A stretch of 64,000 nucleotides of DNA from an uncultured Desulfobacter sp. (GTDB lineage: Bacteria; Desulfobacterota; Desulfobacteria; Desulfobacterales; Desulfobacteraceae). Numbering within the stretch: the stretch's first letter is position 1; each line of letters begins with the position of its first letter. Under the pieces are notes generated by a model. That model was given only the letters and a program-made list of their open reading frames with translations. It searched no databases and was not told where the DNA came from. The DNA lies in NCBI GenBank assembly GCA_963665095.1, contig OY762069.1, forward strand, positions 160,001 through 224,000, given 5' to 3'. Below are positions 1 to 64,000 of this stretch, one piece after another. The translations under genes and the position numbers were made by a program.

Positions 1-2145
1 GGCAAACTGCAGCAGGTCAGCCGTCAATATGAAGACCGGATTGAGTTTCACTCCCTGTCCGATCTGGCCTTTGACCGCGTATTGCAACGGGTTGAAGGGC
101 TTCCTGAGAATTCAATTATTTTCCAGCTCATCTTTTTTACCGATATTAACGGCAATACATATATTCCCGTAAATGTAACCAAGGCTGTTTCGCAACATGC
201 GAATTCGCCGATTTTCAGCCTGTATGAACCGCATATCGGCCATGGCGCATTCGGGGGGAAAATGATTACGGCAACATCCATTGGGCGCAATGTTGTGCGT
301 CTGGGGGCAGGCCTGTTGGAAAATCCCCGGAAGACTGCTGGAAAAATTCTCTCCACATCCAGTGCCCCGATGTTTGACTGGCAACAGCTGCAAAGGTGGA
401 AAATTAACGAGTCCCGGCTGCCAAAGGACAGCATTGTCCGGTTCAAAAAATACTCTTTTTGGGAAATGCACCGCAGCAAGGTCCTCCTTGTTGCGGGTAT
501 TGTTTTATTCCAGGCTGTTTTGATTTTTTTTCTGATAATAAGCCTGGTCCAAAGAAAAAAAACCGAATCTTTTCTGCTTGAGTCCCGGGAAAACCTTAAA
601 GAGAGTAGTGAGGATCTGTTATTAAGAGATTTTGTGATGGATAATGCGTCCATAGGTGTGTTCTGGTTTGATTCAAAGGGCGCCATTTTTTACGCCAATC
701 AAAGGGCCGCTTTTTTACTTGGGTATTCCCAGGCACAATTATTGGGTAAACATATCTGGGACATCGATACCATTATAACCCGGCAGATGTATGCGGAACA
801 ATGGCAGCAGATGGGGGATGGTCAGCCCATATATTGGGAATCCATGCAGATCAGAAAGGACGGCAGCCGTTTTCCCGTTGAGGTCCATTCTCGGCAAATC
901 ATGCACAAAAACAAGCGCCTGGTTTGCGGATTTGTTCTTGATATTTCAAAACGTAAAGCGGCAGAAGAGCGTTTAGAAAAGATTCAAGCCGCTTTCCACC
1001 AGTCCCAGAAAATGGAAGCCATTGGCACGCTGGCCGGTGGTATCGCCCATGATTTCAACAATATTCTTGGTGCCATCATTGGTTATGCAGAACTTGTACG
1101 CATGCGTGATGCCGCAAATGTTCCAACGGTCCAGGCCATGGACCAGATTCTTCTTGCCGGCAAGCGGGCAAAAGAGCTGGTCATGCAGATTCTGTTGTTC
1201 AGCCGTAAAAGCCAAAAAGAAAATATACCCTTGAAAATAGAATCGTTGGTCAAGGAAGTGATCAAGCTATTAAGGGCCACCCTGCCTGCAAATATTGAAA
1301 TTCAAACCTCGTTTTCCGCCCCGTCCGGAGTGGTCATGGCAGATCCTGCCCAGATTCATCAGATTCTGATGAATTTATGTACCAATGCGTTTCACGCCAT
1401 GCAGGAGGATAGCGGCCTTTTATGTATCGGCCTGGAAGAAGTCTGCCTGGATGACGGTGCAATCCCCCTTTTGCCGGATTTGGAACCAGGGCCATATATC
1501 TGTTTAAAAGTCAGTGATACCGGCAGCGGCATCCCCGCAGATATTATGGATCAAATTTTTGATCCGTTCTTCACAACCAAGACGGAATCCAAAGGTACCG
1601 GGCTTGGGCTGGCTGTTGTTCACGGTATTGTAAAAAGTCACAACGGTGCGGTAAAAGTTTACAGTGAGCCCGGGAAGGGAACCACATTCAACGTATTTCT
1701 GCCGTCAGTTAACAGAGACGATGACACCATACCGGAGGTGCCGGAGCATGATCTGTTGCTTGGCAGGGAGACCATCCTTTTTGTGGATGATGAAACAGCA
1801 CTGGTGGATATTGGACAAGATATGCTTGGGCATCTTGGATATAAGGTGGTTGGCTTTTCAGAAAGCCTGGAAGCATGGCGTGCCTTTGAAGAGAATCCCG
1901 GCCGGTTCGACATCGTTATAACCGATAAAAACATGCCCCATCTGACCGGCCTTGAACTGGCAGAAAAAATCCGTCATATCAGGCCGGCCATCCCAATTAT
2001 CATGTGTACCGGGTTCCAGGATCCGTCTTCCATGGACAGGGCCGGGGCCTGCGGTATTAACAGCATCATCAGCAAGCCGCTTCTGGTTAACGAGTTGGCC
2101 GTGACGATCCGAAAGGTCCTTAAGGAATTCGGGAATCAAGGTTAA
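1..2145 (+). CDS. Hybrid sensor histidine kinase (extracytoplasmic domain-TM-PAS-HisKA-HATPase-REC), 5'-truncated by window edge
   Basis: Frame open from base 1. TM segment VLLVAGIVLFQAVLIFFLIISL, PAS, H-box LAGGIAHDFNNIL, N-box QILMNLCTNA, G-boxes, C-terminal receiver (VDDE...ITDKNMP...SKP). Confidence 0.92.
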   Translation, partial: GKLQQVSRQYEDRIEFHSLSDLAFDRVLQRVEGLPENSIIFQLIFFTDINGNTYIPVNVTKAVSQHANSPIFSLYEPHIGHGAFGGKMITATSIGRNVVRLGAGLLENPRKTAGKILSTSSAPMFDWQQLQRWKINESRLPKDSIVRFKKYSFWEMHRSKVLLVAGIVLFQAVLIFFLIISLVQRKKTESFLLESRENLKESSEDLLLRDFVMDNASIGVFWFDSKGAIFYANQRAAFLLGYSQAQLLGKHIWDIDTIITRQMYAEQWQQMGDGQPIYWESMQIRKDGSRFPVEVHSRQIMHKNKRLVCGFVLDISKRKAAEERLEKIQAAFHQSQKMEAIGTLAGGIAHDFNNILGAIIGYAELVRMRDAANVPTVQAMDQILLAGKRAKELVMQILLFSRKSQKENIPLKIESLVKEVIKLLRATLPANIEIQTSFSAPSGVVMADPAQIHQILMNLCTNAFHAMQEDSGLLCIGLEEVCLDDGAIPLLPDLEPGPYICLKVSDTGSGIPADIMDQIFDPFFTTKTESKGTGLGLAVVHGIVKSHNGAVKVYSEPGKGTTFNVFLPSVNRDDDTIPEVPEHDLLLGRETILFVDDETALVDIGQDMLGHLGYKVVGFSESLEAWRAFEENPGRFDIVITDKNMPHLTGLELAEKIRHIRPAIPIIMCTGFQDPSSMDRAGACGINSIISKPLLVNELAVTIRKVLKEFGNQG

Positions 2146-2163
2146 AAAATACGAATTGAAACG

Positions 2164-2787
2164 TCAGGCCTGCTGCCGGCTGGATTCTATATAGGGCAAC
2201 AACATCTCCCTAATAATGCCGCCCACCCGTCTCATATGGCTGCGGATCTCTTCGTCGTTGCGTCCCGGGTATTTTCTGAATGATATCAGGATGCCTGAGA
2301 GACAGGAAAAAAAGGCGTGGGATAGCATTCGAACATTGCCCTGGTAGTTCATTTTTTCAAAAATCCGATCAAATATATCCAGGATGCGCCTGGCCACATT
2401 GTTGAGCTGCTGTGAGGCGTCAGAACTGATATTGCCGTACAGGAAAAAATGGGTGATCATCCGCCAGTGGCTTTCATGGTCAATGTAGAAATCAAGATAG
2501 CTGTTCATCAGCGTTTCGATGTCAATGTGGTTTTCCTGTTCCACCATGGCGGCCAGTTCATCTAAAAGCTCGCTGGTTTCCCTTAAGATGGCCTGAACAA
2601 AAAGGGTCTCCTGGCTGTCAAAATAAGTATAGATGGAGGAAACAGCCATGCCGGCCTCTTTTGCGATTTCGCGCATGCTGGCCTTGTCATAGGTTTTGTT
2701 TCCAAACACTTTCTGGGCTGCATCAATAATCAGGTTGCGCCTAAGCTGTCTGTCTTCCTGTTTGAGCTTGCTCAAGGTACTGGCCAT
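2164..2787 (-). CDS. TetR/AcrR family transcriptional regulator
   Basis: N-terminal HTH (IIDAAQKVF...ASMREIAKEAGMAVSSIYTYF). ATG at 2787 chosen because AAAGGA lies upstream; the ORF track starts at 2835. Confidence 0.9.
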   Translation of the reverse strand: MASTLSKLKQEDRQLRRNLIIDAAQKVFGNKTYDKASMREIAKEAGMAVSSIYTYFDSQETLFVQAILRETSELLDELAAMVEQENHIDIETLMNSYLDFYIDHESHWRMITHFFLYGNISSDASQQLNNVARRILDIFDRIFEKMNYQGNVRMLSHAFFSCLSGILISFRKYPGRNDEEIRSHMRRVGGIIREMLLPYIESSRQQA

Positions 2788-2951
2788 CTGCGTCTTTGGT
2801 CCTTTTAAATTAGTATTCCCCTGGAAACATACCACCCGGAATAGGTGAAATCAAGTCATGGCCGCCCCTTCCTGACAGGTGAGGGCTAAACTGAAATATT
2901 TGCTCTTACCGGCAAGCTATGAAATGTTGCCCAAACTCCGATTATCCTATT

Positions 2952-2988
2952 TATCTACAAAATTGTTTCTAATCTATCTACAAAATTG
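2952..2988. promoter_or_regulatory. Tandem 14-bp direct repeat, candidate enhancer for a sigma54 activator upstream of nifB
   Basis: TATCTACAAAATTG at 2952-2965 and 2975-2988, about 110-145 bp upstream of the -24/-12 element. Confidence 0.5.
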
Positions 2989-3097
2989 CATATAAATTGA
3001 GAGAACTCTCATTATTCCAAGTTTGTCACGAAGCTGTATATTTTTTTTATCAGTAATTTCAGTATATTTCATTATCCTTTTCGCTTTTTTGATTTAT

Positions 3098-3113
3098 TGG
3101 CATTTTGATTGCT
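3098..3113 (+). promoter_or_regulatory. sigma54 (-24/-12) promoter of nifB
   Basis: TGGCAT-TTTGA-TTGCT with exact GG-N10-GC spacing. Confidence 0.8.
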
Positions 3114-3369
3114 ACGGTTAAAATAACCAGTGAAATTTCAGGTAACAGATTTCATGGTGCTGTGAGGGTGACGGCAAAACCGTGGCCCGGAAGCAAAATG
3201 GCGAGGCAATGGGAATCAGTATTTCCCATAGGATACTGTTCTGGTGGGTTACAGACGGTTTTATGAGATCCTTTTTTGATTTCGATGTCCCGTACAACAC
3301 AAATATTACTTTCAGGCATAATTTTTGGCCTGTTGGTAATGCTTACATTTAAATACCCAGGAGTAAGAA

Positions 3370-4635
3370 ATGGATCTATCCAACCACCCATGTTTCAACG
3401 CCAAGGTGAAAGGCGTCTACGGCCGGGTTCACCTTCCTGTTGCACCACGATGCAATATTCAATGTAACTATTGTGATCGAAAATACGACTGTGTCAATGA
3501 AAGCCGGCCCGGTGTCACCAGTGCAGTCCTGAAACCAAGCCAGGCTATGATTTATCTCGATTATGTGTTTGAAAAAGTAAAAAATATTTCAGTGGTGGGG
3601 ATCGCGGGTCCGGGGGATCCGTTTGCCAATCCCGATGAAACCATGGAAACGCTTCACCTGGTGCAAAGGCAATACCCGGAGATGATTCTTTGTCTGGCCA
3701 CCAACGGTCTGGGTATCGGACCGTATATTGATGAACTGGCTCAGATGAATGTCCGCCATGTCACTGTTACGTTAAATGCGGTTGAGCCTGAAATTGGATC
3801 ACAGCTGTATTCCTTTGTTCGCCATGGCAAGCGAACTTTAGGCCCCAGACCCGGGTTTGAGGTTTTGCTGGAAAAACAGCTTGAGGCGATTGTCCACCTT
3901 AAAGAGAAAAATATCATAACAAAAGTCAATACCGTTATTATTCCGGGAATCAATGACGGTCATGTTGAAGCTGTGGCCAAGAAGATGGCCGAACTGAAAG
4001 TGGACATCCTCAACTGTATTCCTTTTTATCCGAATAAGGGGTCTAACTTTGGCCACCTGGAAGAACCCTCTAAATCACTGGTGGTGGATATCCGTAAAAA
4101 GGCGGCAAAACATATTGCCCAGATGTACCATTGCAAACGCTGCCGTGCTGATGCCGTAGGAATCCTGGGTGAGCGTAATGGGTGTGAAATCAATGATAAG
4201 CTGCAGGAATGTGCACAGATGCCTGAAGTGTACGGTGATGAGCGGCCTTATGTGGCGGTGGCCAGTCTTGATGGCCGACTGGTCAATCAAAAACTTGGAA
4301 AAGCGGAAGAATTATTAATCTATGGCCAGCAGGATAATGGAGAAATTTATTTGGTCGAAGCCCGAAAAACACCCCGCTCCGGCGGCGGCATGCAGCGTTG
4401 GGAAGACTTAAGCAATATGCTTAGTGACTGCAGGGCATTGATGGTTGCAGGACTCGGTGACAACCCGCGTCGTGTGCTCAGCCAGAAAAAAATAGATGTA
4501 CTAGAATTGGATGGAACGATCCAGGAGGCTGCAGAGGCTGTTTTCGAGGGTTACAGCAGGGATTTTATGGTTCAGCGGGATATAAGGGCATGCAACAAAA
4601 AGAGTCCCGTGGCTGGAATGGGGTGTGGATTTTAA
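3370..4635 (+). CDS. nifB: Nitrogenase cofactor biosynthesis radical SAM protein NifB with C-terminal NifX-like domain
   Basis: HPC motif, HLPVAPRCNIQCNYC (CX3CX2C), ESRPG, AGPGDP, TNG and CKRCRADA motifs, followed by a NifX-like domain. Confidence 0.93.
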   Translation: MDLSNHPCFNAKVKGVYGRVHLPVAPRCNIQCNYCDRKYDCVNESRPGVTSAVLKPSQAMIYLDYVFEKVKNISVVGIAGPGDPFANPDETMETLHLVQRQYPEMILCLATNGLGIGPYIDELAQMNVRHVTVTLNAVEPEIGSQLYSFVRHGKRTLGPRPGFEVLLEKQLEAIVHLKEKNIITKVNTVIIPGINDGHVEAVAKKMAELKVDILNCIPFYPNKGSNFGHLEEPSKSLVVDIRKKAAKHIAQMYHCKRCRADAVGILGERNGCEINDKLQECAQMPEVYGDERPYVAVASLDGRLVNQKLGKAEELLIYGQQDNGEIYLVEARKTPRSGGGMQRWEDLSNMLSDCRALMVAGLGDNPRRVLSQKKIDVLELDGTIQEAAEAVFEGYSRDFMVQRDIRACNKKSPVAGMGCGF

Positions 4636-4693
4636 TCGTTCATGGGTTACCCGAAGCAAGCGTTTGCACAAATAAAAAGAGAGGAATCAGAAT

Positions 4694-5626
4694 ATGGAAG
4701 TGCTGAAAACAAAGTATGGCGCAGTTTCCGGTTATCAGGGGTTGGAAAAATACCCGTCCGGTAATCCCGTTTCCCTTATTTTTACTGAACGGGTTGAAAT
4801 TGAAACCCCGGTCGGGGGCATTGTACCACAGTATTCAGTAGATGATCATGGAAGAAGGGTATTAAGACCGGTTTGCTTTTATGACAATGGAAATATTAAA
4901 AAAGCGCCGCTTCAGGAACCTGCTCTCATTGAAACAAAGTACGGAAAAATATCTGCGGAACTCGTCACGTTTTATGATGATGAATTATTGAAAAAACTGT
5001 TTCCCCTTAATGGCAAGCTGAGCGGTTACTGGGGGGAGAAGGACGAGTACACCCTGGCCAAAGAACTTGAACTGTGCCTGCCCTGCGGGGAAATCCGGGC
5101 CAAGCTGATCAATGTCGTCTTCTATAAAAACGGTAATATTAAAAGTATCACCCTCTGGCCCCAGGAAACCGTGGAGGTAGAAACACCTGCAGGGAAAATG
5201 CGCGTTAAAGTGGGAATCTCTTTTTATGAAGACGGTTCTGTTAAGTCGGCTGAACCGGCGCAGCCGTATGCGGTTGAAACAAGAATAGGGGAGATATCGG
5301 CCTATGATAATGATCCCGAAGGCATTATGGGGGATATAAACTCTCTTAAGTTTGACAGGCACGGAGAAGTGACAGCACTCAGCACGATCAATAATGTCAT
5401 AATTGTAAAAAGCGTATCCGGTGAGCAGACCAGGTATGCCCCTTCTGAGAAAGAGAGCCTTTGTTCTGAAAAGACAACGATAACCCTCCCTCTTCAAATT
5501 GAATTTAAAGACGGGAAGGTCCGGTTTAATAGAAGCGTTTCTGATGAATACAATATATCGGAGCATTCATTCGAAGTGATTAGATATGAAAAAATAGCAG
5601 CAGGCCCCTTTTATGTGTGCAGATAG
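4694..5626 (+). CDS. Hypothetical protein with internal beta-rich repeats, probably co-transcribed with nifB
   Basis: 310-aa ORF with RBS GAGGA. Repeated ETxxGxI and FYxxGxIK motifs. Confidence 0.75.
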   Translation: MEVLKTKYGAVSGYQGLEKYPSGNPVSLIFTERVEIETPVGGIVPQYSVDDHGRRVLRPVCFYDNGNIKKAPLQEPALIETKYGKISAELVTFYDDELLKKLFPLNGKLSGYWGEKDEYTLAKELELCLPCGEIRAKLINVVFYKNGNIKSITLWPQETVEVETPAGKMRVKVGISFYEDGSVKSAEPAQPYAVETRIGEISAYDNDPEGIMGDINSLKFDRHGEVTALSTINNVIIVKSVSGEQTRYAPSEKESLCSEKTTITLPLQIEFKDGKVRFNRSVSDEYNISEHSFEVIRYEKIAAGPFYVCR

Positions 5627-5704
5627 GCCCATCGCTTATTATTGCCGAGGATGCGCCGTTTTAAGTTGTTCACCCTCCTTTTATGAAGAAAATAAAAAAA
5701 ACCA

Positions 5705-8700
5705 TCAGGGCCTGATCCTTAGCTTTTTCATTTTTGACCGTAACGTACTCGGATGCAGCCCTAATCGTTCAGCGGCATTCCCTTTACCTTTGATCTTCCA
5801 TTGGCACATGTTCAAAACATTAATGATATGAGCCTCCATGGCTGCATCCAAGCTCGTATCCGAAAGATGGGAAGGGGCAGCGGCCAAGCTGTTAAAGTTG
5901 TGATCCATACTTAAACGGGTGCCTTGGGAAAGAATCATGGCTCTTTCAATAAAGTTCTCAAGTTCCCTTATGTTTCCAGGCCAGTCATAGTCTGTTAAGG
6001 TTTTCATAACCTGACTTGAAACCTGTTTGATGTTTTTATTGAGTACTTTGTTTTTTTTCTCTATGAAATAGCTGACTAACAGAGGGATATCTTCTTTCCG
6101 GTCCTTTAACGCCGGTACCTTGATGGGAAAGATGCTGAGTCGATAATACAAATCTTTCCTGAAGAGACCCTTTAAGATGGATTGTTCAAGGTCTTTGTTG
6201 GTTGCCGCAACCACACGGACATCCACCTTTATGGTTGCATCGGAGCCAAGGGGCTCAAATGTTCCCTCCTGAAGCACCCGCAGCAATTTGGCTTGGACTT
6301 CCATGGGCATATCGCCAATTTCATCTAAGAAAAGGGTGCCACCGTCCGCCATGAGGAACCGGCCTTTTTTGGATTTTACAGCACCGGTAAAGGCGCCCTT
6401 TTCATATCCGAACAGCTCGCTTTCTATCAATGTGGCTGGCAGCGCTGCACAGTTTACTTTTACCATGGGGTGGTCTTTTCTGGAACTAAGATCGTGAATG
6501 CTTCTTGCAATCAGTTCTTTGCCGGTGCCTGACTCACCTAAAATCAGTGTTGTCGTGTCAAAAGAGATGACCTGTTTTACAAGGTATAAGGTCTTTTGCA
6601 GTTCTGGGCTGTTGCCTATAATATCTTTAAATCCGTGGGTGTTTCGAATCTCTTCTTTTAGGTACTGGTTTTCTTCATTCAGTGAATTTTTCAGCTCATT
6701 GAGTCTTTTGACCGTAACCTGAAGTTCCCGTTCTTTACTCTTTCTATTTTCAATTTCCTGGATCAATTCGCGATTCAGCCGGTTTCTTTCCATGGCTGCT
6801 GCAATCTGGTTGGATAAAAGCTGGATAATATGAAACCGCTTTTCGCTAAATGTGTTTTTAACCTGCTGATTCTCAAGATAAATAAAGGCAACTGTCCTGT
6901 TCTGATAGGAAATGGGCATGCAGAGAACGGATTTCAAGCCGGTTTTGCGTGCGTAAACCGTGTTTGAAAATTGGATATTCTGGGAGATATCGGAGGTCAG
7001 CACCTTTTTGTTTGTCCTGCAGACAAACCTTGCAATACTGTGGCTGATGGACTGGTATTCTTCGACGGGTGTCCCCGGCGGCAGGTGGTCTGCTTCCTCC
7101 TCAATGGACACATGGCATTCCACTATGATTTTTTCCTTCCAGCAGGATAACAGATACCCCCTTTCCGAACCCGAATTCTGAATGAGAATGCGCATCAGCT
7201 GCTGAAGCAGTTTGTTTCCATCCTCTGCGCTGACCAGGGTCACGATGGCCCTGTCGATGCTGCGCATATCCATTATGCTGTTGGCGTTATACAAAGGAGT
7301 TGATCTTTGCGTGCCTGGATTGATATGCTCCTCATTGAAAAGAGATGCGTGGGACTGTCGAATTTGCCTAAGCTTGGAGCTTGCACCCCATTTTTCATAA
7401 GTTGAAAAGGCTTCTTTCAAAGATATCTCCGACAATTTCTGGAGACCGAGTGCTTTGAAAAAATCAGCGGCCAGTTCCCATGCAAGGGCCTGATCCATGA
7501 TGAACCCTTTTTCTCCAGATAGAAGAATAGCCTTTTCATAGTGGATAAGCGCCTGATAGGTTTGTTTTTTAAGCCTGTATCTCTCAGCCAGAATCAAATG
7601 GTGCTTATGGGCATAATTGTCCCGGGAAAATTCTGAGCGGCGCTTGATCTGGTTATATAATTTTTCCAGAATTACTTCGTTTTCCGCCCCTGCCTTTCTT
7701 TGCAGTGCAAGGAAAGAATAAAAGGCTGTGGGGATCATGATGTAGTTGCTGCCATATTTTAAAAGCTCTTCCGCATCTTTTGCGGCCGCCTCTGTCCGCC
7801 TGAAAATAATATTTAAAAAAAGACGTATGTTTATGGGCAACTCCTTGGTGGTAACGCTTTTTTCAAGACTGAATCCCTCCATGTTATCTTTGGGTTCATG
7901 GGGAGAAGACAGCCCCTGCACGATATTGCTGATCATTTTCAGATTGGATTGCAGGGATTTGATACCTGGCAGGGAAAGGGAAATAATTTCATCGAACGTT
8001 GCTACCAATTGTCTGAGTTTGGACAGGTTTATGTTCCCGAAAAGGCCGGTCAGGCATGCGGCATGCGCACTTTCGATGGCTGTCATGATATTGCCGCTTT
8101 CTATGGACTGGTAGTACACCTGGGTCAACTGCTTGATGGTGACATCTATGGGGCATGTCAGGCAGGTGATCTCTTCATGAAAGTAGGTCTGGGCATCCAG
8201 GTTCCACTTTGTGCGCTTGCTTTTTTTTATGTATTCCAAACCGTACTCTGCCACCCGGCGGCCCAATGCGTATTCCTTGAGCAGATGACAAAAGGCCCCG
8301 CCCGTGGCCACCAGAGCGAATGCAGACTCATCTGTGAATCCGTGCTCCTGGGTGATTTTCAGCATTTTCCCCACAAAAATCCAATAGTATAGATAGTCAT
8401 GCCATCCGGTTGCTTTCACCCCATAGCCTAGAAGCCGCATCACAGTCTGGAATTTGGTATCTGTCAAGTGACTGACTTGGGAGCTGGGGATTTCAAGGAT
8501 TAACTGGGCTATTTCTTTTAGTTTTAAAGTCTCTTGGATGACCTCCTTGCGGGACTCAGGAGACGGCATTGAAATTCCTAATAGGGTCAGTGCGTGAAGC
8601 AAAACCCGGACTGCTTTGTCCGGATTGTCTAAAAAGATGGCGCACTCGATCTGGGCCTCATAGCCAAGGGTTTTGTCTATATCTGTACGGCCGTTTTGAA

Positions 8701-11092
8701 TTATCGCCTGGGACATATGTTTGGATTCTTCAAACAAACCACTGAGGTAAGCCAGGATGGATGCCTGGAAATAAAGCTCAAGGATTAGCGCGTAACTTTG
8801 TTCCCAGGCACTTTCACCCAGGATTCGGATGCCTGTGATAAAATACCTGTAGCTCTCACTGAAAGCGGCAACATCCTTGGCCTGTTTTCCGGCCGTTAGA
8901 TTAAGCCTGGCCAGTTGAATCTTTTCCTTATCTTTATCTATCAAGTGATGAGCAAAGTTCAAGTGGGTAATATGTTTGAAAATTTGGTTTTTGTCCTGGT
9001 TTGTATTTTGAGCAATGTATTTGCCCAATTGAAGGTGGATCTGTTCTTTTTCATGGTCTGGTATCATTTTATAAGCAGTTTCCTGCAGTCTGTCATGCTC
9101 AAATTGATACAGCCCTTTTCCTTGTGAAATCAATATGTTTTTCTTACATGCAACATCAAGCTGGGACCGTATCTCCTTTGTAGGCGTTTTCTTTTGACAA
9201 GCCAGGTCCTCTTCATGGAATGTGTTTCCAATGACCGCTGCCACTGAAATGGTATGGCCAATTTTTTCCCCCAGCCCGGTGAGCTTTTGTCTGGCAAGCG
9301 CATTCAGGTCTTGATTGATTTCCATGCGTTCTATCTCATGAATATGCCATGCCCACTCCATTCGGTCATTAAGGTAAATCAGTTTTTTGTTAACCAGTAA
9401 CTCAATGAATTCTTTTGTAATTATCGGATTTCCGCCTGTTTTTTCATAGACGGCTCTGGCAAGAGATTCGCATTCATGCACTTTCAGACTCAGGGCGTCT
9501 TTAAATATCTGCTCGATATTTTTCAGGGAAAGACCATCAAGGGGCAGTATATTGACTGGCACCCCGGCTTTTTCAATTTGTAAATATGTTTTTTTTAAAC
9601 CATGGGCGGCATCGACCTCGTTTCCTCTGAAGGCCCCGATTAAAAATAACCCTTTGCTGCCGGCAATACTTTTAATCAGTTCAAGGGAGGCTTGGTCAGC
9701 CCACTGCAAATCATCAAGAAAAATAACGATGAACATCTTGGGGGTGCATAATACGTCTATGATCGTTTTTATGCATTTGTGAAGCCTGCTTCTTGATTCG
9801 ATGACATTCACATCAGACACGAACGGGACTTTTCCCAAAATGGGTTCAAATTGTGGAATTAGATTGGTAATAACGCCAATGTTTCTTCCCAGACCGTTTA
9901 TCAATTGTTTTCGTATGGCCTGGTAGATATCGTCGGTTTCCATCAATATAAGCCTGGCAATGTGTTCAAGTGCCTTTAAAATGCCGCTGTAAGGTATGGT
10001 TGATGTTATGGGCTCATACTTGCCCATGGCAAAGTATCCCTTGTCCAGAGGAATGCTTTTTTCGAATGATTTGATCAGATATGTTTTCCCCACCCCTGAG
10101 CATCCGGAAACCATGGTTAATGAACTTGATCCGCCCATCACCCTGTCAAGGGAGGTAGAAAGACCCTCCAGTTCTATTTCCCTGCCATAAATTTTCGCCG
10201 GGTATTCAAAGAGATTGACATCAAAGAGTATGTCCAGCCGAAATCTGGGAACTGTTCTGTTTGCCTTGAGGGCATCCATGCATCTTTTCAAATCTACCAT
10301 AATGCTGGCAGGTTGCTGGTATCTGTCTTCTGCGGATTTTGACATCAGTTTCCGGACAATGTCTGAAAGAACCCGGGGGGTCTGGGGTGCTATTTTATTT
10401 AAATCGGGGACGCTTTTGGCAATATGGCTGTGAATGACTTCAAAAGCATCTTTTCCATCAAAGGGCGGGCGGCCTGCGATGATTGCAAAAAGAACCGCTC
10501 CCAGGGAATAAAAGTCCGTTCTTCTATCGACGTTGCTGTTTAAACGGCCGGCTTGTTCAGGAGATTTATACAGCCAGAAAAATTTGGTGTCGAATCCAGA
10601 CTGGTTTGGTGCTTTCTCTTCAGACGCTAAAATTCCGCAACCCATGAGTTTGACGGTTTGTATTTCAGAATCCACCCAAATCGTATCGGGATTAATTTCA
10701 TGATGGATAAAGCCTGCATTGTGTAACTTGAAAATGATATGTGAGAGTTGGAATCCAACCTGCAGGGCGAAGGCAACTCTGTTTTTGATCTTGCTGAGGC
10801 ACTTTGACAAGGGGAGCAAATCTGTGTCTGTATAGACCAGGCCCATAACTTTTGCGCTCTGAACAAGGGCGATGGGGTAAAGGATGCCTTTTAGGGCCTC
10901 CGTCTTTTCCGCTGCATCGAATTCGTCGAGAAGCAGGGTCTCCACATCAATATCCGATTTGCTCTTTTCGATTGTCTTTAGAAGAAACCGGTCCTTTCCG
11001 GCGTCCCTGCTGGCAATATGAAATGTTGTCTTGCCGGTTTGCAGCAGTGTTTTTTCTACCCGGTATCCTTCAATTTCCATGGCCCGCTCCAC
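5705..11092 (-). CDS. Multidomain sigma54-dependent activator: Ser/Thr kinase-like, STAND AAA ATPase, helical region, GAF, bEBP AAA+ and Fis-type HTH
   Basis: Kinase-like YKSPEQAGR/RTDFYSLG; Walker A GCSGVGKT and Walker B FLDDLQWAD; GAF (SVLCMPI...IYLEN); GESGTGKE, GAFTGA, LFLDEIG, WPGNIREL; C-terminal AAERLGLHPSTL. Confidence 0.92.
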   Translation of the reverse strand: MERAMEIEGYRVEKTLLQTGKTTFHIASRDAGKDRFLLKTIEKSKSDIDVETLLLDEFDAAEKTEALKGILYPIALVQSAKVMGLVYTDTDLLPLSKCLSKIKNRVAFALQVGFQLSHIIFKLHNAGFIHHEINPDTIWVDSEIQTVKLMGCGILASEEKAPNQSGFDTKFFWLYKSPEQAGRLNSNVDRRTDFYSLGAVLFAIIAGRPPFDGKDAFEVIHSHIAKSVPDLNKIAPQTPRVLSDIVRKLMSKSAEDRYQQPASIMVDLKRCMDALKANRTVPRFRLDILFDVNLFEYPAKIYGREIELEGLSTSLDRVMGGSSSLTMVSGCSGVGKTYLIKSFEKSIPLDKGYFAMGKYEPITSTIPYSGILKALEHIARLILMETDDIYQAIRKQLINGLGRNIGVITNLIPQFEPILGKVPFVSDVNVIESRSRLHKCIKTIIDVLCTPKMFIVIFLDDLQWADQASLELIKSIAGSKGLFLIGAFRGNEVDAAHGLKKTYLQIEKAGVPVNILPLDGLSLKNIEQIFKDALSLKVHECESLARAVYEKTGGNPIITKEFIELLVNKKLIYLNDRMEWAWHIHEIERMEINQDLNALARQKLTGLGEKIGHTISVAAVIGNTFHEEDLACQKKTPTKEIRSQLDVACKKNILISQGKGLYQFEHDRLQETAYKMIPDHEKEQIHLQLGKYIAQNTNQDKNQIFKHITHLNFAHHLIDKDKEKIQLARLNLTAGKQAKDVAAFSESYRYFITGIRILGESAWEQSYALILELYFQASILAYLSGLFEESKHMSQAIIQNGRTDIDKTLGYEAQIECAIFLDNPDKAVRVLLHALTLLGISMPSPESRKEVIQETLKLKEIAQLILEIPSSQVSHLTDTKFQTVMRLLGYGVKATGWHDYLYYWIFVGKMLKITQEHGFTDESAFALVATGGAFCHLLKEYALGRRVAEYGLEYIKKSKRTKWNLDAQTYFHEEITCLTCPIDVTIKQLTQVYYQSIESGNIMTAIESAHAACLTGLFGNINLSKLRQLVATFDEIISLSLPGIKSLQSNLKMISNIVQGLSSPHEPKDNMEGFSLEKSVTTKELPINIRLFLNIIFRRTEAAAKDAEELLKYGSNYIMIPTAFYSFLALQRKAGAENEVILEKLYNQIKRRSEFSRDNYAHKHHLILAERYRLKKQTYQALIHYEKAILLSGEKGFIMDQALAWELAADFFKALGLQKLSEISLKEAFSTYEKWGASSKLRQIRQSHASLFNEEHINPGTQRSTPLYNANSIMDMRSIDRAIVTLVSAEDGNKLLQQLMRILIQNSGSERGYLLSCWKEKIIVECHVSIEEEADHLPPGTPVEEYQSISHSIARFVCRTNKKVLTSDISQNIQFSNTVYARKTGLKSVLCMPISYQNRTVAFIYLENQQVKNTFSEKRFHIIQLLSNQIAAAMERNRLNRELIQEIENRKSKERELQVTVKRLNELKNSLNEENQYLKEEIRNTHGFKDIIGNSPELQKTLYLVKQVISFDTTTLILGESGTGKELIARSIHDLSSRKDHPMVKVNCAALPATLIESELFGYEKGAFTGAVKSKKGRFLMADGGTLFLDEIGDMPMEVQAKLLRVLQEGTFEPLGSDATIKVDVRVVAATNKDLEQSILKGLFRKDLYYRLSIFPIKVPALKDRKEDIPLLVSYFIEKKNKVLNKNIKQVSSQVMKTLTDYDWPGNIRELENFIERAMILSQGTRLSMDHNFNSLAAAPSHLSDTSLDAAMEAHIINVLNMCQWKIKGKGNAAERLGLHPSTLRSKMKKLRIRP

Positions 11093-11109
11093 TTAAAAAT
11101 TAAACCAAG

Positions 11110-11287
11110 GAACGATATATCGCCCTGTATTGTTGTATGGGGGCAATATATCACACCTGATTTATGATAACAATATTGTTTGAAATACCAGATGATATGG
11201 GCTTAAATGCACAATGGAAACCTATCCGGAGAAAGCCTTTAAATGATTTGGCAAATGCTGATACAAATTAGGGACGATATATCGTTC
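11110..11287. promoter_or_regulatory. Repeated palindromic operator/enhancer CGATATATCG in the divergent intergenic region
   Basis: Perfect CGATATATCG at 11113-11122 and 11275-11284 within mutually inverted 16-17 bp contexts. Degenerate CAATATATCA at 11144-11153. Confidence 0.6.
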
Positions 11288-11393
11288 TAAAATAGATCCA
11301 GGAATACATAATTATTTAGCCTTATGGTTCGTTTGTCTTCGATTTATCAAAAAAACTTTAAAATTAAGATTGTTATGTAATTGTTCGTGTGGG

Positions 11394-11409
11394 TGGCATT
11401 CTTTTTGTT
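11394..11409 (+). promoter_or_regulatory. Possible sigma54 promoter (variant -12) of the methyltransferase operon
   Basis: TGGCAT-TCTTT-TTGTT. The -24 is good but the -12 reads GT instead of GC. It sits next to a divergent bEBP gene. Confidence 0.4.
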
Positions 11410-11515
11410 TAGTTGGTTTTCGTTGCAACACGGATGAATCGGCTGGCTGATGCATAACGCTGCTGTCGATTGGCGAAACTAATTTACTTTAATGCACAGA
11501 TGAATTGAGGTTAAA

Positions 11516-12988
11516 ATGAAAAAAAACACGACAAAACTGGCCTGGCCGCTTTCTGTTTCAGAAATTAAGCAGGTTCATCAAACTGCCCTTGATATTCTGG
11601 AAAAGATCGGTATGGGAAAGCCACCGGAAGAACTGGAGGCCTTGGCAGTGGAAAAAGGATGCACCATGTCCGAAGAAGGGCGCCTTTGCTTTCCTGGATC
11701 TTTAATTGAAGATATAATTTCCAGGTGCGTCCCGCGAAAGGTCCTTCCAAGCCGGGGCGGTGCTCCAGTGGAACTGGATGACGGCTTTGCCCATTTCGGC
11801 CACATCGGGGTTGCACCGTCTGTGGTGGATTTTGAAACCGGCGAGTACAGAGATTCCACTTTGGTTGATCTGTACGATTTAAACCGGCTTTTTGATGTAT
11901 TGCCCGGAATGTCTACAGGAGACGTTCCCGTCTCCGCAACCAATATAACGGATCCGGGCAGTATCGGTGTAAACACGCTTTACGCCATTCTTGCGGCAAC
12001 TAATAAACATGCCATTGTGGACATGGCGAATCAGGCCCAACTTGATCCTATGGTTCAGCTCCTGGAAATGATCATCGGAACAGATCAAAAAGGGGCTGAT
12101 TCTCCGGTGACCTTCATTTACTGCCCCACAACATCCCCCCTTAACTATGAAAAAAAATACATGTCAATGTGCCTGGAGATTGTCAAAAAAGGATATCCGG
12201 TCACCCCGCTTATCGCGCCGATGTCAGGTGCAGCAGCACCGGCCACTCTTGCCGGTGCCCTGGCAATGACGGTGGCCGAATCCCTAGGCGTTCTTGCCGC
12301 TGTTCAGTTGCTGTCTCCGGGCCATCCTACTCTGTTGGGGATCTGGCCTTTTGTGGCGGACCTTCGCACCGGGGGCTTTGCAGGAGGGGCGCCTGAAGGG
12401 TCTTTGCTGTCTGTTGCTGCAGCTCAGATGATCAAGTGGTACGGCATTGAGGGCACCGTGCCGTCAGGTATGACCGATTCCAAGCTGATCGATGTTCAAT
12501 CCGGATACGAAAAAGGGATTTCAGTTGCACTTGCAGGCTTGGGAGGCGGCACATTCGTTGGCGAGGCCGCCGGCATGCAGGGCAGTCTGATGGGGGCCTC
12601 CTTTGAAGCATTTGTGCTTGACCAGGATATGCTCTCTTATATTAGCCGCCTCCAGCGCGGCATTGTCGTGAATGAAGAAACGCTGGGATTTTCCATGATA
12701 GCGGATGTGGTCAAGCAGGGGTCCGGCAACTTCCTTTACCATCCCCTGACAATGAAATATATGCGGTCGGAATATGAATATCCCAGGTTTTCGGACAGGA
12801 CCTTGATCAGCCAGTGGAAAGGAAAAGGAAAGCCCGATATCAGGCAAAAAGCGAGAGCAAAAACCCAAAAACTCCTCTCGGAACATTATCCGGTTTATAT
12901 AGATCCCGATCTGGATGCCAATATTCGAAGGGTTTTTAACATTGAGCTCGCTGCCAAAGATATGCGGCCGGACTGTGGCCGCTGGTAA
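11516..12988 (+). CDS. Trimethylamine methyltransferase (MttB) superfamily protein, non-pyrrolysine type
   Basis: IKQVHQTALDILEKIGM, YRDSTLVDL, SPL, APMSGAAAPATLAGAL, DLRTG, GMTDSKLIDVQSGYEK motifs. No in-frame TAG. Confidence 0.9.
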   Translation: MKKNTTKLAWPLSVSEIKQVHQTALDILEKIGMGKPPEELEALAVEKGCTMSEEGRLCFPGSLIEDIISRCVPRKVLPSRGGAPVELDDGFAHFGHIGVAPSVVDFETGEYRDSTLVDLYDLNRLFDVLPGMSTGDVPVSATNITDPGSIGVNTLYAILAATNKHAIVDMANQAQLDPMVQLLEMIIGTDQKGADSPVTFIYCPTTSPLNYEKKYMSMCLEIVKKGYPVTPLIAPMSGAAAPATLAGALAMTVAESLGVLAAVQLLSPGHPTLLGIWPFVADLRTGGFAGGAPEGSLLSVAAAQMIKWYGIEGTVPSGMTDSKLIDVQSGYEKGISVALAGLGGGTFVGEAAGMQGSLMGASFEAFVLDQDMLSYISRLQRGIVVNEETLGFSMIADVVKQGSGNFLYHPLTMKYMRSEYEYPRFSDRTLISQWKGKGKPDIRQKARAKTQKLLSEHYPVYIDPDLDANIRRVFNIELAAKDMRPDCGRW

Positions 12989-13077
12989 ATGAGCAGATCC
13001 ATGGCAACGCCACCTCTTTCATCGAAACTGATGGATGCCACGGTGGAAAGGGAAAATAATTTTTAATCTATCCGGGA

Positions 13078-14451
13078 GTGATCATGACTGAAAATAATAC
13101 ACAGAAACTAAAACGAAGTGCCACCTGGAAACTTGGTGTCACAATTATCCTGACGGGCATACTTGACTGGACCTATCTTAGCGGGCCTGCAGTGGAGAAG
13201 GTCGGTGTCTGGGCACCTCTTGCCTGGTTGAGTACGGTGTTGGCCATTGCTGCGATCTGCTATTCTTCACTGGAAATTCTGCTTATGTTTCCGGATAAGG
13301 CGGGGGGGCTTGCCACCTGTATCATTCAAGGCTTTAAAAAACGTCACCCGATTTTTGCCGTTATATCCCAGTGGGGATATGTGACGGGATGGGGACTTGC
13401 CGTAGGAGCCATTGTTGCATTTGCCAGCTATTTTATCCAATACTTCATTCCATTTCCCGATGCCTATATCAATTATGTGGCCATTGGTATTTTAACGGTG
13501 GTGTTTTTAATTAACCTGATCAGTATTGATCTCATTGAAAAAATACAAAGCTTGATATTTGTTCTGTTCGGGCTGACGGTATTGGTCATTGTCGGTGCAT
13601 ATATCAAGCTGCCGATTCTTTCTCCTGATTTTTCCGGTGTTCAGATCAACGGGCCAGATGCCAATCCGGTCAGCATATTCCTCAGCGCATGTTTTCTGGT
13701 CGGCTGGTCTGCCTGTGCCCTGGAAGCGGTGCTTGCGCTTATTGCTGAATATATAAAGCCAGAAAAAGACACCAAAAAGGCATTGTCTTCAAGTGCGCTG
13801 GTGATGCTGGTTATGACCCTGGCTATTTGTGCGTCAATGACCTGGCTTCTTCCCTTGGATGTGGTCTTAAATGATCCTTACACGCCCCTGCTTCCACTTG
13901 CTGATGCTGTATACGGGGCGTGGTATACCAAAGTCTTTGGCTTTTTTCTGATTGTCGGGCTGGTCATCGGTGCCAATGCCTGCTTCCTGCCGGCCTCCCG
14001 TGTGCTTTTTGAGGCCTCCAAAAGTGGATTGATGCCAAAATGCTTTGGCAGGCTTGGCAAAAACCAGGTTCCGGTCATCGCCATTGTTTCCATTTATGCA
14101 GTTAACCTGCTTTTCCTGCTGACAACAGGTGGGGAGCAACCGACCTTCATGGTGGTTGCCGGGGGGATTTCCTATTTTCTCATGGTGGTTTTTGCCGGCC
14201 TGGCCGTTCCGGTGATGAGAAAAGATTTTCCCGATTTTGAACGGGCCTATAAGACTCCTGATCTGATTTGCTGGATGAGTGTTGCCGCCTCCTTTTTCTT
14301 TTTGGCATTGCTTATTGTAGGGACGATTCCTTATGGGGCTAAGAACATTTTATATGGAATCGTCGCAACACTGGTGGCCATACCATTATACTGGTACAGA
14401 GTCCATATAGAAGATAAACGGACAGCATTGTCAGTTAAAAAGGCCGGATAA
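13078..14451 (+). CDS. APC family amino acid/amine permease
   Basis: About 12 hydrophobic segments; FPDKAGG, EYIKPEKD, SRVLFEASKSGLMPKCFG and RKDFPDFERAYK APC-type motifs. Confidence 0.85.
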   Translation: MIMTENNTQKLKRSATWKLGVTIILTGILDWTYLSGPAVEKVGVWAPLAWLSTVLAIAAICYSSLEILLMFPDKAGGLATCIIQGFKKRHPIFAVISQWGYVTGWGLAVGAIVAFASYFIQYFIPFPDAYINYVAIGILTVVFLINLISIDLIEKIQSLIFVLFGLTVLVIVGAYIKLPILSPDFSGVQINGPDANPVSIFLSACFLVGWSACALEAVLALIAEYIKPEKDTKKALSSSALVMLVMTLAICASMTWLLPLDVVLNDPYTPLLPLADAVYGAWYTKVFGFFLIVGLVIGANACFLPASRVLFEASKSGLMPKCFGRLGKNQVPVIAIVSIYAVNLLFLLTTGGEQPTFMVVAGGISYFLMVVFAGLAVPVMRKDFPDFERAYKTPDLICWMSVAASFFFLALLIVGTIPYGAKNILYGIVATLVAIPLYWYRVHIEDKRTALSVKKAG

Positions 14452-14503
14452 ACTTATGAACAGAAACATACAATGGTTCTGATACCCGAAACAGGGGGGG
14501 GAC

Positions 14504-14755
14504 ATGGTGGAAAAGAGACAGACAGACGCCCAAGGCAAAGACCGGCGCAATTGTTCTTCAGCGGAGGAGACCAAAAGATATGATACCGGGGAATCGTATA
14601 AGGAGAGCCTGGAAAGGGAGATTCTCAGGCGGATTCATATCATTCAGTCTCCGGATTATACCCCTGTCCCCCGTTTCCCTCTCCCTGACATTGTATTTGT
14701 CTGGATTCTGGCCGGTATCATGCTGGCACTGATTCTATGGGGAGCAACTTTTTAA
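14504..14755 (+). CDS. Small protein with one C-terminal TM helix, directly upstream of the NCS1 permease
   Basis: 83 aa, G-rich RBS, hydrophobic C-terminus IVFVWILAGIMLALILWG; fills the operon gap. Confidence 0.6.
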   Translation: MVEKRQTDAQGKDRRNCSSAEETKRYDTGESYKESLEREILRRIHIIQSPDYTPVPRFPLPDIVFVWILAGIMLALILWGATF

Positions 14756-14793
14756 GGATGTACACCCGTATATGTCGTGGCAGGAAATAGATT

Positions 14794-16245
14794 ATGAAAA
14801 ATATTAATTCGGAAGCTTCAAAAGAGGCCTTTTACGGCACCATCCCGACCCTGAACATCCCAGGGGAACGTATTTACTCTTTCTGGGACATGGTGTGGTT
14901 GACCGGCGGATACGCCATCGCGAGCTGGTGCTATGTGCAGGGGGGGTGGCTGGCTTCCATGCTTAATTTTAAGCAACTGATTTTTTCCACCCTGTTTGTT
15001 TATATTCTGGGCGGGCTGTTCGCCTATACCTTAACCATTATTTCATGCCGCCATGGTATGGATGTTTTTTTCTTTATGAGGGCCATTTTCGGAGAAGCAG
15101 GCATGGTGATCATGACCCTTCTTATCTTTATTTCCGGATGGGGTTATTCTGCCATCAATGCCCAGTTGTACGCCAACTCCTTTATTAAGATTCTGGCTGC
15201 AGCAGGCCTTGAGATTAATCCGTTATGGACGCCCTGGCTTGGATCAACATGCGTGATGATCGGGACGGCTCTGGCCCTTAGAGGGCCAATCGTCGTGAAA
15301 TGGGCTACCCGCATTATGGTGCCGAGTCTCTTGGCCGTGGGGGGCGTCATGATCGTTTTGTTGTTGAACCACATGACTTGGAACGGGTTAAATAACCTTG
15401 TGCCTATTGATGCGGATTCTAATATTGCCCCGTACCATATTGCCGTTGAGTGGAACCTTGCCTATGTCCTCTCCTGGATATCCGTACTGGGGGTCATTCC
15501 CAGGTTTGCCAAGTCCGAAAGGATATCCTATTGGGGCCATGTTGTCGGATTCAGTGTCATTATGGGCGGGTTTGTCATTCTGGGGGGGATGACCGGCCTG
15601 GTCATGGCAGCGAAAACCGGCGTGGTCAGCCTGGATCCCACAGAATGGCTTATCAGTCTTGGAGGGGCCTATCTGGGCCTGATGTCTGTCTTTGTGGTGG
15701 CCATCGCCAATGTGACCACAACAGCCATTGATCTTTACAGCGTTACCGTCAGTTCAAAAATTCTTAAACCCACAGCGGATTTTAAGTGGGTTTGTTTCGC
15801 ATGGTCCTCCTTTGTTCTGGTCCTGCTTTTCTGGGGAGGGATATGGACGTATTACAATGCGTTTTTAGGGGTGGTGGGCGTCATTGTCGGCCCGATCCTG
15901 GCCTTGATCGTTACCGACTATTTTTTTGTCCGGCATCAAAAGATATCCATGAAAGATGCATACATGATCAAAGGCAACCGGAAATATCGTTATACCTACG
16001 GATTCAACCTGATATCATTGGCCTGTTTTGCTATCGGCGTAATTGCATACCTATCTTGCTATGACTCGGTAAATATCGTGCCTAAACAGAAGGTGTTTTA
16101 TATATGCACTGCCACGGGCTGGTCTGTCATCACCAGCGCAACCGCCTACTGTCTTGCCAGCAGGCTCCCGGTATTCAGGTCCTATATGTTGCCTGAAGAA
16201 ACTGACCTTGATGTTCAAACACAGTTGACAATAAACAATTCTTAA
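14794..16245 (+). CDS. NCS1 family (cytosine/purine/hydantoin-type) permease
   Basis: About 12 TM segments; ERIYSFWD, RAIFGEAG, ANVTTTAIDLYS, GPILALIVTDYFFVRHQK and YRYTYGFN motifs. Confidence 0.85.
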   Translation: MKNINSEASKEAFYGTIPTLNIPGERIYSFWDMVWLTGGYAIASWCYVQGGWLASMLNFKQLIFSTLFVYILGGLFAYTLTIISCRHGMDVFFFMRAIFGEAGMVIMTLLIFISGWGYSAINAQLYANSFIKILAAAGLEINPLWTPWLGSTCVMIGTALALRGPIVVKWATRIMVPSLLAVGGVMIVLLLNHMTWNGLNNLVPIDADSNIAPYHIAVEWNLAYVLSWISVLGVIPRFAKSERISYWGHVVGFSVIMGGFVILGGMTGLVMAAKTGVVSLDPTEWLISLGGAYLGLMSVFVVAIANVTTTAIDLYSVTVSSKILKPTADFKWVCFAWSSFVLVLLFWGGIWTYYNAFLGVVGVIVGPILALIVTDYFFVRHQKISMKDAYMIKGNRKYRYTYGFNLISLACFAIGVIAYLSCYDSVNIVPKQKVFYICTATGWSVITSATAYCLASRLPVFRSYMLPEETDLDVQTQLTINNS

Positions 16246-16260
16246 GAGAAAGGAAAAAAA

Positions 16261-16893
16261 ATGACAGATTTTAGTGCGATGACTAATGCTTTGGTGTCCT
16301 GTGACGCAGAAAGACTGACAGAACTGGTAAACGCTGCCCTGTCGGCAGGCATATCCGCTAGTGATATCCTGAATAACGGCCTGATTGCAGGCATGGATGT
16401 TGTCGGTGAAAAAATGGAATCCGGTGATATGTTTATCCCGGAAGTCCTTATGGCTGCACAGGCCATGGGTTCCTGTGTGGCGATTTTAAAGCCCATGCTG
16501 GCAGACAGTGACGTCGCATCTGGAGGTTCAGTGATTATCGGTACTGTAAAAGGAGACCTCCACGACATCGGCAAAAATCTTGTGGCCATGATGATGGAAA
16601 GTGCCGGGCTTGAAGTCCACAACCTGGGCGTGGATATTGCCCCGGAAAATTTTGTTGCCGAGATTAGAGAGAAAAACGCCCAGATAGTCTGTCTATCGGC
16701 ACTGTTGACCACTACCATGCCGGCCATGAAACAGACCGTGGACGCCATTGTGGAATCGGGCCTGCGGGACCAGGTTAAAATTATGATCGGCGGGGCGCCT
16801 GTTACCCCGGCCTTTGCCAAAGAAATCGGTGCAGACGGGTTTGCTCCCGATGCCGGTTCAGCCTCAAAGATGGCTAAATCCTTCATTAACTGA
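16261..16893 (+). CDS. Methyltransferase cognate corrinoid protein (MttC/MtgC-like)
   Basis: Cap domain MFIPEVLMAA and B12-binding motif GDLHDIGKNLV...LSALLTTT...IGGAP. Confidence 0.95.
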   Translation: MTDFSAMTNALVSCDAERLTELVNAALSAGISASDILNNGLIAGMDVVGEKMESGDMFIPEVLMAAQAMGSCVAILKPMLADSDVASGGSVIIGTVKGDLHDIGKNLVAMMMESAGLEVHNLGVDIAPENFVAEIREKNAQIVCLSALLTTTMPAMKQTVDAIVESGLRDQVKIMIGGAPVTPAFAKEIGADGFAPDAGSASKMAKSFIN

Positions 16894-16913
16894 AAACAGG
16901 AGACGTCTTAAAT

Positions 16914-17714
16914 ATGTTTGAAATTATCGGAGAGCGTATCAACACCTCCAGGAAGCTTGTGCATGCGGCAGTTACGGAACGTAACGCAGATTACATCATT
17001 GATGATGTTAAAAAGCAACAGGCTGCCGGTGCCCATTTTATTGATGTGAATGCAGGTGCCCGTATCGGTCACGAAGAAGCGGATATGCGCTGGCTTCTGG
17101 AGACAATACAGGCAGTTTGTGACATACCTTTGGCCCTGGACAGTCCGGATCCGGCCATCCTTGAAATGGCTTTTGCCATCATGGAAAAAAAACCGATGAT
17201 CAACTCCATTTCTCTGGAAAAGGAGCGGTTTGACGCTATGATGCCCTTCTTGGACGGCAAAGATTGCAAGATCATTGCTTTGTGCATGGATGATGCCGGT
17301 ATGCCTCTCTCCAGTGATAACATCCTGGACCGGGCTCAAACCCTTGTCACGGAACTCAACGGTATCGGCATTCCCACTCATGACATTTATGTGGATCCCC
17401 TGGTCCAGCCCATCTCAACGGACTCTGACAAAGGAACTATGGTACTGGCTGCAGTTCGGGCGATTAAGGCCCGGTTTCCAGAGGTCCACATCACCGGCGG
17501 TCTCTCAAATATATCCTATGGTCTGCCCCAGCGTCACATCATCAACAGGACCTTTGTCTCTCTCATGATGGATGCCGGCATGGATTCAGCGATCATTGAC
17601 CCACTTGATAAAAAAATCATGGCCACCATCCACACCGCAGACATGCTTCTGGGTAAAGACCCGTTCTGCATGGAATACCTTAAAGGCGTTCGATCAGGTG
17701 CCATCGAAAGTTAA
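16914..17714 (+). CDS. Methylcorrinoid:tetrahydrofolate methyltransferase (pterin-binding, AcsE-like)
   Basis: IIGERIN, IDVNAG, LALDS, INSIS, DPLVQPIS, GGLSNISYGLP and MDSAIIDP motifs. Confidence 0.92.
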   Translation: MFEIIGERINTSRKLVHAAVTERNADYIIDDVKKQQAAGAHFIDVNAGARIGHEEADMRWLLETIQAVCDIPLALDSPDPAILEMAFAIMEKKPMINSISLEKERFDAMMPFLDGKDCKIIALCMDDAGMPLSSDNILDRAQTLVTELNGIGIPTHDIYVDPLVQPISTDSDKGTMVLAAVRAIKARFPEVHITGGLSNISYGLPQRHIINRTFVSLMMDAGMDSAIIDPLDKKIMATIHTADMLLGKDPFCMEYLKGVRSGAIES

Positions 17715-17727
17715 TATTTTAACCAGG

Positions 17728-17772
17728 AAAAGAACCCTGCTTTTGATGCGTTAAAGCGGGGTTCTTTTTTTT
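17728..17772 (+). terminator. Intrinsic terminator of the methyltransferase operon
   Basis: AAAAGAACCCTGCTTT...AAAGCGGGGTTCTTTT hairpin followed by a T-run. Confidence 0.85.
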
Positions 17773-17847
17773 GAAACAAATCATAATGATACTCAATATT
17801 GTGACGGGCATTCTTTTATCTTGACATTCCGAACGCCGTTCGCTAAT

Positions 17848-17950
17848 GAGAACGAGTTCGCTGCGCCTGGCGTTTGAGCGAGGAATCGCCCGGATGGACA
17901 GTGCAGAAATATTTGCAGCCGCAGCAGGTGGGCAAGTTTACGTTCAACAC
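17848..17950 (+). repeat. Degenerate, internally shortened copy of the ERIC-like intergenic repeat
   Basis: GCGTTTGAGCG...CGCCCGGATG...GCAGCAGGTGGGCAAGTTTACGTTCAACAC aligns to both ends of the copies at 40968 and 54747. Confidence 0.55.
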
Positions 17951-17967
17951 AATTTCTTAAATTTCAG

Positions 17968-19689
17968 ATGGAGGCCAAGATGGAAGCATTAACCCAGTCC
18001 TATATCAGTTATGATCCTGCCTGGGGTATCCGCCCGACCCCGGAAGCCACCCCCATGACCACCTATGATATGTTCCGTAGAAATGCACTCAAGTTTCCGT
18101 CAAAGCCTGCCCTGATTTTTCTGGATAATGTGATTTCCTACAGCCAGCTGAACAACATGATTGAATCTTTTGCCGCAGGCCTTATTTCCCTGGGTGTCAA
18201 AAAGGGAGACCGGGTGGGTGCCGTGCTGCCTAACTGCCCCCAGCATGTGATTGTATTTCTGGCCGCCAACCGCATCGGGGCCATACATGTGCCGGCCAAT
18301 GTCATGTACGAGGGTGAGGAACTCAGACATATTTTTACCGATTCAGAACCCAAAGTCGTGATCACCCTGGACCTTTTTCTGGCCAATGTCCAGAATGTAA
18401 TGACAGGCACGGTTATTGAAAAAATCATCGTCACGGGAATCGACGATTTTTTAACCTTTCCCAAGGCCCAGCTCTACAGACTGAAAACCCGGCTTGAAGG
18501 CATCCGGGTCAAAACGGTGAATGAGGTACCCTGCCTGAAATTCAAGAATCTGCTTAAAACAGATGCAGGTTCCCTGCCTGCGGGCCCGGGCAAAGAAGCG
18601 TTTGACGATACCATGCTCATTCTCTACACCGCCGGCACCACAGGCAAAAGCAAAGGAGTGATGCTCACCCACAGAAACTTTGTATATAACGCAGGCAACC
18701 AGGCCGAGAATTTTGACATGACCGATAAAGACGTGAACCTGGTGCTTTTCCCCATGTTTCATATTTCCGGATATCTTCTGGCCACCATCTGCATGTTTTA
18801 CGGCGGGGGCACCACCATTCTTGAACCCCGCTTTGATGCGGCCCGGTACATCAAGATTCTTGATAAGTACAAAGTGTCGGTTTTTTTTGCGCCACCCACA
18901 GTGTATGTGGCCTTTTTCAGTCTGCCGGATTTTAACAGCTATAATCTGTCACACTTGCGGGTCGGCGGGGCGTCCGGCGCTCCGGTACCCCCTGCCATCC
19001 AGGAAAAATGGAATAAAATTACAGGCCTGCCCCTGCTCAATGGATACGGGCTCACCGAAACCACGGCAGGCGCCATTGTCTCCCTGCCCAACAAGGTCAA
19101 CCATGATGCCATTGGCGTGCCCATCGGCGGAGAGGTAAAGATTGTGGATGACCAGGGCAATATTGTGCCCTTAGGGGAAAAAGGCGAAATTCTGTTCAAG
19201 GGCCCCCAGGTGGCAAAGGGGTACTGGAGCCTGCCGGAAAAAACGGCTGAAACCTTTGAAAACGGCTGGCTGCACACCGGTGATATCGGCACCATGGATG
19301 AAGAGGGATTTATTTTTTTCGTGGACAGGGAAAAGGATCTGATCATTGCATCGGCCTATAACATAGCCCCGGCTGAAGTGGAGGCGGTGTTAATGAAACA
19401 CGAGGCCATCCAGGAGGTGGCCGTGATCGGTGTGCCTGACGAATACCGGGGAGAGACGGTCAAAGCCTTTGTCGTTCTGGAAGAAGCGGCCAAAGGCAAC
19501 ATAACGGAAAATGAAATCATCGCCTATGGTAAGGAAAATATGGCGGCCTATAAATATCCCAGAAAGGTGGAGTTCATTGATGCGCTTCCCAAATCTCCCA
19601 TTCAAAAGGTGCTGCGCAAGGAGCTACGGGATCTTGAGGCCCGGCGTAGAAAGGACCGGGAAGAATTTATGCGCAACAGTTCCAAGTGA
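17968..19689 (+). CDS. Long-chain fatty acid--CoA ligase (ANL adenylate-forming family)
   Basis: YTAGTTGKSKG, NGYGLTET, WLHTGDIG and LPKSPIQKV motifs. Confidence 0.9.
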   Translation: MEAKMEALTQSYISYDPAWGIRPTPEATPMTTYDMFRRNALKFPSKPALIFLDNVISYSQLNNMIESFAAGLISLGVKKGDRVGAVLPNCPQHVIVFLAANRIGAIHVPANVMYEGEELRHIFTDSEPKVVITLDLFLANVQNVMTGTVIEKIIVTGIDDFLTFPKAQLYRLKTRLEGIRVKTVNEVPCLKFKNLLKTDAGSLPAGPGKEAFDDTMLILYTAGTTGKSKGVMLTHRNFVYNAGNQAENFDMTDKDVNLVLFPMFHISGYLLATICMFYGGGTTILEPRFDAARYIKILDKYKVSVFFAPPTVYVAFFSLPDFNSYNLSHLRVGGASGAPVPPAIQEKWNKITGLPLLNGYGLTETTAGAIVSLPNKVNHDAIGVPIGGEVKIVDDQGNIVPLGEKGEILFKGPQVAKGYWSLPEKTAETFENGWLHTGDIGTMDEEGFIFFVDREKDLIIASAYNIAPAEVEAVLMKHEAIQEVAVIGVPDEYRGETVKAFVVLEEAAKGNITENEIIAYGKENMAAYKYPRKVEFIDALPKSPIQKVLRKELRDLEARRRKDREEFMRNSSK

Positions 19690-19727
19690 TGGTCTGATTT
19701 GTCAATATTGATGGAAAAGGATAATAA

Positions 19728-21272
19728 ATGGCTTTTGAAAATATGATGGAAGCGTGGGAGGGAAAGCGGGCTGCCGCTCTGATGATGGGCGGACCGGATA
19801 AGGTTGAAAAACAGCATGCCAAGGGCAGACTCACCGCCCGGGAGCGTATAGATAACCTGCTGGATGAGGGGTCCTTTTTTGAGTTCGGGATGCTGGCCAC
19901 CTCGGATCTGCCGGGCATGGAAGACCGGACCCCGGCAGACGGCCTGATCCTGGGATACGGCACCATGGCGGGCCGGGAAGTCGGGGTGATTGCCAATGAT
20001 TTTACCGTGCTTGCCTCCACCAATGCCCGGATTAATCTCAAAAAAATGCTCCAGTTCAAAGCCCAGATCAAAAAAAGCCGGATTCCACTGATCTGGCTTG
20101 GGGAGGCCGGCGGGGCCCGGATGCCGGACTGCCAGGGGGCCAAAAATATCTGTACTTTGGGCGGGGGCGGCACCCACTCCCTGTTTCCTGAATACACCCA
20201 TTTCAGGGAGATGCCCTTTGTCATGGCAGCCATGGGCGAATGCTACGGGGTGCCTGATTTCGAGGCCATGCTGGCGGACTGCGTGATTCAGGTCAAGGGC
20301 AGTGTACTCTCCATCTCCGGGCCGAGAGCGCTGAACCGTGCCATTGGCCAGGTCCATACCGGAGAAGAGATGGGCGGCTGGGAGGTCCATGATACCATCA
20401 CAGGTATCTGCGACCGGGTGGCCAAAGACGAGCCCCACTGCTTTGAGCTGATCAAAAAGTTTTTAAGCTATATGCCGGACTCCAACCGGAAACGGCCGGC
20501 CCGGCTGCCCGTGCCTGACAATTCAGGGCGGAATATGGATGACATCCTGTCGGTGCTGCCGGAAAAACGGACCAGGACCTATGACATGCGAAAGCTGATC
20601 CAGTATATGGTGGACGGGGAGGAGATCTTTGAACTCAAACCCAATTTCGGCAAAATGCTTGTCACATGTCTTGCCCGCATTGATGGTGAGGTTGTCGGGA
20701 TTATTGCCAATAACCCACTATATAATGTCGGCGCCATGGATACAGACGGCCTGGAAAAGCATACCAGTTTTCTGTGCCTGTGTGATTCCTTTAACATCCC
20801 CATTATTTTTCTGCATGACACACCCGGTCACATGGTGGGAAAAGAGGCCGAGCATAAACGGGTGGGAGCCAGGGTGGTGAACAATCTCCAGGCCCTGTGC
20901 CAGGTCACGGTTCCCAAGATTGCCATTGTGATCCGCAAATCCTATGGCCAGGCCGCCGTAAACATGTGCGGCCCCGGAATCGGCCCGGATTATTTTGTCT
21001 CCTGGCCCACCGGAGAGTTGGGCTTCATGGAGCCCACCATTGCCGTCGACGTGGTATTCGGCTCCCTTCCCGAGCAGGATAAAAAAATTTTTCTGGATCA
21101 GATGATTTCAGATCTATCCCCCTATCCGGCAGCCCGGGACTATTTTCTTCAGGATATCATTGACCCCAGACAAACCCGGAACTACCTGGCCCGGGTGCTG
21201 GCCGTGATCCGGGCCTCGGACAGCGGCGGGATAGGGGAACACCGGCTTGCCAACTGGCCCACCAAATTTTAA
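19728..21272 (+). CDS. Acyl-CoA carboxylase/decarboxylase carboxyltransferase subunit
   Basis: MGGPDKVEKQHAKGRLTARERI, GGARM, LCDSFNIPIIFLHDTPG, RKSYG and DIIDPRQTR motifs. Confidence 0.9.
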   Translation: MAFENMMEAWEGKRAAALMMGGPDKVEKQHAKGRLTARERIDNLLDEGSFFEFGMLATSDLPGMEDRTPADGLILGYGTMAGREVGVIANDFTVLASTNARINLKKMLQFKAQIKKSRIPLIWLGEAGGARMPDCQGAKNICTLGGGGTHSLFPEYTHFREMPFVMAAMGECYGVPDFEAMLADCVIQVKGSVLSISGPRALNRAIGQVHTGEEMGGWEVHDTITGICDRVAKDEPHCFELIKKFLSYMPDSNRKRPARLPVPDNSGRNMDDILSVLPEKRTRTYDMRKLIQYMVDGEEIFELKPNFGKMLVTCLARIDGEVVGIIANNPLYNVGAMDTDGLEKHTSFLCLCDSFNIPIIFLHDTPGHMVGKEAEHKRVGARVVNNLQALCQVTVPKIAIVIRKSYGQAAVNMCGPGIGPDYFVSWPTGELGFMEPTIAVDVVFGSLPEQDKKIFLDQMISDLSPYPAARDYFLQDIIDPRQTRNYLARVLAVIRASDSGGIGEHRLANWPTKF

Positions 21273-21559
21273 TCTGATCTGCAATTGCCATAATAAGGCC
21301 AATATAAGCGCCAGGTTCTAAAAAATCAATTAAATGGACTTGCAAGCCTGGCCATTTTTTTATTGACACGGTTTGGGGAATAAGGGAATAAAGTCCTATA
21401 TCCTTGAAGTGTCAAAAAGGATACTCGCGCTTCATGAAAGAAATATAAGCGCATCATTAAAGTTAATTACCAGATCAGATCCTGACCCGGGAAATACCAG
21501 GGCTCAGGCACGCTGAATGTTTGCCTTATACACAGTAAGTGTGATAAGAAAGTCGGATT

Positions 21560-22318
21560 ATGACTCAGATTATCAGTATTGCCAATCAGAAAGGCGGGGT
21601 GGGCAAAACCACTACAGCTGTTAATTTAGCTGCATCCCTTGCCAAATTGAAAAAAAAAGTGCTGCTTGTGGATTGTGATTCCCAGGCCAATGCCACAACG
21701 GCACTTGGCGTGGACAAGCCCGGCCTTGAAGCATCCCTGTACGACGGGCTGATTGGTGAAGCCGGTCTTGAAGATATGCTTTTGCCCACCATGCTGCCGG
21801 GGCTGACCCTGGTGCCTGCCAATGTCGATCTCATCGGGTTTGAGGTGGAGATGATGTCGGCCCCCAGACGCGAGGCCCGGTTAAAGGAGCTTCTCTTCCC
21901 TGTGGCCGACAAGTATGATTTCATTATTATTGACTGTCCGCCAGCGTTAAGCCTTCTGACGCTTAATGCGTTTTCCGCCAGCAATTCCATCGTTATTCCC
22001 CTGCAAAGTGAATTTTTTGCCCTTGAAGGACTGGGGCAGCTTTTAGATACAATCAAGCGAATCAAGAACGCATTTAACCCAAGCCTTATGATTAAGGGTA
22101 TTTTGCTGACCATGTTTGACCGGCGGACCAATCTGTCCCAGAACGTGGTGGATGATGCCAGGCAATATTTTAAAGACCTGGTATTCAAAACCAAGATTCC
22201 ACGTAATGTCAAGTTGGCGGAATCCCCCAGTTACGGTCTGCCGGTTGTTCTGTATGATAAGACATCACCAGGTGCTAAAAGTTATATCGCCTTTGCCAGG
22301 GAACTTTTGAAACGATGA
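21560..22318 (+). CDS. parA: Chromosome partitioning ATPase ParA/Soj
   Basis: NQKGGVGKTTT, IIIDCPP, FALEGL and IPRNVKLAESPSYG motifs. Confidence 0.95.
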   Translation: MTQIISIANQKGGVGKTTTAVNLAASLAKLKKKVLLVDCDSQANATTALGVDKPGLEASLYDGLIGEAGLEDMLLPTMLPGLTLVPANVDLIGFEVEMMSAPRREARLKELLFPVADKYDFIIIDCPPALSLLTLNAFSASNSIVIPLQSEFFALEGLGQLLDTIKRIKNAFNPSLMIKGILLTMFDRRTNLSQNVVDDARQYFKDLVFKTKIPRNVKLAESPSYGLPVVLYDKTSPGAKSYIAFARELLKR

Positions 22319-23184
22319 TGAATAAGAAACGGAAAAACACCGGTCTGGGCCGGGGAATCTCAGCACTTATTCCCGACCTGGACAAACCTGAATCTGCCTC
22401 GGATTTCTTCTTTTGTGATTGCGATAAGTTAAGTCCCAACCGCTATCAGCCCAGAACCCGGTTCAGTGAGGAGGAACAGACGCGGCTCACCCAGTCCATT
22501 GCCCAGCAGGGGGTGCTTCAGCCCCTGTTAGCCAGAAAGATGGACGGGGCCTATGAACTGATTGCCGGAGAGCGGCGCCTTCGGGCGGCGAGAGCCGCAG
22601 GGCTTGCCCAGGTGCCGGTCATTATCCTGGACCTCACCGACGAGCAGGTACTTGAAGTCTCCATTATCGAAAATATCCAAAGGGAAAACCTCAATGTGCT
22701 GGAGGAGGCGGAAGCCTATTTCAGGCTCATTGACGAGTTTGGGTATACCCAGGAAAAGGTGGCGGAAAAAATCGGCAAAAACCGTTCCACCATTGCCAAT
22801 CTGCTGCGGCTGCGCTGTCTGCCCGAAGAGATCAAGGAGAGCCTGATTGCCGAAAAAATCAGCATGGGCCATGCAAGAGCCCTCCTTGGGGCAGGATCTG
22901 AAGAAAATCAAATTTATCTCTTCAAACAGGTGGTGGAGCGGCATCTCTCTGTCCGTGAAACCGAACGTCTTGTCAATCAGGCAAAAAAACAGCCCCATAA
23001 AATAGCCAGAAAAATTACGGCAGACGAAAAACAGTTTCTTGAAGAAGCGTCAACCCAGATCTCTTCCAGGATCAACTCGCCTGTCTCCATAAAGAAAAAC
23101 GGCGGCCGCGGAAAAATTGAAATTAAATTTTCCTCCGGTGCCGAGTTCAACCGTCTGCTTGAATTGTTAAGCCGGATTTCATGA
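22315..23184 (+). CDS. parB: Chromosome partitioning protein ParB/Spo0J
   Basis: [17 protein letters not shown] and ENIQRENL motifs plus HTH. Overlaps the parA stop. Confidence 0.95.
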
Positions 23185-24896
23185 AAATTTCAATAGCCAG
23201 GACAGCCGGTTTCTGCATGGGGGTTCGCAGGGCTGTGGATATGGTTCTGGATGCCTCAAATAAGGCCCAAAAACCCATTTTTACCTATGGGCCTCTGATC
23301 CATAACCCCCAGGTCCTGGAGATGCTGGAAAGCAAACAAATCTTCAGGATGGATACCATCCCGGAATCCGGTAAAGGCATTGCGCTTATCCGTGCCCACG
23401 GGGTCCCGCCTGAAGATGAAAAGGCCCTGTCTGACGCCGGATTTACAGTGGTCAATGCCACCTGCCCCCGGGTGGTCCGGGTCCAGGTGATCATTGAAAA
23501 ATATGCTAAAAAAGGCTTTGATACTATTATCCTTGGAGAGGATAAGCATCCTGAGGTGATCGGTCTGCTTGGCTATGCCGGGGGGAAAGGTCACACCATT
23601 GCATCTATAGACGAGCTTGATGCACTTCCAAAGTTTGAAAAAGCCGTGGTGGTAGCCCAGACCACCCAGAACACCCGCCTGTTCGAGCAGGTCAAAGCCT
23701 GGTGTTACAGTCATGCTCCGCACTATGAAATCTTTGACACCATTTGCGACTCTACGGAAAAACGCCAGAACGAGGTTCGGGAGCTTGCAAAAAATCATGA
23801 TGCTGTGATTGTTGTCGGCGGAAAATTCAGCGGGAATACAAAGCGGCTGGCCCAGGTGGCAGCAGAAACCGGAAAAGTATCCATGCATATTGAAGAGGCT
23901 TCTGAAATTGATTATAAAAGCCTTTCCCATGCACGCGCCATTGCCATTACCGCAGGCGCCTCCACACCCAGCTGGATAATCAGTGATACCTGCCGCCAGG
24001 TGGAGCAGGCCTTTAGAAAAAAACGGCCAATGCTGGCAATGCTCATGGCTGTTACCGCAGTGTTGATGCGAACCAATCTTTTATTGGCAGTGGGGGCTGC
24101 GGCAATGACCTGGGGCACTGCCATGATGTCAGGTCTGCCCACTCCTTTAGTGCCATCTGTCATTGCCATGCTTTATATCCTGTCCATGCAGATCATGAAC
24201 AATATGATGACTATTCGGTCCGATACCTACAATAAGCCGGACCGGGCCGCCTTCTATAAAAATAACATGGTATGGCTGCTGCTGGTGGCGTTTCTGTCCG
24301 GTATGGCGGGGTTATACCTGGCCTGGACAAGAGGGGCGCTTTATTTCTGGGTGCTATTTATCATGAGCCTTTTGGGGATGTCCTACAACCGGAGGGTTTT
24401 TCCCTCTTTGCTGTCGGGCCTGTCCGGCCACCGTATCTCACGAATCAAGGACGTGCCTGCCTCAAAAACCGTTCTCATTGCTGCTGCCTGGGGTATTGTT
24501 ACAACGCTTTTGCCCGGCATTGCCTGTGGCTGCGCATGGGGGCTGACCCTGATCTCCTTTATTTTTGCCACAGGAATCGTGTTTTCACGGACCGCTTTTG
24601 TGGATATCCTGGCCATTCAGGGGGACCGGATTGCGGGCAAGGAGACCCTGCCCATTCTCATTGGAAGAAAAAAAAGCCTGGCTCTGATCCAGTATGCTCT
24701 TGGCGGAACCACGATTCTACCTCTGGTTCTTGGCTTTGTACGGCCGGTTTCAACTGCAGCTCTGGCGCTGATACCGGCTTTCATGTTTTTTTTGATAAGA
24801 CAGTTTAAAAAGCATAATGATATTTCAGCTGACCTTTATGAATTTTTGTTTGAGTTGTCCTTGCTGATGGCTGGAATCATTGCCGTTTTAAGTTAA
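23181..24896 (+). CDS. ispH: 4-hydroxy-3-methylbut-2-enyl diphosphate reductase fused to a UbiA-like membrane domain
   Basis: AGFCMGV, LIHN, RAHG, ATCP, HPE, DTIC and TAGASTP in aa 1-280. About 290-aa multi-TM C-terminus with IQGDRIAGKETLPILIG. Confidence 0.9.
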   Translation: MKISIARTAGFCMGVRRAVDMVLDASNKAQKPIFTYGPLIHNPQVLEMLESKQIFRMDTIPESGKGIALIRAHGVPPEDEKALSDAGFTVVNATCPRVVRVQVIIEKYAKKGFDTIILGEDKHPEVIGLLGYAGGKGHTIASIDELDALPKFEKAVVVAQTTQNTRLFEQVKAWCYSHAPHYEIFDTICDSTEKRQNEVRELAKNHDAVIVVGGKFSGNTKRLAQVAAETGKVSMHIEEASEIDYKSLSHARAIAITAGASTPSWIISDTCRQVEQAFRKKRPMLAMLMAVTAVLMRTNLLLAVGAAAMTWGTAMMSGLPTPLVPSVIAMLYILSMQIMNNMMTIRSDTYNKPDRAAFYKNNMVWLLLVAFLSGMAGLYLAWTRGALYFWVLFIMSLLGMSYNRRVFPSLLSGLSGHRISRIKDVPASKTVLIAAAWGIVTTLLPGIACGCAWGLTLISFIFATGIVFSRTAFVDILAIQGDRIAGKETLPILIGRKKSLALIQYALGGTTILPLVLGFVRPVSTAALALIPAFMFFLIRQFKKHNDISADLYEFLFELSLLMAGIIAVLS

Positions 24897-24933
24897 TAAA
24901 AGTTCCGTTTTAAAAAGGGGCTTTGGAGAGATC

Positions 24934-27273
24934 ATGGCAAACGGTTCACACAAAAAACAGGCTGTTCCCTTAATCGGTATTCTGGCTGTTAAAAATCAGT
25001 TTATCAATCAGGAACAACTGAATCAGATTCTTGCCCAATGCAGGGGCAAGGGGGTTAAGGTTTCTGAAGATGATTTTAAAAAAAGACTTCTTTCCACCGG
25101 ATTGATTTCACAAAAAAATATTCACCGTCTCTCTGTAGCCGTCAGAGCCATTTTCATCCACCGGGAAGAGCACCGGTTCGGGGCCATCGCACTGGCTAAA
25201 GGGTTTGTCAACAAAAGTGTGCTGGATCTGGCGCTTGAGGACCAGAAAGTTTCTATCAAAAAAGGGAAAAAGCCCAGGCTTATAGGGGACATGATGGTGG
25301 AGGCCGGACTTTTAACCCCCAAGCAGCGAGACTATATTCTTAAGCTTCAAAAACGTTCTGCCAGGACAAATATGGGCGACCTGCCAAAAGTCAGCGCAGA
25401 ATCCCCAAATGCCAAAGAAGGATCAAAAAAATCTGCCCGGGAAAAAGATCCGCACAGCCACACTGAAAGCAAGCGGTCCTCCTCCGGCACCCGACAGGAT
25501 GACGCCAGCGGCGGAAGGCCGGACGTCCCGAAAAATCAGGAAGCTGTTCTGAACTCGGAAACCGCTACAAGTGCGGACAGGGTTCAGGACGTAGACACGG
25601 TTTCCTCTTTGACATCTGATAATCAGTCAAGGGCTCTTAGGGAACCGGAAACACCTGAGGAACCAGGTCCCGAGCAGGTACAGACAGAACCGGCCAAAGA
25701 GATTGGTGACGGTATCCAGCTTTTCGTGGCTGAAGATCACCTGTCTGCCTATTTATCCAAAACCCTGGAAGTTGACCCTGACATGTCGGCTGTGACGCTT
25801 CGTACTGCCCTGGCAGAGGAAAAGATTGTTTCCGGCCTGGTAGATGATGACCGGATTGTTGCCTTTATCCGTGCGCCTATCCTGGAGGCTGCCTTTTTCA
25901 AAATCGCCCAGGGGACAGCGCCCATCCATGGAAAAGAGAGTCGAACCGAATATTTTTTCAGCACCGAATATCTGAAAGCCGGGGGAATGGATGAGGACGG
26001 CAATATCGATTTCAAACAGCGGGGAATCACCCCCCTGGTGGAAAAAGGCACGGTCCTGGCTGAAAAGATTGCCGGCGCCCCGCCTAAGCCGGGTATGGAT
26101 ATCCACGGCAATACCATTCCCGGCCGAAGTCCCGCAGACAAACCTTTGAGTTTCGGTACAGGTGCTACCCTGTCCGAAGATGGCCGGAAGGTGCTCGCAA
26201 CGGTCCGGGGGTACCCTAAACTGACCCTTTCAGGCGTAATTGCCGTCCATGAGGCGTTCATCACAAAAGGGGATGTTGATTATGAAACCGGCCATGTTAA
26301 ATTTGACGGCAACATCCGTGTAAAGGGCCGCATTAAATCGGGATTTATGGTGCGTGGATCTGATATTACAGCGGCTGAACTGGACGGTGGCATTGTGGAG
26401 GCGGACGGGGATCTCACCGTTACCCATGGAATTAACGGGGCAAAGGTGTATGCCCGGGGCAATGTCTATGCCGAGTTTATTAATGATTCCAGGGTCGTTT
26501 GCATGGGAGATGTGTTTGTCAAAAAAGAGATTGTGGATGCAGAGATTGAATGTTCCGGGGCCTGTTCCGTTATTAATGGCCGGCTGATATCAAGCAAGGT
26601 GTCTGCCAAAATGGGGGTCATGGCCCAGAGCATTGGTACCCCCACCGCCATCCCGTCAACCATTACAGTGGGGCATGATGCTTTTCTGGTACTGGAATTG
26701 GAAAAAAACAGACTTGAAATCGAGAATGTGAAAAAAATCATTCATACCCAGAATAAAGTAGTGGAAACCGTCAAGAAGCAGATGGATGAACTGCAGCAGG
26801 AGATAACCCGTCTGGCCCATATCCAGGAACAGGCAGAGCAGGAACTCCAGAAAGTTGAAGCAGAGTTGTCGTCTGTTACCGGCAAAGCTGAAGAAAAAAG
26901 ACTGCGCAGCCACTTGGAAAAATTGAAAAAAAGTGTGGCTGCAACAGAACAAAAAATCCAGCTTTGTTTTGATCAAAGCGAAGATATGGAAGAGCAGATA
27001 GGAACAGCGGATCTCGATATTGCTCAGCTGGAGATCGAGGAATCAGTCCTGGATCAGGAGCGTAAAAATCTGATCAGCTGGTCTGAACAGAATCCGGGTA
27101 AGCCCCGGGTGATTGTCAATGCGGAAATGGTGCCGGGAACAGTGATTATCGGGAAACACAGCCAGATAACAACCGACACCCAGATACGCCATGCCAGGGT
27201 GACAGAGTTGCCTGTTACGCCCGTGAATGAGGGTGATCCGGTTGCCTATCAGATGAAGATTGGCAATTTTTAA
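24934..27273 (+). CDS. FapA (DUF342) family protein with N-terminal MshEN-like motifs
   Basis: GNIDFK, VEKGTVLAEK, GDVDYETGHVKFDGNI, beta-helix region and coiled coil. Confidence 0.8.
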   Translation: MANGSHKKQAVPLIGILAVKNQFINQEQLNQILAQCRGKGVKVSEDDFKKRLLSTGLISQKNIHRLSVAVRAIFIHREEHRFGAIALAKGFVNKSVLDLALEDQKVSIKKGKKPRLIGDMMVEAGLLTPKQRDYILKLQKRSARTNMGDLPKVSAESPNAKEGSKKSAREKDPHSHTESKRSSSGTRQDDASGGRPDVPKNQEAVLNSETATSADRVQDVDTVSSLTSDNQSRALREPETPEEPGPEQVQTEPAKEIGDGIQLFVAEDHLSAYLSKTLEVDPDMSAVTLRTALAEEKIVSGLVDDDRIVAFIRAPILEAAFFKIAQGTAPIHGKESRTEYFFSTEYLKAGGMDEDGNIDFKQRGITPLVEKGTVLAEKIAGAPPKPGMDIHGNTIPGRSPADKPLSFGTGATLSEDGRKVLATVRGYPKLTLSGVIAVHEAFITKGDVDYETGHVKFDGNIRVKGRIKSGFMVRGSDITAAELDGGIVEADGDLTVTHGINGAKVYARGNVYAEFINDSRVVCMGDVFVKKEIVDAEIECSGACSVINGRLISSKVSAKMGVMAQSIGTPTAIPSTITVGHDAFLVLELEKNRLEIENVKKIIHTQNKVVETVKKQMDELQQEITRLAHIQEQAEQELQKVEAELSSVTGKAEEKRLRSHLEKLKKSVAATEQKIQLCFDQSEDMEEQIGTADLDIAQLEIEESVLDQERKNLISWSEQNPGKPRVIVNAEMVPGTVIIGKHSQITTDTQIRHARVTELPVTPVNEGDPVAYQMKIGNF

Positions 27274-27389
27274 CCAGCTGTAGACGCCGGTCCGGTCCCA
27301 ACCACCTTGGCCACTGCAAATTCGGTCTGATTTCGTCTGCCATCTAATTGGAAGGTGGTTTCTTAAAACGAATACCGTCAGCTAAGCGG

Positions 27390-29723
27390 TTACTGATTAA
27401 AGATTTCCTGTAATTTCAACGCAAGGGAATGCTCTGTAAAGGGTTTATTTAAAAAATTCAATCCCTTGTCCAAAATTCCATGGTGGGCGATGATATCGGC
27501 GGTGTATCCGGACATAAATAAAATTTTGATATCCGGATATATTTTTTGGATCCGGTCAGCCAGTTGTCTGCCGTTCATCTCCGGCATGATAACATCGGTT
27601 ATCAGTAAATGGATGGGTTGCCTGTTCTCAAGTGCCAGTTCAAGCGCTTCATGGGGGGTGTCAGCAGAAAGAACCCTGTAGCCCAGGTCAATAAGCATTT
27701 TTTGCCCCAGCTCCAGAATGGCTTTATCATCCTCCACAAGCAGCACCCTGTATCCTTTTGTGGATGACAGATCAATACCGTCTTTTGTTTTCTCTTTTAG
27801 AAGGCTGTCACCGGTTTTGGGCAGGTATACACTGATGGTTGTCCCTTTTCCGGGTTCACTGTAAGCGTTGATGACCCCGTTATTCTGCTTAATGATCCCG
27901 TAAACAGTTGCCAGCCCAAGGCCTGTTCCCTTGCCGGCCCCCTTTGTTGTAAAAAAAGGTTCAAACATATTACCCAGGGTTTCAGATGTCATCCCCTGTC
28001 CGTCGTCACTTACGGCCAGCATAACATATTCCCCGGGAGTAAATTCCGGATTCTGATCACAATACGCCTGGTCAAAAATGACATTTTTTGTTTCAATAGA
28101 GATCTTTCCCGTACTAATGATGGCATCTCTGGAATTAACGCATAAATTAGCAAGAATCTGATCTATCTGGGAGGGGTCCATTTTTACCGGCCACAGATTT
28201 TTTCCAGGCAACCATTCAAGCCGGATGGCTTCACCTATGAGCCGGCTAAGAATTTTTGACATATTGTCAACCGACTCATTCAAATCGATCACAATGGGTG
28301 CAACAGGCTGTTTCCGTGCAAATGCCAGCAACTGGCGTGTAAGTTCGGCTGCACGTGTTGCGGCCGTATGTACCTGTTTAAAATTGGCATAAAGGGGGTC
28401 GTCTTCGTCCAGAGACCCCATGGAGAGTTCAGCATACCCGATAATAATAGTTGAAATATTGTTGTAATCATGGGCAATGCCACCGGCAAGTCGGCCGATT
28501 GACTCCATTTTCTGGGCCTGAACCAGCCTTTGCTCCATTTGTTTAAGGGCCTTTTCAGCCTCTTTACGGTCCGTGACATTTTGAAAGATGCCTTTTGTGA
28601 TCAGGGGACTGTTGTTATCATAGACTGTTGTTGTGACGCCCTGGATCTGAACTTCTTCTCCTGTTTCAAAGATCAGGCAAAATTCCAGGTTTTTTTCCTG
28701 ATTTGCGGGCACAGGCCTTGAGATTTCCAGCGCTACCCGGTCCCGGTCCCGGGGATGCACCGCACCTATAAACCTGTCGTAGGACAATGCATTTTCACAG
28801 GCATCATACCCAAGCAGCCGGTAAAACCCCTTTGACCAGTAGTCTTCTCCTGTTTCACGGTTCCTTTCAAAATATCCAAGCCTGGCAATATCCTCAGCCT
28901 GCTCAAGCGCATCCACGGTCTTTTTTAACTGCCGTTCCTCCTGTTCAAGTTTGAGAACCAGCTCTTTTTCCCGGAAGAGAGTTGCCTTGAGCTCTTCGGT
29001 CCGATCCCTGACTTTTTGTTCAAGGTTGGAATTCAGATCCATGGCCGTATTTTCAGCCTGTTTCAGCAGGATGTTAAGCAGGAAATCGCGGCGGGACATC
29101 AGCTCCTGTGAATAGCAGACCATCATTCCCAAAAGATTAATGCCGAACATATAAAAAAAGCCCATGGATTGTATGTGAAACGCAATATCCGTAAACACGG
29201 CCACACACACCGTATAGAGCAGTACTATGGTATTACCTGCGGCACAGGCCCATAAAAATGTCAGCCGGATAAAGGTATAACAAAAAAACAGGCAGAAAAT
29301 GATGCCAACAAAATTATAGGGTAACGCCTGCTGGGGCCCAAAGCTGCTGACAAAGGCGAATCCGGAACCTGTTACCAATACGTAAAAGGCAAAAAGCTGC
29401 TGCCAGTATCCGGCATAGTACCGCAACGCAACATAGGATGATGCCAGGCCCACAAGGAAAATCACGGTTACCAGGCTGATAACCCCTATCCAGACAGTCA
29501 GTCGCGACGGATCAACAACAAACGCATCCCACAATCCAACCACGGAATAGAAAAAAATGGCAATCAGATGACAGGCACGTCCGATTTGCAGATTATTTTC
29601 AAAATAGGTTCGTTTAAACTCTGCTTCCAGGCTGCTGTCCTTAAAGCAGAGCGTCAACAGATCAATTGAGAAGTCATCTCCATTATCACATCGCTTAAAA
29701 AGCTGAAGCAAAATGCCTCCCAT
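27390..29723 (-). CDS. Hybrid sensor histidine kinase (6TM-PAS-HisKA-HATPase-REC)
   Basis: Six hydrophobic N-terminal segments, PAS (VHPRDR), LAGGIAHDYNN, GTGLGL and receiver LITDVIMP. Confidence 0.92.
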   Translation of the reverse strand: MGGILLQLFKRCDNGDDFSIDLLTLCFKDSSLEAEFKRTYFENNLQIGRACHLIAIFFYSVVGLWDAFVVDPSRLTVWIGVISLVTVIFLVGLASSYVALRYYAGYWQQLFAFYVLVTGSGFAFVSSFGPQQALPYNFVGIIFCLFFCYTFIRLTFLWACAAGNTIVLLYTVCVAVFTDIAFHIQSMGFFYMFGINLLGMMVCYSQELMSRRDFLLNILLKQAENTAMDLNSNLEQKVRDRTEELKATLFREKELVLKLEQEERQLKKTVDALEQAEDIARLGYFERNRETGEDYWSKGFYRLLGYDACENALSYDRFIGAVHPRDRDRVALEISRPVPANQEKNLEFCLIFETGEEVQIQGVTTTVYDNNSPLITKGIFQNVTDRKEAEKALKQMEQRLVQAQKMESIGRLAGGIAHDYNNISTIIIGYAELSMGSLDEDDPLYANFKQVHTAATRAAELTRQLLAFARKQPVAPIVIDLNESVDNMSKILSRLIGEAIRLEWLPGKNLWPVKMDPSQIDQILANLCVNSRDAIISTGKISIETKNVIFDQAYCDQNPEFTPGEYVMLAVSDDGQGMTSETLGNMFEPFFTTKGAGKGTGLGLATVYGIIKQNNGVINAYSEPGKGTTISVYLPKTGDSLLKEKTKDGIDLSSTKGYRVLLVEDDKAILELGQKMLIDLGYRVLSADTPHEALELALENRQPIHLLITDVIMPEMNGRQLADRIQKIYPDIKILFMSGYTADIIAHHGILDKGLNFLNKPFTEHSLALKLQEIFNQ

Positions 29724-29936
29724 TATGCTTTGTACTTAACTAAATATGACTTTAGTTCCTATTTCAATGTCAAATTGCTGCATAGTATCCGACAACCAAT
29801 AGAATTTCAAATTTTTATCCGCCATCTGTGGAAAAGCGATCACCTGCGGCATTTTACATGGGAAAATGGATAGTGATAAAAAATAAATGTGAGGTAATGG
29901 GGTATAGGTGCGGCTGTTTTTGCCTGGGGTTTGAAT

Positions 29937-30824
29937 CTAAGACATGAGCCGGGCCAGTTTTTCATCCTTTTCCATCCAGATCTGGTTCAGCCACTCGCAG
30001 AACTGCTGTTTGAACTCGTCATTGTTGAAATAATCCCCAATGAGGTGTTTCCCCACAGGGAATACATCTACATCCACGATGATTTGTCTGGTCTTTCCGG
30101 ATATATAGTCCCAGAAAGTGGGTACCCCGCCGGGATAGGCAATGCTGACATTGACGATATTGTGGAGATAGTCTCCCATGGAACCCAGGACAAAGGCAAT
30201 GCCGCCCGCTCTGGGCAGCAGCAGCCGTTGAAAGGGTGATTTCTGGCGGTCATGTTTTTTGGGGGTGAACCGGGTGCCTTCCACAAAGTTCATGACGGAG
30301 ACAGGGGTGTGCTTGAATTTTTCACAGGCCCGTTTAGTGCTTTCAAGATCTTTGCCCTTAAGATGGGGATTGTCTTTTAAAAACTGCCTGGAATACCGTT
30401 TCATAAACGGAAAGTCCAAAGCCCACCAGGCCACACCAAGAAAGGGTACCCAGATCAGCTCCTTTTTCAAAAAGAATTTCAGCATGGGGATTTTGCGGTT
30501 AAATATTTTTTGCAGCACCAGAATATCCACCCAGGACTGGTGATTGGAAATCACCAGATACCAGTCCTTTTGTTTCAGCTTATCCAACCCCTTTACCTGC
30601 CACTGGATTTTGTTGAACAGGGCGCTGTTCCAGCCGTTAATACTGATCCACAGGGTGGCAATGCTGATAAGCACCTTATCCAGAAAAACAATCACCGGTT
30701 TAAACGGCAAGAAGAATTTTAAAAAGGAGATAAGCATCAGGGGCGTCACCAGCAAAACAGTGTTCACTAGATAACCTAAAAATGAAAGCGCGCCTTTAAG
30801 GGAAGATGGAAGAAAATCGAGCAT
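29937..30824 (-). CDS. yihG: PlsC-family acyltransferase, YihG-like
   Basis: NHQSWVD (HX4D), KFFLKKEL, WWALDFPFMKRYS and FVEGTRFT motifs. Confidence 0.88.
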   Translation of the reverse strand: MLDFLPSSLKGALSFLGYLVNTVLLVTPLMLISFLKFFLPFKPVIVFLDKVLISIATLWISINGWNSALFNKIQWQVKGLDKLKQKDWYLVISNHQSWVDILVLQKIFNRKIPMLKFFLKKELIWVPFLGVAWWALDFPFMKRYSRQFLKDNPHLKGKDLESTKRACEKFKHTPVSVMNFVEGTRFTPKKHDRQKSPFQRLLLPRAGGIAFVLGSMGDYLHNIVNVSIAYPGGVPTFWDYISGKTRQIIVDVDVFPVGKHLIGDYFNNDEFKQQFCEWLNQIWMEKDEKLARLMS

Positions 30825-31195
30825 GAATGAAGTCTCCTTTTGGGTTAAAGGTTTCCGGGTACCTGCCTGGCCGGTTTAACTCATGCCTGTTGTCAGGGCA
30901 ATAAACCGGTTTCAAATAATATATGTAAGCCATTCATAATGTGTTTTTATATTCCGGGTCAATATTTCTTTTTATTTAACAGGCAGCGGCTGTTACAGCC
31001 TTTCTGAGGCAATTTGGCCCAGAGCGAAACACGCAGGAATTCGGTTGGTTATAAATTGGTTTTATTATATATTAATCGCAGATTTTTCCATGGTGTAAAA
31101 AGAACTGACATATCTTGGGTTGTATTTTAAACAGCTTGGCTCATTTCTTCTTTTATTACAGTGTGTTGAAAATAGATTTCGCGGATCGTCTCGCC

Positions 31196-31211
31196 TGGTA
31201 TGGTCATTGCC
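31196..31211 (+). promoter_or_regulatory. sigma54 promoter of the hydrogenase operon
   Basis: TGGTAT-GGTCA-TTGCC with GG-N10-GC spacing, about 130 bp before the start and downstream of an AT-rich region. Confidence 0.7.
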
Positions 31212-31343
31212 TAAACAGGTCTTAGACCCCGGCCTGTATTGAATTTTGACACGGCCGGGTCAGATAACACTGATTATTTTGCACGTCCTGATTTAAATAT
31301 TCCGGGACCACAAAGGTTTCGGCAGACCATTAGGAGGAAACAG

Positions 31344-33344
31344 ATGGCAAAAGTCATTTTCGGGGTCTGGGACAATCTGGTAATCGATAACCGGGGCAAA
31401 AAAATTTTTGAGATTGAGGAGCATCCCGAATTCAAGGATTTTGATGAATTTAACCCGGGCAATCCCATCAAGGCCTTTCTTGGACCCCATGGTTTTTTTA
31501 TTTTTGAACCAGGGGTCAATCTTTTAGATGCTGTTCGCCAGTATATGGAGCGGGTGGCAAAGGAATCCTGCGGTAAATGCACACCCTGCCGGGTGGGCAC
31601 CCAGATTATCCGGTCCAAACTGGCAGACCTGGCCATGGGTAGGGGCGGACCTCAACTTCTGAATGAAATCGAAGCCGTGGCAGTGCATGTCAGGACCACT
31701 TCCATGTGCGGATTGGGCCGTACCGCCACCGTGGCCCTGGAGGAGATGATCCGGTATTTCAGGGAAGAGCTGAGTCCTGGCTGCTCAGCCAGTGAAATTC
31801 CGGACATCCAGCCCGGCATCACATATATTACAGCCCCCTGTATCGAGGCCTGCCCTTCCCGGGTGGATGTGCCGCGGTACATTGATTATGTCAAGGATGG
31901 CAAGTTCACCCACTCTCTGGGCATCATTCTGCAGAAATACCCCATGGCCGCCACCTGCGGCCGGGTCTGTGTCCGGTTCTGCGAAATGGCCTGTCAGAGA
32001 ACCCAGGTGGATGAAGCCGTGGGTATCAAGGTGCTTAAACGTTTTGTTGCTGACCATGAGCAGGAGATGAGTACGGAGTGGTTCTCCTCCCACACCATTC
32101 CAAAGAAAAAAGATCCCGACCTTAAAGTGGCGGTGATCGGTACGGGTCCTGCCGGGATATCTGCGGCATATCACCTGCTGCTGAAAGGGTATCCCGTGGA
32201 TGTTTACGAGGCCAAGTCCGTGCCCGGCGGCATGGCTGCCACAGGCATTCCTGAATACCGCCTGCCCAAGGCTGTGCTGGCCAAGGAGATCGGCATTATC
32301 CAGGCGTTGGGCGGCAATCTGTACTACAACAAGAAGATGGGAAAGGACTTTACCCTGTCCCAGCTGTTTGCCAGGGGATATAAAGCTGTATTTCTCGGCG
32401 TCGGCGCCCATAAAGGCCGTATCATGAGAGCCATGGGCGAAGATACGACCCTTGAGGGCTACAGCTTTGGGGTGGATTTCCTTTTACGCATCAACCACGA
32501 GTATATTGACAAGGGTATCCCCATGACCCTTGGTGAAAAAATGGTGGTGGTGGGCGGCGGCAACGTGGCCATGGACTGTGTCCGGTCAGCCCTTCGCATG
32601 GGCGTCAAAGAGGTGCATCTGGTCTACCGCCGGAGCCGGGATGAGATGCCGGCAGACCCGGATGAGATCGAAGCCGCTGAAAAGGAAGGGGTGATTTTCC
32701 ACATGCTGGTCAATCCGGTACGGGTGATTGCTGAAAAAGGGAAAATCAAAGCCGTGGAACTGGTGGAGATGGCCTTAGGCGAACCGGACAGCTCCGGCCG
32801 CCGAGGGGTGACCCCCATTGAAGGCTCCCAGTTTATCCTGGAAACCGACCATCTGATTCCGGCCATAGGCCAGGAGGTGGAGGCCGGCTTTGTGTCACCG
32901 GAACAGGACCATGTGGATTTTAATCCCTGGGGTACCATCCAGGTGGATACCAACTCTTTGATGACCACCCGTAAAGGCGTGTTTGCCGGCGGGGACTGTG
33001 TCACAGGACCTGCCACCCTGGTCCAGGCCATGGCCCAGGGCGAAAAAGCTGCCAGAGCCATGGACGATTATCTCACCTGTGGCCGGGTCCGCTTTTTTCC
33101 TGCTGACCGGATGAGTGAACTGGTGGCATCGGTTCAACCCATGATCGCCTCAGGCGTTCGGATTCCCGTTCGCCATGAATACCGGGTCAAGATTCCTGAA
33201 CTTAACCCGGAAGTCCGCAAAAAAATTTTTGAGGAGGTGGAAAAGCCCATCTCGGTGGATGAGGCGTACCATGAGGCCCACCGGTGCATGCGGTGTTACA
33301 GGGTCTATTCAGTCATCACAGAACAGGAAGGAGGCAGACCATGA
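31344..33344 (+). CDS. Fe-S flavoprotein: NuoF-type C-terminal [4Fe-4S] domain fused to a GltD/SudA-like NAD(P)H oxidoreductase; hydrogenase partner subunit
   Basis: RBS AGGAGG before ATG 31344. ESCGKCTPCRVG...MCGLG, PCIEACP, CGRVCVRFCEMAC, GTGPAG, GGGNVAMD, VYRRS, FAGGD and RCMRC motifs. Confidence 0.9.
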   Translation: MAKVIFGVWDNLVIDNRGKKIFEIEEHPEFKDFDEFNPGNPIKAFLGPHGFFIFEPGVNLLDAVRQYMERVAKESCGKCTPCRVGTQIIRSKLADLAMGRGGPQLLNEIEAVAVHVRTTSMCGLGRTATVALEEMIRYFREELSPGCSASEIPDIQPGITYITAPCIEACPSRVDVPRYIDYVKDGKFTHSLGIILQKYPMAATCGRVCVRFCEMACQRTQVDEAVGIKVLKRFVADHEQEMSTEWFSSHTIPKKKDPDLKVAVIGTGPAGISAAYHLLLKGYPVDVYEAKSVPGGMAATGIPEYRLPKAVLAKEIGIIQALGGNLYYNKKMGKDFTLSQLFARGYKAVFLGVGAHKGRIMRAMGEDTTLEGYSFGVDFLLRINHEYIDKGIPMTLGEKMVVVGGGNVAMDCVRSALRMGVKEVHLVYRRSRDEMPADPDEIEAAEKEGVIFHMLVNPVRVIAEKGKIKAVELVEMALGEPDSSGRRGVTPIEGSQFILETDHLIPAIGQEVEAGFVSPEQDHVDFNPWGTIQVDTNSLMTTRKGVFAGGDCVTGPATLVQAMAQGEKAARAMDDYLTCGRVRFFPADRMSELVASVQPMIASGVRIPVRHEYRVKIPELNPEVRKKIFEEVEKPISVDEAYHEAHRCMRCYRVYSVITEQEGGRP

Positions 33345-35140
33345 TCGGATACATCAACGGCAAAGAGGTCACCTTTGAACCGGATGAAACCATATTAACC
33401 GTGGCCCGTCGAAACGGCCATTTCATTCCTACTCTGTGCGAGATGGCGGATCTTGATCATACACCGGGCACCTGCCGGGTCTGCCTGGTGGAGATGCGCC
33501 TGGCCCATCAGACAGGCTATCAGGTGGTGACCTCCTGTACCACTCCCATGGCGGAAAATGCTGAAGTGCTGACCCGGACCCCCCGGGTGCGGCAGATGCA
33601 GCGCCTGCAGGTGGAACTGCTTCTGGCAGACCACAACCAGGACTGTGCCTCCTGTATCCGCCACGGCAACTGTGAACTCCAGGATGTGGCCCAGTTTGTG
33701 GGGCTGCAGCAGACAAGGTATCACTATCCCCATTTTTATGAGCAGCGCACCCGGGATTTTTCCTCACCGGCTGTGGTCCGGGATATGAGCAAATGCATTC
33801 GCTGTTTCCGGTGTGTCAGTGTCTGCCGGGAGATTCAGGGCGTGGATGCCCTGGTGATCACAGAAAAGGGCCTTGAGACTGAAATCAGTGTGAGAGACGG
33901 GCTCCCTTTGGGCAGTTCCGCCTGTGTGAGCTGCGGTCAGTGCATTCTGGTCTGTCCGGTGGGGGCTTTGGCTGAAAAGAACGACATCGAAACCGTACAG
34001 GACTTTTTGTATGACCCCGCCATCATCACGGTGTTCCAGTTTGCCCCGGCCATACGAACGGCTTTAGGTGAGGAATTTGGCCTTTCCCCGGGAACGAATG
34101 TGGAAGGTCGTCTGATTACAGCACTCAAGGATTTAGGTGCTGATGTGGTGCTGGACACCAACTTTGCAGCGGATCTGGTGATCATGGAAGAGGGCAGTGA
34201 ACTTCTGGACCGCCTGGAAAAAAAGCGCAGCCTTCCCATGTTCACCTCCTGCTGTCCGGCCTGGGTCTCCTATGTGGAGAAAAATTATCCGGATCTCACA
34301 CCACACATCTCCACCACCCGTTCTCCTCAGCAGTGTTTTGGGGCCATTGCCAAGACCTTTCTGGCTGAAAAAGCAGGCTGGTCTCCCGAGAAAATGCGGG
34401 TGGTCTCCATTATGCCCTGTACCGCCAAGAAAGGGGAGGCCCAGCGGCCGGAGTTCAGTAAAAACGGCCGGCCGGATGTGGATGCGGTCCTTACCACCCG
34501 CGAGCTTGCACGGCTGCTCCGGCGGGAAGGTATTGCCCTGGATTCCCTGGAAGAGGGCACCTTTGACAACCCCTGGATGGGGGCCTGGTCCGGCGCAGCC
34601 GTTATTTTCGGCAGTACCGGCGGGGTGATGGAGGCGGCCGTACGAACGGTCCATAAGGTGGTAACCGGCAAGGAACTTGGGACGGTCTCCTTTTCCCAGG
34701 TCCGGGGAAACGACCGTGTCCGGGATGCCCTGGTGGACCTGGGTAAACCCAAGGGGGCTGTCAAGGTGGCTGTGGTGCATACCCTGAAAGCGGCCGACCA
34801 GATTCTTAAAGACCTGGCTGCAGGACGCTGTGATTACCATTTTGTGGAGGTGATGGCCTGTCCGGGCGGCTGTGCCGGCGGCGGGGGGCAGCCGAGAAGT
34901 AAACATGCCTTCCAGGCGGAAGCGCCCATGCGGCGGGACGGATTGTACCAGATTGATGAGGCGTCAGCAGTTCGCCAGTCCCACAACAATCCTCAGATTA
35001 CCAAGCTATACAAGGAGTTTCTGGGGGCGCCTTTGGGGCATAAATCCCATGAACTGCTCCACACACGGTATCAGAACCGCAGTCGTAAAGTGTCCCGTAC
35101 CATGAGCGAAATCTGGAAAGAGATTGAAGAAAGGGCATAA
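33341..35140 (+). CDS. hydA: [FeFe]-hydrogenase catalytic subunit, group A, with 2Fe-2S, His-ligated 4Fe-4S and 2x4Fe-4S domains
   Basis: H-cluster motifs TSCCPAW, MPCTAKKGE and EVMACPGGCAGGGGQP intact. ATG overlaps the upstream TGA (ATGA) after GGAGG. Confidence 0.95.
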   Translation: MIGYINGKEVTFEPDETILTVARRNGHFIPTLCEMADLDHTPGTCRVCLVEMRLAHQTGYQVVTSCTTPMAENAEVLTRTPRVRQMQRLQVELLLADHNQDCASCIRHGNCELQDVAQFVGLQQTRYHYPHFYEQRTRDFSSPAVVRDMSKCIRCFRCVSVCREIQGVDALVITEKGLETEISVRDGLPLGSSACVSCGQCILVCPVGALAEKNDIETVQDFLYDPAIITVFQFAPAIRTALGEEFGLSPGTNVEGRLITALKDLGADVVLDTNFAADLVIMEEGSELLDRLEKKRSLPMFTSCCPAWVSYVEKNYPDLTPHISTTRSPQQCFGAIAKTFLAEKAGWSPEKMRVVSIMPCTAKKGEAQRPEFSKNGRPDVDAVLTTRELARLLRREGIALDSLEEGTFDNPWMGAWSGAAVIFGSTGGVMEAAVRTVHKVVTGKELGTVSFSQVRGNDRVRDALVDLGKPKGAVKVAVVHTLKAADQILKDLAAGRCDYHFVEVMACPGGCAGGGGQPRSKHAFQAEAPMRRDGLYQIDEASAVRQSHNNPQITKLYKEFLGAPLGHKSHELLHTRYQNRSRKVSRTMSEIWKEIEERA

Positions 35141-36045
35141 TGAGGATCAGGCTTCCATATATTGGTGCCGTCCTTTTATGGCTGAATGCTGTTGTTTTGT
35201 CCGGCACTCTGGCCTCTGAATGGCTAAGGGTGCCGGACACCCCGGCCTCGGTTCCCCTGATTCTGGCAGCCATGGAGATGCCTGAACTTGACGTCAGAAC
35301 CTTTTCCGGGCACGCCCAGGTTCATGCACTGTTTGCCAAGGGGGATGTCCGGCTTATGGCAACAGGACTGTCCGCTGGAATCCGTCTGTTTCAAAACGGG
35401 GTGCCTGTCCGGATGGTAAACGCCTATGTTTCTGGTATGACGTGGGTGGTGGCGGACCGGCGGGTTAGCAATTTGTCCGATCTTGAGGACACAGGGCTGA
35501 TCCTGCCCTTTGAGGGGTCGCCCATTGATGAGGTTACCCGTTTTTTTGTGAAAGCCCATGGCCTTGGCTGGAATGACCGAATTCCAGTCCAGTATATGAT
35601 GTTCCAGGGCAGTCTGCGTCTATTAACCCTTGGCAGAATTCGGGCTGCCGCGCTGCCCGAACCCTGGGCCACCATGGCGGAGCAGCGACCCGGTCTTTAC
35701 CGGGGAATCAGTTACAAAGCACTTTGGCATAAATACAGCGGCCAGTCCTGTGGTTATCCCCAGGTGGGGGTGTTTGTTCGCACGGATGCGGCAGCAGCCC
35801 ATCCTGCCCTTGTGTCCGGGTTGAACCAGGCCCTGGAACAGGCCCTGATAATGATGACACAGAACCCGGACAGGGCAGTTCTGCTGGCGGCTCCATACCT
35901 GCATTTTGAACCGGAACTGATTCGGGCCTCCCTTGACCGGATGGCCTTTGAACTGATTCACGGGCCGGTGCTTAAAGACCGGGTCACCACCTATTACCGG
36001 ATCATTGGAAAGCCCCTGGATGAGGCCTTTGAACACTTTTTTTAA
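35140..36045 (+). CDS. ABC transporter substrate-binding protein (NitT/TauT/SsuA-like)
   Basis: Signal peptide and AAALPEPWAT/YPQVG motifs. TAATG coupling to hydA. Confidence 0.75.
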   Translation: MRIRLPYIGAVLLWLNAVVLSGTLASEWLRVPDTPASVPLILAAMEMPELDVRTFSGHAQVHALFAKGDVRLMATGLSAGIRLFQNGVPVRMVNAYVSGMTWVVADRRVSNLSDLEDTGLILPFEGSPIDEVTRFFVKAHGLGWNDRIPVQYMMFQGSLRLLTLGRIRAAALPEPWATMAEQRPGLYRGISYKALWHKYSGQSCGYPQVGVFVRTDAAAAHPALVSGLNQALEQALIMMTQNPDRAVLLAAPYLHFEPELIRASLDRMAFELIHGPVLKDRVTTYYRIIGKPLDEAFEHFF

Positions 36046-36106
36046 ACCTGTGGCCACAGGACTTACTGCTCTGGTACTTTTTTTTGTAATCTGGGCCGGG
36101 GCTTGA
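36020..36106 (+). pseudogene. Probable truncated ABC permease remnant (28 aa)
   Basis: MRPLNTFFKPVATGLTALVLFFVIWAGA* overlaps the end of the binding-protein gene and resembles the first TM helix of a SsuC/TauC permease. Confidence 0.45.
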
Positions 36107-36117
36107 TGATGAAGTTT

Positions 36118-37701
36118 TCAGGGTCGGGTCAGGCTGTCGGAGTGAAGGGTAAAGGCTTTAATCATCTGCCTTCTGAATTTTTCGATATACACCAGAGTAT
36201 TTTCATCCGGGTCTGAGGCGTTGTTATCCCAGTCCACATAAATCATGGATAAAATTTTACCGTCCACAAATACAGGGAAAATTGCAAATCCCTTGACATG
36301 AAATGGCACTGCTGTCTTATCAAGGTACCAGGAGGGAATCTGCTGCCTGTAAGCCTCTTTTTTAATATCCTTGACAATAATATCGGCTTTCCGGGTAATG
36401 GCGTTATTAAAAATGCCGGATGCCGGCCCCATTTCAAACCCGACAGATTTACCGAATCCATCCAGCCGTTCCTCCCCCCGGACAAACCGGGGCGTCATGG
36501 TGTTGGTCTCCTTGTTTCGGATAGTGATGATAACCTGGTTAAAGTAGAAGTACTGGTCCATGGTATCAATGAGCCGGGTAAAAATTTTATGGATACTTTG
36601 TGCTTCATCCAGGGCATCTTCCACACGGCTGAGGCCCTGGTCAAGTTCGTTCCTGTTTTTAATGCCAGGATCGTTGCTGGTGGTGTCAGCTAACTTGGGA
36701 TCAATACCCAGAATTTCAGCATGGTGGATAACACTGTCCATGGCTGTTAGGGTCAGGTCCAGGGCCTGTCTTGCATCGTAATCAGACAGGTTGCTGTACT
36801 TGTCCACAAGGTCTCCTGCTGCACCAAGGGATTCAGCATTATTTTTCGGTGCAGGGATATTACACAGCTCATAGATAAAGGCGCACAAATATCGGGCCTT
36901 ATCTTTGGGGGCGATGGACAGATGCTGGCCGGCTGTTATCTTTACCGGCCGCATGGCCTGGACGATTTTTTTGGGCAGATTCAGTTTCAGCGCCACCATT
37001 TGGCCCAATTCAGAATAGGTCAGCCCCAGAATCGTTTTGGCTGCCTCCTCTCTTGGCAGCTGATTTTCTTCCATGGCGACCTCCACCCGGATGTAGGTAT
37101 CCGGATCCAGAATCGCCACCAGATACTCCCCTAGTTCATACAGCATGGCTGAAATGGGGAAGGCATCTGACGCTTTGTGCCCCTTATCCCTTTCAATCTG
37201 CCTGGCAACAGCACTGCGGTGAAGGCTTCTGAGCAGTTTATCCTTTAGAAGCCGGGAATTGGCCGTTGACTTCATCATCTCAAAAATCTTAAGTCCGGCT
37301 GCCAGCTGACGGATTTCATCGGCACCCAGTATAATCATGGCCTCGGAGATGGTTGAAATGCCTTTTTCTGAAAAATGGCGGTAAATGGAGGAGTTTACAA
37401 CTTTAAGCACCTGGGCGGTCAACCCCAGGTCTTTGAGGATGACCCGGGCAATATCCCCAGCAGATGAGTAGTCCATATAAAGTATCTGGTTTACGTTGTT
37501 GACCTGTTGAGAAAAGGTTAAAAACGCATCCCGGCCCTGCATTCTTTTTAAAATGCCACTGAGATAAACCCTGAAATCGTCCGGGTCCGAAGGGATACTT
37601 TCCTGGAGGTCTTCAATTGTTCCTTCATTTTTTCCAACCAGTGCGCCGATACAGATGACGTCGAGATCAATACCGGTGTGGGAGGAATCCGTGTCGCCCA
37701 T
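36118..37701 (-). CDS. HDOD domain protein with C-terminal GAF-like domain
   Basis: IARVILKDLGLTAQVLKVVNS, ISTISEAMIILG and YSELGQMVA HDOD motifs (HD replaced by YE). C-terminal FAIFPVFVDGKILSMIYVD. Confidence 0.85.
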   Translation of the reverse strand: MGDTDSSHTGIDLDVICIGALVGKNEGTIEDLQESIPSDPDDFRVYLSGILKRMQGRDAFLTFSQQVNNVNQILYMDYSSAGDIARVILKDLGLTAQVLKVVNSSIYRHFSEKGISTISEAMIILGADEIRQLAAGLKIFEMMKSTANSRLLKDKLLRSLHRSAVARQIERDKGHKASDAFPISAMLYELGEYLVAILDPDTYIRVEVAMEENQLPREEAAKTILGLTYSELGQMVALKLNLPKKIVQAMRPVKITAGQHLSIAPKDKARYLCAFIYELCNIPAPKNNAESLGAAGDLVDKYSNLSDYDARQALDLTLTAMDSVIHHAEILGIDPKLADTTSNDPGIKNRNELDQGLSRVEDALDEAQSIHKIFTRLIDTMDQYFYFNQVIITIRNKETNTMTPRFVRGEERLDGFGKSVGFEMGPASGIFNNAITRKADIIVKDIKKEAYRQQIPSWYLDKTAVPFHVKGFAIFPVFVDGKILSMIYVDWDNNASDPDENTLVYIEKFRRQMIKAFTLHSDSLTRP

Positions 37702-37826
37702 TCATACTCCGTTTTAAAACTTAACTTGAAAATAACAGTGGATCGTTTAGGATAATATAATCCTAATATTAGACATTTAAAGCGCCATTTTCAAATGATT
37801 TAACCCCTCAGATCTGGAGACAGGCC

Positions 37827-39830
37827 ATGGATGACCTGCAATCTGTCACAGAAAGCCCCCTGGCTGCCAAGTTCATGAAAATGAAAGCGGCCTTCTCCAA
37901 CTATAATGTTGTGAGAATGCGTGAGGCGTTGCGTTATCTTTCAGGTCCCAAGCTTACGCTTTTTATTAATATTCCTTTTTTTATCCATATTAACCGGCCG
38001 CAATTTCCCGGATATGTACCTGAGGGGCCTGAGGCCTGCGGTATTTATAATTTTAAGAATTCAGGCTTTTTCAAGGCGGTACGCGGCAGGGAAGGGGTCT
38101 TTCCGGATATGCTTGCAGGAGAAACCGAGATGGAAAATCCTTGCGTGCTCGGACTTTACCATATCGGATCTTTAGGAACTTTCACCCAGTCGGCCCAGTC
38201 TGATTTTGATTACTGGGTCATCATTGACAGGACGGGTTTTACAGAGCAGCGGTATTACAACCTTGAAAAAAAGCTGAATCACATCGTTAAATATTCCAGG
38301 GAACACTTTGATCAGGAGGTCACTTTTTTTATCATGGACCAGGCCGATATCCGGAAAGACTGTTATGCCGGATTTGACGCGCCTGAAACCATGATTGCCC
38401 CGAAGCTGTTTCTTAAAGAGGAGTTTTACCGGACATTTTTAATGATTGCAGGCAAGATTCCACTATGGACCATTCTGCCTTCAGACATGCAGCAGAACAC
38501 CTACGATCGACTGGTTGAACGCCTGTTTCTGCAGCCTGACCTCTTTTTTTTATTAAAAGGCTTTCTTGATCTTGGAAAGGTGGAAAAACCTTCCCTGAAA
38601 GACATTTACCAGGGGGTCCGCTGGCATATCTGCAAATCAAGAGAGGATCCGGTCAAGGCCCTGATTAAGGCCACCATGATCCTTTCTCATATAGCGGGTG
38701 AAAAAGAACACGCCATGCTGCTGTGTGATGAACTGAAGTTAAGATTTGGCAATGCCGGCATTGATGACTGCGAAAGTGACCCTTATAAAATCGTTTTTGA
38801 CAGGGTCCTGGACTATCATCAGATTCATGGCAGACAAGGCCTCAAGCTGATTAAAAACGCCATATTTTTCAGGCTTTGCGGTTACCCCAGGGTCAGGATC
38901 CCTGAACCGGGATCACCCAAAAGACAGTTAATAGACAGATATATCCGGACCTGGAACATCCCGGCATCCCAGGTCAAAAAACTGATGTCCTATCCCGACT
39001 GGCCTGAAAAGGAAAAGCAGCTCCTTGACACAACCTTGCTCCAGCGCCTGGCCAAAATGTACGAGCAGATCTATGCCAAAGGGAAAGGCCTTGAAAAGGA
39101 TCTGCCTGTGGCGGAACAAAGGAATATGACAATCCTCAACAACAAGGTCAAAGAGCGCCTGAATACAGATCCCGGTAAAATTCCGGCAAGTTCAAATTTT
39201 CTGACCCGATGTTTCTTTGCCTTCCTTTTGATTAAGGATAAATCAGTTGAAAAATGGATATTGAGCGGCACCCTGTCAGGTGAACTTGAGGAAAGTGTCC
39301 TTCGCCGGTCTGAAACGTTTCTGGGACTGATGGGATGGATCATGGAAAACCGGCTTTATCGGAGGAATAAAACCCAGATCAAACTTGAAACCACGCTTAA
39401 TCTCTATGAAAGCCGGGATCAGGCGGTATCCGCAGATGCCCTTTACCTGGTCATGCAGCCGGTTAAACCTTTGCATGACAGCTGCTTTGAACATCCTGCC
39501 CAATGGACAAAGATCGTGATTTTACTGGTGTGCCCGGACCCGTTCAGCGGGGTGGCGCAAATTGAACTGTTAGCCCTTAATTCCTGGGGGGAGATGTTTA
39601 TAGATCAATTGAGGCTTGACACCGAGTGGACCCTGAGTGGTAGATATGAGAAAATAGCCGATAAAATCAACCAGTACTCCGGGGAAGAGGTCCGTCTGTT
39701 TTTTTTTCAGATGGCGCAAATCCGGGATGAAAATATTGTGTACGAAATCAAGCAGTTTCTGGCCAGCCGTTTTCTGATGTACCGGCCAGGGGCACCTAAA
39801 AAGAATCGTCCCATGCTGGACAAATTATAG
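37827..39830 (+). CDS. cyaA: Class I adenylate cyclase
   Basis: GLYHIGSLGTFTQSAQSDFDYW nucleotidyltransferase motif; LKEEFYRT, AGKIPLW, LDLG and NSWGE are class I signatures. Confidence 0.85.
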   Translation: MDDLQSVTESPLAAKFMKMKAAFSNYNVVRMREALRYLSGPKLTLFINIPFFIHINRPQFPGYVPEGPEACGIYNFKNSGFFKAVRGREGVFPDMLAGETEMENPCVLGLYHIGSLGTFTQSAQSDFDYWVIIDRTGFTEQRYYNLEKKLNHIVKYSREHFDQEVTFFIMDQADIRKDCYAGFDAPETMIAPKLFLKEEFYRTFLMIAGKIPLWTILPSDMQQNTYDRLVERLFLQPDLFFLLKGFLDLGKVEKPSLKDIYQGVRWHICKSREDPVKALIKATMILSHIAGEKEHAMLLCDELKLRFGNAGIDDCESDPYKIVFDRVLDYHQIHGRQGLKLIKNAIFFRLCGYPRVRIPEPGSPKRQLIDRYIRTWNIPASQVKKLMSYPDWPEKEKQLLDTTLLQRLAKMYEQIYAKGKGLEKDLPVAEQRNMTILNNKVKERLNTDPGKIPASSNFLTRCFFAFLLIKDKSVEKWILSGTLSGELEESVLRRSETFLGLMGWIMENRLYRRNKTQIKLETTLNLYESRDQAVSADALYLVMQPVKPLHDSCFEHPAQWTKIVILLVCPDPFSGVAQIELLALNSWGEMFIDQLRLDTEWTLSGRYEKIADKINQYSGEEVRLFFFQMAQIRDENIVYEIKQFLASRFLMYRPGAPKKNRPMLDKL

Positions 39831-39838
39831 GAATATAT

Positions 39839-40849
39839 ATGACCCGGCCGCAAATTCTTACCATTATCGAAGATTCTCGGGAGCAGGACAGGCTTTTAGC
39901 TGCCCTGAAAAAGATCGGTTACGCTCATATTGTGACTGCGGACAGTGCAGACAACGGATGGGCGTTATTAAAGGATTCTGAGATTGGATGTGTGATTGCC
40001 GCCTATAACATGAGCGATATGTCGGGGCTGGCTCTGTTGAAAATCCTGAGAAAAGAAGACGCCATGGGAGATCTGCCGTTTTTTTTAACAGACAGTGCAT
40101 TTACCAAGATTAAGGTGATCAAGGCGGGGCAGGCAGGGGTGACCGGTCTTTTCGTCATTCCCTATGATTCTAAGGCGATGAAAATGAGGCTGGCTGCGGC
40201 CTTGGGGAAACTTCAGGATCCTGTCATTCACCAGGTTGAGCTGAATGTTGAAAAAGGTCTTGAACTTATTGAAAAAAAAGAATATGCCGAGGCCCTGGCC
40301 TTGTTTCAGGCCCTGGTTGACCAGAAAGAAAACCCGGAATATTATTACAATATAGGCTACATCAAGACAGCCCAAAGCAAACATTCCGAAGCCATAGATG
40401 CCTTTTCAAAGGCAACACGTTTAGACCGGCTTTTCGTCAAGGCATATAAAGCCATGGCAATGGTATACAGGGCCATGGGGGTTGCGCAAAAGGCTGAAGA
40501 GTGCACCCAGATCGCTGCAGAAATATATATGGACACCGATAAGCTGGGAAAAGCCGAGGACCTGCTCAATGAGCTTCTGGCATCCGGAACCGAATCCCTG
40601 AACGTGTTTAACACCCTGGGCGTGCTTTACCGGAAAAAGGGCGACACAAAAGAGGCCATGAAACAGTACAAAAAGGCATTGAAAGTCCATCCGGACGAAC
40701 CCTACATCTACTACAACATCGGCCGCCTTTATCTGGATGCTAAAAATACCACCAAAGCCAAGGCCTATTTCCAGGCCGCCCTTGACCGCGACCATCAGTT
40801 TAACGAGGCCAAACAGGTGATAAAAGCCATAGACCTGGGAATGATCTGA
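39839..40849 (+). CDS. Receiver-like domain plus TPR repeat protein
   Basis: N-terminal CheY-like fold with degenerate phosphorylation residues. TPR repeats such as YYYNIG, VFNTLGVLY and IYYNIGRLY. Confidence 0.85.
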   Translation: MTRPQILTIIEDSREQDRLLAALKKIGYAHIVTADSADNGWALLKDSEIGCVIAAYNMSDMSGLALLKILRKEDAMGDLPFFLTDSAFTKIKVIKAGQAGVTGLFVIPYDSKAMKMRLAAALGKLQDPVIHQVELNVEKGLELIEKKEYAEALALFQALVDQKENPEYYYNIGYIKTAQSKHSEAIDAFSKATRLDRLFVKAYKAMAMVYRAMGVAQKAEECTQIAAEIYMDTDKLGKAEDLLNELLASGTESLNVFNTLGVLYRKKGDTKEAMKQYKKALKVHPDEPYIYYNIGRLYLDAKNTTKAKAYFQAALDRDHQFNEAKQVIKAIDLGMI

Positions 40850-40883
40850 CGGTTTTTTGCATTCGCCCATGCCGTATATGAAG

Positions 40884-40922
40884 AACAGAGGCGCCGGAGC
40901 TATGTCCGGCGCCTCTGTTTTG
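40884..40922 (+). terminator. Intrinsic terminator
   Basis: AACAGAGGCGCCGGA-loop-TCCGGCGCCTCTGTT followed by T residues. Confidence 0.85.
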
Positions 40923-40967
40923 TGGTTGGAATTTTCTGACCCCCCAAATTCAAACCAACGCGCTATT

Positions 40968-41123
40968 TAGTGCCTGAACGAAAAACCCGTGTTTGGTGTT
41001 TGGACGCAAAGTTGCCCAGATGCAAGGCGCAAGCAAAGCTGCAACCGGAGCGTACTCCAGTACGTGAGGATTGCAGCTTTGTGCAGCAACGCCGCAGGTG
41101 GGTGACTTTTCGTTCAAACACTA
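40968..41123 (+). repeat. ERIC-like / MITE-like palindromic intergenic repeat, most complete copy
   Basis: Terminal inverted repeats TAGTGCCTGAACGAAAA / TTTTCGTTCAAACACTA. Core GCAAGGCGCAAG...GGAGCGTACTCCAGTACGTGA...GCAGCAACGC. CTATTTAG overlaps both ends. Confidence 0.8.
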
Positions 41124-41124
41124 T

Positions 41125-43032
41125 TTAGGCCCTTTTCCCATACCCAATCTGTCCTAAAGAATCTTCAATTTCATCAAGGATGGTGTAGTCATCAATGGTT
41201 GCAGGGACCTTGTACTCTTTTTTATCCGCAATGGATCTCATGGTGCCGCGCAGGATTTTGCCGGACCGGGTTTTGGGCAGCCGTTTGACAACCATGGCTG
41301 TTTTAAACGCGGCCACAGGCCCGATTTCACTTCGAACCAGTGCAACCACCTCTTTCACCACTTCTTCCGGGTCTCTGTCCACACCGGCATTTAAAACCAT
41401 CATACCTAAGGGGATCTGGCCCTTGAGTTTGTCTTCAACACCCATGACCGCACATTCTGCCACGTCCTTGTGTGATGCAATGACCTCTTCCATGGCGCCT
41501 GTGGAAAGTCTGTGCCCGGCCACATTGATGATGTCGTCGGTTCTGGCCATAACATAGACATATCCGTCCTCATCAATGAATCCCGCGTCAGCGGTTTCAT
41601 AGTAGCCCGGGAATTCATTCAGGTAAGAATCCTTGTAACGCTGGTCGTTCTGCCACAGGGTGGGCAGGGTACCCGGCGGCAGGGGCAGTTTTGCCACAAT
41701 GGCGCCGATTTCACCGGACGCCACCGGATGGCCGTCACTTCCCAGGACTGCCAGGTTCCAGCCAGGGGCTGCCTTGGTGGGGGATCCGGGTTTAACTTTG
41801 AATGGATGAATCCCCATACAGTTGGCGGCAATGGCCCAGCCTGTCTCTGTCTGCCACCAGTGATCAATGACCGGTACATTCAACGCATTTTCCGCCCAGG
41901 TAAGGGTGTCCGGATCCAGTCTTTCACCGGCCAGGAACAGGTATTTGAAGCAGGAGAGATCAAAATCTTTCATCATTACAGCTTTAGGATCTTCCCGTTT
42001 TATGGCTCTGAAAGCTGTTGGCGCCGTAAACAGCGATTTCACCTTGTGCTGGGAGATAATCCGCCAGAACACGGAAGCATCCGGGGTGCCCACAGGTTTT
42101 CCTTCAAAAAGAATGGATGTACATCCCTTGAAAAGAGGTGCGTATACAATGTAGGAGTGGCCCACCACCCATCCGATATCAGAGGCGGCCCAGTAAACAT
42201 CTCCCTGGTCAACCCCGTAAATGGCACTCATGGTATACTTCAGGGCAACCAGGTGTCCGCCGTTATCCCTGACCACCCCTTTGGGCTGGCCTGTGGTGCC
42301 GGAGGTATAAAGAATATAAAGCGGGTCTGTGGCCAGCACCGGTACACAATCCTGGGCAGTGGCCTTTGCCATTTCATTTTCCCAGTCAAAATCCCTGTCC
42401 GGCACCATGGATGCCGTGGCCTGGGGGCGCTGAAAAATGATGCAGGATTCCGGCTTGGCATCACTAAGGTCAATGGCTTTGTCAAGAAGCGGTTTGTAGT
42501 CTATGACTTTTTTGATTTCAATACCGCAGGATGCCGACACAATGACTTTGGGTTTGGCATCATTGATCCGGGTGGCAAGCTCGTTGGCGGCAAACCCGCC
42601 AAAGACCACGGAGTGGACAGCACCGATTCTGGCGCAGGCCAGCATGGCAAAAACCGCTTCCGGGATCATGGGCATGTAGATAATGACCCTGTCTCCTTTT
42701 GTGACACCCTTTGAGGCCAGAACCCCTGCAAACCGGGATACCTGATCTTTAAGATCTGTATAGGTGTATTCCCGGATGGTATCTGTTACCGGGCTGTCAT
42801 AGATAATGGCAGCCTGATCCCCTCGACCGTTTTCCACATGGAGGTCCACGGCATTGTAACAGCTGTTGGTCTCACCACCGCTGAACCACCTGTAAAACGG
42901 TTTGTTGGAGTCATCCAGCACTTTATCCCATTTTTTGTACCAAAAGCAGTCCTCGGCAATGGCGCCCCAGAATTCTTCGGGATTATTAATGGAACGTTCA
43001 TAGGCCTCATCATACAAATTAGACATAGACAT
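41125..43032 (-). CDS. prpE: Propionyl-CoA synthetase (acetate/propionate--CoA ligase)
   Basis: YTSGTTGQPKGVVRD, SDIGWVVGHSY, DHWWQTETG, INVAGHRLS and LPKTRSGK motifs. Confidence 0.88.
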   Translation of the reverse strand: MSMSNLYDEAYERSINNPEEFWGAIAEDCFWYKKWDKVLDDSNKPFYRWFSGGETNSCYNAVDLHVENGRGDQAAIIYDSPVTDTIREYTYTDLKDQVSRFAGVLASKGVTKGDRVIIYMPMIPEAVFAMLACARIGAVHSVVFGGFAANELATRINDAKPKVIVSASCGIEIKKVIDYKPLLDKAIDLSDAKPESCIIFQRPQATASMVPDRDFDWENEMAKATAQDCVPVLATDPLYILYTSGTTGQPKGVVRDNGGHLVALKYTMSAIYGVDQGDVYWAASDIGWVVGHSYIVYAPLFKGCTSILFEGKPVGTPDASVFWRIISQHKVKSLFTAPTAFRAIKREDPKAVMMKDFDLSCFKYLFLAGERLDPDTLTWAENALNVPVIDHWWQTETGWAIAANCMGIHPFKVKPGSPTKAAPGWNLAVLGSDGHPVASGEIGAIVAKLPLPPGTLPTLWQNDQRYKDSYLNEFPGYYETADAGFIDEDGYVYVMARTDDIINVAGHRLSTGAMEEVIASHKDVAECAVMGVEDKLKGQIPLGMMVLNAGVDRDPEEVVKEVVALVRSEIGPVAAFKTAMVVKRLPKTRSGKILRGTMRSIADKKEYKVPATIDDYTILDEIEDSLGQIGYGKRA

Positions 43033-43310
43033 ACCTCCTGATATTAAAAAGGATAAATAAAATTATGTTTGAACCCTGTTCATTGGCTGAGGGATTGTAC
43101 CTAGGAATATCCGTTGCGGATAAAGAGCTATGTTCTTTTGTATCCCAATACACGTGGCTTTTAGCCCTTTGGGTTTCAGTAATAATTTTTCTGCTCATTG
43201 AACGTCTCCTGCAGATTTTGGATAAGCAAATGTGTCACTCTTCAACGTAAAATTTGGAACAATCAGGTATTTTTCTAAATACTAGAGCAATTATCACTAG
43301 AGCTATCGTA

Positions 43311-43326
43311 AGCAATCATCGTACCG
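43311..43326 (-). promoter_or_regulatory. sigma54 promoter of prpE
   Basis: Minus strand CGGTAC-GATGA-TTGCT with GG-N10-GC spacing. Confidence 0.65.
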
Positions 43327-43391
43327 GCGAGCTATTTTAAGATAACTATTTTATTTTATTGATAAAATCAATAAAGTGTTTCAAGGCAGAT

Positions 43392-43497
43392 TACAACAAA
43401 GGTTGTATTGTTTTTGTATCAATGATTTAACCTTCCAGTAAAATCAATGTGTTTTGAAATGAAAACAAAAAAAATTGTGCATACAATAAAAATTGTA
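43392..43497. promoter_or_regulatory. Two TACAA-N6-TTGTA palindromes, candidate bEBP enhancer sites for prpE
   Basis: TACAACAAAGGTTGTA at 43392-43407 and TACAATAAAAATTGTA at 43482-43497. Confidence 0.55.
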
Positions 43498-43559
43498 GGT
43501 TTTCCGGGGCGACATCCGGAAGACTGTGAGGCGATCTGAAAATGAAAAACGGCAAAGGG

Positions 43560-44786
43560 TTATGGCAATATTAAATTCGCAAAATCCTGGGCCAGCACCT
43601 GGACGCCCCGGAACCCCATAAAGGGGGTCCAGGCAAAACGTTTGACCATGCCCAGATTGGGGTTTGATACCTGCAGCCCGGGAATTTGCCCCTTAAAATG
43701 CCTGAGGGTTACGGCGTCCGCAAGCAGGTAATCCGGGGCTGCGTTTGCGATAAATTCGTATTTTAGAGAGTCGTTTTTGAAGAAATTGAATGCCGATGGC
43801 ATGTATTCAGGTATCGGGTGGGTCAATACCAGGGCTGACACATGAAAGCCCAGTTCATCCCTGATAAAAGGGGCCAAACCTTTTAACAGATCATATGGAC
43901 CGCATATAACAAAGGACAAGGTCCTGTGCCCTGCGATCCGTTTCTGGTAATCCAGGCGCTGCCTGAATTCACTGATGGTTTTGGCTTCCTTTTCCAGAAA
44001 AACGGCTGACGGGGATCGGCCGGTTATTTCAGCCACAGATTCTATCCAAGAAAGCGTTCCTGCGATGCCATAGGGCGCTTTGTAATAATAGGGCTGGCCA
44101 AAGCGGTTTTTTAGAATCTTGGCACAGGGAATACCCTCGTTGCGCAGCACAATATTGAAGGCGGCCTTGCCTGCAATAGAGAGCTCTTCCATAGAGGTGT
44201 CCGCAGTGAAAATCGCTGCGGCGGTATACCCGAAAGCACCGGCCATTAACCGCTCGATTTCCCGGATATCAGCCAGATAGTTACAGCAGTCCATTCCCGG
44301 GCCGATGATGTTATAAGTTGTCATTTCAACGGAAGGCGCCTGCCTGACCACGGTTTTTGCAACCATGGACAAGGCCCGCCTTACGCCTTGGGTATGTTCT
44401 GAGGAAAGACTTATCCCGCTGAAAGGGATCACCCGGGTCGGCGTTTCCCTGCTCAGTGCCAGACAGATCCCGTCCATGTCCATGCCGGTGATCTCCGATA
44501 CCGCAGAGGGAATAATAAAGAGATGGGAGGGATGACGGTTGTCAATAAGTTCACGGACTGCTGTCTCCAGTCGCCCGGGATCTCCGAAAACCACTTCGTT
44601 TTCCGTCAGACCCGTAGTATAAAGATCAGCCCTCATGGGGGCATTGTAGGTACCATGCTGGGCAGCCGCGTAATGGGTGGAGCCTTCGGGGCCGAATTCC
44701 AGGACGCAGGCACCCCTGATCGTGCCCAGTGTCCATAGAATACCCATCCGTTCCGAAGCATAGGGAAGATCCTCAAATAAAATCAT
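43560..44786 (-). CDS. Nitrogenase component 1-like oxidoreductase subunit (NflK/BchB-like, no cluster Cys)
   Basis: FGPEGSTHY, TTGLTENEVVFGD, SEITGMD, YNIIG, APYGIAGTLSW and PFMGFRG motifs. No Cys at the canonical ligand positions. Confidence 0.82.
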   Translation of the reverse strand: MILFEDLPYASERMGILWTLGTIRGACVLEFGPEGSTHYAAAQHGTYNAPMRADLYTTGLTENEVVFGDPGRLETAVRELIDNRHPSHLFIIPSAVSEITGMDMDGICLALSRETPTRVIPFSGISLSSEHTQGVRRALSMVAKTVVRQAPSVEMTTYNIIGPGMDCCNYLADIREIERLMAGAFGYTAAAIFTADTSMEELSIAGKAAFNIVLRNEGIPCAKILKNRFGQPYYYKAPYGIAGTLSWIESVAEITGRSPSAVFLEKEAKTISEFRQRLDYQKRIAGHRTLSFVICGPYDLLKGLAPFIRDELGFHVSALVLTHPIPEYMPSAFNFFKNDSLKYEFIANAAPDYLLADAVTLRHFKGQIPGLQVSNPNLGMVKRFAWTPFMGFRGVQVLAQDFANLILP

Positions 44787-46051
44787 GATGCAGTTTCCTT
44801 TTCCAATTGCGCCAAAAGGGTGTCATAGAATGTTTCGGGATAATCGGTCCCGATCCGGGGGAAAAGGCCGGTGATGGAAATGAGTTGAGGTCCGTTTCTG
44901 TCTCTGGCGGTATCCCATCCCATGCCGACGTGAAAATCTGCGTGAAGCTGTGCTGAAAAGGCGTTAAGGGCTGCTGTATTTGCATTTTTAGCTACCATGG
45001 GATCCTGGCCCATTTCCAGAAGCGCCTGCCTGGCCCGGGCGTCATGTTCATAAATATTGCGGGCAAGGATCAGTTTAATTCTTCCACCTGCCCGGGCAAT
45101 CAGGCAGGCGGAGGCAAAGGGGGAACCCGCCGTGTTGCCGATAATGAATTCTTTTCCCTGGCAAAGCGGTTTCAACCGGCTTAACAGGTGTTTTATTCTT
45201 TTTTTAGCCGCTTCAAGGTCGGCGGTGTAGTCGTGCGCCGTGATGCCGGAAAGGACGGCATAAGCGCTTTCGATACAATCCCAGTCAGAGGACGGTGACA
45301 GGTCGGCAAAGGGAATGCCAAAATCGGCTTCAAGCCGCCGGGCAAACCCCAGGGCAGTCTTTTCGGCGACAATGGCGAAGGATGACGAAGGAATCCGGTG
45401 AATGGCTTCAAGATCTGTGTTGTGTGGGAATTGCGCTGCCAAAGTGAATCCGTCCCGGATCAGCCTTTGGATGATCCGGTTGTCCGCAGTCCCTTGAAAT
45501 CTTGGGCCGAGAATGGAAAAATTTTTCGGTATTTTTGCCACCGGGGACAAAAGATGGGTGACTGAAGCCATTGCCTGTTCAACACCGTCAAGGTAATCGG
45601 CTGTTTTAAAATTCTCCGTTTTTACCACGGAAACCGGGGTGCAGCACCGGGTACTTGCCACAATGCCACGGATATCATCGCCGGTCAGTTCAATGACACA
45701 GGAGGTAACCACCACGATCAGCTGTGTGTCAGGGTCCTGATCCAGCCGTCTGATGATTTGTTTAAGCCCTTCCTCGCATCCATTGATTACGTCAGATTCA
45801 TCCAGTACGGCGCACCGGATTTTGGCGCCAGGTTTTCCGGGATCTGAAAAATTGTTCATGGTTTTGTAAGTGTAGAATCCACAGTCAGCCGTTCCAATCA
45901 CCAGCATGGTGACACCCCGGATATTTCCAAGGGTGAAGTGAACCCCGAAAAGAGGGCAATGCCCCCCAGGATATATGCAGGCCTGGAGCTCATGGATATC
46001 GGTACTGTCCGTGACCTGTGACAACAGCTTAGGATTCAAGGCGGACCTCAT
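44783..46051 (-). CDS. Nitrogenase component 1-like oxidoreductase subunit (NflD/BchN-like, three cluster Cys)
   Basis: [26 protein letters not shown] and [11 protein letters not shown] motifs. Confidence 0.85.
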
Positions 46052-46790
46052 TTTTCATGATCCGGGCGGCCAGGGCAGTGAAGACCTTTGCGGCATCCGA
46101 TTCCGGGTTCCCCTCAACCACGGTTTTGTTTTCCTGTTCCCATCGGTTGATTTCCGCGTCCCTGGGAATTTTCGCCAGCAGGGGAACGTTTAGGGTGTCG
46201 CAAAGCTGTGTAACCAGGGCATCCTCGTTTGAAACGTTTCGTGTATTCTGGATAACGCCGCAAAGTCTTGCATAGTTTCTGTCCTTAAACCGGTCAATGG
46301 CCATGGCAATATTCCGGGCCGCGTAAAGTGCCATTTTTTCACCTGAGGTAACAATGATGACTTCCCTTGCATACCCGTCCCGGATGGGCATGGCAAATCC
46401 ACCGCATACAACGTCACCCAGGACGTCGTAGAGCACGTAATCCGGGGCAAGCTGCTTAAAAGCCCCTTTTTTTTCCAGGAAGTCAAAGGCTGTGATGATG
46501 CCCCGGCCGGCACAGCCAACCCCGGGGGACGGCCCCCCGCATTCCGCGCAGAAAATGCCATTAAACCCGGTTACCACCACCTGGCTGAGCAAGGGGGGTG
46601 TTGGAGACCTGACATGCTCCAGGACAGGTAAAACAGGCCTGCCACCCGTCAGGTTAATGGTGGAATCCGCCTTGGGGTCGCACCCGATCTGAAATACTTT
46701 TTCCCCTTGAAAGGAGATGGCTGCCGCCAGGTTGGCGCAAACCGTTGATTTCCCAATGCCGCCTTTTCCATAAATGGCAATTTTTCTCAT
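46029..46790 (-). CDS. Nitrogenase Fe-protein-like reductase (group IV NflH)
   Basis: [32 protein letters not shown] and [14 protein letters not shown] motifs. Only 253 aa. Confidence 0.92.
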
Positions 46791-47554
46791 ATAGCGTCCT
46801 TCAGGATCAGAATTTTTTGATCCTTTTGCATGATAAATTCGGTTTCAATTCCAAAAACCTCCCTGATACTGGATTCTGTCATGACATGTTCCGGAACCCC
46901 CATGCTCCTGACGCATCCTTTGTCCATTAAAAGGATGCGGTCGCAGTATTTTAAGGCCATGTTCAGATCGTGGATGGCAATCACGGCCGAATAATTGTGC
47001 CGGGTTACCATTTGCCGGACCAGTTTCAGGGTTTCGAACTGGTACCGGATATCCAGATTGCTGGTGGGTTCGTCGAACAGCATGATCGGGGTTTGGGAGG
47101 CGATCACCCGGGCAATGACAACCTTTTGCTGTTCCCCGCCGCTTAAAGCTGAAACATTTCTCATGGCCATGGATTCCATGTGAAGGCCCTCCAGGGCCGT
47201 TATCGCCTTCTTTGCGTGCCGTGCGGCCTCTGCCCGGTTTCGTGGTTTCCCCATCCCCGCCATAACCACCTCAATTACCTTGCAGGGAAATGCGGCTGAA
47301 TGCTTCTGGGGCACATAGCCGATAAGTCTGGCAATATCCCTGACCGGGTAGTTTTTTATGTCTTTTCCCCTGAGCAGGACCCGGCCCCTGACCGGGGACA
47401 GGATTCGGTTCAGGCACCGGATCAACGTGGATTTGCCGGCGCCGTTGGGACCGATAAGTCCTACAAGTTCACCCGCAGCCAGGGTAAAGCTAATATCTTT
47501 AAGTACGGGCCTGCCCCGATAGTAGGAAAATGATATATCCTGAACCTGAATCAT
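46787..47554 (-). CDS. ABC transporter ATP-binding protein (FecE/BtuD/HmuV type)
   Basis: [24 protein letters not shown] and IHDLN motifs. Confidence 0.93.
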
Positions 47555-48633
47555 TGTTCCCCCCGACCAAGTTTTCTGACAATAATCAGCAGGAAAAGGG
47601 GAACACCCATATATGCAGTAATGATTCCCACCGGGATTTCCACCGGCGAGATGATATTGGCGGATAGAAGGTCTGCCCCGGCTAGAAGCAATCCGCCAGA
47701 AAGGCCTGCCATGGGAATCAGGTACTTGTTGTCGGATCCGATGACCATCCGGCAGATGTGCGGCGCCACAAGACCTATGAATCCGATGGTTCCCACGAAA
47801 CAGACAATGGTAGATGTTAAAAATACGCTGAGCAGCAGGGTGACAATCCGAATCCTCTTAACCGGGACACCAAGACTTGTGGCTGTTTCATCCCCATACC
47901 CCAGGATGTTCATCTGCCAGGACTGGCTGAAAATTAAAACCGATGTTACGGCCAGGACCAGGGATGTAACCCTTATTTTCATCCAGTCCGCGGTACCCAG
48001 GGAGCCGACCATCCAAAACACCACTTGCTTGACAGCCTCGTCTTCGGCAAAGTATTGCAAAAGCGTAGTGGTGGCAGAAAAAAGAAACATCAGGGCAATA
48101 CCCGTCAGAATCATGAACACCGGCGTGGCGTTTTTCCCTGCGCTGATGCCGATAATCAGCAGAGCGCATAACATGGCACCGGCAAAGGCGTTTACAATGA
48201 TGCCCCAGGTTCCGGGAATAAGGGAGATATTCAGAACAATGGCCAGGGTTGCACCAAAGGATGCGCCTGAAGAGATGCCAAGGGTATAGGGCGATGCCAT
48301 GGGGTTCCGCAGGACTCCCTGCATCACGGCACCAGCAATGCCAAGTCCGCAGCCTGATACCAGGCCCAAAAGGATTCGCGGCAACCGGATATTGATAATG
48401 ATATGCTCGGTCAATGGCGACAGACCTGAAGGCCTTTGAAAAATTTTTCCTGCAATGGCCCTGCAAATCTGGGGGACCGGGATGTCAAAGACACCCACGG
48501 CCGTTCCCAGGCAGGTGAACAGGGCAATGACAATAACCAGCCCCCACAGGAAAAGCTGCTTTGCAGCCAGGGAGGACTGGTATTGTTTGAAAATCCTGTA
48601 TCTGTCGTTATCCAGGGTCATGGAATCAATCAT
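47551..48633 (-). CDS. ABC transporter permease (FecCD/BtuC family)
   Basis: IRLPRILL, QGVLRNPMASPYTLG, GDETATSLGV and GFIGLVAPHI motifs. True start is ATG 48633 or 48621 rather than 48813. Confidence 0.93.
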   Translation of the reverse strand: MIDSMTLDNDRYRIFKQYQSSLAAKQLFLWGLVIVIALFTCLGTAVGVFDIPVPQICRAIAGKIFQRPSGLSPLTEHIIINIRLPRILLGLVSGCGLGIAGAVMQGVLRNPMASPYTLGISSGASFGATLAIVLNISLIPGTWGIIVNAFAGAMLCALLIIGISAGKNATPVFMILTGIALMFLFSATTTLLQYFAEDEAVKQVVFWMVGSLGTADWMKIRVTSLVLAVTSVLIFSQSWQMNILGYGDETATSLGVPVKRIRIVTLLLSVFLTSTIVCFVGTIGFIGLVAPHICRMVIGSDNKYLIPMAGLSGGLLLAGADLLSANIISPVEIPVGIITAYMGVPLFLLIIVRKLGRGEQ

Positions 48634-49897
48634 CTCCCTGCCAGGTCCTGAATACAGGGTGGTTCGTGATTTCCCAGGTATACAGGCCCGGGGTGCCGTA
48701 GAAAAATTCAAGCATATGGTTCGCCTTTTTTTCCACATCAATATTCCGGAATTGTTCCGGGTACAATATTTTGGCGATATACCAGGTTTCTGCTGCGCTG
48801 AAAGCGGAATCATATCCGATCCGGCCGTTTCGCAGGAAAACTGCCTGTCCTGTTTTAATGGCTTTAAGCAAGGACAGGGTCGGATCCTTTTTTATTTCGT
48901 CGATCATGCCGGCCAGGTGGGGCCAGTATTGGATGAAAATTACGTCCGGATCCCATTTAAGAACCTGTTCCAACTGGATTTCCCCGAAAAAAGGGGCATT
49001 GGCAGCTGACGGCATGGTACCACCTGCCAGCAGAATGGGGCTGTAAATCCTGGCCCCTCGGTTGATCTTCCCGGAGCAGTACCAGGCACTGCGTTTTTCT
49101 GCTTTTGACAGCGCGCTTATCCGGGATTTAAGCATCCCGAACTCATTCTCACAAAAGTTGATGATGTTAAGTGCCCTGTCCTGTTTGCCGAATATATATC
49201 CCAGGGTCAGCCAGTTTTCATAGGGTCCGTTCTCAATAGCGTAATCCCGGCCGTTAAGGTTGTCCCTGGGCTGGAATACCGGTGCGCCCGAAGCGGTTTC
49301 AAGCACTTCTGCCTGGTCGGCCTTAACCTGTCCTGCAAGGATCAGATCCGGATGAAGGGCGGCCAGTACTTCTTTGTTCGGTGCGCCGGAAGTACCGACA
49401 TTGATCCGGTCCGAAAGCTTTGGGCAGGCCTTGAGAAAGGCAAACTGCCCCGCATATTTGGATCCTTTGGCCGTATAGGCGTCTATACCTGCGATTATAT
49501 CTTGGACACCAAGCTGGACCAGAGTTCTGGTGCCCCAGGGGGCCAGGGTGACCAACCGGGTAACCGGCAGCCGGATGGTAACCGTTGCCCCTGATCTGTC
49601 AACAAGGCTTATACTTCGGGCCGTGCCGTCCATCAGGGCCTGAATGCTGGCCAAGTCGTTTTTGTCTACAACTCCGTCCCGATTGGCGTCCGCATAGGGA
49701 GTCACAGGCGCGGTCCCTTTGATAACCGCATAGACGTAATTTATGTCTGCCGAATCAATGGTCCAGTTCATGTCTGCGTTGCCATAAATATCCAGCATAA
49801 AACCAAACCTGTCGGCCGCTGCTGAAGGCTGTGCAGCCATGGCAACCTGTGCCGGTATCCATGAAAGCCATAATACCAGGAAAATAAGATAGTTCAT
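48626..49897 (-). CDS. Metal-chelate/cobalamin-type ABC substrate-binding protein with N-terminal dockerin-like repeat
   Basis: Signal peptide; GNADMNWTIDSAD / ADANRDGVVDKND repeat; DRSGATVTI, PNKEVLAALHPDLI and EQVLKWDPDVIF motifs. Confidence 0.88.
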   Translation of the reverse strand: MNYLIFLVLWLSWIPAQVAMAAQPSAAADRFGFMLDIYGNADMNWTIDSADINYVYAVIKGTAPVTPYADANRDGVVDKNDLASIQALMDGTARSISLVDRSGATVTIRLPVTRLVTLAPWGTRTLVQLGVQDIIAGIDAYTAKGSKYAGQFAFLKACPKLSDRINVGTSGAPNKEVLAALHPDLILAGQVKADQAEVLETASGAPVFQPRDNLNGRDYAIENGPYENWLTLGYIFGKQDRALNIINFCENEFGMLKSRISALSKAEKRSAWYCSGKINRGARIYSPILLAGGTMPSAANAPFFGEIQLEQVLKWDPDVIFIQYWPHLAGMIDEIKKDPTLSLLKAIKTGQAVFLRNGRIGYDSAFSAAETWYIAKILYPEQFRNIDVEKKANHMLEFFYGTPGLYTWEITNHPVFRTWQGDD

Positions 49898-49914
49898 TGG
49901 CGTTATCCCTGGAA

Positions 49915-51708
49915 TTAAAAGGTATGCTCGTAGGTCAGTAAAAACCCGCGTTCCTCAAGTATGGAACTGCCCCCTGCATTGATGGCGTCATCCCTGTCTA
50001 ACAGGTTGTTCACATTGAGACGAATGCTGTCTTTGTCTGTGATATCATAAGCGGCATTCAGGCTTACGTCCCAAAGGGGGTCTGTGTCATCGACCCTGTC
50101 AGATGCGTGGTGGACCATAAGATTGACCATGCCCTTGCTGAACCGGTATCCCAGGTTCAGTTGCATCCCGAACCGGAACTCGGTATCTTCCCAGTCGTCG
50201 CTGCTTACAGTTTTCTGTTCCGGCTTGCCGTAGTAAAGCCCCGCACCGCCAATCAGGCCCGTGGCCGTATCATGGCGGAAAGCCAGTTCTACCCCTGTAT
50301 TTCTGAACTTGTTGGCATTCAGGTAAATGGTTTTACCTTCCGATGTTTTGCCGCTGTAAATACGGTTGTCGATATCCATATGAAAGAGGGCCAATTTAAG
50401 GCTGTCAAACCGGGTAAACAATGTTTTCCATCCCATTTCATAGGTCCATCCGATTTCGGATTCCAGATCCCCATTAGGTTCCTGGGTGGCGGAATACCCG
50501 TACCGTTGTGACAATGTAGGTTCCCGTAAGGATCTATTGATATTCAGGTACAGGTTGCTGCTGTCTCCGAGGGCCTGCAGGATCTGAAACTGGGGGCAGA
50601 AGACATTGTCTGATGCGTTGCTGAGCACCTCCCTGGCCCCGGCCAGAAATTTTGTGGAAGCAAACAGGTCTGTTTCCGTCAAAAAGAAGAGCGCTCCCTT
50701 GTTCCGGGTATTTTTGACCCACGCGTCGTTGTTGATCCGTTTGGATAATTCGTGGTCGAAGTTGCCGCCCGCAGTCAGGGAAAATTTTTCAAAAACCCAC
50801 TTGTCCTGGATATCTGCGCCATAAATTCGGCCTCGCTGTTTCCCGGTGGGGTTTGTATATGTCCACTCCCGGTTTTGTCCGTAGACCATTATCTTGAGGT
50901 TTTCATGTTTATAGCTGGCCTGGCCGATATCGTATACGGTTTCATTTTCCCATGGTGCGCCTGCGGAAAGACCTGTGGACGCACTGTACTTGGAGCTTGT
51001 GGTTTCTCGCTGACTGTGCAGGAACATAAAGTTGAAATGCTTGTTCAGCTCGTAGTTCAGGGTGAGGTTATCCCGTTTCAGGTCATCACCATAATAGTTG
51101 GTTCTTGACGTATAAATGAGCCCTCGCTGCTGTTCCTGGAAATGCTCGTAGGCCAGGGAAAGCCCTTTGGCGGATAAAAAAGCGCTACCCTGTCGTTTCC
51201 CGTTGTTTCCTGCCCCAACCGAAATCGTGCTGGGCCCGTCTTTTTTAGTGATAATATTTACTACACCTGTTGTGGCGTCGCTGCCGTACAGAACAGCAGA
51301 TCCGCCTTTGACAAGCTCCACACGTTCGATGCCTGATGTGGCAAAGCTGCCCAATTGAAAATATCCGTCGTTGGCAAGGGGAATGCCGTTGACCAGGATG
51401 GTCAGGTATCCGGTGATACCCCTGAACCCGGGGAGTCCGTTTCCGGACGGGGACCTTGAAATCGAAAAGTCCGGGACTGTACTGATAACATCCAAAAGAG
51501 TTTTGGCCCCCATGTTCTTGATGTCTTCACTGGTAAAAACCTGGGTTGAGGCCGGAATTTCTATATCTTTCTTCTCGCCACGGGTTGCAGTGACGATCAT
51601 TGGATCAAGTTCTGACGTATCATCTTCCTGGGCTTGGATATTGCCTGAAACCAAAATGAGGATGATCATTGACAAAAAGATTGTAAGAGTTTTTTTAAAT
51701 CGAGTCAT
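49915..51708 (-). CDS. TonB-dependent outer membrane receptor (BtuB-like size and context)
   Basis: Signal peptide, TonB box DPMIVTATR, plug IERVELVKGGSAVLYGSDATTGVVNIITK, NNLLD and terminal aromatic YEHTF. Confidence 0.92.
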   Translation of the reverse strand: MTRFKKTLTIFLSMIILILVSGNIQAQEDDTSELDPMIVTATRGEKKDIEIPASTQVFTSEDIKNMGAKTLLDVISTVPDFSISRSPSGNGLPGFRGITGYLTILVNGIPLANDGYFQLGSFATSGIERVELVKGGSAVLYGSDATTGVVNIITKKDGPSTISVGAGNNGKRQGSAFLSAKGLSLAYEHFQEQQRGLIYTSRTNYYGDDLKRDNLTLNYELNKHFNFMFLHSQRETTSSKYSASTGLSAGAPWENETVYDIGQASYKHENLKIMVYGQNREWTYTNPTGKQRGRIYGADIQDKWVFEKFSLTAGGNFDHELSKRINNDAWVKNTRNKGALFFLTETDLFASTKFLAGAREVLSNASDNVFCPQFQILQALGDSSNLYLNINRSLREPTLSQRYGYSATQEPNGDLESEIGWTYEMGWKTLFTRFDSLKLALFHMDIDNRIYSGKTSEGKTIYLNANKFRNTGVELAFRHDTATGLIGGAGLYYGKPEQKTVSSDDWEDTEFRFGMQLNLGYRFSKGMVNLMVHHASDRVDDTDPLWDVSLNAAYDITDKDSIRLNVNNLLDRDDAINAGGSSILEERGFLLTYEHTF

Positions 51709-51758
51709 GTTGCGGTTCCCTTTTCATATAGTTGTGAGTTTAAATCATTCGCCCAAAT

Positions 51759-51794
51759 AAAAAACCCCGGCTCATTATATAAATGAGTCCGGGG
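51759..51794 (-). terminator. Attenuator terminator in the riboswitch expression platform
   Basis: Minus strand CCCCGGACTCATT...AATGAGCCGGGG followed by TTTTTT, between the aptamer and the receptor start. Confidence 0.75.
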
Positions 51795-51860
51795 ATTCCC
51801 TTTTTTTCCACGAAACACAGCTTACCCCTTTCCCGGCTTCGAGGGATAGGGTTATCTTTT

Positions 51861-52055
51861 TTCAGGCAGGTCTTCTGACTTCCGGATCAATCTACTTGTT
51901 GCGTCTTCCCAGCGGTTTTATCGAAAAAGCCTGTTCCGGTTTTTTTTAAACCACCAGTGACATCCTGCTACAACTTTCGTCCCCGGTTACAGCGGCGGGC
52001 CCGTTCCGGCATTAAACCGGATTCCCTATTAAGCTCATTAAGAGCACCTAAAAAA
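51861..52055 (-). ncRNA. Cobalamin (AdoCbl) riboswitch
   Basis: Minus strand AGGTGC...AATAGGGAATCCGGT...CCCGCCGCTGTAA...GTCACTG...CTGGGAAG...B12-box AAGTCAGAAGACCTGCC. Confidence 0.95.
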
Positions 52056-52122
52056 AATTAACAACTCAATATCTAATCGCCCTTTGGGTGTCAATATGAA
52101 TATTAATTAAGTAAAAATTTTG

Positions 52123-53402
52123 GTAACTATTCAGTTCAATGAACATCAAGATTACTTAATGGGATACAATCTTTTTTCTTTTTGACAAGCAAAGAATCAC
52201 TCAGCTATAAAATCCGGCAGTTTGCCTTGGAACAATAAGCGTAACGCTTCGGTTGCTCTCATTCCATGCTTTTTGCAAGTTGATAGGTAACTGCAAACAC
52301 GACAGAAGATTGCGGCCCCCTCTGTAGAGCGAAAGCAGCCTGATATTTTCTGCTGAACTTTTGTCATCCTGATATCATTTTCGCCCTGGTTATTGCTAAA
52401 CGGAACCTGTTGTTCATCCATAAAGCAAAGAATCTCCGTTTCATAGTCTATTAGCCGTTCCAGCCTGACTGATCTGCAATAGGAGGTCTCTCATGTCCCT
52501 GGCCCATGATTGTTTGTCCTGTTCCCAGGCTCTTTCCAGTTCTCTGAGGTGATGAGCATTACACAGGGCATGATGGCAGTCTAATTTGAAATATGGTTTC
52601 CAATGATCATGGCAAAGAACCCCCTTGAAATTCGGAATCTTTACCTGATCCTGAAAATCTTCTTCAATCCGTTTATACGGAACCAATTGGTACTGTGACA
52701 TATAGACTGAATGGACTTTCACATTAAGGCCATATTGCACCGGGCGGGTGACTCCTTCAGGGAATGGAGCCGTGAACTTTTTCCCATTGGCATCTTCAAG
52801 AATTTGTGCCCTGTATTCGGTTACTATCCGTGAAATATCAATATCGACAACCTGTCTGGATTCAAACCCTGCATCTTTGTACATCCCTTCCGGCAGAGTT
52901 TTTCTGTCCAAAGGGATATCTTCAATAAAATCCGGGGAATCAAATTGTTGCAGAGTAGTGCCGGTATGTCCTTTTTGTCCTCCAACTTTGCGGTCTCCCG
53001 TTGGTTTCTTTTTCTTGTTCCGGTTAGGGTCTGTTGAAGGAGGTTTGCTGCTGTTACGACTGTTGAGGCCCAGTTGATTCATCATAAGAATGATTAATAC
53101 CAGCAACATCTCTATGGTGCTTTTCAAAGCAGGGGAAACGCCAGGGTCATTTGAATGAAGATATTATAACACAGGTTTTTGAGGTAATTTTTTTCGAACA
53201 TAAAGGCGTTTTTACGCATTTTTAAATTTTGGATATGGCTGGCCATTCATCTGTCGGCTAAAAACCAGTGGATCTGATGATATCCGTTATAACCCTCCCC
53301 AATGAAGGGTTTTGTATATGAAACCGAAAATTCAAATTTTTCGCCAAAACCCCTGTCAAGGAGAAAATGACATCAAATGCATTTTTTTTGCTGAATAGTT
53401 AC
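52123..53402 (-). mobile_element. Internally deleted IS66-family (ISBst12-like) element
   Basis: Perfect 12-bp terminal inverted repeats GTAACTATTCAG (52123-52134) and CTGAATAGTTAC (53391-53402) enclose transposase fragments. No matching flanking duplication. Confidence 0.88.
52197..53127 (-). pseudogene. IS66 transposase pseudogene (two fragments)
   Basis: LNSRNSSKPPSTD, GGQKGHTG, GVLCHDHW, LCNAHHLREL, then VPFSNNQGENDIRMTKVQQKISGCFRS in a separate ORF. The central DET-containing segment is absent. Confidence 0.9.
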
Positions 53403-53422
53403 TTTATCTGCTGGTATTCGGC

Positions 53423-53809
53423 ATGGGCCGGGCCTGCGTGGGCATTGCAGGAGGCCTGATGCCCTCCTATCTGGCAGTCCACCCGGAAGTGGGCACCCTT
53501 TTCGGGCTCATTGCCTTTGTCATTGTTGCCATGGCCGGCCTCACCGCCACAGAGGTGAAAACCGCCGTGGACCTGATTTTAAGGATCAGGGAAAACGGGG
53601 TCACCCTCCTGGTGGTGGAGCATATCATGGAGGCCATCATGCCCATTGCCGACAAGGTGGTAGTGCTGGACGGCGGGAAAAAGATCGCAGACGGCCCGCC
53701 CAATGAGATCATCGAGGACGAACAGGTGATCAAGGCCTATTTTGGAGAAAAATACAGCAAACGGTTGAAACAGGAGAGGAAAAATGGTCAGTCCCCTGCT
53801 CAAGGTTGA
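53423..53809 (+). pseudogene. Chimeric remnant: LivH-like permease fragment fused in frame to a LivG C-terminus
   Basis: GIAGGLMPSYLAVHPEVGTLFGLIAFVIVAM (LivH-like) joined to MAGLTATEV...TLLVVEHIMEAIMPIADKVVVLDGG (LivG-like). No Walker A. Confidence 0.75.
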
Positions 53810-54500
53810 TGATATTCACTGCGGATATGACGGCGTGCCAGTGATTCACGGCATCTCCATTGAGGTCTATCCCGGAGAACTTGTGGCCATTGTAGGCACC
53901 AACGGCGCCGGGAAAACCACGCTGATGAAAACCATTGCAGGGCTCATCCGGCCCTCCCGGGGCACCCTGTCTTTCAAAGGCGCAGACATCACGTCCCTGC
54001 CGGCCCATAAGACCGTCCGGCGGGGCATCAGCTATGTCCCCGAAGGCCGGCGTCTGTTTTCCAAACTCTCTGTGCGGGAAAACCTGGAAATGGGATCCTG
54101 CATTGTCAAAGACCGGGGCGAAATTGCTGCCCGCCTGGATGAGATGTTTTCCCTGTTCCCCATCCTCAAGACCCGTGCCGATCAGATGGCCGAAACCATG
54201 AGCGGCGGCGAACAGCAGATGCTGGCCATTGCCAGGGGCCTGATGTCAAAGCCTGAGCTTTTGATGCTGGATGAGATGTCCTTAGGATTGATGCCCTCAT
54301 TGGTGGAAAAGATGATGGAAACCATCCAGGCGGTTCACGAGGCAGGAGTCACGGTGCTCTTAGTCGAGCAGATGGTTCAGGATGCTCTGGAGGTGGCCCA
54401 GCGCGGGTATGTGATTCAGACCGGGAAGGTTGTACTCTCCGGCATGTCTGAAGATCTTCTGGCCTCAGAAGAAGTCCGTCAGGCCTACATGGGAATGTAG
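53784..54500 (+). CDS. livF: Branched-chain amino acid ABC transporter ATP-binding protein
   Basis: GTNGAGKTT, YVPEGRRLF, MSGGEQQMLAIARGLM and LLVEQ motifs. Confidence 0.9.
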   Translation: MVSPLLKVDDIHCGYDGVPVIHGISIEVYPGELVAIVGTNGAGKTTLMKTIAGLIRPSRGTLSFKGADITSLPAHKTVRRGISYVPEGRRLFSKLSVRENLEMGSCIVKDRGEIAARLDEMFSLFPILKTRADQMAETMSGGEQQMLAIARGLMSKPELLMLDEMSLGLMPSLVEKMMETIQAVHEAGVTVLLVEQMVQDALEVAQRGYVIQTGKVVLSGMSEDLLASEEVRQAYMGM

Positions 54501-54746
54501 GTTTAAATGAAGCAATCTGCTTCATCAATGTCCAATTCCTTTACACCCTGGAAAATCAAGCCAATAGCCATGGTTGGGATTTTAGCGGAAATCCAAAGCA
54601 AAAATCCGCTAAAACCCCAATGAAAATAAGCCCTTCTCCCTCGAAACACCCACAAGAAAATATGGGTGCCGCCAATGGCACCCAATTTGCTCTGGGAACA
54701 TCTTTAATTGCCGGCCCAATTGTTGCCGGTATTGGATAACAACAAC

Positions 54747-54879
54747 GTCTGACACGAAACCCGGGTTTGGACGAGAAGTTGTCCGGATGCAAGGCGCAAG
54801 AGAGGTTGCAACCTTCAGGTTGTGAGGATTGCAGCCTCTCGCAGCAACGCCGCAGGCGGGCGGGTTTTCGTTCAAACCC
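54747..54879 (+). repeat. ERIC-like repeat, second copy, in the pta 5' leader
   Basis: GGGTTTGGACGAGAAG...GATGCAAGGCGCAAG...GTGAGGATTGCAGC...GCAGCAACGCCGCAGG...TTTTCGTTCAAACCC is collinear with 40968-41123. Confidence 0.8.
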
Positions 54880-54898
54880 CAAAGAGGAAGGCTTTTTT

Positions 54899-57019
54899 AT
54901 GGCTAACAGTCTGTACATTACCCCCACTGAAACCCGAAGCGGAAAATCTCTCATCGTTCTCGGCATCATGCAGCTGCTGCTCAAAGATATCCGGATTGTG
55001 GGATTTTTCAGACCCATTATCAATCCCCCCGCAAAGGGCGCAAGGGATCATGATATTGATCTGGTCCTTTCTAATTTTTACATTGGGATGCAATATGAAG
55101 AAACATATGCCTACACCCTGGAAGAGGCCAAGCAGATGGTCAACTCCGGCCGCCAGGCTGAGATGATGGAAACCATTTTGAACAAGTATAAAGCACTGGA
55201 GGAAAAATGCCGGTTTGTCCTGTGTGAGGGGACTGACTTTGCCGCAGGCTCCGAGGCCTTTGAATTTGATATCAATGCCGATATCATTGCAGATATCGGG
55301 TGTCCTGCCCTGGTGGTCTCCAATGGATATGAAAAAGATGAAGACCAGGTGGTCAGTTCCTGCCAGCTGGCTGTGGAGAGTCTTATCCACCGGGGTGTGG
55401 ATGTGCTGGCTCTGATGGTCAACCGGGTGACGGCTGACGCTTTGGAGAATCTTAAAACAGATCTTGAGCTGGCCCTGTCCCGGCCTGAAGTGCTGGTATA
55501 TACCATTCCTGAGACCCCGGCCTTAAGCCGGCCCTCTGTCAGGGATCTGCTTCAGCCGGTGGATGCCCAGGTGCTTTATGGCCGGAATGCCCTGGAAAAC
55601 CAGATATCCGAGTGTGTCATTGCCGCCATGCTGGCGCCCAATTTCCTGGATCATATTAAAAAGGACTGTTTGGTTGTCACTGCCGGGGACCGGTCCAGTA
55701 TTGTGATCACCTGTCTGGCCTCACGGCAGTCCCTGGCATATCCGGATATTGCAGGTATCCTTGTTACCGGCGGTATTCCCATACCTGATTCCATGATGCG
55801 GCTTATCCAGGGATGGAAAGAGCTGCCCGTGCCGATTCTTCAAACCCGGATGGACACCCATTCGGCTGTCAAAGCAGTTGACAATGTTTACGGCCGGATT
55901 TCACCGGATGATCCCCGGCGCATTGCTTTGGGGCTGGGGGTTTTTGAAGCCTGTGTAAACGCCCACGCCTTCAGGCAGCGCCTTTCTGCCAGAAAATCCA
56001 TCCGGATCACCCCGCAGATGTTTGAATACAGTCTCATTGAAAAAGCCAAGAAAAACCGCCAGCATATTGTGCTGCCCGAGGGTACCAGTGAACGGGTGCT
56101 TAAGGCTGCCGATATCCTTTTACGGCGCTCGTTTTGTGATATTACCCTTTTGGGCAAAACCGAGGCGGTTCAGCGCCGCATCAAGGAGCTGGGGCTGAAT
56201 CTGCCGGATGCCAGAATTGTTCAGCCGGATGAAAGTCCCCTGCTGGATGATTATGCCAATACCTATTTTGAATTGAGAAAACACAAAGGCGTCACCCTGG
56301 ACATGGCCCGGGATACCCTGGCCGACCCGTCTTACTTCGGCACCATGATGGTACATAAAGGCGATGCCGACGGCATGGTGTCCGGTTCAGTGAACACTAC
56401 GGCCCACACCATCCTGCCGGCGTTCCAGATTATTAAAACCCAGCCTGGGTCCACCATAGTCTCTTCTGTATTCCTCATGTGCCTGAAAGATAGGGTGCTG
56501 GTGTTTGGTGACTGTGCTGTGAACCCCAACCCCACTGCGTCTCAGCTGTCGGAAATTGCAGTGGCATCGGCACGCACTGCCGCCATTTTCGGCATTGAAC
56601 CCCGGGTGGCCATGCTCTCTTATTCCACAGGATCTTCCGGCTCCGGCGCCGATGTGGACAAGGTGATCCAGGCCACAGCCATGGCACGGGAGGCAGCCCC
56701 TGACCTCCCCATTGAAGGCCCCATCCAGTACGATGCCGCCATTGATCCGGCTGTTGCCATGACCAAGCTGCCGGGCTCCAAGGTGGCTGGCAGGGCCACG
56801 GTATTTATTTTCCCGGATCTGAATACCGGAAACAATACCTACAAGGCCGTGCAGCGGGCCTCTGACAAGGCCGTGGCCATTGGTCCGGTTCTCCAGGGTC
56901 TGAACCGGCCCATTAACGATTTAAGCCGGGGATGCACTGTCCCGGATATTGTCAACACCGTTGCCATCACCGCCATCCAGGCCCAGGCCGGAAAGGTGGC
57001 GCGGGAGACTAATATTTAA
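54899..57019 (+). CDS. pta: Phosphate acetyltransferase (long form: BioD-like, DRTGG and PTA domains)
   Basis: RBS GAGGA before ATG 54899. CEGTDF, VTAGDRS, LVTGG, IVLPEG, FGDCAVNP, FPDLNTGNNTYKAVQR and NDLSRG motifs. Confidence 0.95.
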   Translation: MANSLYITPTETRSGKSLIVLGIMQLLLKDIRIVGFFRPIINPPAKGARDHDIDLVLSNFYIGMQYEETYAYTLEEAKQMVNSGRQAEMMETILNKYKALEEKCRFVLCEGTDFAAGSEAFEFDINADIIADIGCPALVVSNGYEKDEDQVVSSCQLAVESLIHRGVDVLALMVNRVTADALENLKTDLELALSRPEVLVYTIPETPALSRPSVRDLLQPVDAQVLYGRNALENQISECVIAAMLAPNFLDHIKKDCLVVTAGDRSSIVITCLASRQSLAYPDIAGILVTGGIPIPDSMMRLIQGWKELPVPILQTRMDTHSAVKAVDNVYGRISPDDPRRIALGLGVFEACVNAHAFRQRLSARKSIRITPQMFEYSLIEKAKKNRQHIVLPEGTSERVLKAADILLRRSFCDITLLGKTEAVQRRIKELGLNLPDARIVQPDESPLLDDYANTYFELRKHKGVTLDMARDTLADPSYFGTMMVHKGDADGMVSGSVNTTAHTILPAFQIIKTQPGSTIVSSVFLMCLKDRVLVFGDCAVNPNPTASQLSEIAVASARTAAIFGIEPRVAMLSYSTGSSGSGADVDKVIQATAMAREAAPDLPIEGPIQYDAAIDPAVAMTKLPGSKVAGRATVFIFPDLNTGNNTYKAVQRASDKAVAIGPVLQGLNRPINDLSRGCTVPDIVNTVAITAIQAQAGKVARETNI

Positions 57020-57027
57020 AATCAACT

Positions 57028-57063
57028 CCCGGCCGGTTGCAGGCATACCTGCAACCGGCCGGG
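57028..57063. terminator. Perfect 16-bp GC-rich hairpin after pta (terminator or mRNA-stabilising stem)
   Basis: CCCGGCCGGTTGCAGG-CATA-CCTGCAACCGGCCGGG with no clear T-tract. Confidence 0.55.
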
Positions 57064-57398
57064 CCGCCCCTTGCCTTGCCAACACATAAGACCTCTTGTC
57101 TTTTTGAATTGCTGCCTCTCCCTTCCGCGAAAAAGTAAAAGCAATAAGAGATATTTCGGAATCAGGAGGGCAAATATCCGTCGTTATATAAGTTGTAATC
57201 AATAAGATTCCCCTGTCTTCGAACCGACTGTTTTGCAAGGTCATCCAAAAATTTCAAATTAAATAAATTTCTATTGACAAGAATCAGATTCATATTCTAT
57301 TAAGCATTAATATTGTTAATAAATATTAATTCTATTAACATTAATTCAATTAATATTTATGTAATTAATTCTTATTTCATACCTATAAGGGGGGGACA

Positions 57399-58454
57399 AT
57401 GGCGAAAATCAGATTCGATCTTGTTATTTGTTTGGTGCTTGTTTTTTCATTTGCCTGTGGCCTTGGCAATGCGTTGGGGGCGGACAAGGTGTATGAATGG
57501 AAATTTGTTCTGGACTGGCCTGAGACTGATATCAGTAATCAAAAAGTCGCCCCGAAGTTTGCAAAATGGCTGGAAGCTGAATCCAACGGCCGTTTGAAGC
57601 TCAAGATATACGGAGGGGGACAACTGGTGCCGGCCGTTCAGTCCTTTGACAATCTGCGTGCCGGGACCTTTCAACTGCTGGCCACATGTGGCGCCTATCA
57701 TGGCGGGAAAGTGCCGGTTGCCAACGCCGCTTTCGTGCTGCCCATGGGGCCAAGAGGGGCGGATGATTACTGGCGTTTGTATTTTGAATACGGGCTTAAG
57801 GACCTTCTATCCGAGGCCTATAAGGAACATGGTGTCGAGTTCTTGACCATAACGCCATGGAGCGGCTTGAATGTTCTGTCAAAAAAGCCGCTCCGTACTC
57901 TGGCCGATTTCAAGGGCATTAAAATCAGAACAGCTGGCATTCAGGCCGCGTTATGGAAGAGCGTTGGTGCAAGTGCCGTATTTATTCCCAGCGGGGAGAT
58001 ATATCTCTCCTTACAGCAGGGTGTTGTGGATGCTGCAACCTGGTCCAATCCTGCCATTGACGGCTTGAAACTGTCTGAAGTGACAAAATATATGGTCTGC
58101 GGTTACCCAACGCCCCCGGGAAGCTCACTGAGTGCCGGCAGCGGCGTTCTGATTGCAAATGCCAAGGCATTTGGGAAGTTGCCCCAGGATTTACAGAAGG
58201 TGGTCCAGGATTGTGCGCTGAAATACGGGTTATTAACATCGGCGGTATATCGGGACTTTGACAACGAGTTTTTCAGCGGTGGCGACAAAAAAAGAGGCAT
58301 GGAGGCAATCTCATTGTCCAAGGAAGAGACTGATAAACTCAGAGGTATTGCCATGGAGGAGATCTGGCCCAAAGTTTCCGGGAAAGACAAGCGAAGCGCC
58401 CAATATGTTGACAGTGTAAAACAGCTTTTTAAAGATGAAGGGGTCATAAAATAG
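57399..58454 (+). CDS. dctP: TRAP transporter substrate-binding protein
   Basis: Signal peptide; ESNGRLKLKIYGGGQLV, SKKPLRTLADFKGIKIR and EIYLSLQQGVVDA motifs. Confidence 0.92.
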   Translation: MAKIRFDLVICLVLVFSFACGLGNALGADKVYEWKFVLDWPETDISNQKVAPKFAKWLEAESNGRLKLKIYGGGQLVPAVQSFDNLRAGTFQLLATCGAYHGGKVPVANAAFVLPMGPRGADDYWRLYFEYGLKDLLSEAYKEHGVEFLTITPWSGLNVLSKKPLRTLADFKGIKIRTAGIQAALWKSVGASAVFIPSGEIYLSLQQGVVDAATWSNPAIDGLKLSEVTKYMVCGYPTPPGSSLSAGSGVLIANAKAFGKLPQDLQKVVQDCALKYGLLTSAVYRDFDNEFFSGGDKKRGMEAISLSKEETDKLRGIAMEEIWPKVSGKDKRSAQYVDSVKQLFKDEGVIK

Positions 58455-58567
58455 TCAGGGCGGGTTTCAAGTTTCCTCAAACTGTAAATCTGGAAGATCA
58501 GGCTTCGGGGATGGGGCCCGCGAAATAACGTCCCGTCCCCGCTTCCTGGCATAGCGAGCGAATTAGG

Positions 58568-59095
58568 ATGAATAAACTACATTGGTGTTTTGAATTGGTT
58601 AATAAAACGAATAGAAGGATCGGCATTGCCGTAAGCTATTCAATTCCCCTGTTAGGCCTGCTGCTCGTATTTGAAATCATCATGAGGTATGTATTTAACC
58701 GGCCCACCACATGGGTACACGATATCAGCCAGTTTCTTTTCGGCATCGGATATATGCTGGGAGCCGGGTATACACTGCTGATAGACGGCCATGCCAATAT
58801 GGATATGCTGTACAACCGATTCGGAGAAAAGGGCAGGGCGCTTCTGAACACACTATCAGGCGTGCTCTTTCTGTTTTTCATGAGCATTTTAATATGGAAA
58901 TGCGGCATTATGGCATGGGACTCTTTAAAGTACAAAGAGGTTCTGACGCAAAGCTCTTTTGAGCCTCCCATTTATCCCATGAAAATCATTTTATTCATCG
59001 GATGTCTGCTGCTCGGACTGCAGGGCGTGGTAAAGCTGCTGGAGAATATTCTGGTGCTGTTTGGCATGGAATTGGATTTAAAAACAAAGGATTAA
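58568..59095 (+). CDS. dctQ: TRAP transporter small permease
   Basis: Four TM segments; IMRYVFNRPTTW and HANMD motifs. Confidence 0.9.
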   Translation: MNKLHWCFELVNKTNRRIGIAVSYSIPLLGLLLVFEIIMRYVFNRPTTWVHDISQFLFGIGYMLGAGYTLLIDGHANMDMLYNRFGEKGRALLNTLSGVLFLFFMSILIWKCGIMAWDSLKYKEVLTQSSFEPPIYPMKIILFIGCLLLGLQGVVKLLENILVLFGMELDLKTKD

Positions 59096-59101
59096 AAGGA
59101 T

Positions 59102-60415
59102 ATGGGGACCGGAACGATTACCTTATTGTTGTTTTCCTCTTTGCTGATACTGTTGCTCACCGGGATGCCTCTGGCCTTCTGCCTCTCTGTGGTATCCGTT
59201 GTATTCACAATATTCCTCTGGGGGCCTGAGGCACTATTTCAAATTGCATCAACCACATTCGGATATACATTGAATATTATTCTCATTGCCATTCCGCTGT
59301 TTGTTTTCATGGCAAATATTCTTCAGGTTTCCGATATCGCAGATGATCTGTATGACACCTTTTACCGCTGGACCAGCCGGCTGAATGGCGGACTTGCCAT
59401 GGGCACGGTGGGGATCTGCGGCATATTTGCGGCCATGTCCGGGTTAAGCGGTGCAGCAACGGTCAGTATGGGGCTGATAGCGATTCCGTCCATGCTCAAA
59501 CGCGGTTACGATAAAAATCTTGCTGTGGGGTGTGTGGCAGCAGGCGGTGCGCTCGGGATACTGATACCGCCAAGCGTAGTCATGATCATTTATGCTGTGT
59601 TCTGCGGCGTCTCTGTTGGCAAGCTGTTTGTGGCAGGCGTGCTTCCTGGCATTCTTCTGGCCGGCCTGTTTGTGGTGTATATTCTGGTGCGCTGCCAGAT
59701 TAATCCGGAGATGGGCCCTCCGGTGCCCGAGGGTGAGCGAGCCACCTTTATTGAAAAACTCCAGTCGTTAAAATCTATTATTTTACCGTCACTTCTGATC
59801 CTGTCGGTGATCGGAAGTATTTTCTTTGGCCTTGCCACCCCCACGGAAGCCGCTGCTGTCGGCGCAATAGGCAGCCTTTTGTGCGCGTTGTCAAAAAGAA
59901 AACTGTCATGGGACAAACTCAGACAGGCCTGTGAAAAAACTCTTATTTTATCTACGATGATTATGTGGATTGTAATTGGAGCCTCTTGTTTCGCCAGTGT
60001 GTACACAGCACTGGGTGCACCTGATTTCCTCAATGACATCATCATGACCGCCGGCCTGGGGAAGTGGACAATTCTTATCATCCTGCAGCTTACCTACTTC
60101 ATTCTGGGCATGCTCATGGATCCCACCGGCATTGTGATGATAACCACCCCTGTTTATATACCGATTATCAAGGCGCTGGGCTTTGATCCAATCTGGTTTG
60201 GCATTTTATTTATCATCAACATGGAGATGGGTTATATTACGCCTCCCTTTGGCTATAACCTTTTTTACATCAGATCCATTGTGCCGCGCCATGTCATCAG
60301 TATGAAACAAATTTATTTGTCTGTATTTCCCTTTATTGTCCTTCAGGCCATCTGTTTAATACTGCTGATTCTGTTTCCCCAGATTGCCCTGTGGCTTCCG
60401 TCAATTATGGGCTAA
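59102..60415 (+). CDS. dctM: TRAP transporter large permease
   Basis: AIPLFVFM, GGLA, LGILIPPS, ATPTEAAA and ITPPFG motifs. Confidence 0.93.
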   Translation: MGTGTITLLLFSSLLILLLTGMPLAFCLSVVSVVFTIFLWGPEALFQIASTTFGYTLNIILIAIPLFVFMANILQVSDIADDLYDTFYRWTSRLNGGLAMGTVGICGIFAAMSGLSGAATVSMGLIAIPSMLKRGYDKNLAVGCVAAGGALGILIPPSVVMIIYAVFCGVSVGKLFVAGVLPGILLAGLFVVYILVRCQINPEMGPPVPEGERATFIEKLQSLKSIILPSLLILSVIGSIFFGLATPTEAAAVGAIGSLLCALSKRKLSWDKLRQACEKTLILSTMIMWIVIGASCFASVYTALGAPDFLNDIIMTAGLGKWTILIILQLTYFILGMLMDPTGIVMITTPVYIPIIKALGFDPIWFGILFIINMEMGYITPPFGYNLFYIRSIVPRHVISMKQIYLSVFPFIVLQAICLILLILFPQIALWLPSIMG

Positions 60416-60463
60416 AGGGCCGGCAATGAACTGATTTATTAAAACAAGGAGTCTTTTAAGCCA

Positions 60464-62110
60464 ATGATTACTGATACCAAGATAATAGAAAAGGCCGGCT
60501 CTGCCTATGAATATCCTTTGTTGATCAAGCAGTTGCTCCATACCTCAGTTGTACATGCCCGGGATAATGAGATTGTCTACCGCGGGACCATGCGCTTTAC
60601 CTATGACCAGTTGATGGAACGGATGAAACGCCTGGCTTCCGGGCTTGGGAAGATCGGCGTAACCCCGGGCGATGTTGTGGCATTTTTAGACTGGGATTCC
60701 TATCGGTACCTTGAAGGGTATTTTGCCATTCCCGGGGTCGGTGCTGTATTGCATACGGTGAACGTCCGCCTGAGCCCTGAGCAGATTCTGTTTACCATGG
60801 ACCATGCCAGTGATGCTGTGGTTTTCGTACACCAGGATTTCGTGCCCATAGTTGAATCCATCGCCCACAAACTGCCTTTGGTGAAAAAGTGGATTCTTAT
60901 CAGGGAACCTGACCAGCCGGCCCCTGACACGAAAATGGATTTTTACATGGAATATGAGGCGTTACTGGCCCTTGGGGAGCCTGACCATGAATTCCCCGAG
61001 TTTGATGAAAATTCCATGGCCACCTTAAGTTATACCACAGGCACCACAGGTGATCCCAAAGGGGTATATTTCAGTCACCGCCAGATCGTGCTTCATACCC
61101 TGGGCGGCATTATATCCTATGCCGCTGTGAAACCCACCGGGGGATTACACGCAGGAGATATCTATATGCCCATGACCCCCATGTTTCATGTCCATGCCTG
61201 GGGATTTCCTTACCAGGCCACCATGCTGGGGCTCAAGCAGGTCTATCCGGGCCGTTACGAGCCGGATCTGCTTGTGCATCTCCAGCAAACCGAAGGGGTG
61301 ACCTTCAGCCATTGCGTGCCAACGATCATGAACATGGTGCTGGACAGCCCCGCTGCTGCCGGGGTTGATTTTACAGGCTGGAAGGTGTGCATTGGCGGTT
61401 CAGCCCTTACACGGGGGCTGGCCGGCCGCGCCATGAATGCAGGCATAGATATTTATCCCGGCTACGGGATGAGCGAAACCTGTCCAGTCGTCTCCATCAG
61501 CAAACTGGGCAGCAGGGTGCGCAACATGGACCGTGAGGCCCAGCTGGATTATCGGTGCTTAACCGGCATGCCGGCCCCTCTGGTGGACGTCAGGATCATG
61601 GATCACAGCATGACCCCCCTGCCCATGGACGGAAAGAGTATTGGGGAAATTTGTATCCGCGCCCCCTGGCTTACCCAGGGATATTTAAATTCCCCGCAAA
61701 AAAGTGAAGAACTGTGGGAAGGCGGATATCTGCACACCGGGGATGTGGCTGTGCAGAATCCGGATGGTTTTTTTCAAATCACAGACCGCATGAAAGATGT
61801 CATTAAAACAGGCGGGGAATGGGTCAGTACCATTGAACTGGAGGATCTGATCAGTGGTCATCCATCCGTGGCTGAAGTGGCTGTGGTGGGTATCCCCGAT
61901 GATAAGTGGGGCGAGCGTCCCATGGCGCTGGTGGTGCCGGCCGAGGGTCACAGCTGCGATGCCGGGGATATCAGGCAGTATTTAATGCAGTTTGTGGATA
62001 AGGGCGCGATTAATAAATGGAGTATTCCACAGCGGGTCGAAATTACCCGCGAAATACCTAAAACTTCCGTGGGGAAAATAGATAAAAAGCGCATTCGAAG
62101 TACGCTTTAA
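60464..62110 (+). CDS. Medium-chain fatty acid--CoA ligase (AlkK/DmdB-like)
   Basis: YTTGTTGDPKGV, PMFHVHAWGFPY, GYGMSET, DVIKTGGEW and PKTSVGK motifs. Confidence 0.9.
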   Translation: MITDTKIIEKAGSAYEYPLLIKQLLHTSVVHARDNEIVYRGTMRFTYDQLMERMKRLASGLGKIGVTPGDVVAFLDWDSYRYLEGYFAIPGVGAVLHTVNVRLSPEQILFTMDHASDAVVFVHQDFVPIVESIAHKLPLVKKWILIREPDQPAPDTKMDFYMEYEALLALGEPDHEFPEFDENSMATLSYTTGTTGDPKGVYFSHRQIVLHTLGGIISYAAVKPTGGLHAGDIYMPMTPMFHVHAWGFPYQATMLGLKQVYPGRYEPDLLVHLQQTEGVTFSHCVPTIMNMVLDSPAAAGVDFTGWKVCIGGSALTRGLAGRAMNAGIDIYPGYGMSETCPVVSISKLGSRVRNMDREAQLDYRCLTGMPAPLVDVRIMDHSMTPLPMDGKSIGEICIRAPWLTQGYLNSPQKSEELWEGGYLHTGDVAVQNPDGFFQITDRMKDVIKTGGEWVSTIELEDLISGHPSVAEVAVVGIPDDKWGERPMALVVPAEGHSCDAGDIRQYLMQFVDKGAINKWSIPQRVEITREIPKTSVGKIDKKRIRSTL

Positions 62111-62145
62111 CCTTTTATAAATTACGGCAATGGAGGCTTTCCAGA

Positions 62146-62682
62146 ATGGAGCAACCTGTAAAAACCATTTTATTCCTATCTGATCTTACCGTGAACATGA
62201 AGCAGGTCTTCCAGCATGCAGGGGCTCTGGCTGCTGCCCAGCATGCGGAAATTATTATCCTCCATGTAATGGAAGAAGATCCGGCAATTGAGAAAAGAGT
62301 CCGCATGGTCTTTGACGAAACAATTTACAGCAACCTGAAGTCAGAGCATAAAAGCGGTGCCCGCAATATACTCATCGGGAAAAATGTAGAGGCCCAGAAA
62401 ATAAGACATGCAATGACAGGCTTTTTCGGCGGGGAGGATAGTGGCCAGGCAAAGCAGGCAGATTCCCTGATCAAAAAGATACTTGTTGCCGAAGGCCGCT
62501 CCGTGGCCAGTGAGATCATTGAGACCAGCCTGGCCGAGAACTGTGATATGATCGTGATGGGGTGCAGACCGCAGAGCCTTCTGGCTGAAGTGATCGGGGA
62601 TAAGCTGGTCCGAAAGGTTCTGAAACGCGCCAGCATCCCGGTGCTTGTTGTCCCCATCAAAGAGCAGGCAGCACAGCCGTAG
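62146..62682 (+). CDS. Universal stress protein (UspA family)
   Basis: KTILFLSDL, IIILHV, CDMIVMG and VLKRASIPVLVVP motifs. Confidence 0.88.
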   Translation: MEQPVKTILFLSDLTVNMKQVFQHAGALAAAQHAEIIILHVMEEDPAIEKRVRMVFDETIYSNLKSEHKSGARNILIGKNVEAQKIRHAMTGFFGGEDSGQAKQADSLIKKILVAEGRSVASEIIETSLAENCDMIVMGCRPQSLLAEVIGDKLVRKVLKRASIPVLVVPIKEQAAQP

Positions 62683-62786
62683 ACAGCCTGACTGTTATGG
62701 CCTAAAAAAAGAAAATATCCTGATACATATTGCCGGGGTGGGGCGCATGTGGTATTTCCCTCCAGATTTAGATTAACTGATTTTCC

Positions 62787-63287
62787 ATGGAGGAAGACGT
62801 GAATACACAGACTTGCCCCTGCGGCAGCAGTAACGCCTTTGCTGAATGCTGTGAACCCGTTATCACAGGCACCGAACCCGCCCGGACCGCAGAGCAGCTG
62901 ATGCGGGCGCGCTATACCGCTTACACCAGTGCGGCGGTTGACTTTATCTTTGAGTCCACCCATCCGGACTACCGGGACGGATACGACCATGCCGGCACCA
63001 AATCATGGGCCCAGGACTCTGAATGGATAGGGCTTGAAATTGTTTCAACGGAAAAGGGCGGCCCCGAGGACCAGGACGGCACGGTTGAGTTTATTGCCAA
63101 TTACCGGAATAACGGTATTGTCCAAAAGCACCATGAACTTGGCCACTTTTCAAAGGAAGAGGATACCTGGCTTTTTACCACCGGCGATATGGTAAAGCCA
63201 AAACCGGCGATTTCCACCAAGGTTGGCCGGAACGAACCCTGTCCCTGCGGCAGCGGAAAGAAATATAAGAAATGCTGCGGAAAATAA
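62787..63287 (+). CDS. ychJ: YchJ family SEC-C motif protein
   Basis: CPCGS...[21 protein letters not shown] and C-terminal [19 protein letters not shown]. Confidence 0.9.
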
Positions 63288-63344
63288 CCGTTGTCTGAAA
63301 CAGCGATCCGAACGTATTTACTATATCAGAAAAAAATACCTGCC

Positions 63345-64000
63345 TTAATTCGTTATGATGGTAGCATCTACGGCCACGGGCATACCGTTTTTGATGATAA
63401 TCGGATTGATATCGATCTCCTGAATGGCCGGAACGTTATTCGCAAGCTGTCCCAAAGAGACGATGATCTTAGCCAGAGCCTCACGGTCCACCGGGGCAGC
63501 ACCTCTGAAGCCGTTTAAAAGCGACTGGCTTTTCAGGCGAAAGGTCATGTCCATGGCCTCCTGAAGTGTCAGGGGGGCCATGGAAAAGGCCACATCCTGT
63601 ATCGCTTCAGCAAAAACGCCGCCAACACCGCACATGACACAGGGACCAAAATAGGGATCCCGCATCACCCCGAGGATCAGCTCCAGGTCCTTTTCCACCT
63701 GTTTCTGCATCAGGATCCGGGTATGTTCCGGTGCACCTGTCTTTAAAGCGTTAAAAATCTGTCCGGCCTGGTCTTTGGACCGGATATCCAGGCGCACAAG
63801 CCCCATTTCAGTTTTATGTACCTCGCCGGGAACAAGGCCTTTCATCACCACGGGCCAGCCGAGCTGTTCGCCTGTTTCTGCAGCGTCGGCTTCCGATGTA
63901 ACCACCTTTTCCGCCACCACAGGGACTCCAGCCAGACCAAGAATTTTTTTGGAAATGTGTTCGTCTGCCACGCCGTTGATACGGTCGATGAGATCAAGAC
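63345..64000 (-). CDS. ADP-forming acyl-CoA synthetase ATP-grasp domain, 5'-truncated by window edge
   Basis: WPVVMKG, HKTEMGLV, RDPYFGP, EIDINP and AVDA motifs. Frame open to the window end. Confidence 0.85.
   Translation of the reverse strand, partial: LDLIDRINGVADEHISKKILGLAGVPVVAEKVVTSEADAAETGEQLGWPVVMKGLVPGEVHKTEMGLVRLDIRSKDQAGQIFNALKTGAPEHTRILMQKQVEKDLELILGVMRDPYFGPCVMCGVGGVFAEAIQDVAFSMAPLTLQEAMDMTFRLKSQSLLNGFRGAAPVDREALAKIIVSLGQLANNVPAIQEIDINPIIIKNGMPVAVDATIITN

Follow-up and report, generated by a model that had tools for sequence, protein, structure and literature searches.

Operon structure and leader

On the minus strand of the 64-kb window, the whole stretch of DNA that was analysed, seven open reading frames lie downstream of a cobalamin riboswitch and a terminator-like hairpin, in the order TonB-dependent receptor, binding protein, FecCD permease, ATPase, nflH, nflD and nflK. 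The Pfam families recovered for the seven frames are those that the first-pass annotation had named.

The riboswitch claimed at the head of this unit was borne out by an Infernal scan, in which the cobalamin model RF00174 matches positions 51848-52066 (minus strand) at 111.6 bits (gathering score 31.5, E 4e-27). The match covers the full model (positions 1-189) and is the sole Rfam match within the window. A perfect candidate sigma-70 -35 hexamer is located just upstream (52089-52094, minus strand), where the promoter scanner listed no full promoter. The attenuator suggested earlier is likewise predicted: a hairpin at 51794-51765 (minus strand), followed by a U-rich tail, forms an intrinsic-terminator-like element at 51755-51794 (-21.6 kcal/mol, z -3.55, 1 of 200 shuffles equally good). 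The hairpin is absent from the output of a simple terminator scanner, probably on account of the loop limit of that program. An antiterminator could form between the left arm of the hairpin and a 6-nt segment at 51986 within the aptamer.

All genes are encoded on the minus strand. The importer comprises a TonB-dependent receptor of 597 aa (49915-51708; ORF list, Pfam and HMM), a class III periplasmic binding protein of 423 aa whose N terminus bears an additional segment (48626-49897; Pfam and structural comparison), a FecCD-family permease of 360 aa (47551-48633; PF01032, E 2.7e-89) and an ABC ATPase of the haem/corrinoid/siderophore importer type of 255 aa (46787-47554; HMM and Pfam). The most likely start of the permease is 48633, downstream of a purine-rich stretch, rather than the longest-ORF start at 48813. 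The importer genes are followed by nflH (46029-46790), nflD (44783-46051) and nflK (43560-44786). From the receptor through nflK the intergenic spacing is +17, -8, -4, -4, -23 and -4 nt, with overlaps at five of the six junctions; the 4-nt overlaps reported at 47551-47554, 46787-46790 and 44783-44786 are all correct. A promoter-like 10/12 match is found inside the binding-protein gene (49602-49575), the number of such sites being 10 against 14.2 expected by chance.

The region from about 41.6 to 51.9 kb is covered gap-free by single contigs from three public runs, one of which is possibly the source of the window itself. Among 21 sites in an incomplete list of strain differences for the operon genes in run X6, 11 are synonymous and 10 non-synonymous, a split that is uninformative.

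The nitrogenase-like proteins

NflH (253 aa) is a NifH-like Fe protein with the Walker A motif and both cluster cysteines (C93, C129). In NflD (422 aa) the cysteines C32, C57 and C118 occupy the three cluster positions of NifD and are invariant across 16 sequences, whereas NflK (408 aa) has no cysteine at any of the three NifK cluster positions. When compared with the NifD of the same genome, NflD lacks the FeMo-co ligands (Cys275, His442): Glu stands in place of the Cys, and the corresponding region is devoid of His. The absent FeMo-co ligands and the split of three P-cluster cysteines in NflD and none in NflK, as against three in each of D and K, rule out a Mo, V or Fe nitrogenase.

The three cluster cysteines that serve as group V criterion for the N/Y subunit of DPOR and COR are present in NflD. 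The HMM scores fall below the curated cut-offs of these enzymes, and this identity was rejected: NflH reaches 179-181 bits on the BchL/X models (cut-offs 331-345), NflD at most 34 bits, and NflK 81 bits on BchZ (cut-off 529) and 79 bits on BchB (cut-off 490). CfbCD (group IV-B) is excluded by separate D and K genes in place of a homodimer and by scores of 313 against 402 bits (CfbC) and 25-26 against 268 bits (CfbD). MAR (group IV-C) is excluded by the missing cysteine ligands of NflK and by the absence of a radical SAM gene (NifB-like MarB) from the operon, and ISR (group IV-F) by its cysteine distribution, a single one in D against three in K according to the accessible text of PMC11423573. 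The features of the group VI enzymes of Elusimicrobia, no NifB, no FeMo-co ligands and at most four cluster cysteines, are all present and are not unique to that group; its radical-SAM-rich context (10.1101/765248) is missing from the 64-kb window.

The structural ranking is headed by BchB chains of DPOR (Z 29.9, rmsd 4.1, 385 aligned), with BchB, VnfK, NifN and MarD within 2 Z units of each other. Foldseek matches of NflD are spread over Nif and Mar chains at only 13-19% identity. Nesting inside a characterised clade, named earlier as a refutation, is not borne out by these data, in which no characterised family fits by HMM cut-off or ligand pattern; family membership is judged here by these two features.

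Importer, relatives and host genomes

The cut-offs of the three Btu models are missed by the importer, with 96 against 599.7 bits for the receptor (BtuB), 219 against 334 for the permease (BtuC) and 142 against 281 for the ATPase (BtuD), and it does not resemble a Btu corrinoid importer. Another riboswitch-led receptor of the same genome scores 258 bits on the B12-receptor model, compared with the 96 bits of the window receptor. The nearest solved relatives of the binding protein are TM0189, MolA, YiuA and CeuE of H. pylori, with matches about 20% identical and a model of mean pLDDT 72, and BtuF is absent from its 22 sequence matches and from the fold matches listed. As neither receptor nor binding protein looks Btu-like, these proteins point to a cobalt chelate or precursor as cargo rather than to B12 itself. 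The proposal that a cobalt-containing or tetrapyrrole-like compound is imported and reduced is partly supported, with the receptor and binding protein speaking against B12 as that compound.

A FecCD permease occurs within 10 kb of the nfl genes in 35 of 40 clusters of relatives (90% identity), in 31 of the 33 clusters with at least 4 kb of upstream DNA, and in none of 11 loci of nitrogenases and other nitrogenase-like (NFL) types. Cobalamin riboswitches were detected in 12 of the 40 clusters and in 9/10 loci of another locus set; in six loci (L035, L037, L038, L154, L156 and L157) the riboswitch lies directly 5' of nflH. Within the clade of the window (support 100/99) a riboswitch is present in each of the nine rows for which the flanking sequence is long enough; a second branch (L154, L156, L157) is also riboswitch-led. 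The pairing of riboswitch, nfl genes and importer is kept across two bacterial phyla, although gene order varies, and the expected linkage of homologues to B12 riboswitches and importers was upheld by this neighbourhood survey. The nflK gene is split in at least one relative (L034).

Sister branches have either haem-type binding proteins similar to IsdE and Lmo2184 (E 1.7e-55) or siderophore-type proteins similar to FeuA and YfmC together with AraC, esterase or NRPS genes. Fur-like boxes (at least 15/19) were found in 8 of 18 leaders without riboswitch, compared with none of 10 riboswitch leaders. The suggestion that the system is undescribed appears to apply only to the B12-regulated branch; the importer link is family-wide, including the haem- and siderophore-type branches, and was already noted in 2012, as given in the accessible text of PMC3464626.

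In the survey of the order, the operon was found in 1 of 300 other genomes, at the contig coordinates of locus L032, and in 0/2 genomes of the same genus and 0/7 of the same family, indicating that it is rare and patchy among the genomes searched. In the phylum survey, made with the first alignment, G000 was the only true family member and two weak matches belonged to other NFL types; the viral contigs searched held no match to the NflD patterns. The hosts are mostly draft or metagenome-assembled genomes, and related hosts are not independent of each other.

The gene cbiD is present in 13 of 14 riboswitch-type host genomes against 65/201 in the family background (8/9 versus 64/200, p 0.001), so that most of these genomes make the corrin ring; cbiK is present in 9 of 10 hosts tested and cobS in all 14 hosts; cbiZ lies about 40 kb from the operon, in the same island. 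No clear cbiM was found in the nine clostridial genomes of the clade, against 9 of 20 hand-picked cbiD-positive control genomes; G404 has a weak partial match barely over the Pfam cut-off. A cbiM gene is present in the genome of the window and in G403, G520, G692 and G493, so that the operon is at most an extra route there. In G404 the nfl genes continue on the same strand into CobN/ChlI/ChlD genes and cbiK, A, C, D and F.

A possible B12-regulated reductase and its relation to known systems

We tentatively favour, at slightly below even confidence, the reading that the operon serves the import of a cobalt chelate under B12 scarcity and the ATP-driven reductive release of cobalt by NflHDK. When B12 is scarce, the riboswitch and terminator are predicted to switch on the seven genes, which would form one B12-repressed transcript, and the importer would bring in the cobalt chelate. 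NflDK is expected to be a D2K2 tetramer in which each DK pair holds one [4Fe-4S] cluster, probably bound by the three cysteines of NflD plus a fourth ligand other than cysteine; a ferredoxin or flavodoxin and NflH would supply the electrons. An inert Co(III) complex may become labile when it, or its ligand, is reduced, and Co(II) could then be passed to CbiK for corrin synthesis. Cobalt release is favoured because a metal-freeing reduction suits haem, siderophore and cobalt cargo alike, because the hosts are able to use free cobalt (cbiD and cbiK above) and because the binding protein is nearest to binders of small chelates. The importer and riboswitch links, the lack of a clear cbiM in the clostridial hosts and the gene arrangement of G404 also speak for it. 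It is disfavoured by the low identity and model confidence of that match, by the promoter-like match inside the binding-protein gene and by the fact that the characterised NFL enzymes of simple cluster design (DPOR, COR, CfbD) act on tetrapyrrole rings and not on free chelates (PMC13474568). For the family as a whole it is slightly more likely than not that NflHDK represents a new NFL class, an ATP-driven metal-release reductase of anaerobes that obtains haem or siderophore iron under Fur control, whereas its riboswitch-led form would deal with cobalt or with a precursor of the cobalt-tetrapyrrole type in response to B12.

The main alternative, possible though doubtful, is salvage of an early B12 ring precursor, in which the imported compound is a tetrapyrrole in oxidised form or with the wrong metal (siroheme, factor II or III, cobalt forms), NflHDK reduces the ring or strips the metal in the manner of CfbCD or DPOR, and the product re-enters the anaerobic cbi pathway. 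A reductant may be needed at the CbiH60/factor III step. Neither hemB nor an above-cut-off uroporphyrinogen methyltransferase is present in 6 of 8 cbiD-positive clostridial hosts, compared with 17 of 64 cbiD-positive family genomes (Fisher p 0.011), a loss more in keeping with tetrapyrrole salvage than with uptake of cobalt alone. Searches found no hemC in any of five hosts tested and no cbiL in G401, G404, G807 and G808. The haem-import branch and the first rank of BchB point the same way, and salvagers of tetrapyrrole precursors are a described class, mainly Firmicutes, in the accessible text of PMC6461909. However, the early tetrapyrrole pathway is complete in the genome of the window and six other hosts, the cargo of the siderophore-type branch is not a tetrapyrrole, and BchB leads the structural ranking by less than 2 Z units. 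The 64 cbiD-positive background genomes, 20 of which are without hemB, all lack the nflD of this family, so that NflHDK is not needed for precursor salvage and was rejected as a requirement for it.

Improbable in our view is an atypical corrinoid importer, with NflHDK reducing imported cobamides or cobinamide from Co(III)/Co(II) to Co(II)/Co(I) and thereby removing upper ligands before adenosylation or remodelling. Corrinoid importers are commonly headed by B12 riboswitches, and the universal cobS and the nearby cbiZ are in line with this, but the low receptor score, the absence of BtuF among the matches and the cbiD enrichment, unexpected in cells importing finished corrinoids, argue against it. 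That the riboswitch governs only the transporter genes, with the nfl genes as passengers or separately transcribed for another function such as metal-cluster assembly, is very unlikely: the internal promoter-like match, the split nflK and the coupling of metal transport to cofactor assembly proposed by Dos Santos in 2012 (accessible text of PMC3464626) agree with it, but the gene overlaps, the position of nflH as first gene 3' of the riboswitch in six loci and the riboswitch link kept in two phyla and in the second branch do not.

The likely role, in which cobalt (or a precursor of the B12 ring) is freed from a compound taken up by the cell, is unreported for any nitrogenase-like enzyme. No link between NFL enzymes and cobalamin riboswitches was found in the literature covered, with subscription journals largely outside its scope; such a link may stand in supplementary material, among it Figure S2 of PMC3464626, or in regulon databases. 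The main text of a 2026 review (PMC13474568) contains neither 'riboswitch' nor 'siderophore', and its section 10 counts the functions of uncharacterised nitrogenase-like systems among the greatest challenges of the field, with gene context of little help. Here a ligand-specific riboswitch and a dedicated importer provide a growth condition and a short list of substrates, and Lawsonibacter hominis NSJ-51 (locus L041) is available as host in culture, which makes the question directly testable. If true, this would bring a nitrogenase-like step into vitamin B12 supply for the first time, would extend the chemistry of the nitrogenase superfamily to metal acquisition and would show how anaerobes of gut and sediment come by the cobalt or ring precursors that B12 requires. 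The nifH-like genes of this type are not markers of nitrogen fixation.

Among known systems, the haem de-chelatase HmuS, as described in the accessible text of PMC12583661, offers an analogy in which uptake of a metal complex by an anaerobe is linked to metal release that depends on a reductant; it has a CobN-family fold, is NADH-dependent and ATP-independent, and is unrelated to NflHDK. Isethionate reductase IsrBHDK, according to the accessible text of PMC11423573, also acts on a compound imported by an adjacent ABC importer, but its D/K cysteine distribution is the reverse, IsrB is needed, the importer is of the SsuABC type and the role is in sulfur metabolism. CfbCD shares ATP-driven reduction with a simple [4Fe-4S] design, and NflH approaches CfbC without reaching its cut-off, whereas the present system has two distinct catalytic subunits and is bacterial and importer-linked. 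DPOR (BchLNB) and COR (BchXYZ) share the three-subunit design, the three cysteines on one subunit and the absence of complex-cofactor ligands; they differ in the HMM scores (NflD and NflK at most 81 bits against cut-offs of 324-912), in the aspartate missing at the middle NifK cluster position of NflK and in the importer context instead of bch genes. In the accessible text of PMC3464626, the 'light blue' clade of Dos Santos 2012 (NifHEN-like proteins beside ABC transporters) has three cysteines in the D/E-like and none in the K/N-like subunit, lacks FeMo-co ligands and lies downstream of nifH and an ABC ATPase, all as found here; that text gives no function and does not mention a riboswitch. 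Compared by this description rather than by its named proteins, NflHDK appears to fit that ABC-linked, uncharacterised clade, to which the present analysis adds, unlike the clade as described, a B12-riboswitch-led branch in a sulfate-reducer order and in Clostridia.

The riboswitch-led operon and its enzyme

The operon at 43560..52055 (-) is real and conserved, and all features described for it in the first-pass annotation are present. The cobalamin riboswitch is matched by Rfam at 51848-52066 (-) with 111.6 bits against a threshold of 31.5, as the sole RNA family in the window; a hairpin with a U-rich tail (51794-51765, (-); -21.6 kcal/mol, z -3.55) separates it from the first gene. Downstream on that strand come seven genes, in the order already recognized, encoding a TonB receptor, class III binding protein, FecCD permease, ABC ATPase, NflH, NflD and NflK, and they abut or overlap, with successive junctions of +17, -8, -4, -4, -23 and -4 nt. 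Single contigs of three public runs span the unit gap-free. A broken IS66 transposase (52200-53127, (-)) lies directly upstream of the riboswitch; this remnant and the patchy distribution of the operon hint at horizontal acquisition. The binding protein has an extra N-terminal segment (49630-49770, (-); residues about 45-90) whose repeats are rich in aspartate and resemble calcium loops; close homologs retain the segment, and no Pfam family matches it. A short intergenic repeat at 40991-41130 matches the genome 92 times by BLASTN and lies at very high contig depth.

NflH contains a Walker A motif and both cluster cysteines. Cysteines occupy all three NifD cluster positions of NflD and are invariant in 16 aligned relatives, and alignment with NifD of the same genome shows that NflD lacks both FeMo-co ligands. 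In NflK the three NifK positions are all without cysteine (21 relatives), and the operon contains no radical SAM gene. All NCBIfam models for nitrogenase, DPOR, COR and Cfb scored below their cut-offs; by cut-off and ligand pattern the proteins fall in no characterised family, in keeping with the earlier suggestion of an undescribed system. The predicted model of NflD (mean pLDDT 86.5) recovers the superfamily fold and ranks BchB first (Z 29.9, rmsd 4.1, 385 aligned), with VnfK, NifN and MarD less than 2 Z units behind. The design we infer for NflDK resembles DPOR, with a single simple cluster and an open pocket suiting a bulky substrate.

Linkage and branches across the family

Loci were sampled from genomes (10), a plasmid (1), the window's genome (2) and metagenomes (79, drawn from the 80 best among 211 confirmed stretches); another 10 came from 399 Clostridia genomes that we surveyed. 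The sampled loci collapse to 40 clusters at 90% identity and are a partial sample of the family, since a profile search gave 169 clusters at 50% identity (E up to 1e-30). The expected linkage to an importer holds: a FecCD permease lies within 10 kb in 35/40 clusters, and in 31 of the 33 having at least 4 kb of upstream DNA. The two exceptions are L160 and the cluster of L062, a paralog adjoined by a TonB receptor and binding protein but no FecCD permease. In 11 loci encoding nitrogenases or NFL enzymes of other types, no such permease was present.

Riboswitch linkage, also anticipated, was found on the same strand and upstream in 8 of the 9 loci first scanned with Rfam; the single miss (L036) is a 3 kb contig beginning inside the operon. 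A later Rfam scan found an upstream cobalamin riboswitch in the tenth genome locus, and Rfam matched one in L093 and none in 16 further loci. Our own model, trained on 26 riboswitches that match by construction, reproduced the Rfam split over 93 loci and added three riboswitch loci among 20 others. In a tree of 54 rows, in which long branches make the deep order unsure, the window groups with one Desulfobacterales and eight clostridial loci (support 100/99). The riboswitch is present in 9/9 rows of this clade with enough flanking DNA, the rest being one short contig and six proteins without context. L154 and L156 form a separate branch and are riboswitch-led as well, so the link either arose on two occasions or disappeared in between. 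At L037:514-4629 and L038:7734-11974, divergent cobalamin riboswitches stand back to back before nflH and a third directly follows nflK; at L034:10168-10985 nflK is broken across two frames, by assembly error or decay.

The sister branches point to metal cargo. Binding proteins of one are near Lmo2184 and IsdE (E 1.7e-55, 5.8e-48), with a methionine and a histidine aligned to those of IsdE, which we take to be its haem ligands; in part of these loci a flavodoxin, a NEAT protein or a ChuW-like radical SAM enzyme (scoring below its cut-off) is also encoded. A related branch has ChaN with TonB/ExbBD, and another combines FeuA/YfmC-like binding proteins with two permeases, AraC, and esterase or NRPS genes. 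Fur-like boxes, scored at 15 or more of 19 positions of a presumed consensus, occur in 8/18 non-riboswitch leaders against 0/10 riboswitch leaders (p 0.025). In the haem-branch loci L054:12640-14489 and L079:4039-6999, NFL genes accompany a flavodoxin and ChuW/HutW-like radical SAM enzyme, or ChaN and a haem-type TonB receptor.

Other NFL sets and corrin synthesis in host genomes

Elsewhere in the window's genome, four genes form a set encoding catalytic subunits of nitrogenase type, and one of these subunits shows the ligand pattern of NifD. The genome also has three more NFL sets. One is also led by a cobalamin riboswitch (L027:4634-18478, equal to G000:C1:254633-268477, (-)), which heads a TonB receptor, a ferredoxin-like protein, a 2-hydroxyacyl-CoA dehydratase subunit and an ATP-dependent activator; two ABC exporters, a different nflHDK with cysteines in both subunits and a binding protein complete the locus, adjoined by CobN genes and cbiZ. 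The tree places this set outside the family, making it a second type of NFL with predicted B12 control in one genome. Both loci belong to a 65 kb island (G000:C1:203500-268500; window 43560 onward, L030, L173, L027) with three cobalamin riboswitches, three CobN-family genes, ChlI/ChlD-type ATPases, cbiZ and two NFL sets. The third set (L028 and L174; G000:C1:6126300-6143100, (+)) is of the window's family and is preceded by a DUF4198 protein, two TonB receptors, methyltransferases, a FecCD importer and an Opp/Nik-type ABC system; the locus shows neither riboswitch nor Fur-like box, and its cargo is possibly a nickel chelate. The fourth (L029:9235-12544; G000:C1:3524252-3527543) follows what we take to be hydrogenase maturase genes.

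Among 14 genomes with riboswitch-type NFL genes (G807 assigned by sequence only), cobS is present in 14, cbiD in 13, cbiL in 10, a clear cbiM in 5, and hemB in 7, the identical seven having uroporphyrinogen methyltransferase above cut-off; cbiK occurs in 9/10 tested. Clostridial hosts have cbiD in 8/9 and cbiM in 0/8, and 6/8 miss the early pathway. In the background family, that of G401, cbiD occurs in 65/201; 20/64 cbiD-positive genomes lack hemB, 17 of these also the methyltransferase, and cbiM is found in 9/20 hand-picked cbiD-positive controls. The clostridial hosts are thus enriched for corrin synthesis, cbiM absence and early-pathway absence, in tests that overstate because of draft genomes, related kin and one host outside the control family. 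None of the 64 background corrin producers has an nflD of this family, which counts against NflHDK being necessary, and cbiD also occurs in 4/7 genomes with non-riboswitch members. In the window's genome the early pathway is complete, cbiM is present, and cobalamin riboswitches number 14.

Proposed role and relation to known systems

Our leading reading is tentative. Under B12 shortage the attenuator would open and the importer would bring in a cobalt chelate; NflH would pass electrons through the NflDK cluster, and a Co(III) complex, inert as such complexes are, might be reduced to Co(II), which is labile and could pass to CbiK. Less probably, the cargo is a tetrapyrrole precursor that is oxidised or carries the wrong metal. 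In three genomes (G401, G404, G808; loci L176, L171, L172) no hemB, hemC, uroporphyrinogen methyltransferase or cbiL was found and cbiK and later cbi genes are retained; provided that these drafts lack nothing, such hosts would have to take up a precursor at the factor III level. That NflHDK is a corrinoid reductase is improbable. On the B12-receptor model the window's receptor reaches 96 bits and a different riboswitch-led receptor of this genome 258. The nearest relatives of the binding protein, judged by sequence and by a structure model of moderate quality, are TM0189, MolA, YiuA and H. pylori CeuE, whose ligands, where known, are small metal complexes; this argues against finished B12 as cargo without pointing to a particular ligand. 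Least probable is a passenger arrangement of the nfl genes; in L035, L037, L038, L154, L156 and L157 the riboswitch is followed first by nflH, so the predicted control is not limited to the transporter. The cobalt-release, precursor and corrinoid readings share the core claim that NflHDK would reduce the importer's cargo for B12 supply.

Searches of the open literature, main texts and listings, found no NFL under a cobalamin riboswitch, and the available text of a 2026 review (PMC13474568) gives none for cobalt, B12 or iron acquisition. Sets showing the same arrangement of cysteines next to ABC transporters are already described in the accessible part of Dos Santos 2012 (PMC3464626), with the guess that metal transport is coupled to cofactor assembly. 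The operon is a variant, under predicted B12 control, of this noted, uncharacterised NFL clade, and its proposed role in metal or precursor scavenging is probably new.
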